Origin: an uncultured Candidatus Saccharibacteria bacterium
GTDB taxonomy: Bacteria > Patescibacteriota > Minisyncoccia > Phycocordibacterales > UBA12079
Direction of reading: 5' to 3'
Length of the DNA stretch: 62,153 bases
NCBI GenBank assembly: GCA_964486155.1
Contig: CAZAKQ010000002.1
Span: 1 to 62,153 of the forward strand
Positions 1 through 62,153 of this stretch are shown here, one piece after another; the stretch's first letter is position 1; every line of letters begins with the position of its first letter. The notes under the pieces were generated by a model. The model worked only from the letters and a program-made list of their open reading frames with translations. It had not been told where the DNA came from and made no database searches. The translations under genes and the position numbers were made by a program.

Positions 1-140
1 TTTTTTATTTTTGTCATAATATTAATTATATATTAAATACAAGAGTTTTCAACAAATAATTTGACATATTTTATATAATAAAGTATTATTTAAACAGTAA
101 AAAGTAAAAAATTTCTAAATTTAATAAAAAGGAGTAAGGT

Positions 141-434
141 ATGGATTCCAGATATGAAAAAGAAATACCTAAAGATCATTTAATATTGCAAATAGAACTT
201 ATCGATCAACAAGAATCTTTAAATCATTTACGAAAACAAATAAAAGAAAGCTCTAACCTCAATCAAAAAATCCAAAAAGCATTAAAATTATTAAACGAAA
301 CTCCTAGTTTATCTGATGCTCTTTTCGTCTTATCTTTACAACTAGACAATGAAGAACTCAAAAAAAGATGTTCCGAAAAAATTAAAATTTTAAAAAGAAG
401 AAAGGAAAATCATATAAATGATTTACTTCCTTAA
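141..434 (+). CDS. hypothetical coiled-coil protein
   Basis: 97-aa ORF preceded by a GGAG Shine-Dalgarno (aaaaggagtaaggtATG). K/E/L-rich sequence. Hairpin terminator follows. Confidence 0.5.
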   Translation: MDSRYEKEIPKDHLILQIELIDQQESLNHLRKQIKESSNLNQKIQKALKLLNETPSLSDALFVLSLQLDNEELKKRCSEKIKILKRRKENHINDLLP

Positions 435-438
435 CGAC

Positions 439-485
439 ATCCTCTGAAATTTAAACCAAGCTTCAGAGGATTTGTTAATTTTTAT
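439..485 (+). terminator. rho-independent terminator
   Basis: Stem atcctctgaa / ttcagaggat (439-448 / 462-471) followed by a T-rich tract. Confidence 0.55.
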
Positions 486-511
486 TGCCTTCCTTTCAGA
501 TAAATCATATA

Positions 512-2038
512 ATGAATCATATGAAAACTGTTCAAGATTTGATTTCATTTATGGAATCTCCCACAGAAGAAAACAAAAAAATAATTGAAAAAGCATTTAG
601 GTTTGCTGTAAATGCCCATTCTGGACAAAGAAGAAAATCTGGCGAGCCCTATTTTAATCATGTTTACGAAACAGGAAAGATATTAGCTAAATTAGGCATG
701 GGAGCTACAGTTATCTCTGCGGGACTTTTACATGATGTAGTAGAAGATGGAGTAGCAACCAACGAAGAACTAAAAAAAGAATTCAATGAAGATATAGCTT
801 TTCTTGTTGAAGGAGTTACTAAATTAGGAAAAATTAGATTTCAAGGTTTAAAAAGACATACTGAAAGTCTTAGAAAATTATTTATGGCTTCTTCCGAAGA
901 TCTAAGAGTCTTAATAATAAAATTTGCTGACCGGTTACATAATATGAAAACTCTTCAATACATTCCTGAAGAAAAAAAACTTCGAATAGCAACAGAAACC
1001 CTTGAACTATTTGCTCCATTAGCCTATCGTTTAGGAATTGGAGTTTTAAATCGTCAATTAGAAGATCTTTCTTTCCCTTATGTTTATCCAAAAGAATATA
1101 AAAAAGTAGAAGAAATAATGAAAGAAGAATCTAAAGACTCTATTATTTCTCTTAAAAAAATAGACCGCTCTATTAAAAAACGTTTAGCAAAAGAAGGGAT
1201 AACTAATATTCAAACCTTTAGTAGAATAAAAGGGATGTATAGTCTTTTTAGAAAATTAGAAAGAAAACATTGGGATATAGACAAAATTTATGATATAGCT
1301 GCTTTAAGAATTATAGTTCCGACAAAAGATGATTGTTATAAAGTATTAGGAATTATCCACGCTTTTCGACGACCTATGCCAGGTAGAATTAAAGATTATA
1401 TTGCATTTCCTAAACCAAACGGATATCAAAGTTTACATACAACTGTATTTACTAGATTTGGAAATGTAGTAGAAATTCAATTAAGAACCGCCGAAATGCA
1501 TAAAGAAGCAGAGTATGGGATAGCTTCACATTTATCTTATAAAAATAAGATCAACTTTGAAAACAAAGAAAATCTTAATGTTTGGATGAAAAAATTATTA
1601 CCAAACATAAATAAAATAGATAACTCAAATAAAGACAAAAAAATATATCATTCAGGAGATGTTCCTCAATGGATAAAAAAATTAGCCAACCAATCTGAAG
1701 AAACAGAATCAAAAGAATTTATAGAAGGGTTAAAGAAAGATTTTTTTGAACATAGAGTTTTTGTATTTACTCCCAAAGGAGATGTAATAGATTTACCTAT
1801 TAATTCTAGTCCTGTTGATTTCGCTTTTGCTATTCACTCAGATATTGGGAATTATATGAACGGTGCTAAAGTACACGGTAAATTAGTTTCTCTAAACACT
1901 AAATTAAAAAACGGAGATATAGTAGAAATAACTACTACAAAAAAAATTGCGCCTACTAAAAAATGGCTTGATTTAGCCAAAACCTCTGAAGCTAAAAGAC
2001 ATATTAAAACAACATTAAGAAAAAATAATATAATTTAA
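512..2038 (+). CDS. rel: bifunctional (p)ppGpp synthetase/hydrolase, RelA/SpoT homolog (long RSH)
   Basis: HD hydrolase motif (AGLLHDVVEDG), RelA/SpoT synthetase region (YQSLHTTV..EIQLRT) and a TGS-like segment (VFVFTPKGDVIDLP..GDIVEI). The ORF track opens at TTG 485; the first ATG is 512. Confidence 0.9.
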   Translation: MNHMKTVQDLISFMESPTEENKKIIEKAFRFAVNAHSGQRRKSGEPYFNHVYETGKILAKLGMGATVISAGLLHDVVEDGVATNEELKKEFNEDIAFLVEGVTKLGKIRFQGLKRHTESLRKLFMASSEDLRVLIIKFADRLHNMKTLQYIPEEKKLRIATETLELFAPLAYRLGIGVLNRQLEDLSFPYVYPKEYKKVEEIMKEESKDSIISLKKIDRSIKKRLAKEGITNIQTFSRIKGMYSLFRKLERKHWDIDKIYDIAALRIIVPTKDDCYKVLGIIHAFRRPMPGRIKDYIAFPKPNGYQSLHTTVFTRFGNVVEIQLRTAEMHKEAEYGIASHLSYKNKINFENKENLNVWMKKLLPNINKIDNSNKDKKIYHSGDVPQWIKKLANQSEETESKEFIEGLKKDFFEHRVFVFTPKGDVIDLPINSSPVDFAFAIHSDIGNYMNGAKVHGKLVSLNTKLKNGDIVEITTTKKIAPTKKWLDLAKTSEAKRHIKTTLRKNNII

Positions 2039-2050
2039 GTATTTTCTTTT

Positions 2051-5000
2051 TTAACTCATATATCTTAAATATAAAATAGGAATTAAAATCAAAGTTATTA
2101 TAGTAGCAAAAGATAGTCCAAAAATAATAGAAAAAGCTAAAGGAGCCCACATAGTAGAAGCAAAAATTAAAGGAACCATACCTATAACCGTTGTTAAAGT
2201 AGTTAACAACACAGGCCTTAAACGAAGAGCAGACGATTCTAATACTATTTCTCTCAACGAAAGATCTCTTCGTTCTTTTTTCATATTATTCATAGTATCT
2301 ATTAAAATTATTTCGTTATTTACTACAATTCCTGCTAAAGCTATTACACCAATAAAAGAGGGAAAAGAAAAAGCGTTACCTGTTAAAGTCAATCCGAACA
2401 ATACACCAATTAGAGATAATAATACTCCTGCAATAATAAAAGAAGTCTGTTTAAATGAATCAAATTGCAAAACTAAAACAACAATTACAAAAATCATTCC
2501 AGCAATTAAAGCCAACAACATCTCTGTAAATGTTTTGGCTATATCCTCATTTTCCCCTCCTGTTTTTAAAATTATACCTTCGGGGATAATAAAACTTCCA
2601 TCTTCAATTTTAGACATAAATTTTTTATTCACTTCTATTGCGTTAGCTCCGTCTTTTAATTGACTAGAAACAACCGCTATTCTTTCTCCTTCTTCATGAC
2701 GAATTGAAGAATTATTTTTCTTTATAGAAACATCAATTAACGAACCTAACAAGATTGTTCCTGTCTGGGTCTTTATTTCCATTTGTCTAATAGAATCAAT
2801 AGTCGTTCTAGAAGTTAAATTAGGATCTATGTTTTCAGAATTTAAATTTAACTTAACCAAAACATCTATATCTTCTCCTTTTGTTTTAATAGTAGTCGCA
2901 TCAATTCCATAGATTGCAGTTCTTAAAATTTGAGCAATTTTAACTGGGGATAAATTATTTTCAGATAATTTGGCTCTATCAATTTTTAATTCAAACTCTA
3001 TTACAGAATCATTCATACTATTAGAAATATTTGTACTTCCTTTAATATCTTTTAAAATATCCTCTGCATCAATTACGACTTTCTCTAAATCTTGCAAATT
3101 CTCTCCAAAGAATTTTATTAAAATAGGTGCTTCTGAAGGAGGTCCCTCACTCGGCTGAGCTACAGTAACCTTAGCTGTATTAATTTCAGTTAATTCTTTT
3201 CTTAAAATCTCTACTAATTCCCAACTTGGTTTTTTTCTATCATCCTTGAGCAACACTGTAATATTTCCTAATTTTTCTCCTGAGCTAGATCCTGTTCCGC
3301 TAAATGCATTTGAAGATCCCACTGCCGTTGCAAAAGATTCAATATAGGGTTGTGAATACAAAATCTCTTCAACAATTCGAACCACCATATCAGTCTCGGC
3401 TAAAATAGTACCTTGATTCATCTCTATTTCAACATAAATAAAATCTAAATCTTCAGGTACAAATAAAGTAGTTTTTAATAATCCAGAAATAGGTAAAATA
3501 AAAGAGATTACCAAAAAAAATCCCATAGACCATAAAAATCTTTTCTGAAATTTTCTATTATTTAAAAGATGCTCCAATTTATTTCTATACCATTTTTGTA
3601 AATAAAAAGTATATTCAGTTTGTTTTTTAAATAAAAGATTATTCCTTGTATTTCCATTTTGTTTTAAAACAGACAAGGCAATTAAAGGAACTATCCCCAA
3701 GGCAACAAAAAGAGAAGCACATAAAATAAAAATAAGAGTATAAGGAATCCCTTTAATAAACTCTCCCATAATACCTGACAAGAAAAATAATGGGAAAAAA
3801 GCAGCGATAGTTGTCATAGTCCCAGAAGTTAAAGGTATATAGAATTCTTTTATTGTTTTAATAGCAGATTTCTTACCGTCCATTCCTTTTTTTATTTTAG
3901 TATGCATAGCCTCTGTTACAACAATTGCTGAATCAACCAAAATTCCTACCGCTAAAATTAAAGCAAATAATGATATAAAATTGATAGTATTACCAGTAGA
4001 ATATAAACCTACAAAAGCAATCAGAAATGAAAAAGGAATAGCTAATCCTGCAATTAATGCCTCTCGCCAACCAATAGTTAAATATAAAATTGAAATTACT
4101 AACAATATAGTTACTAAACCAGATGTAGATAAATTTCTCAAATCCTTATTTAAATATTCAGCTAAATCAATAGAGAATAGAACTTCTGCGCCATCAAGGA
4201 TTCCTCCTTCTTGCATTTCTTTTAATTCTTTTTTTACATTTTTTACTATTTTAGAAATATCTCCTCCTCTTTTCTTAAAAATGGAAAGAGAAACCGCTTG
4301 TTGAGACGGACTTCCATTTACACTTACTCTTGAAAAAGAAGTTCTTTGGCTAATTCCATCTGAAACAAAAGCCAAATCTCTAATATAAACTACCTCTCCT
4401 CCAATATTTAATACCGGAATATTTTTTATTTCTTCAGGATCAATAATATCTCCTTTAAATTTTAAAGGATATTTAATACCGTTTATTTCTATATCTCCAA
4501 TTGGCAGTGAAGAATTTGATTGTGAAATAGCTCTTGATAAATCAGAAATTTCTAAATTAAATTTAGACAAAGCAGATTGATCAACAATAACTTGAATCTC
4601 TCTTTCTGAAATCCCACTAGTAATTATCTTAGAAACACCGTTAATTGATTTTAAAGAATCTTCTACTTCTTCTGATAATTTTATAAATTCAGTTATGGGT
4701 AAATCGCTAGTTATAGATAACATTAAAATAGGTTGGTCAGCAAAATTAATATCTGAAACTATAGGATCTTCAGCTTCATCAGGTAACTCTGATTTAATTT
4801 TATCTATTTCATCTTTAACTTTTTGAATAGATTCTTGTATGTTAGCATCAGCATTAAATTCAGCGACTACAGAAGAAAAACCTTCACCCGAAGTAGAAGT
4901 TATTTTATTTAAAGTATCTAAATTATTTATTAATTGATTTTCAATCTTATTAGTAATCAATTTTTCAGTATCAGTAGCGAAAGCTCCTGGTAAATATGTA

Positions 5001-5146
5001 GAAATAATAGCTAGAGGAATTTGTATTTCTGGAGCTGATTCTTTAGTTATACTTATCAAAGAAAAAATACCCGACACAATCAGAGAAATTATCAAAAGAA
5101 TAGTGAAACTCTTTTTCTTTATAAAAAATATCCAAAAATTTTGCAT
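2051..5146 (-). CDS. RND-family efflux permease (AcrB/HAE-like)
   Basis: 1031 aa with a 12-TM-like architecture and two large extracytoplasmic loops. Typical AcrB-family N terminus, and an adaptor gene lies directly upstream. Confidence 0.85.
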   Translation of the reverse strand: MQNFWIFFIKKKSFTILLIISLIVSGIFSLISITKESAPEIQIPLAIISTYLPGAFATDTEKLITNKIENQLINNLDTLNKITSTSGEGFSSVVAEFNADANIQESIQKVKDEIDKIKSELPDEAEDPIVSDINFADQPILMLSITSDLPITEFIKLSEEVEDSLKSINGVSKIITSGISEREIQVIVDQSALSKFNLEISDLSRAISQSNSSLPIGDIEINGIKYPLKFKGDIIDPEEIKNIPVLNIGGEVVYIRDLAFVSDGISQRTSFSRVSVNGSPSQQAVSLSIFKKRGGDISKIVKNVKKELKEMQEGGILDGAEVLFSIDLAEYLNKDLRNLSTSGLVTILLVISILYLTIGWREALIAGLAIPFSFLIAFVGLYSTGNTINFISLFALILAVGILVDSAIVVTEAMHTKIKKGMDGKKSAIKTIKEFYIPLTSGTMTTIAAFFPLFFLSGIMGEFIKGIPYTLIFILCASLFVALGIVPLIALSVLKQNGNTRNNLLFKKQTEYTFYLQKWYRNKLEHLLNNRKFQKRFLWSMGFFLVISFILPISGLLKTTLFVPEDLDFIYVEIEMNQGTILAETDMVVRIVEEILYSQPYIESFATAVGSSNAFSGTGSSSGEKLGNITVLLKDDRKKPSWELVEILRKELTEINTAKVTVAQPSEGPPSEAPILIKFFGENLQDLEKVVIDAEDILKDIKGSTNISNSMNDSVIEFELKIDRAKLSENNLSPVKIAQILRTAIYGIDATTIKTKGEDIDVLVKLNLNSENIDPNLTSRTTIDSIRQMEIKTQTGTILLGSLIDVSIKKNNSSIRHEEGERIAVVSSQLKDGANAIEVNKKFMSKIEDGSFIIPEGIILKTGGENEDIAKTFTEMLLALIAGMIFVIVVLVLQFDSFKQTSFIIAGVLLSLIGVLFGLTLTGNAFSFPSFIGVIALAGIVVNNEIILIDTMNNMKKERRDLSLREIVLESSALRLRPVLLTTLTTVIGMVPLIFASTMWAPLAFSIIFGLSFATIITLILIPILYLRYMS

Positions 5147-5200
5147 GATAAGTTTATTTGAAAGTTTTAAATTTAAAAAAATTGCGGAGTATTTTTTATT

Positions 5201-6853
5201 TTATAAACTTTCAACTTTTTGCCCTTCTTTTAAACCTCTAGCATCAATCACTATTTCCATTTCAGCATTAACTCCTTCTTTTATAATTATTTTTTCTCCT
5301 AAAATTGGTCCTAAAATTATATGGTGAGAAACTAATTTGTCATCTTTATCTATAGTAAATACAACCACAGAATCTGTTCTAATTTTAATAGCTGAAATAG
5401 GAACAGAAAATTCTGATAATTCCTCATTTTCTTCTGATAAAACTCTTTCAACTAACAAAGATGTTGATTGACCATTAGTTAAAATTGTATTTTTATCATC
5501 TACTGCAATTTCTATTTTAATTTTCTTAGTTTTTGAATCCAATGCAGGAGCAATGTTTTTTACATAACCTTTCCATTTCTTATTAATTAGAACTTCAGAA
5601 CCATTTTTAATACTTTCTCTATCTTTCTCAGTAATATAAGATACAATTTCTAATTGATTATTATTAGCTACAATCAACACAGGAGCAAATGATGAAACAA
5701 AATCTCCTTTTTCTAAATTTAAAGAATTAATAGTACCACTTATAGGAGCTCGTATAATAGTTTTTTCATAAGCAGCCTTGGCTAAATCTAGCCCTGCTTT
5801 TGCTTGTTTTAATTGAGCTTCAGCACTAATTATATCTTCTGTTCTTTCGCCTATTAAAATTTGATCATAATTTAATTGGGCTATTTCTTTTGCAGAAACA
5901 ACAGAATTCAAACTATTTATAGCAGAAGAAATTGTTGAAGCGGTTAAATTTATAGATGAACGACTTACACTAATATTAGATTTCCAAGTATTAATAGTAG
6001 TTTCTGATAAATTAGAATTTGGAGATAAAACATTTACCGCCAAAGCTACTTGATCTAAAAATTTTCTAATTTGATTGATATTTTTCTTAGCTAATTCTAA
6101 AGCTTCAATTAAATTACCATCTACATCCAATGAAAACAAAAAACTCTCCCATTCCTCCAACATTTGTTCAATTAAAAATCTTTCCCATTCTATATCAATT
6201 TCTAATTGAGAGTCGTTCACAGAAAAAAGAACCTGAGGATTTGAGTCTCTAGGATCTCTGAACATAACATCTGTTTTATTTCTGACAGCATCATCAGCTT
6301 TTATATATGAATCATTTAATGTATTAATAATAGATACCTTAGTTTCATTTAATGAATTTTCACTATTATTTAAAGTTGCTTCTAAAATAGAAACTTGCTC
6401 ATCTCTAGCTCCTGTTTTGATTTTATTTAGAAAAGCAGCTGCAGATTCTACACTTGCCTCAGCTTGAATTAAAGAAGATCTTTGAGACCAATTATCTATT
6501 TCAGCAATTATTTGATTAGCCCAAACAAAATTCCCCTCTTTTTTATACAAAGCTATAATTTCTCCAGCACTCTGAGAATGAACTACAGCAGATGATTGAG
6601 ATTGAACTTTCCCTAACAAAGGTAAAAAAGTATTATCTAGAGTTAAGTCTCTAACAGTCATTGTTTTTACTTGTCTAATATTTTGAACAATTTTATCTTC
6701 TTCATTATTAATATTTTTTATAATAAATTGTTGGTAAATTACAAAAACCAGAATAAAGAAAATAACAGCTATTAAAATTTGCTGGTTTCTCTTCAGAGTT
6801 TTTATTTTTTGAATCCTATTTTGAACAGAATTTAAACTTAATATTTCTTTCAT
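5201..6853 (-). CDS. HlyD-family membrane-fusion (periplasmic adaptor) protein
   Basis: N-terminal TM, long coiled-coil region and a C-terminal beta-barrel-like region (IIRAPISGTINSLNLEKGDFV). Operon position upstream of the RND pump. Confidence 0.75.
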   Translation of the reverse strand: MKEILSLNSVQNRIQKIKTLKRNQQILIAVIFFILVFVIYQQFIIKNINNEEDKIVQNIRQVKTMTVRDLTLDNTFLPLLGKVQSQSSAVVHSQSAGEIIALYKKEGNFVWANQIIAEIDNWSQRSSLIQAEASVESAAAFLNKIKTGARDEQVSILEATLNNSENSLNETKVSIINTLNDSYIKADDAVRNKTDVMFRDPRDSNPQVLFSVNDSQLEIDIEWERFLIEQMLEEWESFLFSLDVDGNLIEALELAKKNINQIRKFLDQVALAVNVLSPNSNLSETTINTWKSNISVSRSSINLTASTISSAINSLNSVVSAKEIAQLNYDQILIGERTEDIISAEAQLKQAKAGLDLAKAAYEKTIIRAPISGTINSLNLEKGDFVSSFAPVLIVANNNQLEIVSYITEKDRESIKNGSEVLINKKWKGYVKNIAPALDSKTKKIKIEIAVDDKNTILTNGQSTSLLVERVLSEENEELSEFSVPISAIKIRTDSVVVFTIDKDDKLVSHHIILGPILGEKIIIKEGVNAEMEIVIDARGLKEGQKVESL

Positions 6854-6993
6854 AAATAGATTTTAAATTAATCTTTTAAAGATAATTTATCTTATAAAAT
6901 TAACTCCCTAAATATACCAAAAACAATCTTTAAATACAACGAAAAACAAAACCTGAAAAGCCAAGCTTTGAAGGTTTTGTTTTTTATTTTAAT

Positions 6994-7611
6994 TTAATTG
7001 TTTTCTTCTGTTTTTTTAAGTTCTACTTTTTGATACTCTTTAAACACTTTTTCTTTGTCTCTTTTTACTAGCTCCAATACCTTCTCTACTAATTTTTTAG
7101 GATCATCGTCAAATACAATTTTATCATTAGGACGATGAGCTTTTTCTAAAATAGTTTCTATAATTTCATCAGTTGCCCAATCCCCTCGTAGAATACCAAT
7201 GGGTTTATTGTCTTCAAAAGCAATAGTAAATTCGTGAATAGTTCCAACTCTACCAGCTGAAATAAACACCGCATCTACTGATTTAGTTAAAATTAAATCT
7301 CTTCCAGGATAACCAAAACCTGTATAAATAATTAAATCCATATACTCTAAAGGTAATTTATAGTGTTTTAAATGATCTTGTTCTGTATCTGCTGGAGAAA
7401 ATCCAATAGAAAAACCTCCTTCAGATTTAGCCCCTTTAGCTCCCCACAAAGGTAACCCTGTAGTTGCTCCCGTTACAATAATCCCCCCTTGTCTAGCTAT
7501 TTCTCTCCCTAATTCTTCTGTTTTTACAACAGCATCAGGAGTAAGATGAGTTGTTTCAGCAGCTCCCGAAACACATAATTTGGGTTTTAAAATAATTCCT
7601 TTTTCATCCAT
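6994..7611 (-). CDS. TIGR00725/LOG-like (SLOG Rossmann) family protein
   Basis: Motifs GGIIVTGATTG and ISAGRVGTIHEF are typical of the LOG/DprA-related Rossmann family. Confidence 0.65.
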   Translation of the reverse strand: MDEKGIILKPKLCVSGAAETTHLTPDAVVKTEELGREIARQGGIIVTGATTGLPLWGAKGAKSEGGFSIGFSPADTEQDHLKHYKLPLEYMDLIIYTGFGYPGRDLILTKSVDAVFISAGRVGTIHEFTIAFEDNKPIGILRGDWATDEIIETILEKAHRPNDKIVFDDDPKKLVEKVLELVKRDKEKVFKEYQKVELKKTEENN

Positions 7612-7881
7612 AATTATAAATAAGTTGAAAGTTTATAAAGTTAAAAGTTCTTTAAAAAATTTGCTCTGCAAATTTTTTACTTTATAAACTCTCTACTCAA
7701 TGATTAATTTTTAATTCTTACAATAATTTAGCTTTTCGATAAAGATCTTTTTGTAACTTATTTGATTCTGATACAGCATTTTTTATTATCTTTTTTTGAT
7801 TTCTAGAAGAAATAGAAGACCAACAAAAAGCTTTGTTTTTCGTTTTTCCTCTATCAAATATTTTTTTTATTGTTCTTGTTA

Positions 7882-8616
7882 TCATTGTAATTTATTATTT
7901 AATTCTTCTCTATTATAATCATCTTTTATATAGAAATCAACATTTTGAATATTAGTATAATATTTTTCTGTATGATTTAAAAAGTTTTTTATAATTAAGT
8001 TAAGAACTATTTTTTCTTTATATTTCTCTTTTAACTTATTAACATTCTTTCTAGAATTAAAAAATTGTTGAACAAAACTATCTTTCAATATATTTCTACC
8101 TTCTAATTTTTCTCTCTTTTTTGTATAATCCCAAGCAATTAATGGGTCTTGATATAAATAGAATATCGTTGGTTCTATATCTCTATCTAAGCACCTTTTT
8201 ATATTTTTTTCTATAGTATTAAATTCTCCTCCCATAGTAACATCTAAAATAAATAGTGTTTTATTTTTAAAACAATAATCTAACAAAATTTCAATTCCTT
8301 TTGTAGTAGCTTTTTGCAAAAGATGAGCATTCCCACAAATATTCTTATTAAAATCTGTCGGTGTATAAAATTCTTTTAAAAAATCAGTTCGAATTAAATC
8401 AGCATCAATATGTAAAGGTTTAATTATCTTTTCAGCTTCAGTAATTTTTAACTTTTTTACAAATTCTGTCTTACCAGCTCCTGGAGATCCAGCCATAAAA
8501 AAATTGGTTTTGGTTTTAAAATTATAAATTTCAGGTTTTACAAAGAAGTCAATAAGTAACTTTCTGTTCTTTTTTATATAAAAAAATGATTCTTGTTGTA
8601 TTTTATTTTCATTCAT
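7882..8616 (-). CDS. zeta-toxin-like P-loop kinase (AAA family)
   Basis: Walker A GSPGAGKTEF. Size and layout resemble zeta toxin/UNAG-kinase-like proteins. Ends in TGA TAA. Confidence 0.55.
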   Translation of the reverse strand: MNENKIQQESFFYIKKNRKLLIDFFVKPEIYNFKTKTNFFMAGSPGAGKTEFVKKLKITEAEKIIKPLHIDADLIRTDFLKEFYTPTDFNKNICGNAHLLQKATTKGIEILLDYCFKNKTLFILDVTMGGEFNTIEKNIKRCLDRDIEPTIFYLYQDPLIAWDYTKKREKLEGRNILKDSFVQQFFNSRKNVNKLKEKYKEKIVLNLIIKNFLNHTEKYYTNIQNVDFYIKDDYNREELNNKLQ

Positions 8617-8647
8617 ATTTACATTTTAATTTAATGTTAACTTTCAA

Positions 8648-9076
8648 TTAATTCTTAGTTTCTACAACTCGTAAAGTATCTGTTTTTTTCAAAACAAAAA
8701 TATAAGCAACCCCCCAACCTATCATATCCACAATCAAATCCAAAATTGTATCGAACAAGTAATTTGGTTTTAAAGGAAAAGCAAATACTAACTCATATAA
8801 CTCCCAAATAAGTCCAACGCCCAAAACAAAAATAAGAGAAATTAAAAAAATAGAATACTTTTGATTTATTTTACTCAATTTATCTTTAATATCAGATAAC
8901 ATAAAAACATAATAACTCAACAAAGCTACCCAAAATCCTCCTAAAAAATGCATAATTATATCAAACCACCAAAATCTCCAATACAAAAAATGATGCAAAG
9001 CGATAAAATCGCAAATTAATATAAACCAAATCAAGACTAATAAAATCCATAGAAATTTTCTTTTTAAATTTAACAT
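8648..9076 (-). CDS. hypothetical multi-pass membrane protein
   Basis: 142 aa with about four hydrophobic segments and no recognisable catalytic motif. Confidence 0.45.
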   Translation of the reverse strand: MLNLKRKFLWILLVLIWFILICDFIALHHFLYWRFWWFDIIMHFLGGFWVALLSYYVFMLSDIKDKLSKINQKYSIFLISLIFVLGVGLIWELYELVFAFPLKPNYLFDTILDLIVDMIGWGVAYIFVLKKTDTLRVVETKN

Positions 9077-9212
9077 AAAATAATTATAACAATTTAATAG
9101 ATTAACTGATAGTTTTTGCTACTTTTTAAAACAAATTTCAAACTTTTTCAACGGCTCAACCTGTTGAGCCGTTGAAAAAAGATAATAAAATTAGTATGAT
9201 TAATTACTATAC

Positions 9213-10460
9213 ATGAGAAAACTAAAAACAAAATTCTATAATTTCCTCCGCTGGTCCGAAAAATATACCAAAACTGATATGGTTTATTTATTTGAAGGTA
9301 GTTTTTGGATGGGATTAGAACATTTTGTTATTACTTTATTAGGTCTTATTACTGTAGTTATATTTGCCAATTTACTTTCCCCAGAGACTTATGGATCTTA
9401 TAAATACATATTATCCTTTATAGGAATATTAGCTATTCCTGCACTCCCAGGTATGAATACGGCAATTACACAATCTATTGCAAAAGGAAACGAAGGTTCA
9501 TTTATTCCATCTATAAAAATAAAAATTAAGTGGGGATTTTTAAGTACTTTTTTTGGTTTCTGTTTTGGAGTTTATTATTTTTTCAATCAAAATTATGAAC
9601 TAGCTATTTCTTTCACTTTAATTGGAGCCTTCATTCCTTTAATGGAAACTTTTGGACTTTATATCAATTATCTACAAGGTAAAAAAATATTCAGCCAATT
9701 AAGTCAATACAATGTTTATTCTTATTTAATTACTAGTTCAATTTTAATTATTACTGTTTTATTTACTAACAATCTATTTATTCTATTAACAGTGTATTTA
9801 TCCTCATGGACATTAGTCCGTTTACTATTTTTTAAAATAACTTTAAAAAAATTTCCACCTAATAAAAATAAAGATCAAAATATAATAAATTACAGTAAAC
9901 ACTTAAGTTTAATGCGATTAATATCTACTTTATCTTTGTCTTTAGATAAAATTCTTTTATGGCATTTCTTAGGAGCAGCTCAAGTAGCTACTTATATTCT
10001 AGCTTCAGTTATTCCTACTAACTTAAATGGATTAATAAGAATATTAAATCGTTTAGCTTTTCCTAAATTAGCTAAACAAAATATTTCTATAATTAAAAAA
10101 ACTCTTCTTCCTAAAATATTTAAACTATCTTTAATAGTGATAATAATTATTATATTATATATAATATTTGCACCTTTTATTTTTAAAATATTATTTCCTC
10201 AATACTTAAATGCAATCTTATATTCTCAAATACTAAGTTTAATTTTATTGATTCAACCGATAACACTTATTACCACAACCTTAACTGCCCATATAAAAAA
10301 GAAAGAGCTTTATTTACTTAACATCATTCCTCCTATATTCCAAATAATTCTTTTAATTATTTTAATTCCTTTTTTTGGAATACTAGGAGCAATTTTCTCA
10401 ACCTTAGGAGCTAAAATTACCAACTCTTTTTTATTAATTTATTTTTTAAAAAAGAGTTAA
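9213..10460 (+). CDS. oligosaccharide flippase (Wzx/MOP superfamily)
   Basis: 415 aa with 10 or more TM segments. Sits in a glycan-locus context. Confidence 0.7.
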   Translation: MRKLKTKFYNFLRWSEKYTKTDMVYLFEGSFWMGLEHFVITLLGLITVVIFANLLSPETYGSYKYILSFIGILAIPALPGMNTAITQSIAKGNEGSFIPSIKIKIKWGFLSTFFGFCFGVYYFFNQNYELAISFTLIGAFIPLMETFGLYINYLQGKKIFSQLSQYNVYSYLITSSILIITVLFTNNLFILLTVYLSSWTLVRLLFFKITLKKFPPNKNKDQNIINYSKHLSLMRLISTLSLSLDKILLWHFLGAAQVATYILASVIPTNLNGLIRILNRLAFPKLAKQNISIIKKTLLPKIFKLSLIVIIIIILYIIFAPFIFKILFPQYLNAILYSQILSLILLIQPITLITTTLTAHIKKKELYLLNIIPPIFQIILLIILIPFFGILGAIFSTLGAKITNSFLLIYFLKKS

Positions 10461-10532
10461 AATTTATTTATTGAATAAATCTATAATATTAGTTATTATT
10501 ACAATTATTAAAATTAATATTATTTCTAAATT

Positions 10533-11420
10533 ATGATTTTTGAAAACTTTTTTGAAACTGTAGGGAAAACTCCAATAGTAAAATTCGATAAATATAAAGG
10601 AGCTGAAATTTTTATAAAACTGGAAGGTAACAATCCTTCTGGAAGTTTAAAGGACCGCTCTGCTAAAGCGATAATATTAGATAAAATAAAAAATAAAGAA
10701 TTAATAAAAGGAAAAACAATTCTTGATGCTTCAAGCGGAAGCTTTGCTTGTTCTATTGCTTACTTTGGAAAAATATTAGGATTTCCAGTAACGGTAGTTG
10801 CTAATTCTAAAATAACAGAAAGTAATAAATCTTTCTTAAAAATAATGGGAGCTAATATAATTTATCAAGGGAATGCTACTATTGAAGGAAATAAATACTG
10901 TACAGAATTAATAAATAAAGATTCTAATAAATACTGTTTCCTAGACCAACTAAACAATTGGAACAGTCCTAAAGCTCATTATAATACTACAGCTCCAGAA
11001 ATATTAAAAGATATACCTAATATCTGTGCAGTGGCTACTTCAATGGGTTCTGGAGCAACATTATGGGGGTTAAGTAAATATTTAAAAAAACATAAATCTG
11101 ATATAAAAATAATTACTTCCTATGCCAAAAAAGGATCTAAAATAGCAGGAACTTTTCTCGAAGGAACTGATTATAAATCTCCTTTTATCAAAGAGATTTG
11201 GAAAAATAATTGGATAGATCATATTGGTTATGTAAACTTTGAAGAAGCTTTAAAATCAGCTCAATATTTAGCTCAAAAAGGTTTTTTTGTAGGTCCTCAG
11301 ACAGGAGGAGTTTTAGTAGCAATGTATGAAGCTATTGATAAATTAAATATCCAAGGGAAAGTACTCATTATATCAGGAGATTCTGGATGGAAAAATTTAC
11401 ACAAGCTAGCATATCAATAA
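10533..11420 (+). CDS. PLP-dependent cysteine synthase family enzyme
   Basis: NPSGSLKDRSA lysine motif and a GxGGT-like loop (GPQTGG) of fold-type II PLP enzymes. Confidence 0.75.
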   Translation: MIFENFFETVGKTPIVKFDKYKGAEIFIKLEGNNPSGSLKDRSAKAIILDKIKNKELIKGKTILDASSGSFACSIAYFGKILGFPVTVVANSKITESNKSFLKIMGANIIYQGNATIEGNKYCTELINKDSNKYCFLDQLNNWNSPKAHYNTTAPEILKDIPNICAVATSMGSGATLWGLSKYLKKHKSDIKIITSYAKKGSKIAGTFLEGTDYKSPFIKEIWKNNWIDHIGYVNFEEALKSAQYLAQKGFFVGPQTGGVLVAMYEAIDKLNIQGKVLIISGDSGWKNLHKLAYQ

Positions 11421-13124
11421 TTATATTAATTTAGAAAACATTTTTTCAAAATTAATTAAATTCTTTCTATTCCAATTAACGTCATACCATAAAGATATAC
11501 TCAATAAACGTATTAAATTTAAACCCGGCTCTGGTAATTTGTTATAATTTTTTTTATATATTTCCCAATCAATTAAATTTTTTAATACTTCAGAAGTCTC
11601 TAAATAAGAAATGATATCTTGGTAATTTTCTTTAAACCAATCATTATAATGAACAACCAAAGATCTAGCTTTATTTTTATAAAGCTTATCTTCTACATAA
11701 GGCTCAAAAACATCTCTTATTAATTGTTTATTCCAATTATTTTTTTTTCTAAAAACATCTGAGGTTTTAAATATCTTTTTAATAACATTTATTGAATCAA
11801 AAGGTATTATTGAATTGACTAAATATTTTTTAGATAAAATGTTTAAAGTCTGGGTTTGTAAATAATTCACCCAACTATAAAAATAAAAAATAACAATTTT
11901 ATCAACAAGACCTATTGATGACAACTTCATTATATTGTTCATCTTAGATATATATGAATCTAAAAAAGATTCATTTTTATTTTTAAAAATAAATTCTTCT
12001 CTTTCTCTAAGAGTTCCTCTCGCATAAATAAATCTTTTAGGCCAATTGTTAACAGCAAGAAGAAATGCTAATTGATTTTCAGAAACCAAATTTAATTTTC
12101 CAAGTATTCGATATATGCATGTTAGAATAACAGAAGGAATAATTTTTTCTATTTTACTTAAAATATCAGACGCCTTAGATATTTTTAAATTTCCCAATAA
12201 CATTTCAGCTCCGAAACCAAAAACGACATCAGTAGAACCAATTTTTTTTGCTTTTTCTAAAATAAGACTATTAGGAATGATAAAACTTCCTTCTATAGGT
12301 TGATTAAGACCTTTTGAAACTTGAATTATTTTTTCTATATCATTTATCTTTGGATAAATTTCATAATTTATAGATTTATTATATATAGCTGTTCTTCTAG
12401 AACTTTTTAAATCGAACGAATTTGGGCCATATGCACCCACAGTAATAGAGGAAGCTGGTTTAGTGCTAATAGACTTTAACATTCCAAGCAATCCTCCTGA
12501 ATCAATTCCTCCCGATAAAGAGACAGTTGGAATTTTATCTTTTACTTTAACAAGATTATCTAATAAAGCTTTTCTAATATCTATTATTAAATCTTTATAT
12601 TTTTTTTCTTTATTTTCAAATAATTTGTGAATATTCCAATAATTATTAATTTTCATATTAAGAGTTTCCAGATGAATCTCTAAATAACTAGCGATAGGAA
12701 CAGACACAACTTTCTTATAAATAGTTCTTGGAGGAATAATACTCTGGAAAAAGAGTAGTTCCTTCAGTGCTTCTTGATTAATTTTAGGTTCTATATTTTT
12801 CTTTTTAAAAAAAGAGACTATGTCATTTGTAATAATATTATTATTGTCTTTTTCAAAACAATAAATTTCATTACTACCAAATTTATCATTAAAAGCTAAA
12901 AACTTATTATTTTTAGGGTCAAAGATGAATAATAAAAAATGGTCAAAATTTCCTTCATCAAAAAAAGTTACTAATTTATTCTCAAAATATTTATTAATAA
13001 TAATATCGATATTTTCTTTAGTTAATCCATCATAAAAAAAAGATACTTCTCTAAAATCTTTTTGAATTAAATTTTCGGCAACTAAATCCAATTTTTTATT
13101 TTTTAAAACAAACCTATATTTCAT
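11421..13124 (-). CDS. asparagine synthetase-like PP-loop amidotransferase (no N-terminal Cys nucleophile)
   Basis: PP-loop SLSGGIDSGG. The N terminus MKYRF lacks the Cys2 of class-II glutaminases. Confidence 0.7.
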   Translation of the reverse strand: MKYRFVLKNKKLDLVAENLIQKDFREVSFFYDGLTKENIDIIINKYFENKLVTFFDEGNFDHFLLFIFDPKNNKFLAFNDKFGSNEIYCFEKDNNNIITNDIVSFFKKKNIEPKINQEALKELLFFQSIIPPRTIYKKVVSVPIASYLEIHLETLNMKINNYWNIHKLFENKEKKYKDLIIDIRKALLDNLVKVKDKIPTVSLSGGIDSGGLLGMLKSISTKPASSITVGAYGPNSFDLKSSRRTAIYNKSINYEIYPKINDIEKIIQVSKGLNQPIEGSFIIPNSLILEKAKKIGSTDVVFGFGAEMLLGNLKISKASDILSKIEKIIPSVILTCIYRILGKLNLVSENQLAFLLAVNNWPKRFIYARGTLREREEFIFKNKNESFLDSYISKMNNIMKLSSIGLVDKIVIFYFYSWVNYLQTQTLNILSKKYLVNSIIPFDSINVIKKIFKTSDVFRKKNNWNKQLIRDVFEPYVEDKLYKNKARSLVVHYNDWFKENYQDIISYLETSEVLKNLIDWEIYKKNYNKLPEPGLNLIRLLSISLWYDVNWNRKNLINFEKMFSKLI

Positions 13125-13227
13125 GATATTAAATAATTACTTTATTTTTTAGCGTAAACATAATACCCAGCTGTTGTTGTTCTTACTTTAGCATTCAATA
13201 ACTTATCTAAATTATTTGAAACTAAAT

Positions 13228-13734
13228 TTAAAAAAAACGTATCCTGTTTTGTTTTGGAAAGAAAAATGAAAGAGCCTTAAAATAACCTCCACGTTTTTCT
13301 ATCTCAACCTCTTTAAAGTCCTTAAACAATAAGCTAATCGTATCATCAAAAAATCTCCAATAATCTGGATAAGTACCTTTTTTTGCATGATATGGATAAA
13401 TAGATGGAATATAAACAAAAATTTTTCCGTTTTTTTTCAATATCCTTCTCATTTCTTTCACTGCTTTTATCGGATTTTCTACATGCTCTAACACAGAACT
13501 GCAAATAATAGCATCCACACTGTTATTAATCAATGGAATATCATGAATGTCTCCCACTAAATCGGCACCAATTGAATTATCATAATCCATAATTTTAAAA
13601 TCACAATTTTTAAACAAATGCTTATATTCTTTAAGCCATTTTTGGAATCTTTTCCCTCCTCCAACATCAAGAATTATTTTTTCTTGACTTATTTCTTTAA
13701 TTTTTTTATCTATAAATATTTTAGAAGATTTCAT
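13228..13734 (-). CDS. class I SAM-dependent methyltransferase (possibly frameshifted at its 3' end)
   Basis: ILDVGGG motif I. The ORF stops inside an 8-nt homopolymer, and the adjacent frame continues to 13142. Confidence 0.7.
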   Translation of the reverse strand: MKSSKIFIDKKIKEISQEKIILDVGGGKRFQKWLKEYKHLFKNCDFKIMDYDNSIGADLVGDIHDIPLINNSVDAIICSSVLEHVENPIKAVKEMRRILKKNGKIFVYIPSIYPYHAKKGTYPDYWRFFDDTISLLFKDFKEVEIEKRGGYFKALSFFFPKQNRIRFF

Positions 13735-13768
13735 ATGTATATATAAATTTTAATTGATAAGAATAAAT

Positions 13769-14410
13769 CTATTTTTTATTTTTAACTTTAAATAAAAATG
13801 AAAACGAAAACATTCCAGGCCAAAATTTATCTAACCAGGCATATTTTCCTAAAGGATAAATTTTTACATCTTCAAAATATTTTTCTAAAATTTGCTTAAA
13901 TTCTTTATAAGAAAAATGGTTAATATGGGTAGGATCTTCTAAAGGAGTTCCTTGTTTTATTCCGAAAAATAATCTTATTCGATTCATTAAAGAAAAAGCA
14001 TTAGGGATAGAACCTAAAAAAACTCCATCTGATTTCAAAACTTTGGTTATTTTCTTTATTATATCTTCTGGATAATATAAATGTTCTAAAACCTCACCTG
14101 CTACCACAACATCAAAATCTCTAGTTAAATTCCAATCATCATATAAATTTAAAGTTTGAGTTTTTATTCCTAAATTATTTTTAGCAATTTCTAAAGCTTC
14201 TTCATCTATGTCTACACCTAAAATCTCATTATTTTTATAATAAGTCTCTGTTAAAACTCCATCGCGACATCCAATATCCAAAACTTTTTTATTTACTCCT
14301 ATTTTTTCTTTTAAGAAATTACCTCTTTCATCTTTTAACAAAGACATTCCGCGTCTACCTCCTTTTTTATGATGTTCTTTATAAATTGTGTTTAATTCTT
14401 TATTTTTCAT
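13769..14410 (-). CDS. class I SAM-dependent methyltransferase
   Basis: VLDIGCRDG motif I and a DVVVAGEVLEH motif. Confidence 0.75.
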   Translation of the reverse strand: MKNKELNTIYKEHHKKGGRRGMSLLKDERGNFLKEKIGVNKKVLDIGCRDGVLTETYYKNNEILGVDIDEEALEIAKNNLGIKTQTLNLYDDWNLTRDFDVVVAGEVLEHLYYPEDIIKKITKVLKSDGVFLGSIPNAFSLMNRIRLFFGIKQGTPLEDPTHINHFSYKEFKQILEKYFEDVKIYPLGKYAWLDKFWPGMFSFSFLFKVKNKK

Positions 14411-15537
14411 TATATTTTTTGATATATTCTTATTATTTTTTTAATTAAATTTTCTAAATTATGATCATCCATAATAATATCTCTTAATCTTTTACCAACT
14501 TTTATTTTTTCTTCTTCTGATAATTTAGAAAGATCATGTATCTTATCTATTAAATCTTTATTATCCTTTTTTTCAAAAAATAATTTATCAACATATTCTC
14601 TAAAAACTTCTTTAGAAGAATCATTACTTGATAATACTAACAATCCACAAGACATTGCTTCTAAAATAGCTTTATCTAAACTTCCTGTCTGGCTTGTATT
14701 AATAAACAAATCTGCTTTATGTAAGTAATTAATAATATTTTTATTAGGAACAGAGCCAACAAAGCTTATTTCTTTTTCTAAACCTTCTTTTTTAACTCTT
14801 TGTTTTAAATTTTCCAAATATTTTGTTTGATCAATTTTTCCTACTCCTCCAACAATGTCTAGTTTAACTTTTAATCCTTTTTCTTTTGAAATTTTTATCG
14901 AATCAATCAAAGTATCATAATCTTTAATTGGAGAAATTCTACCAACAGTTATAATTTTAAATACATTTTCTTTAAAATTATTATCTTTTCTATAAAATTG
15001 ATCTATATTGATTCCATGCCCTGTAATATTTAATTTTTTAGTTTTTATACGAAATGATTCTGGAGTAGCTGAAAAAATAGTGTGAGTTAATTTTTCAGCT
15101 ATTCGTAACTTTAAATCAACAGATTTATGCATATACCACAAACCAATTTTCTTTTGCCATAATCGCCACAAAATGCCCCCTAAAACAATATATTCTGGGT
15201 TCATATGTACAAAAACATTATCGTAATTATGTCTTTCAGTCCAAATATATTTGTAAAAATTTTTTATATATAAAAATTTCTTGAAAATTGAATCATTGAA
15301 AATTGATTGAGAATTGAAAATTGAAAACCTGCCTGCCGGCGAGGTAGGTTGAAAATTATCCTGTTCTTTTCCTAAGGAAAGAACTTTAACATTATTAGGC
15401 AAAGCATATTCTCCCACCTCTAAAGCTATTACTGTAATTTTTTCACAATGCTTGGCAAATTCAGCTACCCAACCATGAAAAAAACCAAGGATATCATCAT
15501 TTTTATTTATTTTTTGTGTTAATATCAATAATTTCAT
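14410..15537 (-). CDS. glycosyltransferase family 1/4 (carries an in-frame repeat insertion)
   Basis: GT-B C-terminal motifs (INTSQTGSLDKAILEAMSCGL). N terminus MKLLILTQK. Confidence 0.8.
   Translation of the reverse strand: MKLLILTQKINKNDDILGFFHGWVAEFAKHCEKITVIALEVGEYALPNNVKVLSLGKEQDNFQPTSPAGRFSIFNSQSIFNDSIFKKFLYIKNFYKYIWTERHNYDNVFVHMNPEYIVLGGILWRLWQKKIGLWYMHKSVDLKLRIAEKLTHTIFSATPESFRIKTKKLNITGHGINIDQFYRKDNNFKENVFKIITVGRISPIKDYDTLIDSIKISKEKGLKVKLDIVGGVGKIDQTKYLENLKQRVKKEGLEKEISFVGSVPNKNIINYLHKADLFINTSQTGSLDKAILEAMSCGLLVLSSNDSSKEVFREYVDKLFFEKKDNKDLIDKIHDLSKLSEEEKIKVGKRLRDIIMDDHNLENLIKKIIRIYQKI
15281..15355. repeat. palindrome-bearing repeat inserted in frame in the glycosyltransferase ORF
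   Basis: gaaaattga/gagaattga word run plus a GC hairpin acctgcctgccggcgaggtaggt (15327-15349). Same building blocks as intergenic repeats elsewhere in the window. Confidence 0.6.
15497..15537. repeat. 41-bp perfect direct repeat, copy 1 (5' end of the GT gene)
   Basis: tcatttttatttattttttgtgttaatatcaataatttcat is identical to 16128-16168. Confidence 0.95.
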
Positions 15538-15600
15538 TTGACTTTTTTTTTATATAGTATACTATAGTAGTAATCATTATAAAAAGCGTCGCCAACCGGG

Positions 15601-16131
15601 TTAGTCCAAAGGTTGGCGCTTTTTGTTTTCATCTTTTTCTTTTTCTATAAAATGCTTAATATCAATCAGATATTTTATAGTTTTCTTCCAACCACAAGCT
15701 TTTCTTAACAAAAAAGAAGTTTTCTTTCTATTTGGACTTAAAACAACCTTAAATTTAACCTTATCTTCTAAATAGTTAACTAAACTAGCAAAATCTCCAT
15801 CACTTGTAATCAAAATAGCTTTGTCGTATTCTAATAAAAGATCAACAGTTGTTAGAGTTAAATCAACATCAACATTACCTTTTGGTTTCTCATTTTTATC
15901 TTGAGAAATTTCTTTAAAAATAATTTCAAAACCAGCATTTTCCAACAAAGAATAAAATTTTTCATTTTCTTCTATATATCCAATAAACCAAAAAGCTTTA
16001 TTAACTTTATATTTATCTTTTAAATAAATTCTCAGTTTAAAAACATCAACAGCCCAACCATCATCTTTTGTTCCAAGGTATAAATTTTGAGCATCTATAA
16101 ATGCATAATTATTCTCTCTATTTTTCCTCAT
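15601..16131 (-). CDS. NYN-domain (LabA/PIN-like) putative ribonuclease
   Basis: N-terminal YAFIDAQNLY and ILITSDGDF motifs typical of NYN/LabA domains. Confidence 0.75.
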   Translation of the reverse strand: MRKNRENNYAFIDAQNLYLGTKDDGWAVDVFKLRIYLKDKYKVNKAFWFIGYIEENEKFYSLLENAGFEIIFKEISQDKNEKPKGNVDVDLTLTTVDLLLEYDKAILITSDGDFASLVNYLEDKVKFKVVLSPNRKKTSFLLRKACGWKKTIKYLIDIKHFIEKEKDENKKRQPLD

Positions 16132-16168
16132 TTTTATTTATTTTTTGTGTTAATATCAATAATTTCAT
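16128..16168. repeat. 41-bp perfect direct repeat, copy 2
   Basis: Identical to 15497-15537. Contains the NYN start codon. Confidence 0.95.
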
Positions 16169-16224
16169 AACCTTATAATTTCATTACACTGACCCCAACT
16201 TGGAAGCTCGGCTTCCAAGTGATA

Positions 16225-17343
16225 TTAATTATTTATTGTTTTACTCCATCCTCTTTGAATCAAAGCTAAATTTTCATTTCTAGATTGTGGAATTTTTTCT
16301 ATAAAATCTTTATAAGCCTTAGTTTTTAATTCTTCCAACAATTCCGGATGTTGTTGAGCATTTTTAATACTTTCTGAAAAACATTTTTTATCACCTACAT
16401 CACACAATAAAGCGTTATTTCCTCTTAAAACTTCTCCTACTATACCTACCTTTGTTGTTAAGATAGGACAACGAGAAACAATAGCTTCAACTAACGCTAA
16501 TCCATATCCTTCATAATTAGAAGCTGATAAAAATAAATCTGCTGTTTTGTAGTAAGAAATTGGATCATCAGTCCAACTTTTAAAAATAATATTTTCTTCT
16601 AAGCCTTTTCTTCTGGCTAATTTCCTTAAATTTTTTCTTTGAGAACCACTTCCTACTATTATTAAACCCGTCTTGGGAAAAACTTTAACAATATCTTTCA
16701 TAGCTGAAATAATTAAGGAAATATTTTTTTCATCTTCTAAACGACTCATTGTTAAAGCTATAAATTTAAATTGAGGATATTTTTCTTTTAAAGAAAAACT
16801 TGGAACAGTCGCCTGAATCAAACTTACACTAGTAAAAATAGGAATTACAGAGATAGCTTTTCTTTGGATATTTCTAGGTAAAGATTGTTTAATTCTTTTA
16901 GAAACAACTCTTATATGATCTGCCTTAGATAAAAGAAATCTAGCTATAAAAGATCTTATTCTATTTAAGAAAGAGTGTTTTACAAAATATTTATTAAACA
17001 AATCTGTATGAATTTGTAATTCCAATTTAATTTTCAATTTCTTAGCAATTCTCCAAGCTATAAATCCTATTTCATAAGCATCTTGAGCAGATACTAAATC
17101 TACTCGGTCTAAATCAAAAGCTATCTTTTTAGCATCTCTAATATATGAAAATTTATTTTTTGAATTAGTAGGATGTAAATGAACATTAGCACTAATTTTT
17201 GTTTTATTAAAAGATTCATTTTCTTTATTTAAAACAATTACATCTATTCTATCAACTAACATTCCATAATTAAATAAGCGATTACGTACATCACTATTTT
17301 CTTCAAATAATTTACGATCTGTACTAATAATTAAAATATTCAT
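16225..17343 (-). CDS. glycosyltransferase family 1
   Basis: GT-B fold motifs (LSASNYEGYGLALVEAIVSRCPILTT). Confidence 0.8.
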   Translation of the reverse strand: MNILIISTDRKLFEENSDVRNRLFNYGMLVDRIDVIVLNKENESFNKTKISANVHLHPTNSKNKFSYIRDAKKIAFDLDRVDLVSAQDAYEIGFIAWRIAKKLKIKLELQIHTDLFNKYFVKHSFLNRIRSFIARFLLSKADHIRVVSKRIKQSLPRNIQRKAISVIPIFTSVSLIQATVPSFSLKEKYPQFKFIALTMSRLEDEKNISLIISAMKDIVKVFPKTGLIIVGSGSQRKNLRKLARRKGLEENIIFKSWTDDPISYYKTADLFLSASNYEGYGLALVEAIVSRCPILTTKVGIVGEVLRGNNALLCDVGDKKCFSESIKNAQQHPELLEELKTKAYKDFIEKIPQSRNENLALIQRGWSKTINN

Positions 17344-17463
17344 CCCGTTAGAGATAGTTTGTCAGAGACAAACTATCTCGAATTAAATTAATAACTTTTT
17401 GTTTCCGTTTTATCTATACTAATAATAAATATTTATTCTCACCAAATCTCTAACGGAATTCAT
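17342..17463 (-). promoter_or_regulatory. leader cassette copy a: mini-ORF plus arm abutting the GT start codon
   Basis: Distal ATGAATTCCGTTAGAGAT opens MNSVRDLVRINIYY* (17463..17419). Proximal ATCTCTAACGGGATG ends at the start codon at 17343. Confidence 0.6.
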
Positions 17464-17552
17464 TGTCTTTAGTATATCAAAAACATAGATGAAAAGCTTT
17501 ACCTTTTTATCTGAGTTTTAATACCTGTCCGCCTCAGGCGGGTTTTTAAACC

Positions 17553-18644
17553 CTAATATTTTAATATTTGAACTAAATTATCTAGAGTTTTTTCTATAGA
17601 AAATTGCTTAGATTTATTAAAAGCATTTTGAGTTATCTTTTTTCTAAATTCATCATTCCCTAGAATCTTTATTATCGCACTTAATATTTGCTCTTTGTTA
17701 TTAGGCTTAATTAAAATTCCATCCATATTATCCTGAATTAATTCAGGATTACCTCCAATGTTGGTTGTAATAATTGGAACTTTTAACTTAGCTACTTCAA
17801 TTAATTGATGAGCAAAACCTTCATATTGTGTATTTAAGATAAAAATATTAACTTTTTTAATTAATTTTAAAACTTTTTCTCTCTCCAATTTACCTATTAA
17901 AAAAACTTTGTCTTTTAAATCTAAAATTTTAATTATTTTCTCTAGTTCTTCTCGTTGTGGGCCTTCTCCTACTATTTTCAATTTCAAATTAGGATAATAT
18001 TTTAGAATTTCAGGCATACTTTTAATCAAAACATCAAAACCTTTCCAAGGAACTAATCTCCCTACCGACAATAGCACTTTTTTATCACTTGGGGGTAGCA
18101 CCCCCAAGTCTTTAGAAAGTTCTATTCCGTTATAGATTACTTTAATTTTTTCTGACTCTATTCCCCAATTTTCAATTATTCCCTTAAAATATTTACTTGG
18201 TACTATTATAGACTCAGCAGTAGAAGCTACTTTTTTTTGAATCTTTTTTAAAATTTTAACTTTCCAATTATATTTACTATATTCTAAACAAAAATCATCT
18301 AAATTATCTTTAACTCCAAATCTCTGCACTCCTTGTTCCCAAGCATAGTCTCCAGCCACCCGTATTAAAAATCTTTTTTTTAAAATCTTATTAGCCAACA
18401 TAGTTGGTAAACCTACACTTACAGGATCTTGGGCATAAATAATATCTACTCTCTTAGATCTTTTTAAAATTTTGAAGAAATAAACAAAATGCCTAATTAT
18501 TTTAGGTAAATAACGCACTTCTCCAAAAGGCAAAACCTCCACTTTTATTCCTCTTTCTGGTAATTTATCAAAAAGCAACTTTGAGTAAGTTGCAGGTCCT
18601 CCAATATCTGGCGGATATATCCCTGTAGTAATTAATATTTTCAT
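17553..18644 (-). CDS. glycosyltransferase family 4
   Basis: MKILITTGIYPPDIGGPATY N terminus and an EGFAHQLIEVAKLKVPIITT motif. Confidence 0.85.
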   Translation of the reverse strand: MKILITTGIYPPDIGGPATYSKLLFDKLPERGIKVEVLPFGEVRYLPKIIRHFVYFFKILKRSKRVDIIYAQDPVSVGLPTMLANKILKKRFLIRVAGDYAWEQGVQRFGVKDNLDDFCLEYSKYNWKVKILKKIQKKVASTAESIIVPSKYFKGIIENWGIESEKIKVIYNGIELSKDLGVLPPSDKKVLLSVGRLVPWKGFDVLIKSMPEILKYYPNLKLKIVGEGPQREELEKIIKILDLKDKVFLIGKLEREKVLKLIKKVNIFILNTQYEGFAHQLIEVAKLKVPIITTNIGGNPELIQDNMDGILIKPNNKEQILSAIIKILGNDEFRKKITQNAFNKSKQFSIEKTLDNLVQILKY

Positions 18645-18703
18645 CTCTCTATTATACCAAAAAAGCCTTAAATTATAAGTGATATTATGCTAAACTGAGT
18701 TTT

Positions 18704-18806
18704 ATGAATCCCGTTAGATATTGTAACTTTTTTCACAAATAACGGAATTTTAAATTTAGGTAAACTACAATATGCAAAAAGAAAGAAAAAAAATCTCTAA
18801 CGGGAT
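18704..18806 (+). promoter_or_regulatory. leader cassette copy b
   Basis: Distal ATGAATCCCGTTAGATAT opens MNPVRYCNFFHK* (18704..18742). Proximal ATCTCTAACGGGATG ends at ATG 18805. Confidence 0.6.
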
Positions 18807-19350
18807 GAAAATTATTATTACAGCGCCACTTTTTCCTCCTGAAATCACAATTGGATCCATCTATATAAAAAAATTAGCTCAAACTTTAAAAGAAGTTGAC
18901 TTCAAAATTCAAGTCTTAACATATTCTATATTTCCTGAAAAGATAAATGGGGTTAAAATAACCAAAGTAAACAAACAATTACCTTTACCAATTCGTTTAA
19001 TAGTTTTTACTTTTAAATTATGGAAACTAGCAAGAAAAAATGATGTTATTTTTTCTCAAAACGGAGCTTCTGTAGAGTTTCCAATCTTTCTAATGTCAAA
19101 ATTAATTAAAAAACCTTACATCATATATATTAGTGATAAAAAAGCTTTTAATTATACTAAAGATAAAATCCTGTTAAATTATATTCAAAGAAAAACTTTT
19201 AAAAAAGCGTTCCAAATAATCAAAGATATTCCTGATCCAAAACCAGAAGTAACTCCTTTTGATAATAAAATTAAAGATAAGATAAACTTATATAAAAATT
19301 CATGGGAAAAACATATTAAATATATAAAAAAAATCTTAAAAAATGCCTAA
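18805..19350 (+). CDS. glycosyltransferase N-terminal-domain-like protein
   Basis: MKIIITAPLFPPE start typical of GT4 N-domains, but the C-terminal domain is missing. The ORF track opens at 18772; the internal ATG at 18805 abuts the cassette arm. Confidence 0.5.
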   Translation: MKIIITAPLFPPEITIGSIYIKKLAQTLKEVDFKIQVLTYSIFPEKINGVKITKVNKQLPLPIRLIVFTFKLWKLARKNDVIFSQNGASVEFPIFLMSKLIKKPYIIYISDKKAFNYTKDKILLNYIQRKTFKKAFQIIKDIPDPKPEVTPFDNKIKDKINLYKNSWEKHIKYIKKILKNA

Positions 19351-20431
19351 AGAATTAAATCTAAAAAAAGAACTAGAAATAATTAAACCTATTTTAAAAA
19401 AATTAGGATATTCTTTAGATTCAAAACAACCTCATATTCAAGGAGAAAAATTATTAATGCAAGCAGTTACTACTACCAGTGGAAGAAAACTTATTTTACT
19501 AGGAAAAGATTTACAAACTAACAAAAAAGTAGTTATTAAAATAACTAATGATCCAAAAGGTAAAGAAGAAATCCAAGATGAGCATAAATATAGAAATGCT
19601 TTAAAAAATATTATTTTTTCATATAAAAAATTCCATTCACCAAAAACTATTCTTTTAACTCAAAAAGAAAATTATTTAATATCAATCCAAGCTTTTATAA
19701 ATAAAGAACAAAATTTTATTGATCTTCCTTTAGAAACACAATTTAATTTAGCTTTACAAGGTTTCAAAACTCAAGAAGGAGCTCATGCTATTACTTATGG
19801 TCATCTCAAAAAAATAACTAAAATATTTGGAAAAGTCGATTCTTCTTGGTATTTAAAGTCTTTTAAAAACTTTCAAAAAAACATAAAAAAAACTTTACCT
19901 CAGCATGATAACTTACATTCTCTATTAGAAAAAGGAATCTTGGAACTTAAAAAAAACAAACAAACTATTGAACAATATTGTAATTTTTTAACTCATACTG
20001 ATTTCGTTCCTCATAATTTTAGAGTAATTGAAAATAAAATTTATCTTTTAGATCATTCCTCCATCAGATTCGGCAATAAATACGAAAGCTGGGCTCGTTT
20101 CCTTAATTTTATGACCTTATATAATCGTCCACTGGAAGATGCTTTAATTTTTTACATAAAAAATAACCGCACCCAAGAGGAACAATTATCTTTAAAACTT
20201 ATGCGTATTTTTCGTTTAGGAGAAATTATTTGGTATTACACTAATTTACTTTCTAAAACATCTGGAGATTTACATACCTTAACCCAAGCTAGAATAAAAT
20301 TATGGACTCTAGTCTTAAAAACTACTCTGCAAAATAAATCAATATCAGAAAAAAAGATACTTGAATACGAAACACTTCGCGATTCCCTACGAAGTATTGA
20401 AGAAAAAGAAAGGCAAAAAGATTTGCATTAA
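19343..20431 (+). CDS. APH/choline-kinase-like phosphotransferase
   Basis: HTDFVPHN catalytic-loop-like motif followed by LLDHS. Overlaps the upstream ORF by 8 nt. Confidence 0.6.
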   Translation: MPKELNLKKELEIIKPILKKLGYSLDSKQPHIQGEKLLMQAVTTTSGRKLILLGKDLQTNKKVVIKITNDPKGKEEIQDEHKYRNALKNIIFSYKKFHSPKTILLTQKENYLISIQAFINKEQNFIDLPLETQFNLALQGFKTQEGAHAITYGHLKKITKIFGKVDSSWYLKSFKNFQKNIKKTLPQHDNLHSLLEKGILELKKNKQTIEQYCNFLTHTDFVPHNFRVIENKIYLLDHSSIRFGNKYESWARFLNFMTLYNRPLEDALIFYIKNNRTQEEQLSLKLMRIFRLGEIIWYYTNLLSKTSGDLHTLTQARIKLWTLVLKTTLQNKSISEKKILEYETLRDSLRSIEEKERQKDLH

Positions 20432-20452
20432 AACATTTATTTTAATATAAAA

Positions 20453-20992
20453 TTAATCTAATTTTTTCATTTCTTCTATTAAAGATTCATATTTATCAAT
20501 TAAAGGATGTTCCCATGATTTTTTTAATGATTGCAATACTAGTTCTTCGAACCATATCTTTTTATCTTTACCACGATTAAATTTTTTCCACAAATCACTT
20601 CCTAATCTTTTATGAGCTTCTATTATGTTTTCAGCATTGTGAATTTTATCTGATACAATAACAGCTTTAGCTTCCATTGAAATATTTTCAATTGATTTAG
20701 CATATTTTTCTTTTATAGCTTCCCAATCCAAACTATCATCATGAGTTACTTCAGAAACGATGTTTACTATATTCTCTCCTAACTCTTGGGCTAAATTATG
20801 TCGTGAAGTATCAGAGTCTTCTAATACGTCATGCACTAACCCAGCAGCGATAACTTCATCTGAAAAACCATTTTGTGCTAATTTATTAGCTACCATAAAC
20901 GGATGGATGATGTAAGGAAAATCTTCATCTTTTCGCCTTTGATCTTTATGTTTAATAATAGCTATACGAGCCGCTTTTTCTATAATATTCAT
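20453..20992 (-). CDS. small HD-domain protein, (p)ppGpp hydrolase-like (SAH/Mesh1-like)
   Basis: HPFMVA...GLVHDVLEDS HD motifs similar to the Rel hydrolase domain. 179 aa, single domain. Confidence 0.7.
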   Translation of the reverse strand: MNIIEKAARIAIIKHKDQRRKDEDFPYIIHPFMVANKLAQNGFSDEVIAAGLVHDVLEDSDTSRHNLAQELGENIVNIVSEVTHDDSLDWEAIKEKYAKSIENISMEAKAVIVSDKIHNAENIIEAHKRLGSDLWKKFNRGKDKKIWFEELVLQSLKKSWEHPLIDKYESLIEEMKKLD

Positions 20993-20999
20993 AATTTTA

Positions 21000-22175
21000 T
21001 TATTTAGTTACTTTATCAAATACTTTTTCTTTCATATCTACCGCGATCATATCCCAATTAAATTTCCTTAATACCATAGCTCGGGCATCTTCTGTTATAC
21101 GCGCTACTTTTTCAGAGTTAGCCAAAATATCTTTAACAGCTTCAACAATTTGCTCAGGACTATCTACATCAACCACCCAACCTGTTTCTGTTTCTTCTGG
21201 ATTATGTTTTTTATCAAATAAAAATTCTTTAATACCTCCCACCCGAGTTGAAATAACAGGTAATTTAGTAGCCATTGCTGAAAGAAAAGCATTTCCCAAT
21301 CCTTCTGAACGACTTGGTCCTACAAAGATATCCGAAACTTTTCGATAATTTGAAACTACCGAACGATCCACCATCCCTGTAAAAATAACTCTGTGTTCTA
21401 ATTCTAACTCTTTAACTAAATCTTTCAACATTTTTTCTTCATCACCTCCTCCCACAGCCAAAAATTTAACATTTTCAGGTAACATTTTCAAAGCTTGAAT
21501 AGTAATATTAGCGGCTTTTTGATAAACCAAACGGGCAGTATTTACTAAAAATATATCTCCTTCTTTTTTTCCTAATTCTTTTTTAAGATTTTCAATTACT
21601 TGATCATCAAAATCAGCTGCTACATCTCGAGGGTTAGCTCCATTATAGATCTTTACAATTTCTCCTTTATAACCTCTTTTTTCAGGCCACTCTCCTAAAT
21701 AACTTGAAATTACTTGAATTATTGAAGCAGTTCTAAAACCTAAATCTAAAAGTGGGACAAAAGGTTTAATAAATAATCTTTTAAAAACTTTATCATAAGG
21801 ATCTCCATCTTGAAGAGTTAAAATATGAGGAATTCGAGAACCAAAAATTCTCATTAAAGCCACAGGAAAAAGCATATAAGTCATCATTGACCAAATAGCA
21901 TCAAATTTATGTTTTTTATTTAAGCTAAAAGCTTTCAATACAGCCAAAGGAATAAACATTATTTTAGAAAGATATAGGGATCCAAAATCAATTCTATAAA
22001 CATTTATATTCCCTAATTTTTCATTTCTAGGAAGAGATTTATCAAATAACATTGTTATCATATGAAATTCAATCTCATTTGGATTGATACGATCTGTTAT
22101 TTCCTTTATAGCCCCTTCAGCCCCACTAACATTAACTGGGTAATAAGAAAGTGAAAATATTAATATTTTTTTCAT
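21000..22175 (-). CDS. glycosyltransferase family 1
   Basis: PSRSEGLGNAFLSAMATKLPVISTRVGG motif. Confidence 0.85.
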   Translation of the reverse strand: MKKILIFSLSYYPVNVSGAEGAIKEITDRINPNEIEFHMITMLFDKSLPRNEKLGNINVYRIDFGSLYLSKIMFIPLAVLKAFSLNKKHKFDAIWSMMTYMLFPVALMRIFGSRIPHILTLQDGDPYDKVFKRLFIKPFVPLLDLGFRTASIIQVISSYLGEWPEKRGYKGEIVKIYNGANPRDVAADFDDQVIENLKKELGKKEGDIFLVNTARLVYQKAANITIQALKMLPENVKFLAVGGGDEEKMLKDLVKELELEHRVIFTGMVDRSVVSNYRKVSDIFVGPSRSEGLGNAFLSAMATKLPVISTRVGGIKEFLFDKKHNPEETETGWVVDVDSPEQIVEAVKDILANSEKVARITEDARAMVLRKFNWDMIAVDMKEKVFDKVTK

Positions 22176-22277
22176 TTTATATTTGAAGTTAATTTATAAT
22201 TATATTTAAGTCTATCAGATTTTTGAATAAAAAAAAGGTGCTGTATCTCCAATACAACACCTTTACAACTGTCAACG

Positions 22278-22997
22278 TCAAATAAAAAATTCCGGATGAC
22301 AACAAAAAAAGATAAACCACGCTGAATTTGCTGTACACATACGATAAACAGCTCCTTTTTCATCTTTTCCTTCAACCACCCGCTGACGAAGCTCTTGCGC
22401 TGTTATATATTCAGCAGAAAAAATCGGTTCATTTCGGTCTTCTTGTAAATCTTGAATCTTTTCAAGATCAACTTCTACAAACAATAAATCAGACCATGTT
22501 GCTACAAATGTAGGATTTGGATTATGCCAAGGATAATTAGGTCTTTCAATTCCTAAAACAACACTTGCCCCCGATTCTTCAAATGTTTCACGCGAAGCTC
22601 CTTTTTCAACAGACTCATACTTTGTAACAAAATCTTTACCAATAATCCGTTCTAAAAAGCCCATCACAATTTGACCAAACATTACAGGAGTATGATTATT
22701 TCCAGAGTTCTCTGGATCATCTGAATGAGGTCGGGGTTGTCGAATGACAGCTAGACGAATTACATCTTCTTTATCACGTCCCCAAACAACACAATTTACA
22801 TTTGGAGCTTCCCGATAAATTGGCCTGTCAAAAACAGGGTCTCCTTTTTTATCTACTACAATGGCAGATTCTACAGATCCAAAAGGTGATTCTGCTTTCC
22901 AATCCTGATCGGTTACACTTAATTTCCATCTACGAGGGTGTTTAGAAAATTCTTTGCTAACTTTTTTCAATTCATTAAACTTCTTTGTCGCAGTCAT
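22278..22997 (-). CDS. Nudix-family hydrolase
   Basis: Nudix box E-x7-RETFEESGA. Ends in TGA. Confidence 0.6.
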   Translation of the reverse strand: MTATKKFNELKKVSKEFSKHPRRWKLSVTDQDWKAESPFGSVESAIVVDKKGDPVFDRPIYREAPNVNCVVWGRDKEDVIRLAVIRQPRPHSDDPENSGNNHTPVMFGQIVMGFLERIIGKDFVTKYESVEKGASRETFEESGASVVLGIERPNYPWHNPNPTFVATWSDLLFVEVDLEKIQDLQEDRNEPIFSAEYITAQELRQRVVEGKDEKGAVYRMCTANSAWFIFFCCHPEFFI

Positions 22998-23097
22998 TAT
23001 TCTCTCCCTTTTTTAAAAATTTATTTTTTAAATATTTGTAAAAAACAAAAAATACCACTATTGTAAATAGTAACACAAAATACATTAAAAGTAAAGG

Positions 23098-23979
23098 TTA
23101 TTTATTTTGTTCTTTAATAGCTTTTATATAATTTTCTAAGGTTTTGGTTTGTTTCCAACCCAAAGCTTTAATTTTTTTAGAATCAATTACTGACATAGAA
23201 CGACTTGTTTTAGTTTGTGGTAACATTTCAATTTTCCCCCCAAACATATCAGCTATATCTAATAAAGAGTAATTCTCTGAGGCACTAATTCCAAAACCGT
23301 CTCCCTCTCCTTTTTCTCCTACTAACAAAATTCCATTTACTGTATCGTCAATATGAGTAAATGAACGAGTTTGAGTTCCTGGTTTTCTTACCAAAAGAGG
23401 TTCTTTTCTTAAATATTTTTGTTTAAAAGATTCAATAACTGTTCCATATTTTTCGAAAGCTCTTTCTCCTACTCCGTAAACATTATAGAAGTAAGCAATT
23501 ACATAAGATAAATTATACCAACGTCCATAGTTAATAATTGTTTCTGTATTAACTGCTTTTGCTAATGTATAAGGAGCTAAATCTCTTCCTGTGGTTCCAT
23601 CTTCACGAGCTCCTACTGATTTTGTAGAAGATCCTGCATACACTAACTTACAACCAATTTTTCTCCAAAATTCTAATACAGCTAAAGTTCCTATTTTATT
23701 CAAATCCCAAACTAATTCTGGTTCATCTAGAGAAGCAGCTACTCGAGAATATTCTCCTAAATGATAAATAATATCTGGTTTAACAGTAATTAGTTTTGCT
23801 ATATCTTTAGTGTGCCCTTCTATATATTCTGCTCCTTCTATATGATTGTCTTTTGAACCAGTAAAATAATTATCAAGTGAAATCACCTGATTATTTTCAT
23901 CTTTAACTAATTCTTCTATTAAATGAGAACCAATAAATCCAGCTCCTCCCGTTACTAATATTATTTTTTTATTTTCCAT
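23098..23979 (-). CDS. NAD-dependent sugar epimerase/dehydratase (UXS/GalE-like SDR)
   Basis: VTGGAGFIGSHL Rossmann motif and a YxxxK-like segment (YTLAK). Start taken at MENKKIILV rather than the ORF-track start 24018. Confidence 0.85.
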   Translation of the reverse strand: MENKKIILVTGGAGFIGSHLIEELVKDENNQVISLDNYFTGSKDNHIEGAEYIEGHTKDIAKLITVKPDIIYHLGEYSRVAASLDEPELVWDLNKIGTLAVLEFWRKIGCKLVYAGSSTKSVGAREDGTTGRDLAPYTLAKAVNTETIINYGRWYNLSYVIAYFYNVYGVGERAFEKYGTVIESFKQKYLRKEPLLVRKPGTQTRSFTHIDDTVNGILLVGEKGEGDGFGISASENYSLLDIADMFGGKIEMLPQTKTSRSMSVIDSKKIKALGWKQTKTLENYIKAIKEQNK

Positions 23980-24172
23980 GTTCTTTATTGTAACAAAATA
24001 AATAGTTAATTCAATCAAATTCTAACACCCCATCCGTTAAAACTAAAAAATTCTACTAGTCCAATTAACTGAACTAATTTACTCCATTTAAATGGAATAT
24101 TTGAATTACTTATAATTATTAATTAACCTTTTTACCTTACAAATACAAAATAATCCAAAAATTAAACACAGC

Positions 24173-24212
24173 TCAATTAGATTATTCCAATTAATTGGAA
24201 TAATCTAATTGA
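24173..24212. repeat. 40-bp perfect palindrome (core tattCCAATTAATTGGaata)
   Basis: Base-by-base symmetry checked. Degenerate relatives lie at 24054-24100. Confidence 0.9.
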
Positions 24213-24286
24213 ATTTTTTCCAAACCAGAGACGAAAAGCTTTAGCTTTTCGTCTCTTTAACGTTTAATCCACATTAATTTTAGCGT

Positions 24287-25756
24287 CTATTCTTTATGAT
24301 TTTCTGAATCTAATTTTGTAGTATAACTCATTCCTACTACGGCGACTAAAACAATTCCTCCTAACACAAAACTCCATTTATTTATAGGAAATTTAAAACC
24401 TTCTTCTTTTTTAGCTTCTCCATTGTCATTCATAATCTCGGAAGGTTCAACCTCCCGAGATTTACTAATTGTGGCAATTTGATTATTTGAGATATTTTCA
24501 ATCTTATCTACTGGTTTTTCTACTGAATATAAAACAGGAACTTTTGGAACTACTTCAACTTCTTCTTTAATAAAGCTAGAGACTTCATTTTTTATATTTG
24601 AATTTTCTTTTTTTTCAAAATTAAAAGCTAATATACCATTTGGATAAAGTAATTGAACAATTGAATTTTCTTTTGGTAATAAACCGCTAACACTATAAGG
24701 TAATTTTAAGTAACTCTTTGGGAGTAAAATAGTGTTTTTAGGCAAAGTAAAATAATTATTATCTACTCTCAAACGCCACCAAGATAAATTAATTTCATAT
24801 TTAGAAGAATTATAAAGCTCTATAAAATTATCATTAAAATCTATTTTAACATTAGAAATAATTATTTCTGAAGGAATTACTTCTATTTTTAATTTATCAC
24901 TAGTAGAATATTCTCCTGAAATAACTTCTAATACAAGCATATATTTACCTGGATAAGCATAATTATGTAAAACACTTTGTCCTTTTCCTTTAGTTCCATC
25001 TCCAAACGACCATTGATAAAGAGCGTTTTCCAAAATTTCATTTTCCAAACCAAGAGCTTTTCCTGAAAAAGTAAAATCAGCTCCAACAATAGGTAAATAT
25101 TCTAAAGAATCAATTTTAGCCTTTATATTTACTTCAATAAATACTGGATTTGTACTTTGAGAAGAAGTAGGTGTAGGTTCTTGTATTTTTTCAAATACAG
25201 ATCCTTCTTCATTTTCAATATTTTCTATAAAGTTAATTTTTCCTAAACTAGGACTAGAAGATATCCACTCTCCAGAAATTTTTTGTAATGATTTTCCATC
25301 TCCATTAGCTCCCCAATCAGACAAATAATCAACAGAATCAATATCTATTAAATCTAAGTTTCTTATAACTAAAAGTTCGCCTGAGTTTTTTAAAGAAAAA
25401 GATGTATCTAAAATCAATCCTGCAAAATTTGGATTATCTCCATAAAATTTATCAGGATTATCTACTAAAATTGCATAATCTCCTCCAGACAAAATAGTAT
25501 TTCCTCCTTCTGATATAGATTTTATTTTATGATTGGTTTCTGCTTCATATAATTTCCACTTACTCAAGTCAACATCACTAGTTCCTGAGTTATAGACTTC
25601 TATCCACTCTCTTCCGCTATCACTCCCTATCTCTAAATCATACATTATTTCAGTAATTTCTATTTGAGCTAAAAGCAAATTAACTGGATAAAATAAAAAA
25701 CAAAAAACGACTGTTATTAGTCGTTTTTTATTTAATTTTAAAAACAATTTAAACAT
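24287..25756 (-). CDS. surface protein with lamin-tail-like (LTD) and PKD-like domains and a C-terminal TM anchor
   Basis: ITEIMYD..EWIEVYN and FIELYN..WWRL LTD-like segments, a WSFGDGTKG PKD motif, a signal peptide and a C-terminal hydrophobic helix. Confidence 0.65.
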   Translation of the reverse strand: MFKLFLKLNKKRLITVVFCFLFYPVNLLLAQIEITEIMYDLEIGSDSGREWIEVYNSGTSDVDLSKWKLYEAETNHKIKSISEGGNTILSGGDYAILVDNPDKFYGDNPNFAGLILDTSFSLKNSGELLVIRNLDLIDIDSVDYLSDWGANGDGKSLQKISGEWISSSPSLGKINFIENIENEEGSVFEKIQEPTPTSSQSTNPVFIEVNIKAKIDSLEYLPIVGADFTFSGKALGLENEILENALYQWSFGDGTKGKGQSVLHNYAYPGKYMLVLEVISGEYSTSDKLKIEVIPSEIIISNVKIDFNDNFIELYNSSKYEINLSWWRLRVDNNYFTLPKNTILLPKSYLKLPYSVSGLLPKENSIVQLLYPNGILAFNFEKKENSNIKNEVSSFIKEEVEVVPKVPVLYSVEKPVDKIENISNNQIATISKSREVEPSEIMNDNGEAKKEEGFKFPINKWSFVLGGIVLVAVVGMSYTTKLDSENHKE

Positions 25757-27533
25757 CTTCTTTAGGTTTTTCTACATATAATATATCTTCTAAATCTTTT
25801 TTAGAAACTTCTTTATTTTGATTTTGTTCTAATACTTCTTTTGATTTCTGAATTATTGTATTCTCCTGCTCATTTTCTCTTTTAGAATTTAATGAAGACA
25901 TAGTTTTTTGTTGATGTGAGTTTTGTTTTACTGAATTCGTTTGTTTTGAAACTTCTAACCCATCTACAAATTGCTGATTAGACGATTTAAGTTCTTGTGA
26001 TTTGTTGTTCTTCAACTCCAAATTCTTCATCGCTTCAGAAAGAGCTTCTTTCAACTGATTTTTATTATCAATAGGAATTTTAGTTCTTGTTGACTTAGAT
26101 TTTAAATGACTAGTTTTGTTATTAGACAAATCTTTTAAAGAAATCTTTTTATTTTTTAATTTAGAGTAAGTTTGGATCTTAGGAGCACTTTGTTTAAAAT
26201 TATTTTTGTTAGATTGTATTTTAGTTTTAGCAATTATTTTAGTTGAATTAAGCCATTCTTCAATTTTTTCTTCCACCATTTTTTTAGGACTAGCAAAATT
26301 TTCACGAGAATATTTTATTATTTCATCTTTATATGAAAAATCTGGTTTAGTAATAGGAGGAAGAGTTCTTGCAGAAAAAGGATTAGAACCTATTCCATCA
26401 ATCATCAGTCTCAAATAAATTTGAGCAAAACCTAAATTAACCAAATCTTCAGCTGTAAATTCGGGAGAAAATTCTTTTTCTAATTGTTCGGCATCTGTAG
26501 CTCCTACTCTAAAAGTAATCATAGTTCCTACGTTTCCAAACACAGCAGCACGGACTACTTCGGGCATTTGTTCAATATATTGATGAGCTAAAGTCAAATT
26601 TAACTTGTATTTTCTAGCTTGAGATAATATATCAGCGAAAGAATCATTAGCTAGATTCTGAAATTCATCAATATATAAATAAAAATTAGGAAGTTTCGCT
26701 AATTCTTCTGTCCTTACATCGGCCCTACTCATCGCAGCTAAATATATCTTTGTAGTTAACATAGAACCTAATAAATCCGCGTTAGCTTCGCCTACTTGTC
26801 CTATAGAAAGATTAACCAAAAGAATCTTTTTACTATCTAAAACATCTCTAAAATCAAAAGAAGATTTTTCTTGCCCTACAATATTTCTAATTAAAGGATT
26901 AGAAGTAAATTGTCCCACTTTATTTAAAATAGCAGCATAAGCATCTTTTCTATATCGCTCATCCCATCCAGCAAATTCTTCAGTCCAAAAAGCTTTAACG
27001 GAAGGATCAGTAATATTAGCTACTACTTTTTTCCTATATTTAGCATCCGTAAATATTTTAGTCATTCCTAACATAGTAGATCCTGGATATTCTAAAAGAG
27101 CCAACAAAGTATTATTAGTAATATGTTCCATTCTATCCGAAAAAGTATCCTCTCCCCAAATCTTTTTAAAAGCAGAAAGAAGCCCTTGAGCAACTAAATG
27201 TCTTTTATCTGGACCAACATCTTCCATCACATTGAAAGAAATAGGATTATCAACATCAAAAGGAGCAAAATAAATTACATCTTCAATTCTCTCTTCAGGG
27301 ACATAATCTAAAAACTTTTTAATAGATTGCCCATGGGGATCAATAAAACACATACCATTTCCTTCTTTAATATCTTGAACAGCCATATTTTCTAACATAG
27401 TGGACTTTCCCATCCCTGTTTTACCTATAACATAAATATGTCGTGTTCTGTCTGAAGCTTTAATCCCAAAAGGAGTTCGTCTATTTCGTCGATCAATTTC
27501 AGCAAAATATGTAATTGAGTTAGTATCTTTCAT
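25749..27533 (-). CDS. TraD/VirD4-like (FtsK/HerA superfamily) P-loop ATPase with a low-complexity tail
   Basis: Walker A GKTGMGKST and Walker B LYIDEFQN. No N-terminal TM. C-terminal ~170 aa are K/N/S/Q-rich. Confidence 0.65.
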   Translation of the reverse strand: MKDTNSITYFAEIDRRNRRTPFGIKASDRTRHIYVIGKTGMGKSTMLENMAVQDIKEGNGMCFIDPHGQSIKKFLDYVPEERIEDVIYFAPFDVDNPISFNVMEDVGPDKRHLVAQGLLSAFKKIWGEDTFSDRMEHITNNTLLALLEYPGSTMLGMTKIFTDAKYRKKVVANITDPSVKAFWTEEFAGWDERYRKDAYAAILNKVGQFTSNPLIRNIVGQEKSSFDFRDVLDSKKILLVNLSIGQVGEANADLLGSMLTTKIYLAAMSRADVRTEELAKLPNFYLYIDEFQNLANDSFADILSQARKYKLNLTLAHQYIEQMPEVVRAAVFGNVGTMITFRVGATDAEQLEKEFSPEFTAEDLVNLGFAQIYLRLMIDGIGSNPFSARTLPPITKPDFSYKDEIIKYSRENFASPKKMVEEKIEEWLNSTKIIAKTKIQSNKNNFKQSAPKIQTYSKLKNKKISLKDLSNNKTSHLKSKSTRTKIPIDNKNQLKEALSEAMKNLELKNNKSQELKSSNQQFVDGLEVSKQTNSVKQNSHQQKTMSSLNSKRENEQENTIIQKSKEVLEQNQNKEVSKKDLEDILYVEKPKEDV

Positions 27534-27643
27534 TAAGATAATTATATGATAAAAAGATAAAAGTTGGAAGTAGTTGATAAATAAATAGAAAGCCTATACA
27601 ATGATAAATAGAATGTACCAGTAACTTAAAGAAAGGATATTAA

Positions 27644-28021
27644 ATGAAAATTACATTGCTTGAAGAAAAAGAGACAGAACAAATTTCATCTTATTCTTGT
27701 ATTTTAGGAGAAAACAATTCTGAAGATATCATTATCATAAAAGATGATGATAAATATCTTTTTATATTTCCCTACAATTATATAGAAAAATATATGAACA
27801 AATACACTGAAGATGAAATATTTATTCGTATCTGTGAAGTTCCGTTGAAACAAAAAGAAAAAGCTATTTGGAAATTTCCTCTTCGGGATAGAAACGGAAA
27901 CGAGTATGCCAAATTTTATCCTAATGAAAAAATTATCGAAACTCTAAAACAATATGGAAAAGAAAATAATCTTCAAAATCTTGTTGACTTAATAAATTCT
28001 ACTCCAATGATTTCTCTTTAA
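27644..28021 (+). CDS. hypothetical protein
   Basis: 125-aa ORF followed by a strong terminator hairpin (28035-28063). Confidence 0.45.
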   Translation: MKITLLEEKETEQISSYSCILGENNSEDIIIIKDDDKYLFIFPYNYIEKYMNKYTEDEIFIRICEVPLKQKEKAIWKFPLRDRNGNEYAKFYPNEKIIETLKQYGKENNLQNLVDLINSTPMISL

Positions 28022-28034
28022 CAAAAACTCCCTG

Positions 28035-28075
28035 CCCTGAACACAAAATATTAGTGTTCAGGGCTTGTTTTATTA
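28035..28075 (+). terminator. rho-independent terminator
   Basis: Stem ccctgaacac / gtgttcaggg followed by cttgtttt. Confidence 0.6.
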
Positions 28076-28163
28076 AAACCTCCAAAATCAAAAACCTTTA
28101 TTATAGTATTACATATACTATAATAAAAAATAAACTCCAAAACAAAAAACAATCTAATCACCT

Positions 28164-28189
28164 ATTTAGTCCAGTTAACTGGACTAAAT
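28164..28189. repeat. 26-bp perfect palindrome, core tagtCCAGTTAACTGGacta
   Basis: Symmetry checked base by base. Confidence 0.9.
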
Positions 28190-28321
28190 TTATAATTTAT
28201 ATTTCAAAAACATAATTTCTTATAATTTACTATAATTTATATATAATTTAAGACTTATTAATTTAAACGACCTAAATTGATTATATTGTAAATCTATTAT
28301 TAATAATAAAAACCTATTTTT

Positions 28322-28363
28322 TAAAACCCTACTAGTCCAGTTAACTGGACTAGTAGGGTTTTA
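28322..28363. repeat. 42-bp perfect palindrome, core tagtCCAGTTAACTGGacta
   Basis: Symmetry checked. Lies 26 nt 3' of the HTH gene stop, so it may double as a terminator. Confidence 0.9.
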
Positions 28364-28388
28364 TTTTTTAATTTTTGTTTATATTTAT

Positions 28389-28820
28389 TCAATTTCTTTT
28401 CTTGTATTTTTCATCTATTTGATTTAGAAAATCCCATCTACCTTTTCCTACAATCGGGGGCATTCCACATTTTAAAACAATCTCCATTCCATCCCAAAAA
28501 GTAACTCTGTTCTTTTTCTTTTCTACCATTTCTAAAATATTTTCATATTTGTCAAAATCAATATCATTAGCTACTTTAATTACTGTAGATTTACTTACAC
28601 TTAAAATTTTATGAATACGATACATAGATACTTTTTCGTATAACATAAAAATTATAGATAGTCGTTTAGCTAAAACTATTTTTTCAGATTCTGTTAATAA
28701 ATCATCTAAAAATCCTTTAGCTGAAGTATTAGTTTCCAAATCAGCAACAATATTAACTAAACGACTATTTATTTTGTTCGAAACATTTTTCTTTAATTTA
28801 TTTTTTGAAACATTAACCAT
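28389..28820 (-). CDS. TrpR/YerC-like helix-turn-helix protein (paralog 1)
   Basis: LLTESEKIVLAKRLSII..YRIHKILSVSKSTVIKV resembles the TrpR-family HTH. Paralog at 35706..36152. Confidence 0.6.
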   Translation of the reverse strand: MVNVSKNKLKKNVSNKINSRLVNIVADLETNTSAKGFLDDLLTESEKIVLAKRLSIIFMLYEKVSMYRIHKILSVSKSTVIKVANDIDFDKYENILEMVEKKKNRVTFWDGMEIVLKCGMPPIVGKGRWDFLNQIDEKYKKRN

Positions 28821-28846
28821 AATAATTTAATTAATTATAACATATT

Positions 28847-28868
28847 TTAGTCCAGTTAACTGGACTAA
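28847..28868. repeat. 22-bp perfect palindrome, core tagtCCAGTTAACTGGacta (candidate operator)
   Basis: The palindrome starts 27 nt upstream of the HTH gene start codon. Its centre is 63 bp from the centre of the next copy. Confidence 0.85.
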
Positions 28869-28907
28869 TTTATGGTAATTTGTTTTTTATAAATTTTAAT
28901 TTTACTT

Positions 28908-28933
28908 GATTAGTCCAGTTAACTGGACTAATC
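28908..28933. repeat. 26-bp perfect palindrome, core tagtCCAGTTAACTGGacta
   Basis: Symmetry checked. Confidence 0.9.
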
Positions 28934-29037
28934 TTTCTTAATTCTTAAATCCTAAACTTGCCCGCCAGCAAGCAAGTCTTAAATCTTTAAATTAATAAAA
29001 AAATAGAGAAGTTAAACCTCTTCATTTAAAAAAATTT

Positions 29038-29079
29038 AATAATTAAAATACTCCATTTAAATGGAGTATTTTAATTATT
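29038..29079. repeat. 42-bp perfect palindrome, core tactCCATTTAAATGGagta
   Basis: Symmetry checked. Lies 3' of the 29122 gene. Confidence 0.9.
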
Positions 29080-29121
29080 TTTAATTTATCATTTTTAATT
29101 TAAAATAATTTTAATTCAAAA

Positions 29122-30303
29122 TTATTTCTCATGTAGTGCTTCTTTAGTATACCGATTAGAAGCCGACCACAAAAACCAAGAATCTAATCCTGCATCATAA
29201 GTCGCTTGAATTTGAGCTCTAACTTTTGCTGCATCGTAATCAGCTCCTAAATCAAAATCTTGCAACCAAGGTCTTAATTTATCAGGGCTTGAACTAGCAT
29301 TTAAGGTTTTTTCTACTGCTTTGTCCATTGAATATTTAATTACCTGATACGGATGAGCCGCTGGGTTAGATAAACCAATAAATCCAGAAGGATAATGAGA
29401 AGGATAAACCATCGGACAAATATAATCAAAAAATGGTAAAGCATATTCTAAAATTTGACCAATATTTAAATCATCATCGTTAGTAGTCACCATTCCAAAT
29501 AAATCTGCAGAAAGCACTGCTTCGGTACTACCCATCTTGTTATTTAAATATACAAAAAATTCTTGCAAAACTTTAGCTTTACCTTTTTCAGGATCTAAAG
29601 TCACTCTTTCTTCACTTACAGGATAATAAATTTCTTTCATATTTCCATCAGAAGGAAAACGAATATAATCATAATTAATTTCATCAAAACCTAAATTATA
29701 AACTTCCTTAGATAAGGTAATAATATAATCCCAAACTTCTGTAGATCCTGCATCCAACCAAGAAATCCCCTTATAATCCTTCCAAATTTCTCCTCCTTTA
29801 CTTCTTTTTACAGCCAAATCGGGTCTTTCTTTTACTAAATGTGGATCTTGAAATACAGGAATTCGTCCAATAATATAAATACCTTTTGAATGCCAATTAT
29901 CAAGCAAAGCTTTTATATCATGAATCTTACATTCACCTTTGCTAGAATCTGCAATAGCATTTTTAAAGATAGGATTTTTTATGTCAAAAGCGATTTTCCC
30001 CGTTTCATCTTTAACATTTAAAATAATTGAATTTATTTCTGTATCTTCTACTAATTGTTCAAGGCTTTTTCTAAAATTAGAAGTACTGGCTGCACAAGCG
30101 GTCATATAAATAACCTTTGTTTTTTCAGGTGTTTTTATGTGCTTTACTTTTATAGATTTTTCTATTGTTTCATCTAATCCTATCGCATTTTTAAATTGAA
30201 TAATAAAGGGTTCTGAAATATTTTTTGAAAAAAACAAAAATAAAGTGATGCACAGAACACCACCTAAAATAATAAACACTAAAATTTTTAATTTATTCTT
30301 CAT
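29122..30303 (-). CDS. putative glycoside hydrolase-like TIM-barrel protein (DUF4015/GHL10-like)
   Basis: GFDEINYDYIRFP motif and an N-terminal TM/signal. Start taken at MKNKLKILV; the longer ORF-track start overlaps the upstream small ORF. Confidence 0.65.
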   Translation of the reverse strand: MKNKLKILVFIILGGVLCITLFLFFSKNISEPFIIQFKNAIGLDETIEKSIKVKHIKTPEKTKVIYMTACAASTSNFRKSLEQLVEDTEINSIILNVKDETGKIAFDIKNPIFKNAIADSSKGECKIHDIKALLDNWHSKGIYIIGRIPVFQDPHLVKERPDLAVKRSKGGEIWKDYKGISWLDAGSTEVWDYIITLSKEVYNLGFDEINYDYIRFPSDGNMKEIYYPVSEERVTLDPEKGKAKVLQEFFVYLNNKMGSTEAVLSADLFGMVTTNDDDLNIGQILEYALPFFDYICPMVYPSHYPSGFIGLSNPAAHPYQVIKYSMDKAVEKTLNASSSPDKLRPWLQDFDLGADYDAAKVRAQIQATYDAGLDSWFLWSASNRYTKEALHEK

Positions 30304-30511
30304 TTTTATAATTTTCCACAAAAACTTGATTATACTCACTCTTTTCTTTAATTTGTTTTTTATTTTTATCTTTTTTATTAAAAACCAAAGCCTGATAAAC
30401 AATATAAAGACCTATTATAATCAAAGACCAAGTTTTCCAAACTACAGGGATACCCAATAACGGAATCAATACTACTATTATACCTGCAATTAAAAATTTT
30501 TTCATATTCAT
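30293..30511 (-). CDS. small two-TM membrane protein
   Basis: 72 aa with two hydrophobic helices. Overlaps the downstream start by 11 nt. Confidence 0.4.
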   Translation of the reverse strand: MNMKKFLIAGIIVVLIPLLGIPVVWKTWSLIIIGLYIVYQALVFNKKDKNKKQIKEKSEYNQVFVENYKNEE

Positions 30512-30707
30512 ATGGTATTATTATATCACAAGAATATTTAAACACTAAATTAATGTAAAAATAAAGAATTAAATTAATAATTAACGATAGTATATACTAT
30601 AGTATATACTATGATATATACTAAAAATGAAAAAGCTCTGATTATTTCATTATTTCAATTGATTGAAATAATCTTTTTTTCTTTTATAAACCTTACAGTG
30701 CTTTAAT

Positions 30708-31394
30708 CTAACTTATTACCACCACAAACTCTCCTTTTATTTTACTTGGATTATTTTCAAAATATTTTAATACTTCATTGATATCTCCTGAAATAACTTG
30801 TTCAAATATTTTCGTTAATTCTCTTGCAATAACAATTTTTTTAACTTTTTTAGTAATTTCAGATAACTCTTGGATCATTTTTAGAGTTTTTAAAATTCTA
30901 TGAGGAGATTCATAAAATACAGAAGTTCTTTTTGATTCTAAAATTTCATTAATTATAGTCTGTTTTCCTTTTTTTCTAGGTAAAAAACCAAAAAAAGTAA
31001 AAGAATCTGCTGGTAATCCACTAATTGATAAAGCAGAAATTAAAGCTGAAGGTCCTGGAATAGGAGAAACAATTATATCTTCTCCAAATTTTTCTTTAAC
31101 TTGGGAAATTAATTGAAACCCAGGGTCTGAAATCGTAGGAGTCCCAGCATCAGAAACTAAAGCTAGGTTTTTACCTTCTTCTAATAACTCTAAAATTTTA
31201 TCTGTTTTGATTTTTCCACTAAAAGAATGATAAGAAACTGTTGGAGTTTTGATTTCGTATTTGTCTAAAAGTTTTCTTGTTACTCGAGTATCTTCACACA
31301 ACACAAAATCCACTTCTTTGAGAATTTTCAAAGCCCGAAGAGTAATATCTTCTAAATTTCCTATAGGTGTTGCTACTATGTATAAATTTGACAT
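30708..31394 (-). CDS. rsmI: 16S rRNA (cytidine1402-2'-O)-methyltransferase
   Basis: LYIVATPIGNLEDITLRAL..CEDTR N terminus typical of RsmI tetrapyrrole-methylase-fold enzymes. Confidence 0.85.
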   Translation of the reverse strand: MSNLYIVATPIGNLEDITLRALKILKEVDFVLCEDTRVTRKLLDKYEIKTPTVSYHSFSGKIKTDKILELLEEGKNLALVSDAGTPTISDPGFQLISQVKEKFGEDIIVSPIPGPSALISALSISGLPADSFTFFGFLPRKKGKQTIINEILESKRTSVFYESPHRILKTLKMIQELSEITKKVKKIVIARELTKIFEQVISGDINEVLKYFENNPSKIKGEFVVVIS

Positions 31395-31523
31395 AATTTT
31401 ATTTAATAATACCACTTTTTAAGCAATGTTTAAACCAAATCACTCAAAGGATGTTTTGTCATTTGCGACCTTAAATGCTCAGCACTCGCCATTAAATAGA
31501 TAGTGGTTGTTTTTAAAATTGTT

Positions 31524-31563
31524 AAGTAAAGTGTTAAGTAACTTGTTACTTAACACTTTACTT
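31524..31563. repeat. 40-bp perfect palindrome (aagtaaagtgttaagtaac...)
   Basis: Symmetry checked. Lies between the tRNA cluster and rsmI; possible terminator. Confidence 0.85.
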
Positions 31564-31630
31564 TTACCTTTAAAAAATATCTTAGAATAGTAGAGTAAAT
31601 TGAACCTACCTACCCTTAAACTCAAGTCTG

Positions 31631-31658
31631 ATTATACGATTATATATAATCGTATAAT
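31631..31658. repeat. 28-bp perfect palindrome (attatacgattata|tataatcgtataat)
   Basis: Symmetry checked. Confidence 0.85.
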
Positions 31659-31672
31659 TCTTATCTGCATAT

Positions 31673-31724
31673 AAATTAAAATCTTTATTACTCCAATCGA
31701 TTGGAGTAATAAAGATTTTAATTT
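31673..31724. repeat. 52-bp perfect palindrome, core tactCCAATCGATTGGagta
   Basis: Symmetry checked base by base across 26 pairs. Confidence 0.9.
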
Positions 31725-31733
31725 TGATTTCAC

Positions 31734-31767
31734 TGAACCACCTATGAGAATCAAACTAACGACCTAT
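31734..31767 (-). pseudogene. degenerate copy of the tRNA-Thr(CGU) T-arm/3' end
   Basis: ataggtcgttagtttgattctcataggtggttca compared with the tRNA's gtaggtcatgagttcaattctcatcttcggct. The T stem has a mismatch, and there is no 5' half. Confidence 0.4.
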
Positions 31768-31782
31768 AGTTTATCCCGTTAG

Positions 31783-31855
31783 AGCCGAAGATGAGAATTG
31801 AACTCATGACCTACGCGTTACGAGTGCGTTGCTCTACCAACTGAGCTACTTCGGC
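31783..31855 (-). tRNA. tRNA-Thr (anticodon CGU)
   Basis: Cloverleaf folded by hand: acceptor gccgaag/cttcggc, anticodon loop ctCGTaa, T arm atgag-ttcaatt-ctcat. Confidence 0.85.
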
Positions 31856-31861
31856 TAAATG

Positions 31862-31934
31862 AGCCCGAGGGCAGGATTGAACTGCCGACCTTTCGCTTAC
31901 CATGCGAATGCTCTACCAACTGAGCTACTCGGGC
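31862..31934 (-). tRNA. tRNA-Thr (anticodon GGU)
   Basis: Acceptor gcccgag/ctcgggc, anticodon loop atGGTaa, T arm ggcag-ttcaatc-ctgcc. Confidence 0.85.
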
Positions 31935-32014
31935 TGATTCTTATATCTTATTTTATTTTAGGTTTTTTTGCAAAATGAAAACCAAAGTATATAACTTTAG
32001 TTTTGTTTAAATTT

Positions 32015-32220
32015 GCGCGATCGAAGGGACTTGGTCACTCTCGTGGATATTTATTTCGTGCTTTGCACTCATAAATATCTCACTCCCTTGACCTCCACTC
32101 GGCGATACGACTCTTTCGCTTCGCTACAGAGTCGGCTTCGCATCGCCTCGGTTCAAGTCCATCATCGCGCTAAAACAAAAGTCACCCAACACTATCGTAT
32201 TGGGTTCCTTTGTTTTATGC
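32015..32220 (-). other. tRNA-3'-end-associated structured module A (candidate ncRNA or miniature integrative element)
   Basis: The 20-nt sequence at 32015-32034 is identical to 32219-32238 (tRNA-Asp T-loop to 3' end). An inverted copy lies at 32151-32172. Hairpins at 32047-32080 and 32110-32134. Confidence 0.65.
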
Positions 32221-32295
32221 GCGATCGAAGGGACTTGAACCCTCAACCTCTCGCGTGACAGGCGAGTGCTCTAACCAAATTGAGCTACGACCGCA
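32221..32295 (-). tRNA. tRNA-Asp (anticodon GUC)
   Basis: Acceptor gcggtcg/cgatcgc, anticodon loop ctGTCac, T arm gaggg-ttcaagt-ccctt. Confidence 0.9.
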
Positions 32296-32344
32296 AATTT
32301 ATACTGCAATACTTTAACAAATTTTTATATTTTTCTCAATACTG

Positions 32345-32418
32345 TGTCGACGAATGGATTCGAACCATTGATCTGGCGCGTATGAGACGCCCGCTTTAAC
32401 CAACTAAGCTACGCCGAC
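32345..32418 (-). tRNA. tRNA-Met (anticodon CAU), elongator type or Ile2-type
   Basis: Acceptor gtcggcg/cgtcgac with a paired 1-72, anticodon loop ctCATac. Confidence 0.8.
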
Positions 32419-32507
32419 AATTAACCAATAATATAGCATATTTAGTTAAATAATTAAACACTCCTCCAAACAAAAACAACCCAATTGGGTTGTTTTTGTT
32501 TTACTTG

Positions 32508-32578
32508 TTGCGGGAGCCTGACTTGAACAGACACCTGGAGGTTATGAGCCTCCCGTGCAACCTTTACACCATCCCGCG
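32508..32578 (-). tRNA. tRNA-fMet (anticodon CAU), initiator-like
   Basis: C1-A72 mismatch (cgcggga / tcccgca), anticodon stem ggagg/cctcc, loop ctCATaa, T loop ttcaagt. Confidence 0.7.
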
Positions 32579-32790
32579 ATATACTATTTAGTTTTAAAAC
32601 AAATTTATTCTTGTAACTCATAACCAAAGGTTATGAGTCTATGGATCCTATCGCGTGCAACCTTTACACCATCCCGCGATATACTATTTAGTTTTAAAAC
32701 AAATTTATTCTTGTAACTCATAACCAAAGGTTATGAGTCTATGGATCCTATCGCGTGCAACCTTTACACCATCCCGCGATATATTTAGTT
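32554..32790. repeat. 100-bp tandem repeat, about 2.3 copies, each containing the 5' 25 nt of tRNA-fMet
   Basis: 32554-32653 is identical to 32654-32753. A third partial copy starts at 32754 and has a 3-nt deletion. Confidence 0.9.
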
Positions 32791-33050
32791 AGTTAGATAT
32801 TAGGTAATTAGGGAAAAATTGCTTTGCAATTTTCATTACCTTCTTAAAAACTCTAAACTCTTTTTCAACGCTTAAAATATACAGTAAAAACACTCAAAAA
32901 GCAAGCAAAAACTGTCTTTAAATGAAAATTTCAACAACTCAAGTCGTTGAGCCGTTGAAACATTTAATGGCTTTAAATAAAGCTAGAATTCATTAATTTT
33001 TAATTTAGCATTTTTAATTTTTAATTTGAAATATTTTGTAAAAATATTTC

Positions 33051-33638
33051 TTAGATATATTGAAATTCTTCAAATACAGTTTTATATAAACCAACAGCTC
33101 TTTTTGCTGTTCTTTGTGTTAAAAGAGAATCAGAACCTTCATGAGCTACTTGATTTCTTATTTTATGAGCTTCCCAAGCATTATCAATTGTCGTAAAATC
33201 ACTTTTTTCAACTTGTTTCAATTTTTCTCCTATACCTTCGCCCACGTATCCCATTTTAGTAATCATTTCATCTAAAATTACATCAGCATCTAAAATAGCC
33301 ATTCTCCATTCTGCCTGAGAATCAGAATTAACATAGCGCACAATTTTTTCCCATCTTTCATTTTTAATTTCAACAAATTCAGAATCTCCAGCTGAAGAAA
33401 CAACCGTATCAAATATTTCTGAATCTTTTTGTGCCACAGGTTTCATTTTATACCGAACATATAAAATTCCAATCAACAAAACAACTGAAATTAAAAAAGA
33501 ATAAAACATAATAAAAGACCAATTATCATAATATATATTCCACAATCTAATAGGATTAAAATAATAAAATAAACCTTTTATTATAAGATAAATCCAATAA
33601 TATATTTGTTCAATATTTAAAAAATCAACATATTCCAT
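33051..33638 (-). CDS. membrane-anchored protein with a HEPN-like (DUF4145-like) C-terminal domain
   Basis: N-terminal TM segments. C-terminal AHKIRNQVAHEG contains an R-x4-H motif. Confidence 0.5.
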   Translation of the reverse strand: MEYVDFLNIEQIYYWIYLIIKGLFYYFNPIRLWNIYYDNWSFIMFYSFLISVVLLIGILYVRYKMKPVAQKDSEIFDTVVSSAGDSEFVEIKNERWEKIVRYVNSDSQAEWRMAILDADVILDEMITKMGYVGEGIGEKLKQVEKSDFTTIDNAWEAHKIRNQVAHEGSDSLLTQRTAKRAVGLYKTVFEEFQYI

Positions 33639-33724
33639 AACATAATTATAACATTAAATCATTAAAACATTAAAACCCACCTGCCGACAGGCAAGATTGA
33701 TGAAAGAATGCTTTATATTTGAGT

Positions 33725-35149
33725 TTAATTCAAAAAATCTTTAGAAACTTTAAATAATAACTCTTCCTGCATATGCGGAGCTAAAATCTGTAAACCAACC
33801 GGTAGATTTTTCCTCTCTCTTTCTACAGTCCCCATTGGAATAGATATAGCAGGATTTCCTACTACATTTGAAGATACCGTAAAAATGTCTTCCAAATATA
33901 ATTGAACAGGGTCATCTATTTTTGAACCAATTTTAAAAGCTGGAGTAGGAGCAGTCGGCATTAAAATAATATCTATATCCGAAAAAGCTTTTTTAAAACT
34001 TTCTTTTATTTTAGATCTTACAGCTTGAGCTTTTTTATAATAAGCATCTTTATATCCTGCTGATAAAATATAAGTTCCTAACATTATTCGTCTCCGAGCT
34101 TCTTTTCCAAAACCTTGACCTTTAGTTTTTAGATAATCTTCTAAAAGATTATCTCCTTCAATTTTCAAGCCATACCGAACTCCATCAAAACGAGCTAAAT
34201 TAGCAGAAATTTCAGCTGGAACTATTATATAATAAGCAGCCAAAGCATACTCTATATTTTCCAATTTAATTTCTTTAACTTCATATCCTAAAGTTTTAAA
34301 TCTTTCAATTGATTCTTCAAATCTTTTCATTACGCCTTCATCTAATCCTTCTTTCAAAAAATGTCGAGGAATTCCAATTATTTTTCTTTTATTTAAATCT
34401 ATTTTTTGTTCCTCTTTTTGAGTAATTTCATCTTTCAAAGTAGTACTATCCATCTTATCTTCACCTTTAATACAATCATAAACTATTTTTATATCTTCAA
34501 TATTTTTAGCAAAAGGTCCTATTTGATCAAAAGAAGATCCCATGGCTACAGCACCTGATCGAGAAACTCTTCCATAAGTAGTTTTTAAACCTAAAACTCC
34601 ATTCAAAGAAGCCGGTTGACGAATTGAACCTCCAGTATCAGATCCTAAAGCTACTAAAGCCATATCCATAGCTACTGCTACAGCAGAGCCTCCTGAAGAA
34701 CCTCCAGCCACTCTTTCTAAATCAAAAGGATTTTTCACCACTCCATAAGCAGAATTTTCAGTTGAGGTACCATGAGCAAATTCATCCATATTAGTTCCTC
34801 CAATAAATACTACCCCCTTAGCTTTTAATCTCTTAATTACAGTAGCATCATAAGTAGCTTTATAATTTTCCAAAATTTTTGAACCTGCTGTTGTTCTTTT
34901 CCCTTTAATTAAAATATTATTTTTTATTGCTATTGGTATCCCTGTCAATAATTCAGCTGTTCCGTTTTTAAACCTTTCGTCAGCTTTTTTTGCTTGTTCT
35001 AAAACATCATCAAAAACCTCTATAAAAGCATTCAATTTTGGATTAATATTATCTAAATAAGCTTGAGCTAATTCCTGTGCTAAAAAATCACCATTTTTCA
35101 TAGCTTCATGTGCTTTTTTTATTGTTAGTTTATGCAAATCTATTTTCAT
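33725..35149 (-). CDS. gatA: Glu/Asp-tRNA amidotransferase subunit A
   Basis: Amidase signature GGSSGGSAVAVA and GSDTGGSIRQPA. Confidence 0.95.
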   Translation of the reverse strand: MKIDLHKLTIKKAHEAMKNGDFLAQELAQAYLDNINPKLNAFIEVFDDVLEQAKKADERFKNGTAELLTGIPIAIKNNILIKGKRTTAGSKILENYKATYDATVIKRLKAKGVVFIGGTNMDEFAHGTSTENSAYGVVKNPFDLERVAGGSSGGSAVAVAMDMALVALGSDTGGSIRQPASLNGVLGLKTTYGRVSRSGAVAMGSSFDQIGPFAKNIEDIKIVYDCIKGEDKMDSTTLKDEITQKEEQKIDLNKRKIIGIPRHFLKEGLDEGVMKRFEESIERFKTLGYEVKEIKLENIEYALAAYYIIVPAEISANLARFDGVRYGLKIEGDNLLEDYLKTKGQGFGKEARRRIMLGTYILSAGYKDAYYKKAQAVRSKIKESFKKAFSDIDIILMPTAPTPAFKIGSKIDDPVQLYLEDIFTVSSNVVGNPAISIPMGTVERERKNLPVGLQILAPHMQEELLFKVSKDFLN

Positions 35150-35250
35150 ATTTATTAATTTAGAGGTCCGACCTCTTTAGATTATTTATTTAAATCTTTA
35201 AGCAAAACCATGTTAAAGCAAATTTAGAGGTCGGACCTCTAAATTATTTC

Positions 35251-35529
35251 TTACAGAATCTTCTTAACCTTAACATACCCTTTTTGAGTTTCTGGAGCTT
35301 CAATTAAGATATCATTACTAAACTCTCCTCCTATATAAGGATTATTATCTTCTCTCATAATATTTTGTAAATCACCTGCTTCATATTCTAAATCCCCTGT
35401 TTTAACTTTCTGAATTTGATCTATAAAATCTAAAATAGAATCCATTTCATTCAATAATTCTTTTTTTTCATTTTCTGTTAACTCTATTCTGCAAAGTTTT
35501 GCTAAATTTTCTATATCTTTAATTTCCAT
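35251..35529 (-). CDS. gatC: Glu/Asp-tRNA amidotransferase subunit C
   Basis: 92 aa, LAKLCRIELTENEKKEL..MREDN pattern, directly upstream of gatA. Confidence 0.85.
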   Translation of the reverse strand: MEIKDIENLAKLCRIELTENEKKELLNEMDSILDFIDQIQKVKTGDLEYEAGDLQNIMREDNNPYIGGEFSNDILIEAPETQKGYVKVKKIL

Positions 35530-35649
35530 AATTATTAGTATAATCTAAAAATATCTTTTTTGAAACACCTTCAACTATAAAATGTTAATTATAAATCTAT
35601 CCAAACACACAAAAACTATATCAAACCATCAATAACAATAAAACAAAAA

Positions 35650-35677
35650 CAATTACCCCAGTTAACTGGGGTAATTG
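35650..35677. repeat. 28-bp perfect palindrome, core taccCCAGTTAACTGGggta
   Basis: Symmetry checked. Lies 29 nt 3' of the HTH paralog 2 stop. Confidence 0.9.
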
Positions 35678-35705
35678 AACGAATTTATAATATCTAAAAT
35701 TACAT

Positions 35706-36152
35706 CTATTTCTTATTCTTATATTTTTTAATATTATATTTTTCATAAATTTCATCTAAGATATTCCATTGCCCCGCTCCTACAATAGAAGGTATCCCCA
35801 TTTTTAAAACCAAATCCATTCCTTTCCAAAAAGTCATTCTATTTTTTCTCAGTCTAACTATTCTCAAAATATATTTATATTTATCTAAATTAATATCTTG
35901 AGAAACTTTTTTTACAGTAGTATCACTTACCTTTATCAATTCAGAAATTCTATACCAACTTAAATTTTCTTGAAGCATAAAAATGATAGCTAATCTCTTT
36001 GCTAAAGTTATTTTTTCTGACTCAGTTAACAATTCATTTAAAAAGTTCTTTGTAGAGGAATTGGTTTCTAAACTAGTAATTACATTAATCAAACGATTAT
36101 TAATATGCTCAGAAACACCTTTTTTTAATTTTTGTTTAGAAACATTAACCAT
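35706..36152 (-). CDS. TrpR/YerC-like helix-turn-helix protein (paralog 2)
   Basis: MVNVSKQKLKKGVS..LLTESEKITLAKRLAIIFML. About half the residues match paralog 1 by eye. Confidence 0.6.
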   Translation of the reverse strand: MVNVSKQKLKKGVSEHINNRLINVITSLETNSSTKNFLNELLTESEKITLAKRLAIIFMLQENLSWYRISELIKVSDTTVKKVSQDINLDKYKYILRIVRLRKNRMTFWKGMDLVLKMGIPSIVGAGQWNILDEIYEKYNIKKYKNKK

Positions 36153-36230
36153 AAAATTATTTAAATTAAAATTTAATAAATCCTATTTTTTTAATTTTTA
36201 ATATTTCAATCAACTTATTTAATATTCTAA

Positions 36231-36264
36231 CACAATACACCCCAGTTAACTGGGGTATATTGTG
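36231..36264. repeat. 34-bp palindrome (one mismatched pair), core caccCCAGTTAACTGGggta
   Basis: Upstream of HTH paralog 2. Confidence 0.85.
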
Positions 36265-36411
36265 GGTAATTATTTTCTAAATTTTATTTAAAATATGAAA
36301 ATAATTGTAAAAAGCAATGACTTAGCAAAACTTTTAGAAAACTAATTTAATTAAATTAAAATTAATCAGACTTAATATCAACATAAAACAGAAAATACAA
36401 AAATTTAACCC

Positions 36412-36445
36412 CTTATATTACCCCAGTTAACTGGGGTAATATAAG
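36412..36445. repeat. 34-bp perfect palindrome, core taccCCAGTTAACTGGggta
   Basis: Symmetry checked. Confidence 0.9.
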
Positions 36446-36461
36446 AGATTGAAATGTTCTT

Positions 36462-36497
36462 TTTATTTAAATGTTATTTAAATAACATTTAAATAAA
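36462..36497. repeat. 36-bp perfect AT-rich palindrome (likely ligA terminator)
   Basis: tttatttaaatgttattt|aaataacatttaaataaa, 4 nt 3' of the ligA stop. Confidence 0.7.
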
Positions 36498-36500
36498 TAA

Positions 36501-38498
<1,998 letters not shown>

Positions 38499-38575
38499 TT
38501 ATCTGTAATTTTAACACAAAAAAGAGAGAATCTTTAGCTTCTCTCTTTTTCTTTTTAATATTCTATTTTTCTACT

Positions 38576-39118
38576 TTAATAAGACACTTTCCATGCTCTC
38601 TCTACTCTATCTTTTCTTAATGGATTACAAGTATTTTGTCCAAAAGATTTAATTATAGTTTCTTCTTCGGGTTCAGGATACTTAAAAAGTTCTACTTGAA
38701 CACAAGAATCATTTGAATAATTTAAATTAAAAGTATTGCGCCGACAATCTACTCCACAATCAGTATATGCAGTAACTATTGCTGTTTGTCCACTACAATC
38801 AATACTAACAGGAGAAGTACTAGTAGAAAAAACACCAGCCTTTATATCCCAATATAAAGCGCACTCCATTCCTCCATCAGCAGCGTAAAAGGCAAATATA
38901 GATTCTCTAGCACCTGATGACAAAATTACTTCTCTTAAAGCAATATTGAATATAGACATACCAATAACCAAAAATATATTTGCTAATAATAGAGCAATCA
39001 TTGATACAAAAGCTTTGTTGGAATGTTGGAAGTAAAAAAAAGAGGATGACTGAAAAAAACTTTGCTTCTTTTTTAAATTCAAATTATTTATTTTTTTAAT
39101 ATTTCTTATATTTGTCAT
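38576..39118 (-). CDS. pilus-associated membrane protein (PilX-like)
   Basis: Single N-terminal hydrophobic helix, Cys-rich C-terminal domain. Last gene of the minor-pilin block. Confidence 0.4.
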   Translation of the reverse strand: MTNIRNIKKINNLNLKKKQSFFQSSSFFYFQHSNKAFVSMIALLLANIFLVIGMSIFNIALREVILSSGARESIFAFYAADGGMECALYWDIKAGVFSTSTSPVSIDCSGQTAIVTAYTDCGVDCRRNTFNLNYSNDSCVQVELFKYPEPEEETIIKSFGQNTCNPLRKDRVERAWKVSY

Positions 39119-39197
39119 TTTAATTTAAAATTATTTTTAAATAAAATTTATGAAATAAATTTTTCCACTTTCTATCCTCTACATTTCATATTCTATA

Positions 39198-39776
39198 TTA
39201 CTGCCAATTAAATAATCTCTCTTTTATAGTAAATTGATGCTCATTTGGACCTCCAATCCAAAACATATTAACTACAATTTCAAGCTCTTTATTTGCTGTA
39301 ATTTCTGTAATTTGAACTTCTCTTCTAAAACGAGATTCATCTCCTGTTGAATAACCAAAAAGATAACTAGAAGAATTATATTTCAAATTTTCACAGTCAT
39401 TACTACAAGAATCGATACTTTCGTTTGGTGAATCTATTTTACATTTGCTTCCAATACAATCTGTTAGCCCATAAGTCCAGCTTCTTTCATTCAAAATATT
39501 ATTATCTCTAATATTTCTGATATACTCTATAGCTTCTTGCGCCAAATACATTGAAGTTATTTGACTTTTTGCTATTTTTGAAATAGATAAGCCTTTAGTT
39601 ACTAAAGTTAAAGGACCGGCCATAGCAATTATTAAAATAGTTATCGCTATGAAAGTTTCTATTAAAGTAAATCCAGCATTATTTCTTCTATTATGAAAAG
39701 TTATTTTAAATTTTAAATCTTCCTGTTGTTTAACAGTTTTAAAATAAGATTTAAAATTTAAGATTATTTTGTTCAT
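39198..39776 (-). CDS. prepilin-type minor pilin
   Basis: N-terminal methylation motif AGFTLIETFIAITIL. Confidence 0.7.
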   Translation of the reverse strand: MNKIILNFKSYFKTVKQQEDLKFKITFHNRRNNAGFTLIETFIAITILIIAMAGPLTLVTKGLSISKIAKSQITSMYLAQEAIEYIRNIRDNNILNERSWTYGLTDCIGSKCKIDSPNESIDSCSNDCENLKYNSSSYLFGYSTGDESRFRREVQITEITANKELEIVVNMFWIGGPNEHQFTIKERLFNWQ

Positions 39777-39809
39777 TATAATATTTTATTCTATTTTTCT
39801 ATTTCAAAA

Positions 39810-40412
39810 TTAATAATCAATTAATCTTTGAGTAACCGTTGTTTGTAAATTAAAATAAGTTTTTTCTTTTTCTTTTTCTCCTACATAACCCTTAGCTACA
39901 ATTAAAACTTTAGGTTGAATTAAATCATTAATATCCGATCCTGTTACTACAAAATATAAATCTTCTAAAATTAATTCTTCAGCTGTTAAAGAAAGAAAAT
40001 TGGCACCACTATCAACTGATTTATAGATTCCATTATTATCAAATCTAAAAACTACTTGATCATTAGGATTAAAAACATCTCCATCAAAAGGCTCAAAAGC
40101 AATTGAAGAATCACCAACCAAACAATCTCTAGTTAAAGTATAATCTCCTGAACCACAATGATAATAATAACCCGTTCTTATTTCACGAGACATCATTTCC
40201 ATAGCTAAATTTAAATTGTTTACAGCTGTTTGAATTGCTTGTGTTTGTTTATTTGCATGTAAGACATTTAATAATGCTCCCATACCTATTACCATAACTA
40301 AAGAAAAAATAGCAACAGCCGTTATCATTTCTACAAGAGTAAATCCTTTACTAGCTTTTAGGAAAAAATTAACTTGTAATTTTTCCTTATTTTTTTGTTT
40401 TAATGTTTTCAT
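39810..40412 (-). CDS. prepilin-type minor pilin
   Basis: KGFTLVEMITAVAIFSLV motif. Confidence 0.7.
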   Translation of the reverse strand: MKTLKQKNKEKLQVNFFLKASKGFTLVEMITAVAIFSLVMVIGMGALLNVLHANKQTQAIQTAVNNLNLAMEMMSREIRTGYYYHCGSGDYTLTRDCLVGDSSIAFEPFDGDVFNPNDQVVFRFDNNGIYKSVDSGANFLSLTAEELILEDLYFVVTGSDINDLIQPKVLIVAKGYVGEKEKEKTYFNLQTTVTQRLIDY

Positions 40413-40431
40413 ATTTTAATGTTTTAATGAT

Positions 40432-41016
40432 TTACTCTACTGAATTAACAGAAATTTGACCTATTCTATTTACAAAAATTCTTTTTTTGACTCCTTTAGG
40501 TGAAATAATATAAATATTAGCAGAATCATATATTTCTGTTCCTGAATCAGCTTTTATAACAGCGCTCGGATTAGGTCTCAAAAAAGCTATACTGATACTA
40601 CTTGGAGAACAATCACTTTCAACACATAAATCATCAACTTCATTTCCTCTAGACATTCTTAAAGTATCTACAACTTCATCTAAACCAGGATCATAAATGA
40701 AATTAGGAGTACTCACAGGATAAATATCTGCAAAAATAAAAAATTCATCTGAATTGATGTCAAAATAAACTCCATATCCTTCGTTAAAATCTCCAGCAGT
40801 TTGTTTAACTTGCACTCCATAAGATTGAGCTTGTCTGATAGCTAAAGAAATTTCATAAGCTAAATTTTCAACTATAACTTGACTATTAAATTGAGAATGA
40901 TTAAAAAAAACAAAACCTGATACTAGTGCTAAAATTGAAATTGTCACTAATAATTCAATTAATGAAAATCCAGCATTATCTCTTCTATTATAAAAATTTA
41001 AGATTATTTTGTTCAT
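40432..41016 (-). CDS. prepilin-type minor pilin
   Basis: AGFSLIELLVTISILAL motif. Start taken at MNKIILNF (TAATG overlap with the pilD stop). The first ~35 nt and upstream sequence duplicate those of the 39198 gene. Confidence 0.7.
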   Translation of the reverse strand: MNKIILNFYNRRDNAGFSLIELLVTISILALVSGFVFFNHSQFNSQVIVENLAYEISLAIRQAQSYGVQVKQTAGDFNEGYGVYFDINSDEFFIFADIYPVSTPNFIYDPGLDEVVDTLRMSRGNEVDDLCVESDCSPSSISIAFLRPNPSAVIKADSGTEIYDSANIYIISPKGVKKRIFVNRIGQISVNSVE

Positions 41017-41852
41017 TATAATATAAAATTCAAACTCCACACATTCCAATTAAAGAAAAAAACTAAAATCATTCCTATTATTAAGAAAGGCGCAAAAGGT
41101 AATTCACTTTTAATTGTAAAATCTTTAGATAAAAAAGACAATTGCTTACTGTGACTAATTTTTGATAATAATATTAAAAACAAACCGACTAAAGCTCCTA
41201 ACCAAACTCCTAAAATAATAGCTGACGAACCTTTAATTAATCCTAAAAACCAACCTATTCCCAAAGCTAATTTAGCATCTCCTAAACCTAACCATTTTCC
41301 TTTAGAAACAATCCACAAAAATATAAAAGGGAAAGCCAATATCGGTCCAGCCCAAAAAATAGACAAAAAACCAAAACCATCAAAACTTAAAATAAAAAAT
41401 CTAAACAAAGCTATCCCAGAAAATAAGAAAACCCAAAGATCAGGAATAATTTTATTATATAAATCATATACAAATATAATAATTAATAATGAAAAAATCA
41501 CCCATAACGACATTAAATCAAAAAATTGTAATATTGAAGATTGAGACATTGAGAATTGTTTGAAAGTTGTGAATTGTGAATTGAAAATTAGAAGAAATAG
41601 TGTCCCCGACACTATTTCGACCAAGGGGTATTGCCAAGAAATATTCTGTTTACATTTTTTACATTTGCCTTTTAAAAACAAAAAACTCAAAACAGGAATT
41701 AATTCATACCATGTTAGTTTTTTATGACAATTTGGGCATTCAGATCTTCCATTTAAAGATTTTTTCTCTTGTCGTAAAATAACCACATTCAAAAAACTAC
41801 CAATAATAGTTCCAAAAACAAACACGCTTATTCCCAAAAAATAATTTTCCAT
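41016..41852 (-). CDS. pilD: prepilin peptidase / N-methyltransferase (A24 family)
   Basis: CPNC..CKKC zinc-binding N-domain, YPLVEIVSG motif and multi-TM peptidase domain with GLGDAKL. Confidence 0.85.
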   Translation of the reverse strand: MENYFLGISVFVFGTIIGSFLNVVILRQEKKSLNGRSECPNCHKKLTWYELIPVLSFLFLKGKCKKCKQNISWQYPLVEIVSGTLFLLIFNSQFTTFKQFSMSQSSILQFFDLMSLWVIFSLLIIIFVYDLYNKIIPDLWVFLFSGIALFRFFILSFDGFGFLSIFWAGPILAFPFIFLWIVSKGKWLGLGDAKLALGIGWFLGLIKGSSAIILGVWLGALVGLFLILLSKISHSKQLSFLSKDFTIKSELPFAPFLIIGMILVFFFNWNVWSLNFIL

Positions 41853-41940
41853 TTATATAATTATATCATAATATGAAGTTTATTATATAAACAAAAAACC
41901 TACTGAGGAGTCCAACCCCTCAGTAGATTTTTTGTTTAGT

Positions 41941-42384
41941 TTAAGGCGCTACATTATACTCTCTTTCTGTATCACTTATATCTGTATCATTATCTTCTTT
42001 CAACAAAACATTATATTGTTGTAAAGTAGCACTCAAAGCATAATCTTGTCCACTACTTAATTGAGAATAAACATATTCCGAACCATTAGGATCATAAGAA
42101 ACATTTAAAAAACCATCTAATTGACCACTATATATACCGGACGGATAACTAGAATTAATATCATAATAAAGTTCCAAAGCTAATTGAATTTGTTTAATAT
42201 CAGATATTCTTCTTCCATCCTTAGCTCTTTCTCTTGTACCACTTAAAGACGTTAAAACTACTGAGGATAAAATACCTATAATAGCAACCACTACTAACAA
42301 TTCTGTTAAAGTAAAACCAAAATTAGTTTTCAAAAAAAGATTGTTTTGTAATTTTTTCTTATTTTTGTAGTCTAATATTGTCAT
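41941..42384 (-). CDS. type IV pilin (major-pilin-like)
   Basis: FGFTLTELLVVVAIIGILSSVVL prepilin N terminus. Confidence 0.8.
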   Translation of the reverse strand: MTILDYKNKKKLQNNLFLKTNFGFTLTELLVVVAIIGILSSVVLTSLSGTRERAKDGRRISDIKQIQLALELYYDINSSYPSGIYSGQLDGFLNVSYDPNGSEYVYSQLSSGQDYALSATLQQYNVLLKEDNDTDISDTEREYNVAP

Positions 42385-42404
42385 ATCTTAAAAACTTACA
42401 AATC

Positions 42405-42806
42405 TTACGAAGAAGTTATACAACCGGTTTCTGTACAAGTAATAGTCCAAGCATCTCCCTCTGAAGTAGAAGCTGAATAAGCCTCTGAACCGGAAGTAGT
42501 TACAGTAGCTCCATAACTCCAATTACTAGGCAATTCAGGATAAATTACTGAATCGGGACATAATACAGTTGTTCCACCAGTAGGAGTTCCACTAGTCAAA
42601 GTCTTTTCTTCGTTAATACAAATAATCAAATGAGAATGCAAAGATGACATTTGAGTTTGAGCTCTACCTAATCTTCCTCTTGCTCTAGCATCTCCCAAAG
42701 AAACTAAAACTATAGAAGACAAAATTCCTATAATAGCTACTACAACTAAAAGTTCTACTAAAGAAAAACCTTTTGATATTTTTTTATTTACTGGTTTATT
42801 TAACAT
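42405..42806 (-). CDS. type IV pilin (major-pilin-like)
   Basis: KGFSLVELLVVVAIIGILSSIVL. Confidence 0.8.
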   Translation of the reverse strand: MLNKPVNKKISKGFSLVELLVVVAIIGILSSIVLVSLGDARARGRLGRAQTQMSSLHSHLIICINEEKTLTSGTPTGGTTVLCPDSVIYPELPSNWSYGATVTTSGSEAYSASTSEGDAWTITCTETGCITSS

Positions 42807-42824
42807 AAATAATTTTAATTATTT

Positions 42825-43298
42825 TTAGTTACAACCGCTATCAAACCTTCCAATAGGACCTACAGCTGAATTAAGTCCAGCATTTAATTCTCCTGAACCA
42901 TACTCTAGATAAAAACAAATCTGAAAATCTTCAGTTCCTGCTCCAGCTGAACCGTCAGCAGCACTCAATGAATAACCACAAGCTCCGGTTGACGCACTAG
43001 AACAAGGAGTAGTACTTAAAGAAGGATCATTATAATCTGAGAAAAATGAAATATCTCCCGGACCTGTACAAGCACTGAACAAAGAATCTGCTGCTGTACA
43101 ACCAGTTAAAGCTACATTTCCAGTATCTGATTCAATTACTAATAACTTAACCATATCCTTTACATCTTCTAAACGACGAGCATCTCTCGCTTTTTCACGA
43201 GCTGTACCTAAAGAACTTAATACGACAGCTGCTAAAATTCCCATAATAGCCACCACAATCAATAATTCTATAAGAGAAAAACCTTTTTGTTTTTTCAT
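42825..43298 (-). CDS. type IV pilin (major-pilin-like, Cys/Gly/Ser-rich globular domain)
   Basis: KGFSLIELLIVVAIMGILAAVVL. First pilin gene after pilC. Confidence 0.8.
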   Translation of the reverse strand: MKKQKGFSLIELLIVVAIMGILAAVVLSSLGTAREKARDARRLEDVKDMVKLLVIESDTGNVALTGCTAADSLFSACTGPGDISFFSDYNDPSLSTTPCSSASTGACGYSLSAADGSAGAGTEDFQICFYLEYGSGELNAGLNSAVGPIGRFDSGCN

Positions 43299-43539
43299 AA
43301 ATATATTAGTTAAAAATTTTTAAAATCTAAGTTTACTTAAAAATTTATTTTAACTTACAAAATAAATATAACTTTTGATTCTATCAATTTTAACTCTACT
43401 TAATTAATAATTAATAATAAAATTATAAGACGATATAATTTATTTAATATATTATAACTCTAAGTTCTTTTAAAAAGGAAGTAAAGGTGGGGATAAAACA
43501 AATTCTTCAAATGATTTTTTATTCTTGGAATCTATTTTT

Positions 43540-44745
43540 TTAAATTGCTGAAGAAATATTGTAAATTGGCATTAAAACAGCTGCCATTAAACCACCAACT
43601 CCTAAACCTAGAAAAACAATCATTGCTGGCTCTATCATTCCTACCAACATATCAACCAAACCATTAACTTCTCTTTCGTAAAATCGTGAAAGAGTATCTA
43701 AAATTCCACTTAATTCTCCTGTTTCTTCTCCGATTCTTATCATCTGAACCATAATATTAGGAATTTCTTCATAGCCAGTCAAAGAATCCGATACCGAAAC
43801 ACCCGCTTTAATTTGTTTTACAGATTTATTTAAAATATCTTGATAAACGACACTATCTACTACAGTAGAAGTAGTTTCCATAGTCTTAACCATCGATACT
43901 CCACTAGCCAACATAGTTTGCATATTACCCAAAATTCTTGATAAATACATTTTTTTGTACAAATCTCCTATATACGGAGTTTTTAATTTAAATTTATCTA
44001 CAGATAATTTACCTACCGGAGTTTTAGCAAATCTAAAAAACATAAAAATACCAATAACTAAAAATACTAGTAAAAATAGTCCGTAATTTAACAAAAAATC
44101 ACTTATAGCAATCACAGCTCTTGTAAGAATAGGTAATTCTTGTCCAGCATCAATCAAAATAGAACTAATTTTAGGAATAACCATTGTAAACATTAAAACC
44201 ATAACTACAACAAAGACAATGATTACAAAAAGAGGATAAACCAAGGCATTTTTTACCTTAGATAATAATTCATAACCTCTATCTAAATGTTTAGCTAAAA
44301 AAGAAAAAGTTTCATTTAATTTTCCTGATTCCTCTCCAGATTTTATCATATTGATATAAAAACTAGAAAATACCTTAGGGTGTTTAGATAACGCTAAAGA
44401 TATCTGTGCTCCTCCTTGTATATCATCAGCTACCTTAGACAAGACTCTCCTTAAAGCAGGGTTTTCTGATTCATTTCCTAATAGACGAAAAACTCTTAAA
44501 GCTGACACATGCGAACCAAATAAAGTAGAAAGTTGTTTAGATAAAATAACCACATCCTTATGAGAAACTTTTTGCAAAAAAGTAAATTCTATATCCAGAA
44601 GTCCTTTTTTATTTACTTCACCTATATAAGTGATTACATAACCTCTATCTTGCAACGAAGAAATAGCTACTTCTTCATTAATAGCTTCTATTCTTCCCTC
44701 TTTCTCTATTCCTTTTTGATTTACTATTTTATATTTAAATAACAT
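43540..44745 (-). CDS. pilC: type IV pilus platform protein (GspF family)
   Basis: Two GspF repeats, 3-TM topology, 401 aa. Confidence 0.9.
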   Translation of the reverse strand: MLFKYKIVNQKGIEKEGRIEAINEEVAISSLQDRGYVITYIGEVNKKGLLDIEFTFLQKVSHKDVVILSKQLSTLFGSHVSALRVFRLLGNESENPALRRVLSKVADDIQGGAQISLALSKHPKVFSSFYINMIKSGEESGKLNETFSFLAKHLDRGYELLSKVKNALVYPLFVIIVFVVVMVLMFTMVIPKISSILIDAGQELPILTRAVIAISDFLLNYGLFLLVFLVIGIFMFFRFAKTPVGKLSVDKFKLKTPYIGDLYKKMYLSRILGNMQTMLASGVSMVKTMETTSTVVDSVVYQDILNKSVKQIKAGVSVSDSLTGYEEIPNIMVQMIRIGEETGELSGILDTLSRFYEREVNGLVDMLVGMIEPAMIVFLGLGVGGLMAAVLMPIYNISSAI

Positions 44746-44775
44746 AATAATTTGTTAAAAACCTAAAGAATATTT

Positions 44776-45837
44776 TTAATTTAAATTTCTACTTAATTCT
44801 TTTGATCTATAAGAATATTTTTTAGCATTTTCTAAAGTAATTTCTCCCATTCGGACTAATTCTTCTAAAGATTTATTCAAACTAATCATTCCTTCTTTAG
44901 AAGAAGTTTCAATTACATTATTAATCTCAAAAGTTCTCCCTTCTCTAATCAAATTTGCCGTAGCATTATTATTTATCATTAATTCATAAGCAGGAATCAT
45001 TCCTCCTGAAATTCTAGGGATTAGTCTCTGAGAAAAAATACCCAACAAAGAAGCAGCTAATTGGATTTTTATTTGGCCTTGCTGTTCAGGAGGGAACACA
45101 TCAATTATTCTATCTATAGTTTGCGCAGCATTATTTGTGTGTAAGGTAGAAAAAACTAAGTGTCCTGTTTCAGCTGCAGTAACGGAAGTAGATATAGTTT
45201 CTAAGCCTCTCATTTCTCCAATCATTAACACATCAACATCTTGTCGAAACATTGATTTTAAAGCAGTTGGAAAATCTTTTGTATCTATTTTAATTTCTCG
45301 CTGATCTATCATAGACTTTCCTTTTTGAAAAATATATTCAACAGGATCTTCTATTGTCATTATATGTTCAGCCCTAGATTGATTAATCATCTCTATCATA
45401 GAAGATAATGTCGTTGATTTTCCATGCCCCATAGGTCCTACTACTAAAAAAAATCCCTGTTGTTTTTGAATAAAATTCTCTAAAATAGAAGGTAAATTAA
45501 GCTCATTTAAAGTTTTTACTTTCTTAGGAATCAACCTTAAACTTATTCCTATTGATTTTTGAGCAAAAAAACAACTTCCTCTAAAACGAGACTTTGAAGT
45601 TTCATAAGAAAAATCTATCTCTTTATTCTTTAAAAATTCTTCTACTTGCTTAGGGCTAAGAAGAATATTTAATATTTCTTTCATATCTTCAGAACTAAGA
45701 ACAGACATAGACTCTAAATAATGCAATAGCCCATGTACTCTAATTACAGGATGTTCTCCTTCAGCCAAATGAATATCAGATCCATTTTCTTTAATAACAG
45801 CCTCTATTAAACTTTCTACTAATTGTTTATAATCCAT
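44776..45837 (-). CDS. pilT: twitching-motility retraction ATPase
   Basis: Walker A GPMGHGKSTT, Asp box and His box (GHLVFSTLHTNNA), 353 aa. Confidence 0.9.
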   Translation of the reverse strand: MDYKQLVESLIEAVIKENGSDIHLAEGEHPVIRVHGLLHYLESMSVLSSEDMKEILNILLSPKQVEEFLKNKEIDFSYETSKSRFRGSCFFAQKSIGISLRLIPKKVKTLNELNLPSILENFIQKQQGFFLVVGPMGHGKSTTLSSMIEMINQSRAEHIMTIEDPVEYIFQKGKSMIDQREIKIDTKDFPTALKSMFRQDVDVLMIGEMRGLETISTSVTAAETGHLVFSTLHTNNAAQTIDRIIDVFPPEQQGQIKIQLAASLLGIFSQRLIPRISGGMIPAYELMINNNATANLIREGRTFEINNVIETSSKEGMISLNKSLEELVRMGEITLENAKKYSYRSKELSRNLN

Positions 45838-45982
45838 GATTGTTTAAATTAATTATATTATATTTTTTAAAATTCGTCACATAAGTTTGTGTATAGTAAA
45901 TTATATTCACAATTTAATTTTCAATTCACAATTCTCAATCCGCCAGCTGGCGAATCAATCAATGAATTAATTATCAATTTTC

Positions 45983-46080
45983 AAACACGAATTTTGGCTC
46001 CGCCAAAATTCGTCAACATTGGAAATTTAAACATTGAAAATTCCTTGAAAATTATGAATTATGAATTGAAAATTTTTTTA
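45983..46080. repeat. intergenic repeat in the pilB-pilT spacer (58-nt core identical to 49442-49499)
   Basis: attttggctccgccaaaattcgtcaacattggaaatttaaacattgaaaattccttga at 45991-46048. Confidence 0.9.
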
Positions 46081-47805
46081 AAGTTTATTTGCTTCTTCAA
46101 ACGGAATAATCTTTTTAAAAGCTTTAATTAGAGCATCTTGTTTCATAGTAACCATTCCTTTTCCCATTACAACTTTTTCAATAGAAACTGAATCAGGACT
46201 CTTTAAAATAATTTCTTCTATATCTGAATCCATTTCAATAACTTCGTAAACTCCTGTTCTTCCTTTCATTCCTTGAGGGTTTCCTTCTATAGGAGTAGCT
46301 TCATAAACACTATCTGGAACTTCTATATCCTTTCTATATTCTTCAGGCAGACTTTCAAAAGCTTTATCTATCATCATTTTAATACTTCCTTCTATAGGAA
46401 TAGCCTTACCAGATCCTTCTGCTAATTTTCTAGTCAATCTTTGAGCAATAGCTACTATTAAAGTAGGAGCAATTAAATAAGGATCTACTCCCATTTCAAT
46501 CAATCTAGGAATAACTCCAACCGCATTATTAGTATGGATAGTAGACAAAACTAAATGACCTGTTAAAGCTGCCTGAATAGCCAAACCAGCAGTTTCTTTA
46601 TCTCTAATCTCACCTACCATAATTACATCTGGATCTTGTCTTAAAGTTGTTCTCAGTCCACTAGCAAAAGTATATCCTATTTCTGGACGAACTTGAGATT
46701 GACTTACTCCTTCTACGTTTTTTTCTACAGGGTCTTCTAAACTCAATACATTTTTACTTAATCGATCCACTTCATTTAGAATTGAATATAAAGTCGTGGT
46801 TTTTCCTGAACCAGTCGGACCTGAAATCAAAACTAATCCATGAGATTTCCTTATCCCTTTTTTAATAATAGATGAATTCTTTTCGCTCAAACCTAATTGT
46901 TCAAGCTTAGGTACTCCTTCATTAGATTCTAAAAGACGCATTACAACCTTTTCTCCATAATAAGTGGGAAAAGTAGAGACTCTAAAGTCAACTTTTGCTT
47001 CGTCAATCATCGCTGAAAAACGACCATCTTGAGGTTTTCTTTTTTCATCTAATCTCATTTGAGCTAGAATTTTAATTCTAGCTACAACAGCCCCATGGAC
47101 TTTAATCGGTAAAACTAAATGAGTTGATAAAACTCCATCTATTCTAAAACGAACACGAACCTTTTCTCCTACATGCTCAATATGAACATCAGAAGCACTT
47201 CCTTCATGAGCAAATCTTAAAATAGTAGCTACTATTTTAGTTACGGGAGCATCTTCTGTAATAGTTGCTTCTAATTTTTTCTTATCTTTATTTACTTTAT
47301 TTACAGCACTGCTGATCTTAGCTTCTTCTTCTGTTAACTCTAACTCTAATTCAGTCAAAGCTTGGGAAACCTCCCCTCTTAAACCACGGTATCCATCAAT
47401 AATCAATTCAAAATCACTAAAAGAAATTACAAAAAGTTTAAAAGGTAACCCTATCTTAGAAGAAATAAACTGAATAGCATCTCGAGCTTCAATATTAGAA
47501 GGATCCATTATTCCTATCTCCAAAAAATTATCTACAACTCCCAAAGGAACAAATTTATAATGCAAAGCTGATTTCTCAGGAACATATTTAAGAGCTTTAT
47601 TTGAAAAATTATCTATACTTAAATCTTTAGAAGGTAAATTAAAAAACTCCTCTTTAGCTTTAAGGATTTCTTGTTTAGCTATACCGTTTTTAATAAGAAT
47701 TAAATCTAAGTTAGCATCTTCATCTGTAGCTAAACTTTTTTTTACTATAGCTAGCAATTCAGGCGTAACTATATTCTTTTTAGATAAAATATCTAAATAA
47801 CTCAT
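46078..47805 (-). CDS. pilB: type IV pilus assembly ATPase (GspE family)
   Basis: N-terminal GspII-like domain, Walker A GPTGSGKTTT, GHLVLSTIHTNNA. Confidence 0.9.
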   Translation of the reverse strand: MSYLDILSKKNIVTPELLAIVKKSLATDEDANLDLILIKNGIAKQEILKAKEEFFNLPSKDLSIDNFSNKALKYVPEKSALHYKFVPLGVVDNFLEIGIMDPSNIEARDAIQFISSKIGLPFKLFVISFSDFELIIDGYRGLRGEVSQALTELELELTEEEAKISSAVNKVNKDKKKLEATITEDAPVTKIVATILRFAHEGSASDVHIEHVGEKVRVRFRIDGVLSTHLVLPIKVHGAVVARIKILAQMRLDEKRKPQDGRFSAMIDEAKVDFRVSTFPTYYGEKVVMRLLESNEGVPKLEQLGLSEKNSSIIKKGIRKSHGLVLISGPTGSGKTTTLYSILNEVDRLSKNVLSLEDPVEKNVEGVSQSQVRPEIGYTFASGLRTTLRQDPDVIMVGEIRDKETAGLAIQAALTGHLVLSTIHTNNAVGVIPRLIEMGVDPYLIAPTLIVAIAQRLTRKLAEGSGKAIPIEGSIKMMIDKAFESLPEEYRKDIEVPDSVYEATPIEGNPQGMKGRTGVYEVIEMDSDIEEIILKSPDSVSIEKVVMGKGMVTMKQDALIKAFKKIIPFEEANKL

Positions 47806-47874
47806 ATAATTTCAAACAAAGTTTTATAAAAAATTTATTTTCAATATAATTTTTTATAAAACCTAACTCTTAAA

Positions 47875-48189
47875 TTATTCTTCAATTTCAATATCTAACA
47901 TGAAATCTTCAAAAGGGTTATTTCTTCCTAATTCTTTTTCATCCAACTCAATACTGAAATCTATCAATTCTTTAAAAGCAATATCTTCAAAAATACTGTT
48001 GTCTAATTTTAAAGATTTCAAAGCTAATAGTATCTCTAAAGTTTCTTTACTTACTTCATTTATATTTCCTTTTATAGAAGTTAATTGTGAACTAGCTGAA
48101 ACATTAGATCTTCCTAAAATCAGAAACAAAGCTATTAATACAATTACTAATATTAAGATATTTCGTTTTTTTAAAATTATATTAAACAT
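47875..48189 (-). CDS. small membrane-anchored protein of the pilus operon
   Basis: 104 aa with an N-terminal TM. Position between pilO and pilB. Confidence 0.4.
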   Translation of the reverse strand: MFNIILKKRNILILVIVLIALFLILGRSNVSASSQLTSIKGNINEVSKETLEILLALKSLKLDNSIFEDIAFKELIDFSIELDEKELGRNNPFEDFMLDIEIEE

Positions 48190-48193
48190 TATT

Positions 48194-48733
48194 TTATTCT
48201 TCTAACCAATAAGTTTTAAAATTTAATTTAAATTGATATAAACTTAATTTACTCGATTCAAAAGAAAGTTCATTAATATCCATAATCCTCAAACTAGAAC
48301 TAAGATCATCTAAAAACTTTATGAAATCTTTATAAGAAGCTTCTATTTTTAGATTTAAATTAATAGTATTATATCCTTTAGTATTTGGTCCTAATGAATC
48401 TGTTTCATCAGCGGAAATTCCCACATCTACTTTTCTGATTGTAGCTCCATATTTAGAAGCCATCGAATCTATTTCCATTATTAATTTAACATTATCTACA
48501 TTATTTGGAACTATCTTTTCTAGTCGGTCAATGTCTTCTGGATTAAAGGTATTATATTTTGACAACAAAGCATCTCTCACTCCTCGTAATTCTTTTGACT
48601 TATCTAAAGCCTCATCGTATTGAATCTTTTCTATTTTTAATTTTTTTATTTCTTGATAATTAGGATCAATAAAAAAATAAGCTAAAGCCCCAGATAATAG
48701 TATTAAAAATATTGGTGTAGCGAACTTAAACAT
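48194..48733 (-). CDS. pilO: pilus assembly protein PilO-like
   Basis: N-terminal TM, coiled coil and a ferredoxin-like C-terminal region. Operon position. Confidence 0.6.
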   Translation of the reverse strand: MFKFATPIFLILLSGALAYFFIDPNYQEIKKLKIEKIQYDEALDKSKELRGVRDALLSKYNTFNPEDIDRLEKIVPNNVDNVKLIMEIDSMASKYGATIRKVDVGISADETDSLGPNTKGYNTINLNLKIEASYKDFIKFLDDLSSSLRIMDINELSFESSKLSLYQFKLNFKTYWLEE

Positions 48734-48743
48734 AATGTTATTT

Positions 48744-49334
48744 TTATTCCAATTTACTTAAATTATCCTTATAAGAAATTAATTTTGGATCTATTTTCAT
48801 ACTAACAGTAAAAATAATATCACCTAAAGTATTTACTCCTAAATCTGAAAAAATAGGATTTATAATATTCTTATTTTTACCTAAAATATCTGATTGAATT
48901 GCAATTGCTGCGTAACTACTAGCCTTTCCATCTAATGTTAACATATACCCTTCTTTAGTAATTTCAAAATTAAAATTATCAAACATCACTTCTTTTAAGG
49001 TATTTTTCTCTAAAAAACTAAATAAATGAACTAAAGAAGTATGCTTATTCAAAATTTCTTTAGTAACCTCTACTCTTTTATCAAATTTAGAAAGTTTTTG
49101 GATTAAAGCCAAATCCAAGCCTCCTTTTTCTTTCTCTAAAATAATATTTTTATTTACTATATTACTTTCCAAAAATCCTTTATAAAAATAAACCCCTGCC
49201 GAAGCAACCAAAACAGCTACAAAAACAAAAGAAGACACAGCTACAGATAAGCCTACAAACTTTTTACCTGATTTTTTTTCAGAGTAATCTTTTTTTGGAA
49301 TAAAAGAAGTTTCCATCATATATATATTATACAT
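48744..49334 (-). CDS. pilN: pilus assembly protein PilN-like
   Basis: Single TM after a short cytoplasmic N terminus. Follows pilM. Confidence 0.5.
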   Translation of the reverse strand: MYNIYMMETSFIPKKDYSEKKSGKKFVGLSVAVSSFVFVAVLVASAGVYFYKGFLESNIVNKNIILEKEKGGLDLALIQKLSKFDKRVEVTKEILNKHTSLVHLFSFLEKNTLKEVMFDNFNFEITKEGYMLTLDGKASSYAAIAIQSDILGKNKNIINPIFSDLGVNTLGDIIFTVSMKIDPKLISYKDNLSKLE

Positions 49335-49433
49335 TAAAAAATAATCTGTATCTTAAAAAGTGTGGATAGAAACGAATACGAATTTTCAATTTCTAATTTT
49401 CAATTTTCAATCAATAAAAAATGTTCAATTCTC

Positions 49434-49530
49434 AAACATGGATTTTGGCTCCGCCAAAATTCGTCAACATTGGAAATTTAAACATTGAAAATTCCTTGAG
49501 AATTGTAAATTGTAAATTGAGAATTTTTTA
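49434..49530. repeat. intergenic repeat in the pilM-pilN spacer (second copy)
   Basis: 49442-49499 is identical to 45991-46048, and the flanks are similar. Confidence 0.9.
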
Positions 49531-50703
49531 ATGCACATCTTCCAGCCCTCTTAGTGCCAATCCTACTGCTACAGCAAATTCAGGACCTATTTCTTTCAAA
49601 ACTTCGTCTAAAAAAGCAGGAGTTTTAACTTTAGAAAAAGGATTTGCTATTTGAGTATTAATCTCCAAATTTTCAGAAGTAAAAGCTGGCAAACCTTTTA
49701 TTACCGAACCTCCTCCTGTAAAAATTAACTCTTTGATATTTTTACCTTTTTTAGTTTGATATTTTTTTAAAACTTTATTAGCTTCTATAAAAATATAATT
49801 CAAATTAGTAGTCATAATTTCAGCTAACTCTTTATTTTCTTCAGTAATATTAGCTAAATCAATTTGTCTTTTCCTTTCTTCTGCCTCTTTTATAGATATA
49901 CCTAAAGCTCTAGATATTGCCAAAGTTATATCTTGAGATCCTTTATTTATAATATAAGAATCTTTTACTATTCCATATTCAACTATATACATTTTACTTA
50001 CACTAGAACCAATATCTATCATAGCCACTGTGTTAATGTTATGGTCTATCACTGATCTAATAGTACTGAAAATTTCTATTTCTAAAAAATTCAAACTTAA
50101 TTGAGATTGTTTTATTATATTTCTATATTTTTCTATAGCATTTTTGTGAATCGCTACTACAAATATTTTTAATTGTTTTACTTTTGCACCTTCCTTTTTT
50201 TTATTATTTACAGCTATAGCAGATCGCTTATCTTCAGCTTCAATCTCTTCATCATCAAATTGATCTTCTGGAATAATCCTCCAATCTAACACTACCTCAG
50301 AGATAGGAACTGGAATATATCTTCTAGCCTCTATAGGAACTATTTTTTTCAGTTGTTCTTCTGACATTACAGGAACCTCCATATTGAAAACTAAAGCTGA
50401 ACGAATAGGGATACAAGTACCACAATGAGAAACATTTACTCTAGATTCTTCAATTAAACTCATTAAAGAAGAACTAATTTGTTTGTTACTTAAATTAGTC
50501 GATCTTCCTATTTCTGTTCCTCCTGCTGGACCTAAAGCCAACTCTCCATAAGTCTCTAAAACCGCCACCTCTTTTTCTTTTTTTAGTTGTACTATTTTTA
50601 TAGCAGAACTACCAATATCTACTCCTAAAAAACTTTGAGATTTATTTTTTAAAAACTTAAAGCTTTTTATTTTGTTTAAAATATTTTCCAATTTCATTAA
50701 CAA
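49528..50703 (-). CDS. pilM: actin-like pilus assembly ATPase PilM
   Basis: FLGVDIGSSAIKIVQL and IDIGSSVSKM ASKHA-fold phosphate motifs. Confidence 0.85.
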   Translation of the reverse strand: MLMKLENILNKIKSFKFLKNKSQSFLGVDIGSSAIKIVQLKKEKEVAVLETYGELALGPAGGTEIGRSTNLSNKQISSSLMSLIEESRVNVSHCGTCIPIRSALVFNMEVPVMSEEQLKKIVPIEARRYIPVPISEVVLDWRIIPEDQFDDEEIEAEDKRSAIAVNNKKKEGAKVKQLKIFVVAIHKNAIEKYRNIIKQSQLSLNFLEIEIFSTIRSVIDHNINTVAMIDIGSSVSKMYIVEYGIVKDSYIINKGSQDITLAISRALGISIKEAEERKRQIDLANITEENKELAEIMTTNLNYIFIEANKVLKKYQTKKGKNIKELIFTGGGSVIKGLPAFTSENLEINTQIANPFSKVKTPAFLDEVLKEIGPEFAVAVGLALRGLEDVH

Positions 50704-50721
50704 TATTATATCATATACTTA

Positions 50722-50806
50722 ATGAATCCCGTTAGAGATTACGGGGATAATTGTTATCAATTTAATTTAAGATAGTTTACCAAAAATAACCTATCTCTAA
50801 CGGGAT
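50722..50806 (+). promoter_or_regulatory. leader cassette copy c (upstream of comF)
   Basis: Distal ATGAATCCCGTTAGAGAT opens MNPVRDYGDNCYQFNLR* (50722..50775). Proximal ATCTCTAACGGGATG ends at ATG 50805. The arms are 14/14 complementary. Confidence 0.65.
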
Positions 50807-51479
50807 GAAACTAAACATTTTTTTGAAAAAAAGTTGTGGATTATTTTTAAATCTTTTTATTCCTTTAAATAATACTCAAAAGATGTTGAATAATATTTCT
50901 GTTGATGAATTTATGTCTTTAACTTCTCAAACTACTAATTTAAATCTTTCTATTATAAACACCTTAACAATTTTTAATTATAAAAATAAATTAGTTAAAC
51001 AAGCTATTTGGGCTTTGAAATTTAAAAATAATACAAAAATTGCTGAACTTTTTGGACAAATTATCTATGACTATTTAATTGAGGAATTAGCTGACTTAAA
51101 ACTTTCTCATAATTTTAATAAACCAGTTCTTATTCCTATCCCAATTTCTTTGAAAAAAAGATCGGAACGAGGATATAATCAAACTGAGTTAATTGCTTCT
51201 AAAATAAATAAATTAGATAAAAACAATTCTTTTGATTATCGTAAAAATATTTTAAAGAAGATAAAAAATACACTTCCTCAATCTAGAACTAAAACAAAAA
51301 AAGAACGTGAAGAAAATCTTAAGGGATGTTTCAAAGTGGTAATGCCTAAATTAGTTTCTGAACGAAATATTATTTTATTAGATGATGTTATTACTACAGG
51401 AGCCACTTTAAACGAAGCCAAAAAAGAACTTAAAAAATATAACCCTAAACAAATTATTTGTGTTGCTTTAGCGCATTAG
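50805..51479 (+). CDS. comF: ComF-family phosphoribosyltransferase-like competence protein
   Basis: PRTase motif ILLDDVITTGATLNEA and a ComFC-like core. Confidence 0.8.
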   Translation: MKLNIFLKKSCGLFLNLFIPLNNTQKMLNNISVDEFMSLTSQTTNLNLSIINTLTIFNYKNKLVKQAIWALKFKNNTKIAELFGQIIYDYLIEELADLKLSHNFNKPVLIPIPISLKKRSERGYNQTELIASKINKLDKNNSFDYRKNILKKIKNTLPQSRTKTKKEREENLKGCFKVVMPKLVSERNIILLDDVITTGATLNEAKKELKKYNPKQIICVALAH

Positions 51480-51558
51480 AAATGAATAAAATTCATTTCT
51501 AGATTAAAAGATTAAAATATGTTATTTTATAGGAAATTAGATAAAACTAAATATATAT

Positions 51559-51645
51559 GGAGAGTTGGCTGAGTGGTTTAAAGCGCACCCCTGCTAAGGG
51601 TGTGGGGGAGAAATCCCCTCGAGGGTTCGAATCCCTCACTCTCCG
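51559..51645 (+). tRNA. tRNA-Ser (anticodon GCU)
   Basis: Acceptor ggagagt/actctcc, anticodon loop ctGCTaa, long variable arm tgggggagaaatcccctc, T arm gaggg-ttcgaat-ccctc. Confidence 0.9.
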
Positions 51646-51707
51646 CAACATTGTACTAGCACGAGGAAATTACTATTTGTCAGAGTTTCAATTTTAAAAT
51701 ATATATT

Positions 51708-52277
51708 ATGGAAACAGATGAGAAGAAAGTGAAAAATGACCTTAAAGAACGTTTTGATATATACAAGATCTTTGTTAAAGAAGTACAATCAACAGAATCT
51801 TTTTTATTTCAACTCAAAATTGGACTAGGAAGTATGATTATAGCCATATTTGTTTTGGTATTCTCAGACATTCAAAACATTCAATTATCTTCTTCTTTAT
51901 TTAAAATATCATTTTTAATTATAATTTCATCTGTCATTATTCTCTTTGTTGAAGAAGTCTACGGTGATATGAAAGAAAAAATCAAAGCATCAGAAAAAAC
52001 AAAAATTGACGCTATCCTTTCAAACATTAGATATCATTGTTTCCTTCTAAAGAGAGATCCTAATAATCTAAAATTTTTAAAAATTGGAGCAGAAGCAGAA
52101 AAAAGACTTAATGATAATGTCGACATAAGTAATGATATAAAAGAAGGTCTTACTGTAGATGAAATTTTAAAAAAAAGAGGAAGATTTGATTTAAAATGGA
52201 AATCACGATTATTTATATGGACAATTCTTGCACTCTTAGTACCAATTATTTTATTTTATGAGATTTTTCTTAGGTAA
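51708..52277 (+). CDS. hypothetical membrane protein
   Basis: 189 aa with three hydrophobic segments. Confidence 0.45.
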   Translation: METDEKKVKNDLKERFDIYKIFVKEVQSTESFLFQLKIGLGSMIIAIFVLVFSDIQNIQLSSSLFKISFLIIISSVIILFVEEVYGDMKEKIKASEKTKIDAILSNIRYHCFLLKRDPNNLKFLKIGAEAEKRLNDNVDISNDIKEGLTVDEILKKRGRFDLKWKSRLFIWTILALLVPIILFYEIFLR

Positions 52278-52776
52278 TTAATTGCCCAAAGATATTTAAA
52301 AGAATATAATAAATTTATTAAAAATAGTGTTACAAAGGTTTAATTTTTTTATTAAACAAGATAGAATATAAAATATGGAAACCATTTGGATAATTTTTGG
52401 AATATTATCACTTATCTTACTTATCATTTATTGAAGTAGAAGAACTTTTGTGTGGGGAGGATTAACTTTGGGAATTATTATCGGATTTATAATTACTTTT
52501 TTTATCAAATCTGATTGGTATATAATTTTAAAAAGTGCTATATCAGGTACGATTGTTGGGTTTTTAGCAGATTTGCTTGGTAAAATTTCTGATAAAATGA
52601 AGAGTAACTAAAAGCGCACGAGGATCCTTTGTTAATAGTTCTTAAAAGCTTATAACCACCTTGTAGGGCTTGGTAACTCACAGTTCCAGCCCGAGGTTAC
52701 CCGCATTTATAATTTTAAAAATAAAAACAGCCTGAAAAAAACATTTGACAGACTGTTTAAAATAAGCAGGGAAAAG

Positions 52777-52959
52777 TTAATTATTTTTTCCTTGATGTGG
52801 AGGAAACCCTACTTTAATATCAGCTCCTCCACAGAAACCTTCTCCTTGATTGTTATCGTTGCATTTTTTCCCTTTTTTTTGGCAACAATCAGAACCTTTG
52901 CCACAATTACAATCATCTCCGTCATTAATATCTGTAGGACTTTCATAAAAATCAATCAT
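52777..52959 (-). CDS. small Cys-rich protein (metal-binding-like)
   Basis: AGGAG Shine-Dalgarno 7 nt before ATG 52959 (MIDFY...). Six Cys within DCNCGKGSDCCQKKGKKCNDNNQGEGFCGG. Confidence 0.45.
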   Translation of the reverse strand: MIDFYESPTDINDGDDCNCGKGSDCCQKKGKKCNDNNQGEGFCGGADIKVGFPPHQGKNN

Positions 52960-53025
52960 TTTATTTCTCCTCATTTAATACTTAACAACTATTATTAGTA
53001 TAAACTAATAATTTGAAAAAACAAG

Positions 53026-53055
53026 AAAAAACGGTCATTTTAGCGACCGTTTTTT
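53026..53055 (-). terminator. rho-independent terminator (bidirectional hairpin)
   Basis: aaaaaacggtc / gaccgtttttt with an 8-nt loop, 3' of the 53125 gene. Confidence 0.55.
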
Positions 53056-53124
53056 GTTCTTGTGCCTACCTGTCCGATAGGCAGGTTTTGATATTTTATT
53101 GTTTTAAGATAACGTAAATTCAAG

Positions 53125-54132
53125 TTATCGTGTATATCTAAGTGTATTCCATCTATCTAAGTAAATCATTTCTAAATTATGTTCATCTAATTTTACTATT
53201 TCATATACAAAAGGATCTAATCCTGGGGTAACTGCAAATAAATATTTACCATTTTCATCTTCAGGAGTTTCTCTTGTTATTGGATATTCATTATAAAGAA
53301 GAAAAGGTCCTTCTATCATAGAGACTCCATCGTAAAAATCTACTTTATATTTATCACTGAAATCTAAAATAGATTTTTCATCGTCAACTGAAATCCACCG
53401 TCCTTTTATTTTTTCATAATTATTAGAAATTTCAAGATTTTGATCATTCAACTCAATAGTATCTACTACTTCATCAAAAGAATTAAACCAACTCTGAGCT
53501 TCTTCCGAACCTTTCCCTTCCTTTAAACTATTATAGAAAGCATCTATTTTATCAAAATTCCAAATTAATTGATCTCCACAATTTTCTTCATTCTTTTCAA
53601 AATATTCTGACATAGTTGGAATAATTAAATCTTTATTTCCTTTTAAGGTTATAATAATTCTTCTATCATTTTTAAAAAATAAAGCTTTCCTTTCTAAAGT
53701 TACATCACAAATCTCAAAACGACTTAAAACCATATATTCTTGAGCATTAATTCCTTTTAAATCTCTGACTTTTTTTGAAATTTCCAATTCCCAATCATGT
53801 TCAGTTCCATATTCTCCCTTTTTCAAAGACTCTACTGTACTTAAAACATCTTCTTTGTCAAAACTTGGATAATCTAAATCATCTATTTTCGTATTTTCAA
53901 CCAAAAGCTGAGTTTCTCTTCCTGCGAAAGAGACACTATGTGGATATTTTAAAAATAAATCAGTTCCTTCTATTTCATAGAAATTCCATAAATCTGTTTC
54001 ATTTTCTATAGCCTTAGCTTGTCCACTTTGGTTAAACTCCTGTTCCTCTTTATTTTCTATAGAGCCTACTAAAAAACTTAGTCCAAATACTATTAATAGT
54101 ATTACTCCTAATAATATTAAAATGTTTTTCAT
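53125..54132 (-). CDS. hypothetical secreted protein
   Basis: Signal-peptide-like N terminus MKNILILLGVILLIVFGLSF. No motif recognised. Confidence 0.5.
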   Translation of the reverse strand: MKNILILLGVILLIVFGLSFLVGSIENKEEQEFNQSGQAKAIENETDLWNFYEIEGTDLFLKYPHSVSFAGRETQLLVENTKIDDLDYPSFDKEDVLSTVESLKKGEYGTEHDWELEISKKVRDLKGINAQEYMVLSRFEICDVTLERKALFFKNDRRIIITLKGNKDLIIPTMSEYFEKNEENCGDQLIWNFDKIDAFYNSLKEGKGSEEAQSWFNSFDEVVDTIELNDQNLEISNNYEKIKGRWISVDDEKSILDFSDKYKVDFYDGVSMIEGPFLLYNEYPITRETPEDENGKYLFAVTPGLDPFVYEIVKLDEHNLEMIYLDRWNTLRYTR

Positions 54133-54236
54133 CCCGTTAGAAATAATTCACTATTAGCAAACAATCTCAGTTAATTTATAATTTTAATTCCCGTTTTTTA
54201 TCCAAATTACAAAATCAAATCTCTAACGGGATCCAT
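54131..54236 (-). promoter_or_regulatory. leader cassette copy d
   Basis: Distal ATGGATCCCGTTAGAGAT opens MDPVRDLIL* (54236..54207). Proximal ATTTCTAACGGGATG ends at the start codon at 54132. Confidence 0.6.
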
Positions 54237-54278
54237 AATATTTTCGTTAATTACTAAACTTAATTTGATTGTAACACA

Positions 54279-54327
54279 AAACCCCCGTTCTTTGAATTTT
54301 GATTTAAAATTCAAAGAACGGGGGTTT
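54279..54327. terminator. long bidirectional hairpin 3' of rubrerythrin
   Basis: aaacccccgttctttgaatttt / aaaattcaaagaacgggggttt, a ~21-bp stem. Confidence 0.6.
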
Positions 54328-54335
54328 GTTATATA

Positions 54336-54887
54336 TTATTTTACTTCAAAATAATTTTGAGGATGATCACAAGAAGGGCATTTTTCAATTGCTTCGGTTC
54401 CATTATGCAAATAACCACATTTTCTACAAACCCATTCTACTTCTAACTCTTTTTTAAAGACAGAATTATTTTCAATATCATTTAAAATTTCTTTAAATCT
54501 TTCTTCATGATGTTTTTCTGCAACAGCAATAGCTCTTAATCTCTTGGCAATTTCTGGTAGATTCTCTTCGTCAGCTGTGTTAGCAAACTCAGGATACATT
54601 GTTAAATTTTCATAATTTTCTCCTGCAATAGATGCTTTTAAATTTTCGATTGTATTTCCTAGAGTAGTTGGAACTCCAGTCTCTACCGTAACTTCACCTT
54701 CTCCTAATTCATTTATCATTCTCATTAACCATTTTGCATGTTCTCTTTCATTATCAGCGGTTAATAAAAATATTTCATTTAATTGTTCGTAACCTTCTTT
54801 TTTTGCAATTTTAGCATAAAAGGTATATCTATTTCTTGCTTGAGATTCTCCAGCAAAGGCTTTTGCCAAATTTTCTAATGTTTTCAT
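54336..54887 (-). CDS. rbr: rubrerythrin
   Basis: Ferritin-like diiron motifs (E..EREH, E..EKHH) and a C-terminal rubredoxin-like CRKCG...CPSC. Confidence 0.9.
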   Translation of the reverse strand: MKTLENLAKAFAGESQARNRYTFYAKIAKKEGYEQLNEIFLLTADNEREHAKWLMRMINELGEGEVTVETGVPTTLGNTIENLKASIAGENYENLTMYPEFANTADEENLPEIAKRLRAIAVAEKHHEERFKEILNDIENNSVFKKELEVEWVCRKCGYLHNGTEAIEKCPSCDHPQNYFEVK

Positions 54888-54952
54888 ATATTATTTTTTA
54901 TTAATTATTAAAGTTTAATTATATCACAAAATTTTTATGATAGAATAAAGGA

Positions 54953-57130
54953 ATGAATTTAAATTCAACAATATTAAAAGAATTTCGAACTACCGAAGCT
55001 CAAAAGAAAGCACTTAAAAAACTTGGATTAAAAACCATAGAAGATTTACTTTTTTATTTCCCTGCTCGTTATAACAGCACTGAAGATTTAAAAGAAATAA
55101 AAGGTCTAAAAAAAGGAGACAAAATAATTCTCTATGCTCAAGTCAAAAAAATAAAAGCTACCAAAGCTTATTACAAAAAAATTCCAATGACAGAAGCTAC
55201 TTTAGAGGATGCTTCTGGTATAATCAAAGCTATCTGGTTTCGTCAAGCCTACATTTCTAAAATGCTTCCTGAAGGTTCTTTTGCAAAATTTTCAGGTACT
55301 ATTTCTGAACGAAAAGGGAAACCTTATTTAGCCAATCCTGAATATCAAAATGTAAGTTCTTTACCAATTGTGTCTAAAGGAGCTTTATTTTCAGAACAAA
55401 AAATAGATTCTTTTACATTGCCTATTTATCCAGAAACTCGTGGTCTAAGTTCCAAATGGATTTATCATAAAATTGAAAGGATATTTTCTGAAGGGGTTTT
55501 AGATAAATTAGAAGATCCAATTTCAGACAAAATTTTAAAAAAATATAATCTTCCTACTTTAAAAACAGCCTTAATTTGGATCCATACTCCTAAGAAAAAA
55601 TCAGATGCTCAAGCTTCTAGAAAAAGATTCGCTTTTGAAGAAGTTTTTTTTATTTCTCTTTTACGAGCCAAACAAAAAACTGAATATCAAAAAAATCCTT
55701 CCTTTAAAATTTCTACAACCCAAAAAAAATTAAAAGATTTTATCAATCGCTTCCCTTTCAAACCAACAACCTCTCAAACAAAATCAATAAATGCAATTTT
55801 AAAAGACTTCAAAAAAGATTATGCTATGAATCGTTTACTTGAAGGAGATGTTGGTTCTGGAAAAACTGCCGTAGCAGCTGCAACTATTTATGCAATTACT
55901 ACTACCTCTCCTAAAAACCAATCTTCGGCACGCTTGCAAACAGCCTATATGGTACCAACTGAAATTTTAGCCAAACAACATTTTGAATCTTTTATTAAAT
56001 TTTTTGAATACTTAAACATTAATATTGGTTTGATTACTTCTTCAGGCTGTAGAAAATTTCCATCAAAAGTAGATCCTACAAAATGGACAAAAATTTCCCG
56101 AGCTCAACTTTTAAAGTGGATTGCCAATGGCGAAATACCAATTCTCATTGGAACGCATTCTTTAATTCAAAAATCAGTTGAATTTAAAAATTTAGCTTAT
56201 GTCATTATTGACGAACAACACCGTTTCGGGTTGATGCAAAGACAAAAATTAACTCGTAAAAACGGAGAAATTTCTAAAACTAAAGACTTAACTCCACATT
56301 TATTATCTATGACAGCTACTCCTATTCCTCGAACTTTAGCTTTAAGTATTTATGGAGATTTAGATTTAACTTTATTAGATCAAATGCCTCACGGAAGAAA
56401 ACCAATTATTACTGAAATTGTTACTCCTCAGCAAAGAGAAAAAACTTACACTCAAATTAAAAAGAAATTAAAAGAAGGACGACAACTTTATGTAATTTGT
56501 CCTAGAATTGAAGAACCTGATCCTACTAAAGCAGGGGCTTTACGAGTCAAATCAGTAACAGCTGAGGCTCAACGATTAAAAACAGAAGTTTTCCCTGAAT
56601 ACGAAATTGGAATTCTACATAGCAAAATGAAACCAACTGAAAAAGAAGAAATTATGGATGATTTTTCTGAAGGTAAAATAGATATCTTAGTAGCTACTTC
56701 AGTTGTGGAAGTAGGAGTAAATGTAGCTAACGCTACTATGATTATTTTGGAAGGAGCTGAAAGATTTGGCTTAGCTCAACTTCATCAATTACGAGGACGA
56801 GTTATTCGTTCTAATCATCAAGCCTATTGTTTTGTTTTCAGTGATACTAAAACAGATAAAACTTTAGATAGACTGAAAGCCTTAAAAACTGCTAAAAATG
56901 GTTTTGAATTAGCAGAATTTGATTTAGAATTACGAGGTTCTGGAGAATTAATAGGAAATAAACAATGGGGAATGTCTGATTTAGCTATGGAAGCTATTAA
57001 AAATATTAAATTAGTAGAAGCGGCTCGAACTGAAGCTAAAAAATTAATAGAGGATGATCCTGAATTTCAGAACCACCCTCTAATCTTAGAAAAAATTTCC
57101 CAAATTGAAAAACTTATTCATTTTGAGTAG
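54953..57130 (+). CDS. recG: ATP-dependent DNA helicase RecG
   Basis: Wedge/OB N-domain, Walker A GDVGSGKT, DEQHRFG box, helicase C motifs QLHQLRGRVIR. Confidence 0.95.
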   Translation: MNLNSTILKEFRTTEAQKKALKKLGLKTIEDLLFYFPARYNSTEDLKEIKGLKKGDKIILYAQVKKIKATKAYYKKIPMTEATLEDASGIIKAIWFRQAYISKMLPEGSFAKFSGTISERKGKPYLANPEYQNVSSLPIVSKGALFSEQKIDSFTLPIYPETRGLSSKWIYHKIERIFSEGVLDKLEDPISDKILKKYNLPTLKTALIWIHTPKKKSDAQASRKRFAFEEVFFISLLRAKQKTEYQKNPSFKISTTQKKLKDFINRFPFKPTTSQTKSINAILKDFKKDYAMNRLLEGDVGSGKTAVAAATIYAITTTSPKNQSSARLQTAYMVPTEILAKQHFESFIKFFEYLNINIGLITSSGCRKFPSKVDPTKWTKISRAQLLKWIANGEIPILIGTHSLIQKSVEFKNLAYVIIDEQHRFGLMQRQKLTRKNGEISKTKDLTPHLLSMTATPIPRTLALSIYGDLDLTLLDQMPHGRKPIITEIVTPQQREKTYTQIKKKLKEGRQLYVICPRIEEPDPTKAGALRVKSVTAEAQRLKTEVFPEYEIGILHSKMKPTEKEEIMDDFSEGKIDILVATSVVEVGVNVANATMIILEGAERFGLAQLHQLRGRVIRSNHQAYCFVFSDTKTDKTLDRLKALKTAKNGFELAEFDLELRGSGELIGNKQWGMSDLAMEAIKNIKLVEAARTEAKKLIEDDPEFQNHPLILEKISQIEKLIHFE

Positions 57131-57347
57131 TTTTTTTAGGAAACTCATAATTTAAATCACCGGTTTTTGGATCAATTTTCATTGTATACCAAACAGATTT
57201 TTCTTTTTTTCCAGGTTTTTTTAAAGAATCATATCCCTCCATACTTTGAACCTCAAAACTTCCACAAGAAGGACAAGAATCAGAATTTGAAAAACGAGAC
57301 CTACAGTTCAAACATCGAATATTTTCATCAAAAGCATAATCACTCAT
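57114..57347 (-). CDS. small zinc-ribbon protein
   Basis: CLNC...CPSC pair. 77 aa. Converges on recG and overlaps it by 17 nt. Confidence 0.45.
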   Translation of the reverse strand: MSDYAFDENIRCLNCRSRFSNSDSCPSCGSFEVQSMEGYDSLKKPGKKEKSVWYTMKIDPKTGDLNYEFPKKTTQNE

Positions 57348-57411
57348 TTTAAATATTCTCCTATTTTTTAGTTTAAATTTATACTTCTAAAATTGATATT
57401 ACCACATACAA

Positions 57412-57641
57412 AAAACCAAAGCTATCTGCTTTGGTTTTAAGTATTTTAAATTCAGGACTCGGTCCCCAGTTCTAAGTTCAGACTTCGTCCTTCGGAACTC
57501 GTCTTCACTAAGAACTCTTGACCTCGCTCAGTCGTATTTCCCTTCACTTCGTTACGGGAAATTTACTCCTTCGTTTCGAGTCCTGCCACACGCTAAAATA
57601 CTAAAAACCAAAACTAAACGCTTTGGTTTTAAGTATTTTAG
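57412..57641 (-). other. tRNA-3'-end-associated structured module B
   Basis: Inverted copy of the tRNA-Ile 3' end at 57577-57593. Hairpin at 57536-57562. CTTGACCTC at 57517-57525. Distal direct copy of the T-loop segment plus terminator hairpin at 57412-57461. Confidence 0.6.
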
Positions 57642-57714
57642 TGCGTGTGCCAGGACTCGAACCTGGGACCACAGAGGTATAAGCTCTGCGCTCTACCAAC
57701 TGAGCTACACACGC
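57642..57714 (-). tRNA. tRNA-Ile (anticodon UAU)
   Basis: Acceptor gcgtgtg/cacacgc, anticodon stem cagag/ctctg, loop ctTATac, T arm ccagg-ttcgagt-cctgg. Confidence 0.85.
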
Positions 57715-57959
57715 ATTAGCATTTATAAAATATTATATCAAAAACTCTTTAAAATCAATTTAATTTTCCTAGACTACTGCATCAAAATTATTTGGAAATA
57801 CGACTTCTTTTAATTATTTATTAAAATCTTTAGGCAAATTCATATCAATGCAAATTCAGAAGTCGGACTTCCAAATAATTTCTTCTCGAAGATGAATTTT
57901 GCTTTAGCAAAATTCGTCACTTTCAACTTTATGAACTTTTTAGACTTTCGACTTCTCTC

Positions 57960-58637
57960 CTATTCCGCATAATTTAATCCCAAAGCAAATTCTAAAACTT
58001 TCTTTCGAACATTTTTATTAAACAAAAAACCATTATGTCCTGACCATAAATCTTTATGTTGAGAATCTTTTATCTTAGTTTTGGGAAATAAAACAATAGG
58101 ATCTGCATAACCACCAAAAGAATAAGTAGGAACTGTAACATTGTCTGGTGTTTCCAAAAAATCCTTAGATTTTTCTATACCAAAAGAATTCATAGTATGC
58201 GGAGAAGCCATAGTAATTAATTTAACTACATTAGCACCCTTAGACCTTTCAATAATAGATTTAACTAAAACTCCTCCATAACTATGAGCAATTATTAAAG
58301 TACTTTCTCCGTCATCCAATATTTCTATTCCTTTTTCTACAATCATCTCAGTTTTATTATTCTGCCAATAAAAATAAACCGTATCATCCAAGAAAACTAT
58401 TTCTTTATTAGGAAAATTAAAAGCTAAATCTCTTTCCCATCTAATCAATTCTCTAGCTGAAGTATTAATTCCAGGAACAAATAAAATTCTATTAAAATCT
58501 AAATTGTCTGTATCTATATTCAAAACATTTATACCTGAACTAGTAGCTAAACCTACTATGTAAATTACATATAAAGAAACGAAGACAATTGCCAATTTTT
58601 TAAAAAGTTGAATAATTAATTTTTTCAAAAATGTCAT
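57960..58637 (-). CDS. alpha/beta-hydrolase (lipase/esterase-like) with N-terminal TM
   Basis: Nucleophile elbow AHSYGG (GxSxG type). Confidence 0.6.
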   Translation of the reverse strand: MTFLKKLIIQLFKKLAIVFVSLYVIYIVGLATSSGINVLNIDTDNLDFNRILFVPGINTSARELIRWERDLAFNFPNKEIVFLDDTVYFYWQNNKTEMIVEKGIEILDDGESTLIIAHSYGGVLVKSIIERSKGANVVKLITMASPHTMNSFGIEKSKDFLETPDNVTVPTYSFGGYADPIVLFPKTKIKDSQHKDLWSGHNGFLFNKNVRKKVLEFALGLNYAE

Positions 58638-58729
58638 TTTTTAATGATTTATTGCTCCAATCTTAATTTTTGTAAAACTAAAACCAATACCTAAAGATTA
58701 TATTTACTATAATTAATAGTTCGAAGCAT

Positions 58730-60658
58730 TTATTTTTTAATTTCTTTTGGTTCTATTCCATTTAATAACAAAAGTTTTTCATACTCAGCTCTTTCTAAAG
58801 TTTCTACTTCCATTAATTTATCAGAAATTACTTCTAAAGTTTTTTTATTTTCCTTTAAAATACTCTGAACTTTTTCTACTATTTTACTTATAATTTTATT
58901 AACTTCAGTATCTATTTTTCTGGCAGTTTCTTCTGAATATTTTTTCTCATCTTTAGAATAATTCGGCAACAACATCTTAGAACCTTTTTCAAAAACAATA
59001 GGTCCTAACTCATCTGACATACCATATTTAGTTACCATATTTCTAGCTAATTTAGAAGCAACCTGCAAATCATTAGAGGCTCCTGTAGTAATATCTCCAA
59101 AGATCATCTTTTCAGTTAAATAACCTCCTAAAGAAACACCTATATCATCTAAGAAGTATTTTTTAGAATATAAACTCTTTTCCTCATCAGGCAATTTGAT
59201 TGTATAACCAGCTGCTCTACCTCTAGAAACTACAGATATTTTATGAACAGGATCGGCATTGGGCAATAAAGTCGCAACTAAAGCATGTCCAACCTCATGA
59301 TAAGCAATAATCTTTTTTTCCTCATCTGTCATAATATGACTTTTTCTTTCCGGACCTAACATTACTTTTTCAATAGAACGAATCAAATCAAATTGAGAAA
59401 TCTTTTTACGATTCTCTCTGGCTGCTAAAATAGCTCCTTCATTCATTAATGATTGTAAATCAGCTCCTGAAAAACCAGGTGTTCTTTCAGCTATAATCTC
59501 AAAATTAATATCTTCAGCAAATATTTTTTTTCTTGAATGTATTCTCAAAATAGCTTCTCTGTCTTTTCTATCAGGAACATCTATCATTACCCTTCTATCA
59601 AATCTTCCCGGACGAAGCAAAGCTGGGTCTAAAACATCAGGTCTGTTAGTCGCAGCTATAACTATTACTTTTCCATTTGGATCAAAACCGTCCATTTCTA
59701 CTAAGATTTGATTTAAAGTTTGCTCTCGTTCGTCATTCCCTCCTCCCATTCCAACCCCTCTGGCTCGTCCCACAGCATCAATTTCATCTATAAAAATAAT
59801 AGAGGGAGACATTTTTTTAGCTTCTTTAAATAAATCTCTAACTCTAGAGGCTCCTACTCCGACAAACATTTCTACAAACTCCGAACCTGAAATAGAAAAA
59901 AATGGAACCTTAGCTTCACCAGCTACTGCTCTAGCCAGTAATGTTTTGCCTGTTCCCGGACTTCCCATCAACAAAACTCCCTTAGGAATTTCAGCTCCTA
60001 TATTTAAAAATTTTTTAGGATTTTTTAGAAAATCTACTATCTCTAATAATTCTTCTTTAGCTTCCTGTACTCCGGCTACATCTTTAAAAGTAACTTTTTG
60101 TTTGTTGTCTTTTGGATCAGTTAATCTTGCTTTAGAATTTCCAAAAGAAAAAGCTTGCATACTAGAACCTTTAACTTGCCTAGAAATAAACCAGAAAAAA
60201 AGGACTATAAATAAAATTGGAATCAAAAATGGAGCTAACATTAACAAAGCAAAACGAAAACCTCCTTCTTTCTTAATTATAATATCAATTGCATTTAATT
60301 GTTCAGAAGTTATTCCGTAATTAATTAAAGACTCTGACAAAGAAGATTCTTGTTCTTTTTTAGAAGTTTTAATTATTTCGTTTTTATATAAAATAGACAG
60401 TTTTTCTCCCTCTACTTCTATGCTTTTTATTTCTTCAGCTGAAATTCCTGATACTAATTCGGAAATAGAAATTTGTTCTATATCTTTTTTCCCATCTTCA
60501 AAAGCAGAAAAAATAATTAAAATAATTAAAAAAATTATAATAGTATTGAAAATATTACCTAAAAATCCTAATTTTGATGCTTTATTTTTCTTCCCAAATT
60601 TTAAAAAGTTTTTCTTTTTGGTTTTTTTATTTTTTACCTGTTTTTTTGTTTTTATCAT
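58730..60658 (-). CDS. ftsH: ATP-dependent zinc metalloprotease FtsH
   Basis: Walker [12 protein letters not shown] region and HEVGHAL zinc motif. Confidence 0.95.
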
Positions 60659-60780
60659 TAATTTATTTTAACACCTAAACTTATTATAATAAAGTAAAAA
60701 TAGTAGCAATCCGATTGCTACTATTTATCATAGTGAGTTTATTATATATTCATAGTTAAAAATATGCTATTATTCAATTA

Positions 60781-61233
60781 ATGACATATATCAAAAACAA
60801 AAAAATAGGGTTAAAATATGAAATATTAAAAAAATATGAAGCAGGTATCAAACTGCTTGGTTTTGAGGTTAAATCAATTAAAAATAAAAAAGGATCTTTG
60901 GACGGGTCACATGTAAGTGTCCGTGGTGGAGAAGCCATACTTTTTAATTCTAAAATTCCTCCTTATCAACCAGATAATACTCCTACAGATTATGATTCTA
61001 AAAGAAATAGAATTTTACTTTTAAATAAAAAGGAAATATTTAAACTTGCTGAACTAGAAAAGCAAAAAGGTTTGACAATAATACCAATATCAATGTATAA
61101 TAAAAGTAATAAAATTAAAGTAGAAATAGGAGTTGTGCGAGGTAAAAAGAAATATAATCATCGTGAAGATATAAAAAAGAAAGATATGAAACGCGATTCT
61201 GATAGAGAAATGAAAATAATTTTAAATCGATAA
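60781..61233 (+). CDS. smpB: SsrA-binding protein
   Basis: YEAGIKLLGFEVKS..GSL motif typical of SmpB. Directly upstream of tmRNA. Confidence 0.95.
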   Translation: MTYIKNKKIGLKYEILKKYEAGIKLLGFEVKSIKNKKGSLDGSHVSVRGGEAILFNSKIPPYQPDNTPTDYDSKRNRILLLNKKEIFKLAELEKQKGLTIIPISMYNKSNKIKVEIGVVRGKKKYNHREDIKKKDMKRDSDREMKIILNR

Positions 61234-61338
61234 ATTATAGTTCGTTGAAAATATGAAAAGATGTTCGCCCGAACATTTCGTATAAAATTAATTTCTGAAT
61301 TATAAATTCAAAAATTAATTTTATACGAAATATTTTAG

Positions 61339-61752
61339 GGGAGTGACAGGCTTCGATAAATAAATTCTTTTTAAATATGCAAAGAAAGCTGAATTAACTT
61401 TCAAACTGATTCAACTAGATAAGTGCAGACTTAACTAAGAAAGCAGGGAGAACGGTTTCACCTTACTTCACTGCTCCAGCTTTGGCATTCGCTTAATTTT
61501 TTAAACGAAAAGACCAATTATCGCAATTAGCGACTGGTGTCATATAGATGAATTTCTAAATAATCTATACCGGCATAATAATTTTAGAATATAGAAATTT
61601 AATTTTTTCGCCAAATTTCCGAAACTCAGAAAATCGAGACTATAAGGTTTTGTTTATTTCTTACTTATTTTCTTTAAACTGAAAAATAATCTAACTTTGT
61701 AGAATTATTTAAAAACTTTATTTACACGAGAGTTCGATTCTCTCCACTTCCA
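61339..61752 (+). ncRNA. ssrA: tmRNA (SsrA)
   Basis: 5' gggagtg pairs with 3' cacttcc, including a G3-U70 wobble. Conserved ggcttcga near the 5' end. Tag frame ends ...APALAFA-TAA. T arm gagag-ttcgatt-ctctc. Confidence 0.85.
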
Positions 61753-61945
61753 CAATAAAATAAAGAACAGGCTCTAATGCCTGTTTTTTGTTTTATCTGC
61801 ATGGAAACAGAGAAGATAATCGAAAGACGGAAGAAAATCCGAGATTTTCTGAGTCCGGGCAGGAGCCACTTAATAAAATATAAGTGAGTTTACGAACGAA
61901 ATATTTTATCTTAGTGAGCTGACGCCGATTCTCTCCACTTCCACA
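61753..61945 (+). other. tmRNA-3'-end-associated structured module C
   Basis: The 20-nt sequence at 61926-61945 is identical to 61735-61754 (tmRNA T-loop to 3' end). A terminator at 61766-61795 is followed by a degenerate inverted copy and an AT-stem hairpin similar to module A. Confidence 0.6.
61766..61795 (+). terminator. rho-independent terminator of ssrA
   Basis: aacaggc-tctaat-gcctgtt followed by ttttg. Confidence 0.7.
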
Positions 61946-62153
61946 TCTTCACCAAATCCTTGTAGTACAAGCTCAACTAAACCATTCGTTAGATTGGTTT
62001 TTTGTTTAAAATCCAGAAGCTCCCTAATTATATTTAACACCACAATAAACTTTTAACAGTGTTGCACTTCAAAAGTTAATTTAAGTTATTATCTGAACAA
62101 GTTCACATACATATTAGACTTTTCTGGCAAAAAATCTAATGAAACAATTTAAT

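Follow-up and report, generated by a model that had tools for sequence, protein, structure and literature searches.

Protein-less units behind tRNA and tmRNA genes of Patescibacteria: a candidate family of non-coding cassettes that target the T loop

Bacteria of the candidate phyla radiation (CPR, Patescibacteria) have tiny genomes with few recognised mobile elements, and the ways in which their DNA is exchanged and rearranged are not well understood. MITEs, Correia elements and REP/BIME are small, non-coding, multi-copy and hairpin-forming sequences that are mobilised in trans, as the units described here would be. In CTX phage the attP site is a fold, since two inverted copies of the target site form the substrate. 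Phages and ICEs whose tyrosine integrases cross over in the T loop of tRNA or tmRNA genes, such as mycobacteriophage Ms6, duplicate a block of identity that starts in this loop and reaches the gene's end, with the tRNA restored, and reuse of one site leads to tandem accretion (PMC1762012). The core of the Ms6 attP spans 26 bp from the T arm to the 3′ end and can be retargeted by matching it to the T loops of other tRNAs (PMC1762012). Integron cassettes form arrays beside a fixed site, with an order that varies among relatives, and their attC sites are strand-specific imperfect palindromes (PMC5027507). Tycheposons of Prochlorococcus also form arrays with partial tRNA copies beside the tRNA genes of a streamlined genome, older ones being pushed outward (10.1101/2020.12.28.424599). 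Finally, signals for initiation on single-stranded DNA, such as the G4 origin and RSF1010 ssiA, contain clusters of strand-specific GCGNAGC or CCGAAGG mini-hairpins within ~100-140 nt (PMC13037366). The units that we describe resemble, or would resemble, each of these systems in the respects listed and depart from all of them in others.

The window analysed is a 62,153-nt stretch from an uncultured Candidatus Saccharibacteria bacterium, and the locus under study, module B, follows its tRNA-Ile(UAU) gene. A first-pass annotation of the window had listed a series of parts behind this gene, and all of them were recovered where it had placed them. Module B and its surroundings are composed as follows.

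57641-57714, minus strand: intact tRNA-Ile(UAU), host gene and proposed insertion target (ARAGORN; Rfam tRNA, 74.7 bits)
57641-57661, minus strand: proximal X, the T loop, T-stem 3′ strand and acceptor 3′ strand of tRNA-Ile; left copy of the duplicated attachment sequence and left palindrome arm (repeats; family register comparison)
57594-57640, minus strand: L1, an A/T-flanked palindromic, terminator-like hairpin with its stem at 57604-57630 (terminator scan; cassette-free relative)
57575-57593, minus strand: X′, the final 19 nt of tRNA-Ile in inverted copy, with 1 mismatch (inverted repeat, 95%)
57455-57583, minus strand: structured core, a three-way junction (covariance model, covariation, sense-strand folding)
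57578-57585 with 57453-57460, minus strand: P1, closing stem of the core
57527-57573, minus strand: P2 arm of the core, which contains tandem G.A pairs; its tip is an ACGAAGT mini-hairpin
57461-57523, minus strand: P3 arm, in which GGTC (57520-57523) pairs with GACC (57461-57464); tip CCGAAGG
57453-57461, minus strand: partial distal X, CGAGTCCTG, direct copy of the T loop and T-stem 3′ strand (direct repeat)
57406-57448, minus strand: L2, a second flank and terminator-like hairpin, 88% identical to L1; end of the module (direct repeat)
57114-57347, minus strand: 77-aa zinc-ribbon-like ORF between module B and recG

Two inverted repeats link the tRNA to the sequence behind it, one of 19 nt (57575-57593 and 57643-57661, 95% complementary) and one of 26 nt (57587-57612 and 57622-57647, 88% complementary). 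Combined, they make a palindrome with arms of ~38 nt and a hairpin loop at its centre. The one mismatch that the first-pass annotation gave for the tRNA-derived part is a C/G mismatch and stands; its single unpaired base in the A-run does not, the arms having a 2-nt bulge (the discriminator A and a C, missing from the inverted copy) and a T/A mismatch in the A-run. None of 300 dinucleotide-preserving shuffles contained a 19-nt inverted repeat with at most one mismatch, against three overlapping ones observed. The hairpin at 57536-57562, GAGGTCAAG at 57517-57525, the long imperfect hairpin (57461-57523), the direct copy of CAGGACTCG (57453-57461, identical to 57651-57659) and the 43-nt direct repeat of flank and hairpin (57406-57448 versus 57598-57640, 88%) are likewise present. 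GAGGTCAAG forms the junction and the base of P3, and the T-loop/T-stem part of X′ (57578-57585) is the 5′ strand of P1. The antisense segment and the distal T-loop copy pair together as the closing stem of the unit, and the folded core of ~115 nt lies between them. L1 and L2 both match the consensus of intrinsic terminators on the tRNA strand (57630-57604 and 57438-57412); the consensus scan gave three terminator-like sites where 0.2 were expected, and L2 is terminator-like on both strands.

Two more modules lie in the same window. Units keep the orientation of their tRNA or tmRNA gene on both of its strands.

32010-32218, minus strand: module A, behind tRNA-Asp (109.4 bits with covariance model R1)
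32171-32218, minus strand: hairpin of module A
32150-32170, minus strand: X′ of module A
32027-32160, minus strand: core of module A
32014-32033, minus strand: distal copy of the tRNA-Asp 3′ end, exact over 20 nt (exact repeat at +192)
61755-61945, plus strand: module C, behind the tmRNA gene (exact repeat at +179)
~61803-61824, plus strand: X′ of module C, imperfect
61926-61945, plus strand: distal exact 20-nt copy of the tmRNA 3′ end (61735-61754)

Modules A and B had been described as sharing the order of their parts and their loops while differing in their stems, and this comparison holds: they are copies of one conserved modular element at tRNA 3′ ends, in a family that extends beyond them. 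The combination of differing stems with conserved loops recurs family-wide and is base-pair covariation. The 9-mer common to the two modules is, taken alone, weak evidence (0.26 expected per window; two or more in 5 of 100 shuffles). The core of module B reaches 103.7 bits (E about 1e-31) with R1, a covariance model built from 31 seed sequences of related copies that include module B itself. Two units of a single Saccharibacteria tRNA-Ala array share 84-85% identity with the cores of A and B, while X and X′ are wholly different. Module C has a terminator-like hairpin and a divergent ‘C-type’ core; it is 78% identical to the second unit at another locus, L024, and scores only 8.7 bits with R1.

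The covariance-model search returned 90 units with E < 1e-6 from Patescibacteria genomes and metagenomes. GC-rich matches to a broader pattern that scored <15 bits with the model were discarded, and the initial pattern (the loop plus GAGGTCAAG) gave 3 true units in 28 matches, the rest being mostly chance. At loci where an upstream tRNA or tmRNA gene was detected (22 from the genome collection and ~20 from metagenomes), the first unit starts 57-68 nt past the 3′ end of that gene on the same strand. Units follow at least 16 tRNA types plus tmRNA, are 173-194 bp long and contain no ORF. They are arranged in tandem, heterogeneous arrays of up to four, such as the four different units behind the L024 tmRNA gene. 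Like core types stand behind different tRNAs, with X and X′ matching each tRNA; types of L, P2 and P3 mix and match among units; and unrelated E-type cores are found in the same X-L-X′...X architecture. Some units flank cargo genes, e.g. Fic/DOC, and the cargo and neighbour ORFs comprise Fic/DOC, a P-loop NTPase, a zinc-ribbon protein, a hydrolase and housekeeping genes. The 77-aa zinc-ribbon-like ORF beside module B is missing from the syntenic sister genome and may be cargo, the link being uncertain.

We read the distal copy as an att-type direct repeat, the duplicated attachment sequence of an insertion, and not as a regulatory device. In modules A, B and C, direct repeats of the 3′ segment of the gene lie on both sides of the insert and the gene itself is intact. 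At 15 loci, 12 nt of the T-stem/acceptor 3′ strand are repeated exactly at +173 to +194 nt past the tRNA end; exact 12-mer copies occur at 21 loci in total, the other six having them at other offsets (+248 to +656 in multi-unit arrays), and the identity of the duplicated X stops at the 3′ end of the gene. Module B carries a 9-nt T-loop/T-stem copy and a 43-nt flank repeat, its distal X being without the acceptor strand, which modules A and C and most relatives have in full. A sister genome (L100) with the same FtsH / 225-aa gene / tRNA-Ile / recG synteny has no X′, core or distal X and keeps an L1-type hairpin behind tRNA-Ile, and so represents the empty site; homologous hairpins follow other tRNAs at L031 and L033. 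At tRNA-Leu, L145 and L031 are near-identical to L161 except for one cassette of 213 nt that L161 has in addition. The insertion point of this cassette is exactly at the T arm, a 23-nt repeat bounds it, and it lies on the tRNA-proximal side of an older unit. In both comparisons of orthologous sites the boundaries between presence and absence fall inside the repeat. What exactly was inserted at module B is ambiguous, L being either element-borne or a duplicated native terminator, because its distal X is without the acceptor strand and its flanking hairpin is the same as that of the empty site. In the source population, a 613-nt spacer is identical in all 7 distinct places shown (24 contigs with an identical neighbour protein).

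These observations are best read as integrative cassettes of a new, non-coding family whose target is the tRNA T loop. That module B arose by integration of such a cassette, small (~190 bp), mobile and without protein genes, from a family spread across CPR, has in our view a probability of about one half. Integration would take place as in site-specific recombination within the T loop, with X duplicated on both sides of the insert. The cassette would bring a replacement tRNA 3′ end together with the terminator hairpin L, and the tRNA would therefore stay intact. With X′ paired to X, a single-stranded or circular cassette would be expected to fold into a long hairpin whose stem re-creates the T-arm/acceptor duplex, and this folded X-L-X′ hairpin could be an attachment site comparable to integron attC or CTX-phage attP. 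The palindrome ends in TTCGAnTCC and GGAnTCGAA; across the family its T-loop end is always paired and its inner part variably so. By analogy with attC, we propose that structure is conserved over sequence here too, and that the cassettes may recombine as single strands. A recombinase encoded elsewhere in the genome would cut and join, and the GCGNAGC-rich core may work as a single strand, perhaps as a signal for recognition or priming. Alternatively, the core may be a transcribed RNA.

A more elaborate version of the cassette reading is tentative: an integron-like CPR system in which tRNA and tmRNA genes dock folded single strands of ~190 nt, one recombinase acting in trans serves many tRNAs, X-L-X′ mimics the T-arm/acceptor end of the target, the GCGNAGC-rich three-way junction signals recognition or priming on the single strand, and some cassettes carry cargo. 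A cassette with its own X needs a separate route to new tRNA types. Core shuffling between resident cassettes is a plausible one, because the types of L, P2 and P3 mix and match.

Set against the known systems, the CPR units differ from T-loop integrative elements in their size of ~190 bp, in having no integrase or other protein, in adding an inverted att copy and a conserved single-strand fold, and in presenting one core type to many tRNAs. Unlike integrons, their arrays start at tRNA or tmRNA genes without an adjacent IntI gene, have no GTTRRRY R-boxes at their ends and consist mostly of ORF-less cassettes; the ‘attI’ would be the tRNA gene, and the mimicked target is the tRNA T arm rather than dif. 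Tycheposons are kilobases long and encode their own tyrosine or serine recombinase and hallmark replication genes, whereas the units have no ORFs. In contrast to MITEs, there is no short fixed target duplication around terminal inverted repeats: the units sit strictly at tRNA 3′ ends, X and X′ are derived from the target and vary with the tRNA, and the outside sequences are inverted, not direct. The likeness to single-stranded DNA initiation signals is one of motif only, with the CCGAAGG tip in module B; no replicon or primase is known to go with the units, and a priming function is conjecture.

Rfam 15 at the gathering score gave tRNA and tmRNA only over the whole window, and Rfam at E <= 10 over modules B and A gave nothing credible, its microRNA-type matches to the long hairpin being noise; no description of the unit appeared in Rfam or in the full-text literature searched. 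Three strict patterns and a broad one had no match in IMG/VR, and blastn found none in PLSDB or INPHARED, so that these collections yielded no copy in free or circular form or in a phage or plasmid. When the ORFs of 28 CPR loci were clustered all against all, no recurrent neighbour protein family emerged, only small syntenic clusters, and a tyrosine-recombinase motif scan of 1.06 Mb of loci found one Xer-like ORF with no array adjacent. There is no integrase among the cargo. The lack of a linked recombinase and of any such free or phage or plasmid copy speaks against the cassette reading. The anatomy also does not fit IS200/IS605, TnpB omega-RNA, IS110 bridge RNA, group II introns, retrons, CRISPR-like elements or T-box, which were dropped because there is no linked enzyme, the duplications are unlike theirs, or X′/X form a stem and not guide loops.

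The fold of the core counts in favour of the cassette reading, and it also bears on the first of the other possible explanations for the units. The core is a three-way junction with strong covariation: paired cells amount to 95.2%, compared to 72.7% in shuffles; double changes are seen in 20 of 25 pairs; slid controls give 27-47%. The closing stem also covaries (AU 24, CG 24 and UA 17 at the T-loop N position). The sense strand is more stable than the antisense strand in 41 of 42 units, with 100 G.U pairs versus 45, and GCGNAGC occurs 65 times in sense, at 36 times the background rate, and never in antisense. One hypothesis makes the core above all a gene for a structured non-coding RNA. Read-through from the tRNA, or a weak promoter within the right arm of L, would produce the transcript, X′/X would close it, and proteins would bind its G.A-rich internal loops; the repeats would be by-products of the spread of copies, e.g. 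by recombination after DNA uptake. Strong covariation, a fold specific to the tRNA-sense strand and the constant orientation of units with their tRNA would all suit such a gene, as would the TAnnnT hexamers that repeat in the right arm of L. The A-type internal loop AAGGGA/GAGAGU resembles loop E of bacterial 5S rRNA, and P2 has tandem G.A pairs and an AGUA/GAA motif. Loop E-like or tandem G.A motifs suit a protein-binding RNA as well as they suit a cassette. 5S rRNA itself was ruled out, and the likeness is kept at the level of the motif because the Rfam 5S model had no match.

We nevertheless consider an RNA gene unlikely. A terminator-like hairpin stands between tRNA and core, no sigma-70-like promoter was predicted within any of the three modules, no Rfam family (5S rRNA included) matches, and units are sporadic at orthologous tRNAs. 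Most of the tips carry C(GNA)G triloops, whose strength in RNA is far below that in DNA, and GCGNAGC is a ‘mini-hairpin DNA’ that is far less stable as RNA and is present at single-stranded DNA priming signals (PMC13037366). Unrelated E-type cores also occupy the same architecture, which is therefore independent of this particular RNA.

The duplications could alternatively be the work of a transposon or retroposon that is not autonomous and resembles a SINE or a casposon. It would cut the tRNA gene in a staggered way, fill-in would then duplicate the target between T stem and 3′ end, the core would be recognised by a transposase or reverse transcriptase acting in trans, and X′ would be copied from the target or later corrected by template switching in the palindrome. 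Such a mechanism would account for direct repeats that are target-identical at many tRNAs while leaving the tRNA unharmed, and casposons make 14-15-bp duplications at tRNA 3′ ends. The perfect 27-nt X/X′ palindromes at L039 and L049 suggest templated copying, and L135 has an exact duplication of the entire 60-nt X-plus-L segment. However, the duplicated segment has no flanking terminal inverted repeats, there are no A-tails, and neighbour-ORF clustering and the motif scan found no reverse transcriptase, Cas1 or transposase nearby. At L043 the distal T loop is unlike that of the tRNA and the remaining X is identical, which a crossover in the T loop explains at least as well as a staggered cut, and the order of cassettes differs among close relatives, as excision and reintegration would give. 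Transposition of this kind is quite doubtful.

The first-pass annotation had raised the idea of a device acting on tRNA-Ile in cis, whose antisense segment would compete with folding of the acceptor and T arm and so modulate RNase P or RNase Z processing. Complementarity over 19 nt with the 3′ end of the tRNA and the minimum-free-energy fold of a long transcript, which pairs X with X′, are in keeping with this, but the idea is not supported as stated: the segment pairs with the distal T-loop copy. A model-detectable unit directly follows tRNA-Ile(UAU) at ~4 of 67 CPR loci and is absent from the syntenic sister, and the module is therefore dispensable for tRNA-Ile maturation. The terminator-like L comes before X′, which makes co-transcription doubtful; roughly half of the family has an X′ whose acceptor-stem part is degenerate; and the same module follows at least 16 tRNA types and tmRNA, often in several copies. 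We regard a cis-acting role as very improbable. The same is true of decaying DNA, which the att-type repeats and the cargo genes of some arrays could bring to mind, given the uniform unit length of 173-194 bp, the absence of phage or plasmid matches, and the compensatory base-pair changes and 84-85% core identity across distant CPR lineages, which are not expected of decay.

If the cassette reading is true, CPR would have a new vehicle of genome plasticity in these protein-less cassettes that dock at tRNA and tmRNA genes. Their widespread family would switch its target from one tRNA type to another, form arrays and in some cases flank accessory genes, among them Fic/DOC toxins. The ~90 copies, with their covariation and strand-specific mini-hairpins, provide a data set on attachment sites set by structure and target mimicry without a linked integrase. 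Units of this kind inflate and confuse annotation just 3′ of tRNA genes in CPR metagenome-assembled genomes, and a covariance model would let annotators mask or track them.

The comparisons show that module B, the cassette behind tRNA-Ile(UAU), is one of a large family of insertions in CPR bacteria that are ~190 bp long, encode no protein and sit at the 3′ ends of tRNA and tmRNA genes. Across the family, an att-type segment is duplicated, units are present at some sites and absent from others, arrays change, cores are shared horizontally and a strand-specific fold is conserved. The window carries seven tRNA genes and one tmRNA gene. Three of these genes are followed by a module: tRNA-Asp by module A, tRNA-Ile by module B and the tmRNA gene by module C, which is of a divergent C-type. 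We denote by X the T loop, T-stem 3′ strand and acceptor 3′ strand of a tRNA, by X′ its inverted copy, by distal X the direct copy downstream and by L a terminator-like hairpin.

Features of module B, and location of module C
57641-57714, minus strand: tRNA-Ile(UAU)
57640-57594, read along the minus strand, downstream of tRNA-Ile: L1, an A/T-flanked hairpin resembling an intrinsic terminator
57593-57575, minus strand: X′, GCGTGTGGCAGGACTCGAA, reverse complement of the last 19 nt of tRNA-Ile with one mismatch
X′ down to 57461, minus strand: folded stretch of module B
57461-57453, minus strand: distal copy, CGAGTCCTG, repeating the T loop and T-stem 3′ strand in direct orientation
57448-57406, minus strand: L2, preceded by AATTT, a second copy of flank and hairpin with 88% identity to L1
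61755-61945, plus strand: module C, behind the tmRNA gene

All coordinates that the first-pass annotation had assigned to module B were confirmed, and aligning modules A and B bore out its claim that their parts come in the same order. The palindrome arms are likewise present, the difference between them being a 2-nt bulge plus a T/A mismatch and not the one unpaired base described; the inverted repeat occurred in 0 of 300 dinucleotide-preserving shuffles. The distal X of module B has no acceptor strand. Since L1, L2 and the hairpin of an empty sister site are of one type, either a copy of the local terminator is part of cassette B, or X and L were duplicated around X′ and the core. A 77-aa CxxC...CxxC zinc-ribbon ORF (57114-57347, minus strand), which has only weak HypA-like zinc-finger matches, lies between L2 and recG and overlaps the recG end by 17 nt; it is missing from the syntenic sister genome L100, and may be cargo or the product of a separate event.

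In module C, the tmRNA 3′ end CGATTCTCTCCACTTCCACA (61735-61754) recurs exactly at 61926-61945, and the two copies enclose a hairpin resembling a terminator, an inexact inverted copy and a core of the divergent C-type with 78% identity to unit 2 of the tmRNA array at L024, a locus from another CPR genome. Arrayed units in relatives start with the T-loop complement (GGAnTCGAA) and end with the T loop plus the T-stem and acceptor 3′ strand (CGAnTCC...). Because of these boundaries, the antisense segment and distal copy that had been described as separate parts, both of which exist, are re-read as the two strands of P1, the closing stem of a ~130-nt unit. Also in the window, a ~45-nt tandem duplication (32590-32700, minus strand) comprises the sequence upstream of tRNA-Met (32507-32578) and the 5′ part of that tRNA, with gttttaaaactaaatagtatatcgcgggatggtgtaaaggttgcacg present twice; the upstream copy runs into sequence with its own CTCATAA loop, where no tRNA was called. 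Paralogous ORFs of 143 and 148 aa (28389-28820 and 35706-36152, minus strand), 7 kb apart and flanking the tRNA cluster region, have near-identical N-termini (MVNVSK.KLKK.VS..IN.RL.N...).

A pattern search of species-representative genomes found true relatives in Patescibacteria, some as tandem arrays directly behind tmRNA genes. With a broader pattern, the genome collection yielded 35 loci and the metagenomes 42; ~60 of these are real, once GC-rich chance matches, scoring <15 bits with the covariance model of the core (R1), are dropped. In the genome collection, the MAGs that hold the real loci bear the label Patescibacteria/CPR or only ‘Bacterium’, and the metagenome contigs are without taxon labels; among the lineages named are Saccharibacteria, Paceibacterota, Kaiser-, Campbell-, Nomura-, Shapiro- and Vogelbacteria. 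R1 itself recovered 90 units at E < 1e-6, 74 of them distinct. Wherever a tRNA or tmRNA gene was recognized ahead of the units, it lies on the same strand and the first unit begins 57-68 nt past its 3′ end; units follow tRNAs of the types Ala, Arg (several anticodons), Asp, Gln, Gly, Ile (GAU, UAU), Leu, Lys, Ser, Trp, Tyr and Val. No Rfam family matched the cassettes, searches of IMG/VR, INPHARED and PLSDB turned up no copies, and no description of them was found in the literature searched. No gene recurs among their neighbours, nor was any recombinase, reverse transcriptase or transposase found to be linked to them.

Evidence for insertion comes from the duplicated tRNA end and from occupied and empty sites. 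Fifteen loci carry an exact 12-nt copy of the tRNA T-stem/acceptor 3′ strand at +173-194 nt from the tRNA end, and six further loci carry it at other offsets (+248 to +656 where several units form an array); the identity block ends at the tRNA gene 3′ end, with the discriminator and one or two bases. In an unbiased sample, R1 placed a unit directly behind tRNA-Ile(UAU) in only ~4 of 67 CPR loci, while some of the others have divergent relatives or different 3′-fragment repeats. L100, from the same MAG as L024, shares the synteny of the window (FtsH, a 225-aa hydrolase-like gene, tRNA-Ile and convergent recG) and is an empty site, where tRNA-Ile is followed by the same hairpin type and, 7 nt on, by recG; X′, core and distal X are all absent there. 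At tRNA-Leu(UAA), locus L161 is near-identical to L145 and L031 apart from an extra 213 nt exactly at the T arm, made up of X, hairpin, X′ and an ‘E-type’ core, with its edges within a 23-nt repeat and its position tRNA-proximal to an older unit. The hairpin of this new unit is the type that terminates the array in the L145 and L031 relatives, so cassette order differs among close relatives. No polymorphism was found at the module B locus in the source population.

Cores A and B each have 84-85% identity to two units of one Saccharibacteria tRNA-Ala array, with wholly different X and X′; cores are therefore common to several lineages and retargeted to different tRNAs. Hairpin, P2 and P3 types are found in mixed combinations across units. 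E-type cassettes (L161 minus strand, between tRNA-Leu and the A-type unit; L094 370-450) have an unrelated AT-rich core (GGGAATCGAAGCCYGATTGA...CAATTGGGGTACTGAAMCTGTAAG) in the same X-hairpin-X′...X layout, which therefore does not depend on the A/B core. In some arrays, cargo lies between units, such as a Fic/DOC protein with a P-loop NTPase, or a 144-aa ORF. A conserved stretch, GAAYTCCCGCGGGGGTACATTTAGTTGAGAGAGTRGAGATTT, follows, in different lineages, B-type units whose distal X is truncated after the T stem (L049 2956-3020; L035 ~7380-7440, minus strand; L165), and in L035 it lies ahead of the Fic/DOC and P-loop NTPase genes. In L035, too, a ~100-nt repeat ending ...GAGGTCCA (~7580-7690 and ~5100-5210, minus strand) precedes each of the two units bracketing the 2.4-kb cargo; it had no Rfam match.

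The genomically encoded tRNA-Ile(UAU) is itself widespread in CPR genomes (67 loci), and AUA appears to be read by this tRNA, both there and in the window (57641-57714). A second tRNA 3′-half copy, starting from the anticodon loop (ATATACCTCTG...), lies 20-130 nt past many CPR tRNA-Ile(UAU) genes (L074, L094, L097, L118, L121 and others), its T loop split by a conserved ~55-nt insert (CACCACAAGAGTATTTCC...TTAGGTCA). This interrupted copy is another kind of tRNA-linked element.

The copies of X differ in how far they match. Over its T-loop/T-stem part, X′ invariably agrees with the adjacent tRNA; its acceptor part ranges from perfect to degenerate, and in L039 and L049 perfect 27-nt arms extend into the hairpin flank. 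Across the family, a complete distal X tends to go with a poor X′; with a perfect X′, distal X usually ends after the T stem, as it does in module B. The distal T loop of L043 differs from that of the tRNA at the variable base while the remainder of distal X is identical, which places the junction at the T-loop/T-stem boundary.

The core folds as a three-way junction, in which P1 is followed by AAM, a P2 arm flanked by conserved C-G-A ... G-A-G (tandem G.A pairs), a short purine linker and a P3 arm with GGTC/GACC closure adjoining the P1 3′ strand; the motif GAGGTCAAG singled out in the first-pass annotation is the junction and P3 base. In an alignment of the 74 distinct units, whose fitting to R1 flatters the pairing and covariation figures, 95.2% of cells hold standard pairs (72.7% in shuffles), 20 of 25 pairs change on both sides, the covariation score is 0.584 versus 0.184, and sliding the partners lowers pairing to 27-47%. 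Independently, MAFFT/RNAalifold recovered the same helices and compensatory pairs at 16/25. The tRNA-sense strand folds more stably in 41 of 42 units (mean -45.5 versus -36.1 kcal/mol; Wilcoxon p = 2e-8) and has 100 G.U pairs versus 45 on the antisense strand.

Triloops, mostly C(GAA)G, make up more than half of the predicted hairpin tips. The sense strand has 65 copies of GCGNAGC and the antisense strand none (6.9 per kb versus a background of 0.19 per kb). A recent review describes GCGNAGC/GCGNNAGC as an extraordinarily stable ‘mini-hairpin DNA’ that is much weaker as RNA and is present at signals for priming on single-stranded DNA, among them the phage G4 origin and, with CCGAAGG, RSF1010 ssiA (PMC13037366); module B has CCGAAGG as its P3 tip. 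In modules A and B, a terminator-like hairpin stands between tRNA and core; in module C one is recognizable by eye, and the terminator scan gave it a score on the opposite strand only. No sigma-70-like promoter was found within the three modules. We lean towards a DNA-level role on the strength of the DNA-type mini-hairpins and of the terminator that precedes the core. The G.A-rich internal loops and the fixed orientation of units relative to transcription would suit an RNA role, and we consider an RNA-centred reading rather unlikely.

Duplication of the T loop-to-3′ end segment, restoration of the tRNA and proximal placement of the newest unit point to site-specific integration in the T loop, a signature otherwise known from elements that carry an integrase. 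Phage Ms6 has precisely this segment as its 26-bp attP core, which can be directed to other tRNAs if it is made to match their T loops (PMC1762012). Three features are new in the cassettes: they carry no gene, they include the inverted copy X′, and their core is structured. A circular or single-stranded cassette would carry one X and one X′, and pairing between the two would yield a stem that re-creates the duplex target, with L closing one end and the P2/P3 junction the other. This geometry predicts the integrated order tRNA-X-L-X′-core-X, as observed. The attP of CTX phage has a geometry parallel to that of the proposed folded cassette. Integron attC sites offer the same parallel (PMC5027507). 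We put the probability that the family consists of integrative cassettes with a folded att site at about one half.

Follow-up and report, generated by a model that had tools for sequence, protein, structure and literature searches.

Analysis of the 62,153-nucleotide stretch of DNA considered here (hereafter the window) suggests that the 20-nucleotide (nt) direct repeat at the 3' end of its tmRNA gene delimits a small insert, module C, which is probably a copy of a family of non-coding, non-autonomous insertion elements specific for the site between T-loop nucleotides T55 and C56 in the tRNA and tmRNA genes of Paceibacterota, within the candidate phyla radiation (CPR). The modules constitute a large and widespread family in CPR bacteria, of which module C is a diverged but significant member. 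The family is apparently undescribed so far: no description was found in the literature on the motif, on tRNA-linked elements in the CPR or on miniature integrative elements. Given the locus order common to the family, the 20-nt repeat can therefore be understood as the target duplication of a small non-autonomous element and not as an attL/attR pair left behind by an integrase island in decay. These conclusions draw on a comparison of module copies across labelled metagenome loci (L008-L011, L015 and others).

The tmRNA gene and the organization of module C

The tmRNA gene (ssrA, with the tag ADLTKKAGRTVSPYFTAPALAFA), which is the target gene of module C, was located on the plus strand by ARAGORN at 61339-61753 and by the Rfam model RF00023 at 61339-61755 (59 bits). 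Direct reading of its 3' end places the T loop, TTCGATT, at 61733-61739, the 3' strand of the T stem at 61740-44, the 3' strand of the acceptor stem at 61745-51 and the discriminator at A61752. The original prediction held that a segment extending from T-loop C56 to 2 nt beyond the discriminator (61735-61754) recurs perfectly at 61926-61945, and this proved exact with respect to both the repeat and its boundaries: CGATTCTCTCCACTTCCACA is present in exactly two copies in the 62,153 bases, with no mismatch between them, and no third copy was detected in the window even when 3 mismatches were allowed. A second copy of the 20-mer was obtained in 0 of 100 dinucleotide shuffles. Chance, or a simple local slippage duplication of no wider meaning, has the shortness of the repeat and nothing beyond that in its favor; it is refuted by these shuffles and by homologous modules at more than 120 loci, and its probability is negligible.

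The two copies are separated by 171 nt, and the features between them can be described in order along the plus strand. The first copy (A1, 61735-61754), the functional 3' end of the tmRNA, is followed by a terminator, T1 (61755-61799), made up of a hairpin at 61766-61785 (AACAGGC/GCCTGTT) and a T run with a mirrored AT trailer, which together form the apex of a long palindrome comprising A1 and the inverted arm A'. The scan for terminators reports the T1 stem on the minus strand only, and the plus-strand terminator was read directly from the T run; the same layout is seen in L008, L010 and L011. The inverted arm A' (61802-61822), evident in the sequence, the family alignment and the covariance-model alignment, is a degenerate reverse complement of the tmRNA 3' end (tGGAAacaGAGAagatAATCG), and the AA at 61823-24, right after it, complements T54 and T55. 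Next is the hairpin P2 (61826-61855), GAC-GGAAGAAAATC-CGA-GATTTTCTGA-GTC, which has a tandem G.A internal loop, contains the hairpin agaaaatc-cga-gattttct, and is nearly identical to the P2 of L008 and that of the second module of L010. A junction GGG and the long hairpin P3 (61856-61925) were delineated by the covariance model, the fold and the family consensus structure; the AT stem of P3 (61873-61881 paired with 61901-61909) encloses a 19-nt loop, AAGTGAGTTTACGAACGAA, and its terminal ...CTGACGC ends right at the repeat. The second copy (A2, 61926-61945) represents the displaced or duplicated 3' segment of the target, beginning at C56. Each of the interior features listed in the earlier account, namely the terminator, the degenerate inverted tmRNA end, the agaaaatc/gattttct hairpin and the 9-bp AT stem, was recovered. 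A three-way junction is reproduced by the minimum-energy fold of 61800-61950, with folding equally good on both strands in the case of module C.

SmpB is encoded just upstream of the tmRNA gene, and its closest relatives are from metagenome-assembled genomes of Candidatus Paceibacterota (Patescibacteria/CPR), with 81, 78 and 74% identity. The genes marked by Pfam across the window are exclusively of housekeeping type (RelA/SpoT, an RND pump, glycosyltransferases, type IV pilus components, a ligase, GatCA, RecG, FtsH and SmpB), and no integrase, transposase or reverse transcriptase was found among them, in keeping with the earlier view that this is not an ordinary gene-bearing island. The downstream flank (61946-62153, plus strand) has a weak hairpin with a T run at about 61979-62008, a promoter-like site and the ATG of the next ORF at 62139, and ends with the contig. 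This ORF is known over 26 amino acids. The assemblies containing this SmpB all break off at window position 62153 or 64 nt beyond it, except for two that end inside the module. An exact-pattern scan with the 64-nt extension past 62153 (as in L001 and L006) gave no match in metagenome contigs or viral contigs, and tblastn and blastn searches of the retrieved sequence, run for extension of the contig, yielded no paralogue. As to what lies beyond 61945, the question raised earlier, nothing resembling an island follows the tmRNA-linked modules of the relatives L008 and L010; the assemblies of this genome itself extend 208-272 nt past the repeat, and a further island may lie beyond 62153.

A widespread family of tRNA- and tmRNA-linked modules

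Inserts homologous to module C follow the tmRNA gene in L008 and L010, where they align with both module C and module A of the window; in L010 there are four modules in tandem, with alternating subtypes. Searches of the retrieved loci with nhmmer uncovered further copies after tRNA-Ser in L009, after tmRNA and tRNA-Ile in L011, and after tmRNA in L015. A covariance model (R1) built from 44 metagenome copies, with no window sequence included, was run on the window without filters and returned exactly three significant matches. The strongest (59.5 bits, E=4e-15) is module D, a third true member of the family that did not figure in the original prediction; it lies on the minus strand at 57421-57615, after tRNA-Ile(UAU) (57641-57714), and was also recognized by nhmmer and by comparison with the empty site in L010. 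In this copy the terminator has been duplicated as well, and the right arm has been shortened to 9 nt. Module C itself scores 44.3 bits (E=1e-10), and module A, on the minus strand at 31995-32191 after tRNA-Asp (32219-32294) and with the 20-nt direct repeat caagtcccttcgatcgcgca, scores 17.6 bits (E=0.006). The next best match in the window has 11.8 bits (E=0.29). The family is defined by a three-way junction core (P2, GGGG, P3) that ends in ..GAC at C56 of a tRNA or tmRNA 3' segment and is preceded by an inverted copy of that segment; module C aligns over the full length of the model (1-126) and accordingly belongs to it. The homology between the interiors of modules C and A that had been proposed from the window was thus borne out by a single model derived entirely from other genomes, whereas module B, at tRNA-Met, which had been linked to them, has a different structure and falls outside the family. 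Since the relation of module C to other modules is established, the scenario in which it would be unrelated to them fails, and the 171-nt segment is excluded as ordinary att-flanking DNA of a downstream island.

A degenerate P3 pattern recovered at least 120 metagenome loci (more than 120 among the matches listed), and nhmmer over the retrieved loci gave 177 matches. A tRNA or tmRNA gene is present within 300 nt, on either strand, of 126 of the modules in the retrieved loci; the gene is 5' of the module on the same strand in 117 of these, 3' on the same strand in 6, and on the opposite strand in 3. The target genes include at least 20 tRNA identities in addition to tmRNA. The rule that the same boundary is used at tmRNA and tRNA-Asp generalizes to other genomes, with the downstream copy starting from exactly C56, after a conserved ...AACTCGTGAC, in about 75 of 96 tRNA-linked modules. 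The loci L080-L199 were fetched by a pattern inside P3, so the invariance of the P3a helix in most loci is a matter of construction, and the covarying stems are unaffected by it; the unbiased copies are those of the window, L008-L011 and L015. Rfam 15 at gathering thresholds matched only the tRNAs and the tmRNA of the window, with no family corresponding to the modules, and at E<=10 it produced only chance-level matches on 61700-62000 and on the L010 array.

The position of the repeats brings up classical integration, according to which they would be the attL and attR of a T-loop-targeting (P4-like) tyrosine integrase, the 171-nt insert an attP-only miniature or a deleted CIME-like remnant mobilised in trans, and the core a set of arm-type protein sites. 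A block of identity from the T loop to the 3' end was reportedly given by Williams in 2002 as a textbook sign of integrase action in tRNA and tmRNA genes. Module C has this signature, its identity block ending just past the 3' end, and its insert, like that of an integrated element, is flanked by direct repeats of the 3' part of the gene; a precedent at ssrA is offered by Dehalococcoides, in which tmRNA islands with 20-nt repeats are known (PMC3146451). Against such an origin, no integrase was found beside any of the approximately 170 modules or among the annotated genes of the window; only 5 Xer-like ORFs were detected in 1.8 Mb of module-bearing loci, the nearest being 1.9 kb from any module; and three motif scans for the modules in 2.9 million viral contigs gave 0 matches. 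Together with the properties of the core and arms described below, this renders integration of the classical kind quite unlikely.

The conserved core is a covarying three-way junction

Across the family the elements succeed one another in a fixed order: the gene up to T55; A1, from C56 to the 3' end and usually including the terminator; A', the reverse complement of A1, which extends over T54 and T55 as the AA of ..AATCGAAAG; the core; and A2, which begins at C56, directly after the ...GAC of the core, and then decays. The insertion point is hence the exact boundary of T-loop nucleotides 55 and 56. With a usual length of about 100-130 nt (78-209 nt in the modules measured), the core consists of P2a, a helix of 3 covarying base pairs; a tandem-GA loop, GGAG/CGAG; a variable hairpin, P2b; the sequence GGGG; P3a, an irregular conserved helix (GTCGAGAGTACTTAG/CTTAGTAACTCGTGAC); and a variable hairpin, P3b. 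More distant relatives have a shorter subtype after the tmRNA gene, and many copies contain an additional small GC hairpin that divides A' near the boundary between acceptor and T stems.

The RNAalifold consensus is a three-way junction, and its helices are supported by several measures. In the alignment of 44 sequences, 93.6% of the cells are paired, as against 79.5% in column shuffles (none of 500 as high) and 30-42% when the partners are slid; the covariation score is 0.374 versus 0.117; and double changes are seen at 16 of the 31 pairs, one P2a pair occurring as GC (14), AU (11), CG (11) and UA (3). A wobble pair in P3a, G80.U146, is conserved in 39 of the 44 sequences. When the two strands were compared hairpin by hairpin, the sense strand gave the more stable fold in 132 of 148 cases. 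Hence, a single-strand structure is under selection, and on one strand. This is difficult to reconcile with integrase action, since stems that covary while their sequence is free, and mini-hairpin loops confined to one strand, indicate a single strand that folds and not protein sites on a duplex.

The loops are informative as to the chemical nature of this strand. Their make-up is not what RNA usually shows: among 165 loops there are 75 triloops and 38 of the form C(GNA)G, with GNRA represented by 3 and UNCG by 1, and the heptamer GCGNAGC, counted 39 times on the sense strand, is never seen on the antisense strand. In DNA this motif forms an extraordinarily stable mini-hairpin, the RNA versions, such as r(GCGAAAGC), being considerably less stable (reviewed in PMC13037366). 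Because the GCGNAGC and GNA mini-hairpins are confined to the sense strand, the core is more likely DNA than RNA; loop statistics are the whole basis on which the balance is tipped toward folded sense-strand DNA. The junction was also compared by eye with the hammerhead, the K-turn, the C/D box, the BHB intron and group I/II splice-site rules, none of which fits, the internal loop of P2 being no more than K-turn-like (a 1-nt bulge).

Selection on a folded strand could also indicate a function for the host. The element might be transcribed into a structured RNA, closed by a helix that imitates the acceptor and T stems of the tRNA next to it, to be cut by RNase P or RNase Z or to engage tRNA-binding proteins, or it might be a single-stranded DNA signal such as a priming site, retained 3' of tRNA genes, with the arms kept matched by selection or gene conversion. 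The covariation and the sense-strand bias are as expected for an element of this type, the GC hairpin that splits the inverted arm gives many copies a tRNA-like outline, and GCGNAGC mini-hairpin DNA is known at single-strand DNA priming sites (PMC13037366). However, functional RNAs typically have GNRA and UNCG loops, of which the modules have hardly any, and a strong terminator precedes the module. These features, with those of the arms and the phyletic patterns below, make a host function rather improbable.

Arms derived from the local target

The arms differ for each tRNA, and the same core subtypes are found at different tRNAs, with arms always matching the local gene. Because the arms follow each local gene, a conservative recombinase cannot give core subtypes with locally matched arms, and a fixed attP copy carried by the element itself, as integration would require, was not encountered. 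The inverted arm complements the gene's 3' strand and does not copy its 5' strand, having A where the tmRNA has the G of the G3.U70 pair (L011, L010). The direct repeat reaches the end of the tRNA in 33 of 74 modules; in 11 of 74 it continues for 5 nt or more into the trailer or terminator. The target duplication has a variable length of about 19-66 nt. Module D of the window has two terminator copies, each similar to the one native terminator that L010 has at its empty site, and L126 presents a similar picture.

The most telling instance is the one insertion found that is not in a tRNA or tmRNA gene. In L174 the module is lodged within the 3' end of a protein-coding gene, between GGCA and CGAAGAC, with an exact duplication of 64 nt of coding sequence, and its 5' arm, GTCTTCG plus TG, complements the local site across the insertion point. 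By direct reading, the target protein appears to have a cysteine-rich, zinc-finger-like C-terminus. A pre-formed attP cannot explain L174 because both the 64-nt duplication and the inverted arm are local, and this protein-coding target duplication is accordingly a further argument against an integrase.

Both arms decay, the median perfect run being 12-13 of 19 nt with many indels, and the closing helix is therefore not maintained. The arms thus look like scars rather than maintained helices, which speaks against a host element with a closing helix copied from the tRNA. Two sources other than the local gene were considered for the arms and rejected: an origin from mature tRNA, along the lines of a primer-binding site, since the palindrome runs on into the trailer and the CCA is not copied; and derivation of the left arm from a remnant tRNA 5' half, since it has A instead of the G that the gene has in G3.U70.

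Variable duplications of this type are reminiscent of SINE-like retroelements. The core RNA would in that case be copied by a trans-acting reverse transcriptase primed at a nick between T55 and C56, a staggered second nick would give rise to the long variable duplication, and snap-back or template jumping at the quasi-palindromic TTCGAA would generate the inverted arm. The 3' junction of the modules is precise and their 5' side variable, with the terminator, filler, an extra hairpin and an inverted arm of 7-30 nt; the duplication of the target varies in length; the element is non-coding; and it lies in the transcribed orientation of the gene, 3' of it on the same strand in 117 of 126 cases. 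DGR and group II reverse transcriptases are common in the CPR. Yet no reverse transcriptase is linked to the modules or annotated in the window, little template RNA would get past the terminator in front, the loops have the signature of sense-strand DNA whereas cDNA would be antisense, and an inverted arm templated from the local target would need extra template switches. On balance, retrotransposition of this kind seems unlikely.

Presence, variation and dynamics

The modules have a patchy distribution, both between close relatives and from one tRNA to another within a single genome. In the window, 3 of the 8 tRNA and tmRNA genes are filled. At tRNA-Ile, the window and L011 have a module and L010 has none, its empty site showing the native A and terminator; L008 and L009 likewise lack a module at this locus, which is rearranged in another way. 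At tRNA-Ser, L009 has a module and the window does not. This patchiness is unfavorable to a host function, as are tandem arrays of mixed subtypes and a copy inside an ORF, for which a functional rationale is lacking. On the other hand, a tmRNA-linked module is found in all five of the closest relatives with sequence at that position, and three genomes whose SmpB proteins are 74-81% identical have almost the same P2 in their tmRNA-linked subtype. Both observations speak for a host element, and the near-identity of P2 fits long-term purifying selection in place as well as it fits mobility.

The array of different subtypes in L010 fits repeated hits on a regenerated site; tandem arrays are equally known from integration. 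Likewise, the tRNA-Ile locus of L011 can be read in two ways. Its gene, terminator, inverted arm and core belong to one allele, and its right arm and trailer to the allele of L008, with the junction in CGAGTCCTGG; thus such a block can be exchanged as a unit. The switch of alleles looks like a crossover inside CGAGTCCTGG, as integrase action might produce, and the inverted arm agrees with the gene as it now stands, not with the fossil right arm, as would be the case for a host element. A further point on the side of integration is that L090 and L145 are identical through GAC followed by CGATTC, where the identity ends, and are unrelated thereafter. The possibility that L090 has an island at its right arm was examined and discarded: only housekeeping genes follow for 3.7 kb and there is no second repeat, so that a deletion is probable. 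L101 is a possibly circular contig of 3,073 bp that carries a module, with DUF3800 as its only recognized content and no replicase or integrase.

Copies at different tRNAs of the same genome have similarities of 0.59-0.68, compared with 0.67 +/- 0.08 for random pairs; being no more alike than random pairs, they offer no sign of recent bursts of transposition. No excision product, no pair of empty and filled alleles with identical flanks and no partner enzyme were found among the retrieved loci. From their distribution, we nevertheless infer that the modules are mobile.

A possible mechanism and its implications

The features of core and arms described above suggest a mechanism by which an insertion element of this family might be established. 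Insertion would duplicate the downstream segment of the target and add an inverted copy of it; with its 3' segment found on its own side of the insert, the gene is left whole. The core may act as a folded single strand, more likely of DNA than of RNA, whose juxtaposed 5' and 3' ends would be joined into a staggered break between T55 and C56 by enzymes supplied in trans. Fill-in or template-switch synthesis across the break could then give rise to the direct and inverted copies of the target (A1 and A'). Should the mechanism need co-transcription of gene and module, the strong terminator that separates them would leave it weak. Taken in full, this would amount to a new bacterial mobile element: a protein-free single-stranded DNA fold of about 100-130 nt (core 78-209 nt) with GCGNAGC mini-hairpins, homing to T55/C56 of any tRNA or tmRNA gene and sealed into a break with its ends held together, the 3' end of the gene being rebuilt by direct and inverse copying of the target. 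We put forward this specific version only tentatively.

tRNA genes are classic landing pads of integrases. In the modules, the same landmark is used in many CPR lineages, and at 20 or more tRNA species, by an element that has no genes and no ends of its own and that bears the signature of having copied its target. If the modules are mobile, they imply a new mechanism of insertion and a compact, programmable-looking DNA or RNA fold that recognizes a universal sequence. Were homing of single-stranded DNA to be the correct reading, it would entail a transposition or repair chemistry not described so far, a SINE-like parasite of CPR tRNA genes, and an explanation for the frequent replacement of tRNA alleles at the same loci. 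If they are host elements, they constitute an abundant and unannotated structured nucleic acid attached to the translation apparatus in bacteria that make up a third of the known diversity and are poorly understood. There are also practical consequences: the modules mimic att sites and will mislead programs that search for islands, they break assemblies, and they leave dated "fossils" of former tRNA 3' ends, which provide a record of tRNA allele replacement.

Relationship to known systems

The finding is notable in that the modules do not fit the defining features of integrase att sites, MITEs, retrons or the Rfam families, and agree only in part with those of PATEs and SINEs. Integrase islands and satellites (the P4-like T-loop class, the Dehalococcoides ssrA islands and cis-mobilisable CIMEs) are alike in having the 3' segment of the gene repeated from the T loop, in restoring the gene on the insert side and in accreting in tandem at the regenerated site. 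The modules differ in lacking both integrase and cargo, in their absence from viral contigs, in a repeat that takes its sequence from whichever target is at hand (20 or more tRNA types and one ORF) and is accompanied by an inverted copy of it, and in a conserved part that is a covarying single-strand three-way junction.

A second set of comparable systems comprises the PATEs derived from IS200/IS605, other HUH elements, the attC sites of integrons and CTX-type Xer substrates, which share with the modules non-coding hairpins, a strand-specific structure and a precise end next to a short target motif. Like these systems, the modules are plausibly active as folded single-stranded DNA with an enzyme acting in trans; no Y1 transposase or integron integrase was found near them. 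Of the PATE features, the hairpins and a fixed site, ..TT followed by C, are present in the modules, which have a target duplication as well. PATEs, HUH elements and attC sites have fixed ends of their own and no target duplication, whereas the modules duplicate 19-66 nt of the target and have its inverted copy as their 5' arm.

MITEs, too, are small non-autonomous elements that have inverted repeats at their ends and are dispersed through intergenic DNA. The inverted repeats of the modules, however, are those of the target and differ from one tRNA to the next, so that terminal inverted repeats belonging to the element itself are lacking; the duplication is about 19-66 nt rather than short and fixed; the position and orientation relative to the target are single and specific; and no related parent bearing a transposase is known.

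SINEs and other products of target-primed retrotransposition resemble the modules in being non-coding structured units with a precise 3' junction, a variable 5' side, a variable duplication and an association with tRNA genes. In contrast to SINEs, the modules have bacterial hosts, lack an A-tail and an internal promoter, and lie inside a tRNA gene rather than being derived from one; moreover, their loop chemistry points to sense-strand DNA and no reverse transcriptase was identified.

Finally, the non-coding RNAs of retrons (msr-msd, with a1/a2) are also units of about 150 nt in which terminal inverted repeats close two hairpin domains. Unlike retrons, the modules have no adjacent reverse transcriptase or associated ORF, their arms correspond to the end of the neighboring tRNA, dozens of copies are found at tRNA genes, and their stable mini-hairpins are on the sense strand and not on the cDNA strand.

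The tRNA-Ile loci and exchange of alleles

A third member of the family in the window, module D, is located 3' of tRNA-Ile(UAU) (57421-57615, minus strand) and was absent from the original prediction. In this module the terminator has also been duplicated, and the right arm, namely the direct copy of the target that closes each module, is shortened to cgagtcctg. In two related loci, L008 (~6930-7081) and L009 (~6870-7020), both on the minus strand, the tRNA-Ile(UAU) gene carries a different acceptor/anticodon-stem allele, and approximately 45 nt 3' of it the window-type allele persists as a fossil that spans the anticodon loop through the 3' end and is accompanied by the native terminator. This locus is a replacement of the whole gene which left a 3' fossil behind. 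The tRNA-Ile module of another relative, L011 (4330-4682, minus strand), combines the L008-type allele (tacgccc) in the right arm and trailer with catgtgc in both the gene and the inverted arm. Given this difference in allele between the two parts, the gene, terminator, inverted arm and core seem to be exchangeable as one block.

The tmRNA region

All assemblies containing the SmpB of the window stop at 62153 or 64 nt beyond it, except for two that break off near 61877, within the AT hairpin. Additionally, the locus L007 diverges from the window at 61723, just 5' of the tmRNA T arm. These assembly ends, taken together with the departure of L007, suggest repeats or strain heterogeneity around the tmRNA-linked module. 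In L009, whose contig stops before reaching any tmRNA, a small GIY-YIG-like ORF (MQKYFVYILLSKKDKNLYVGCT..; 10467-10715) lies directly 3' of smpB, in the place that the tmRNA occupies in relatives.

A shorter subtype of the module, sharing the layout logic of the main family, is present 3' of tmRNA in five loci (L022, L024, L025, L029 and L043). It comprises, in order, the terminator, an inverted acceptor strand, a small GC hairpin, the T-stem complement, one long hairpin and a direct copy starting at about G57/C61. At these five loci it was detected neither by the nhmmer profile of the family nor by the pattern derived from the core hairpin P3.

Modules outside tRNA genes

In L174 (126-403) the module lies within the 3' end of a gene for a cysteine-rich (zinc-finger-like) protein, with an exact 64-nt duplication, and the C-terminus of the protein is replaced (..HKLEKAK* in place of ..HKLEKARIDAKGK*). 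"Orphan" modules, which lack a tRNA gene and have as their upstream copy no more than a degenerate 3' fragment resembling tRNA-Tyr (..GTCGAACCAACTCCAGCTCGGCGCAC), were found in L128 (2495-2642), L177 (10900-11126) and twice in L084 (8529-8673 and 9183-9323), where each copy precedes a divergent gene. The two ends of L101 (1-3200) share an exact direct repeat of 127 nt, so this contig is a 3,073-bp circle or else is bounded by repeats. Its content comprises a module that has no tRNA, a DUF3800 gene and small uncharacterised ORFs, and includes neither a replicase nor an integrase.

The tRNA-Met structure and window palindromes

The tRNA-Met structure termed module B in the original prediction (32551-32850, minus strand) consists of 100-bp tandem units, each uniting the first ~27 nt of tRNA-Met with a hairpin whose two strands are the anticodon-loop sequence and an inverted copy of it (actcataacc/ggttatgagt). 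It shows no match to the family covariance model, and may represent a separate kind of event directed at the anticodon loop. The window also contains, between 24052 and 36443, about 10 copies of perfect 24-30-nt palindromes of the type TTAGTCCAGTTAACTGGACTAA / ATTACCCCAGTTAACTGGGGTAAT, which are candidates for shared bidirectional terminators or for a REP-like repeat.
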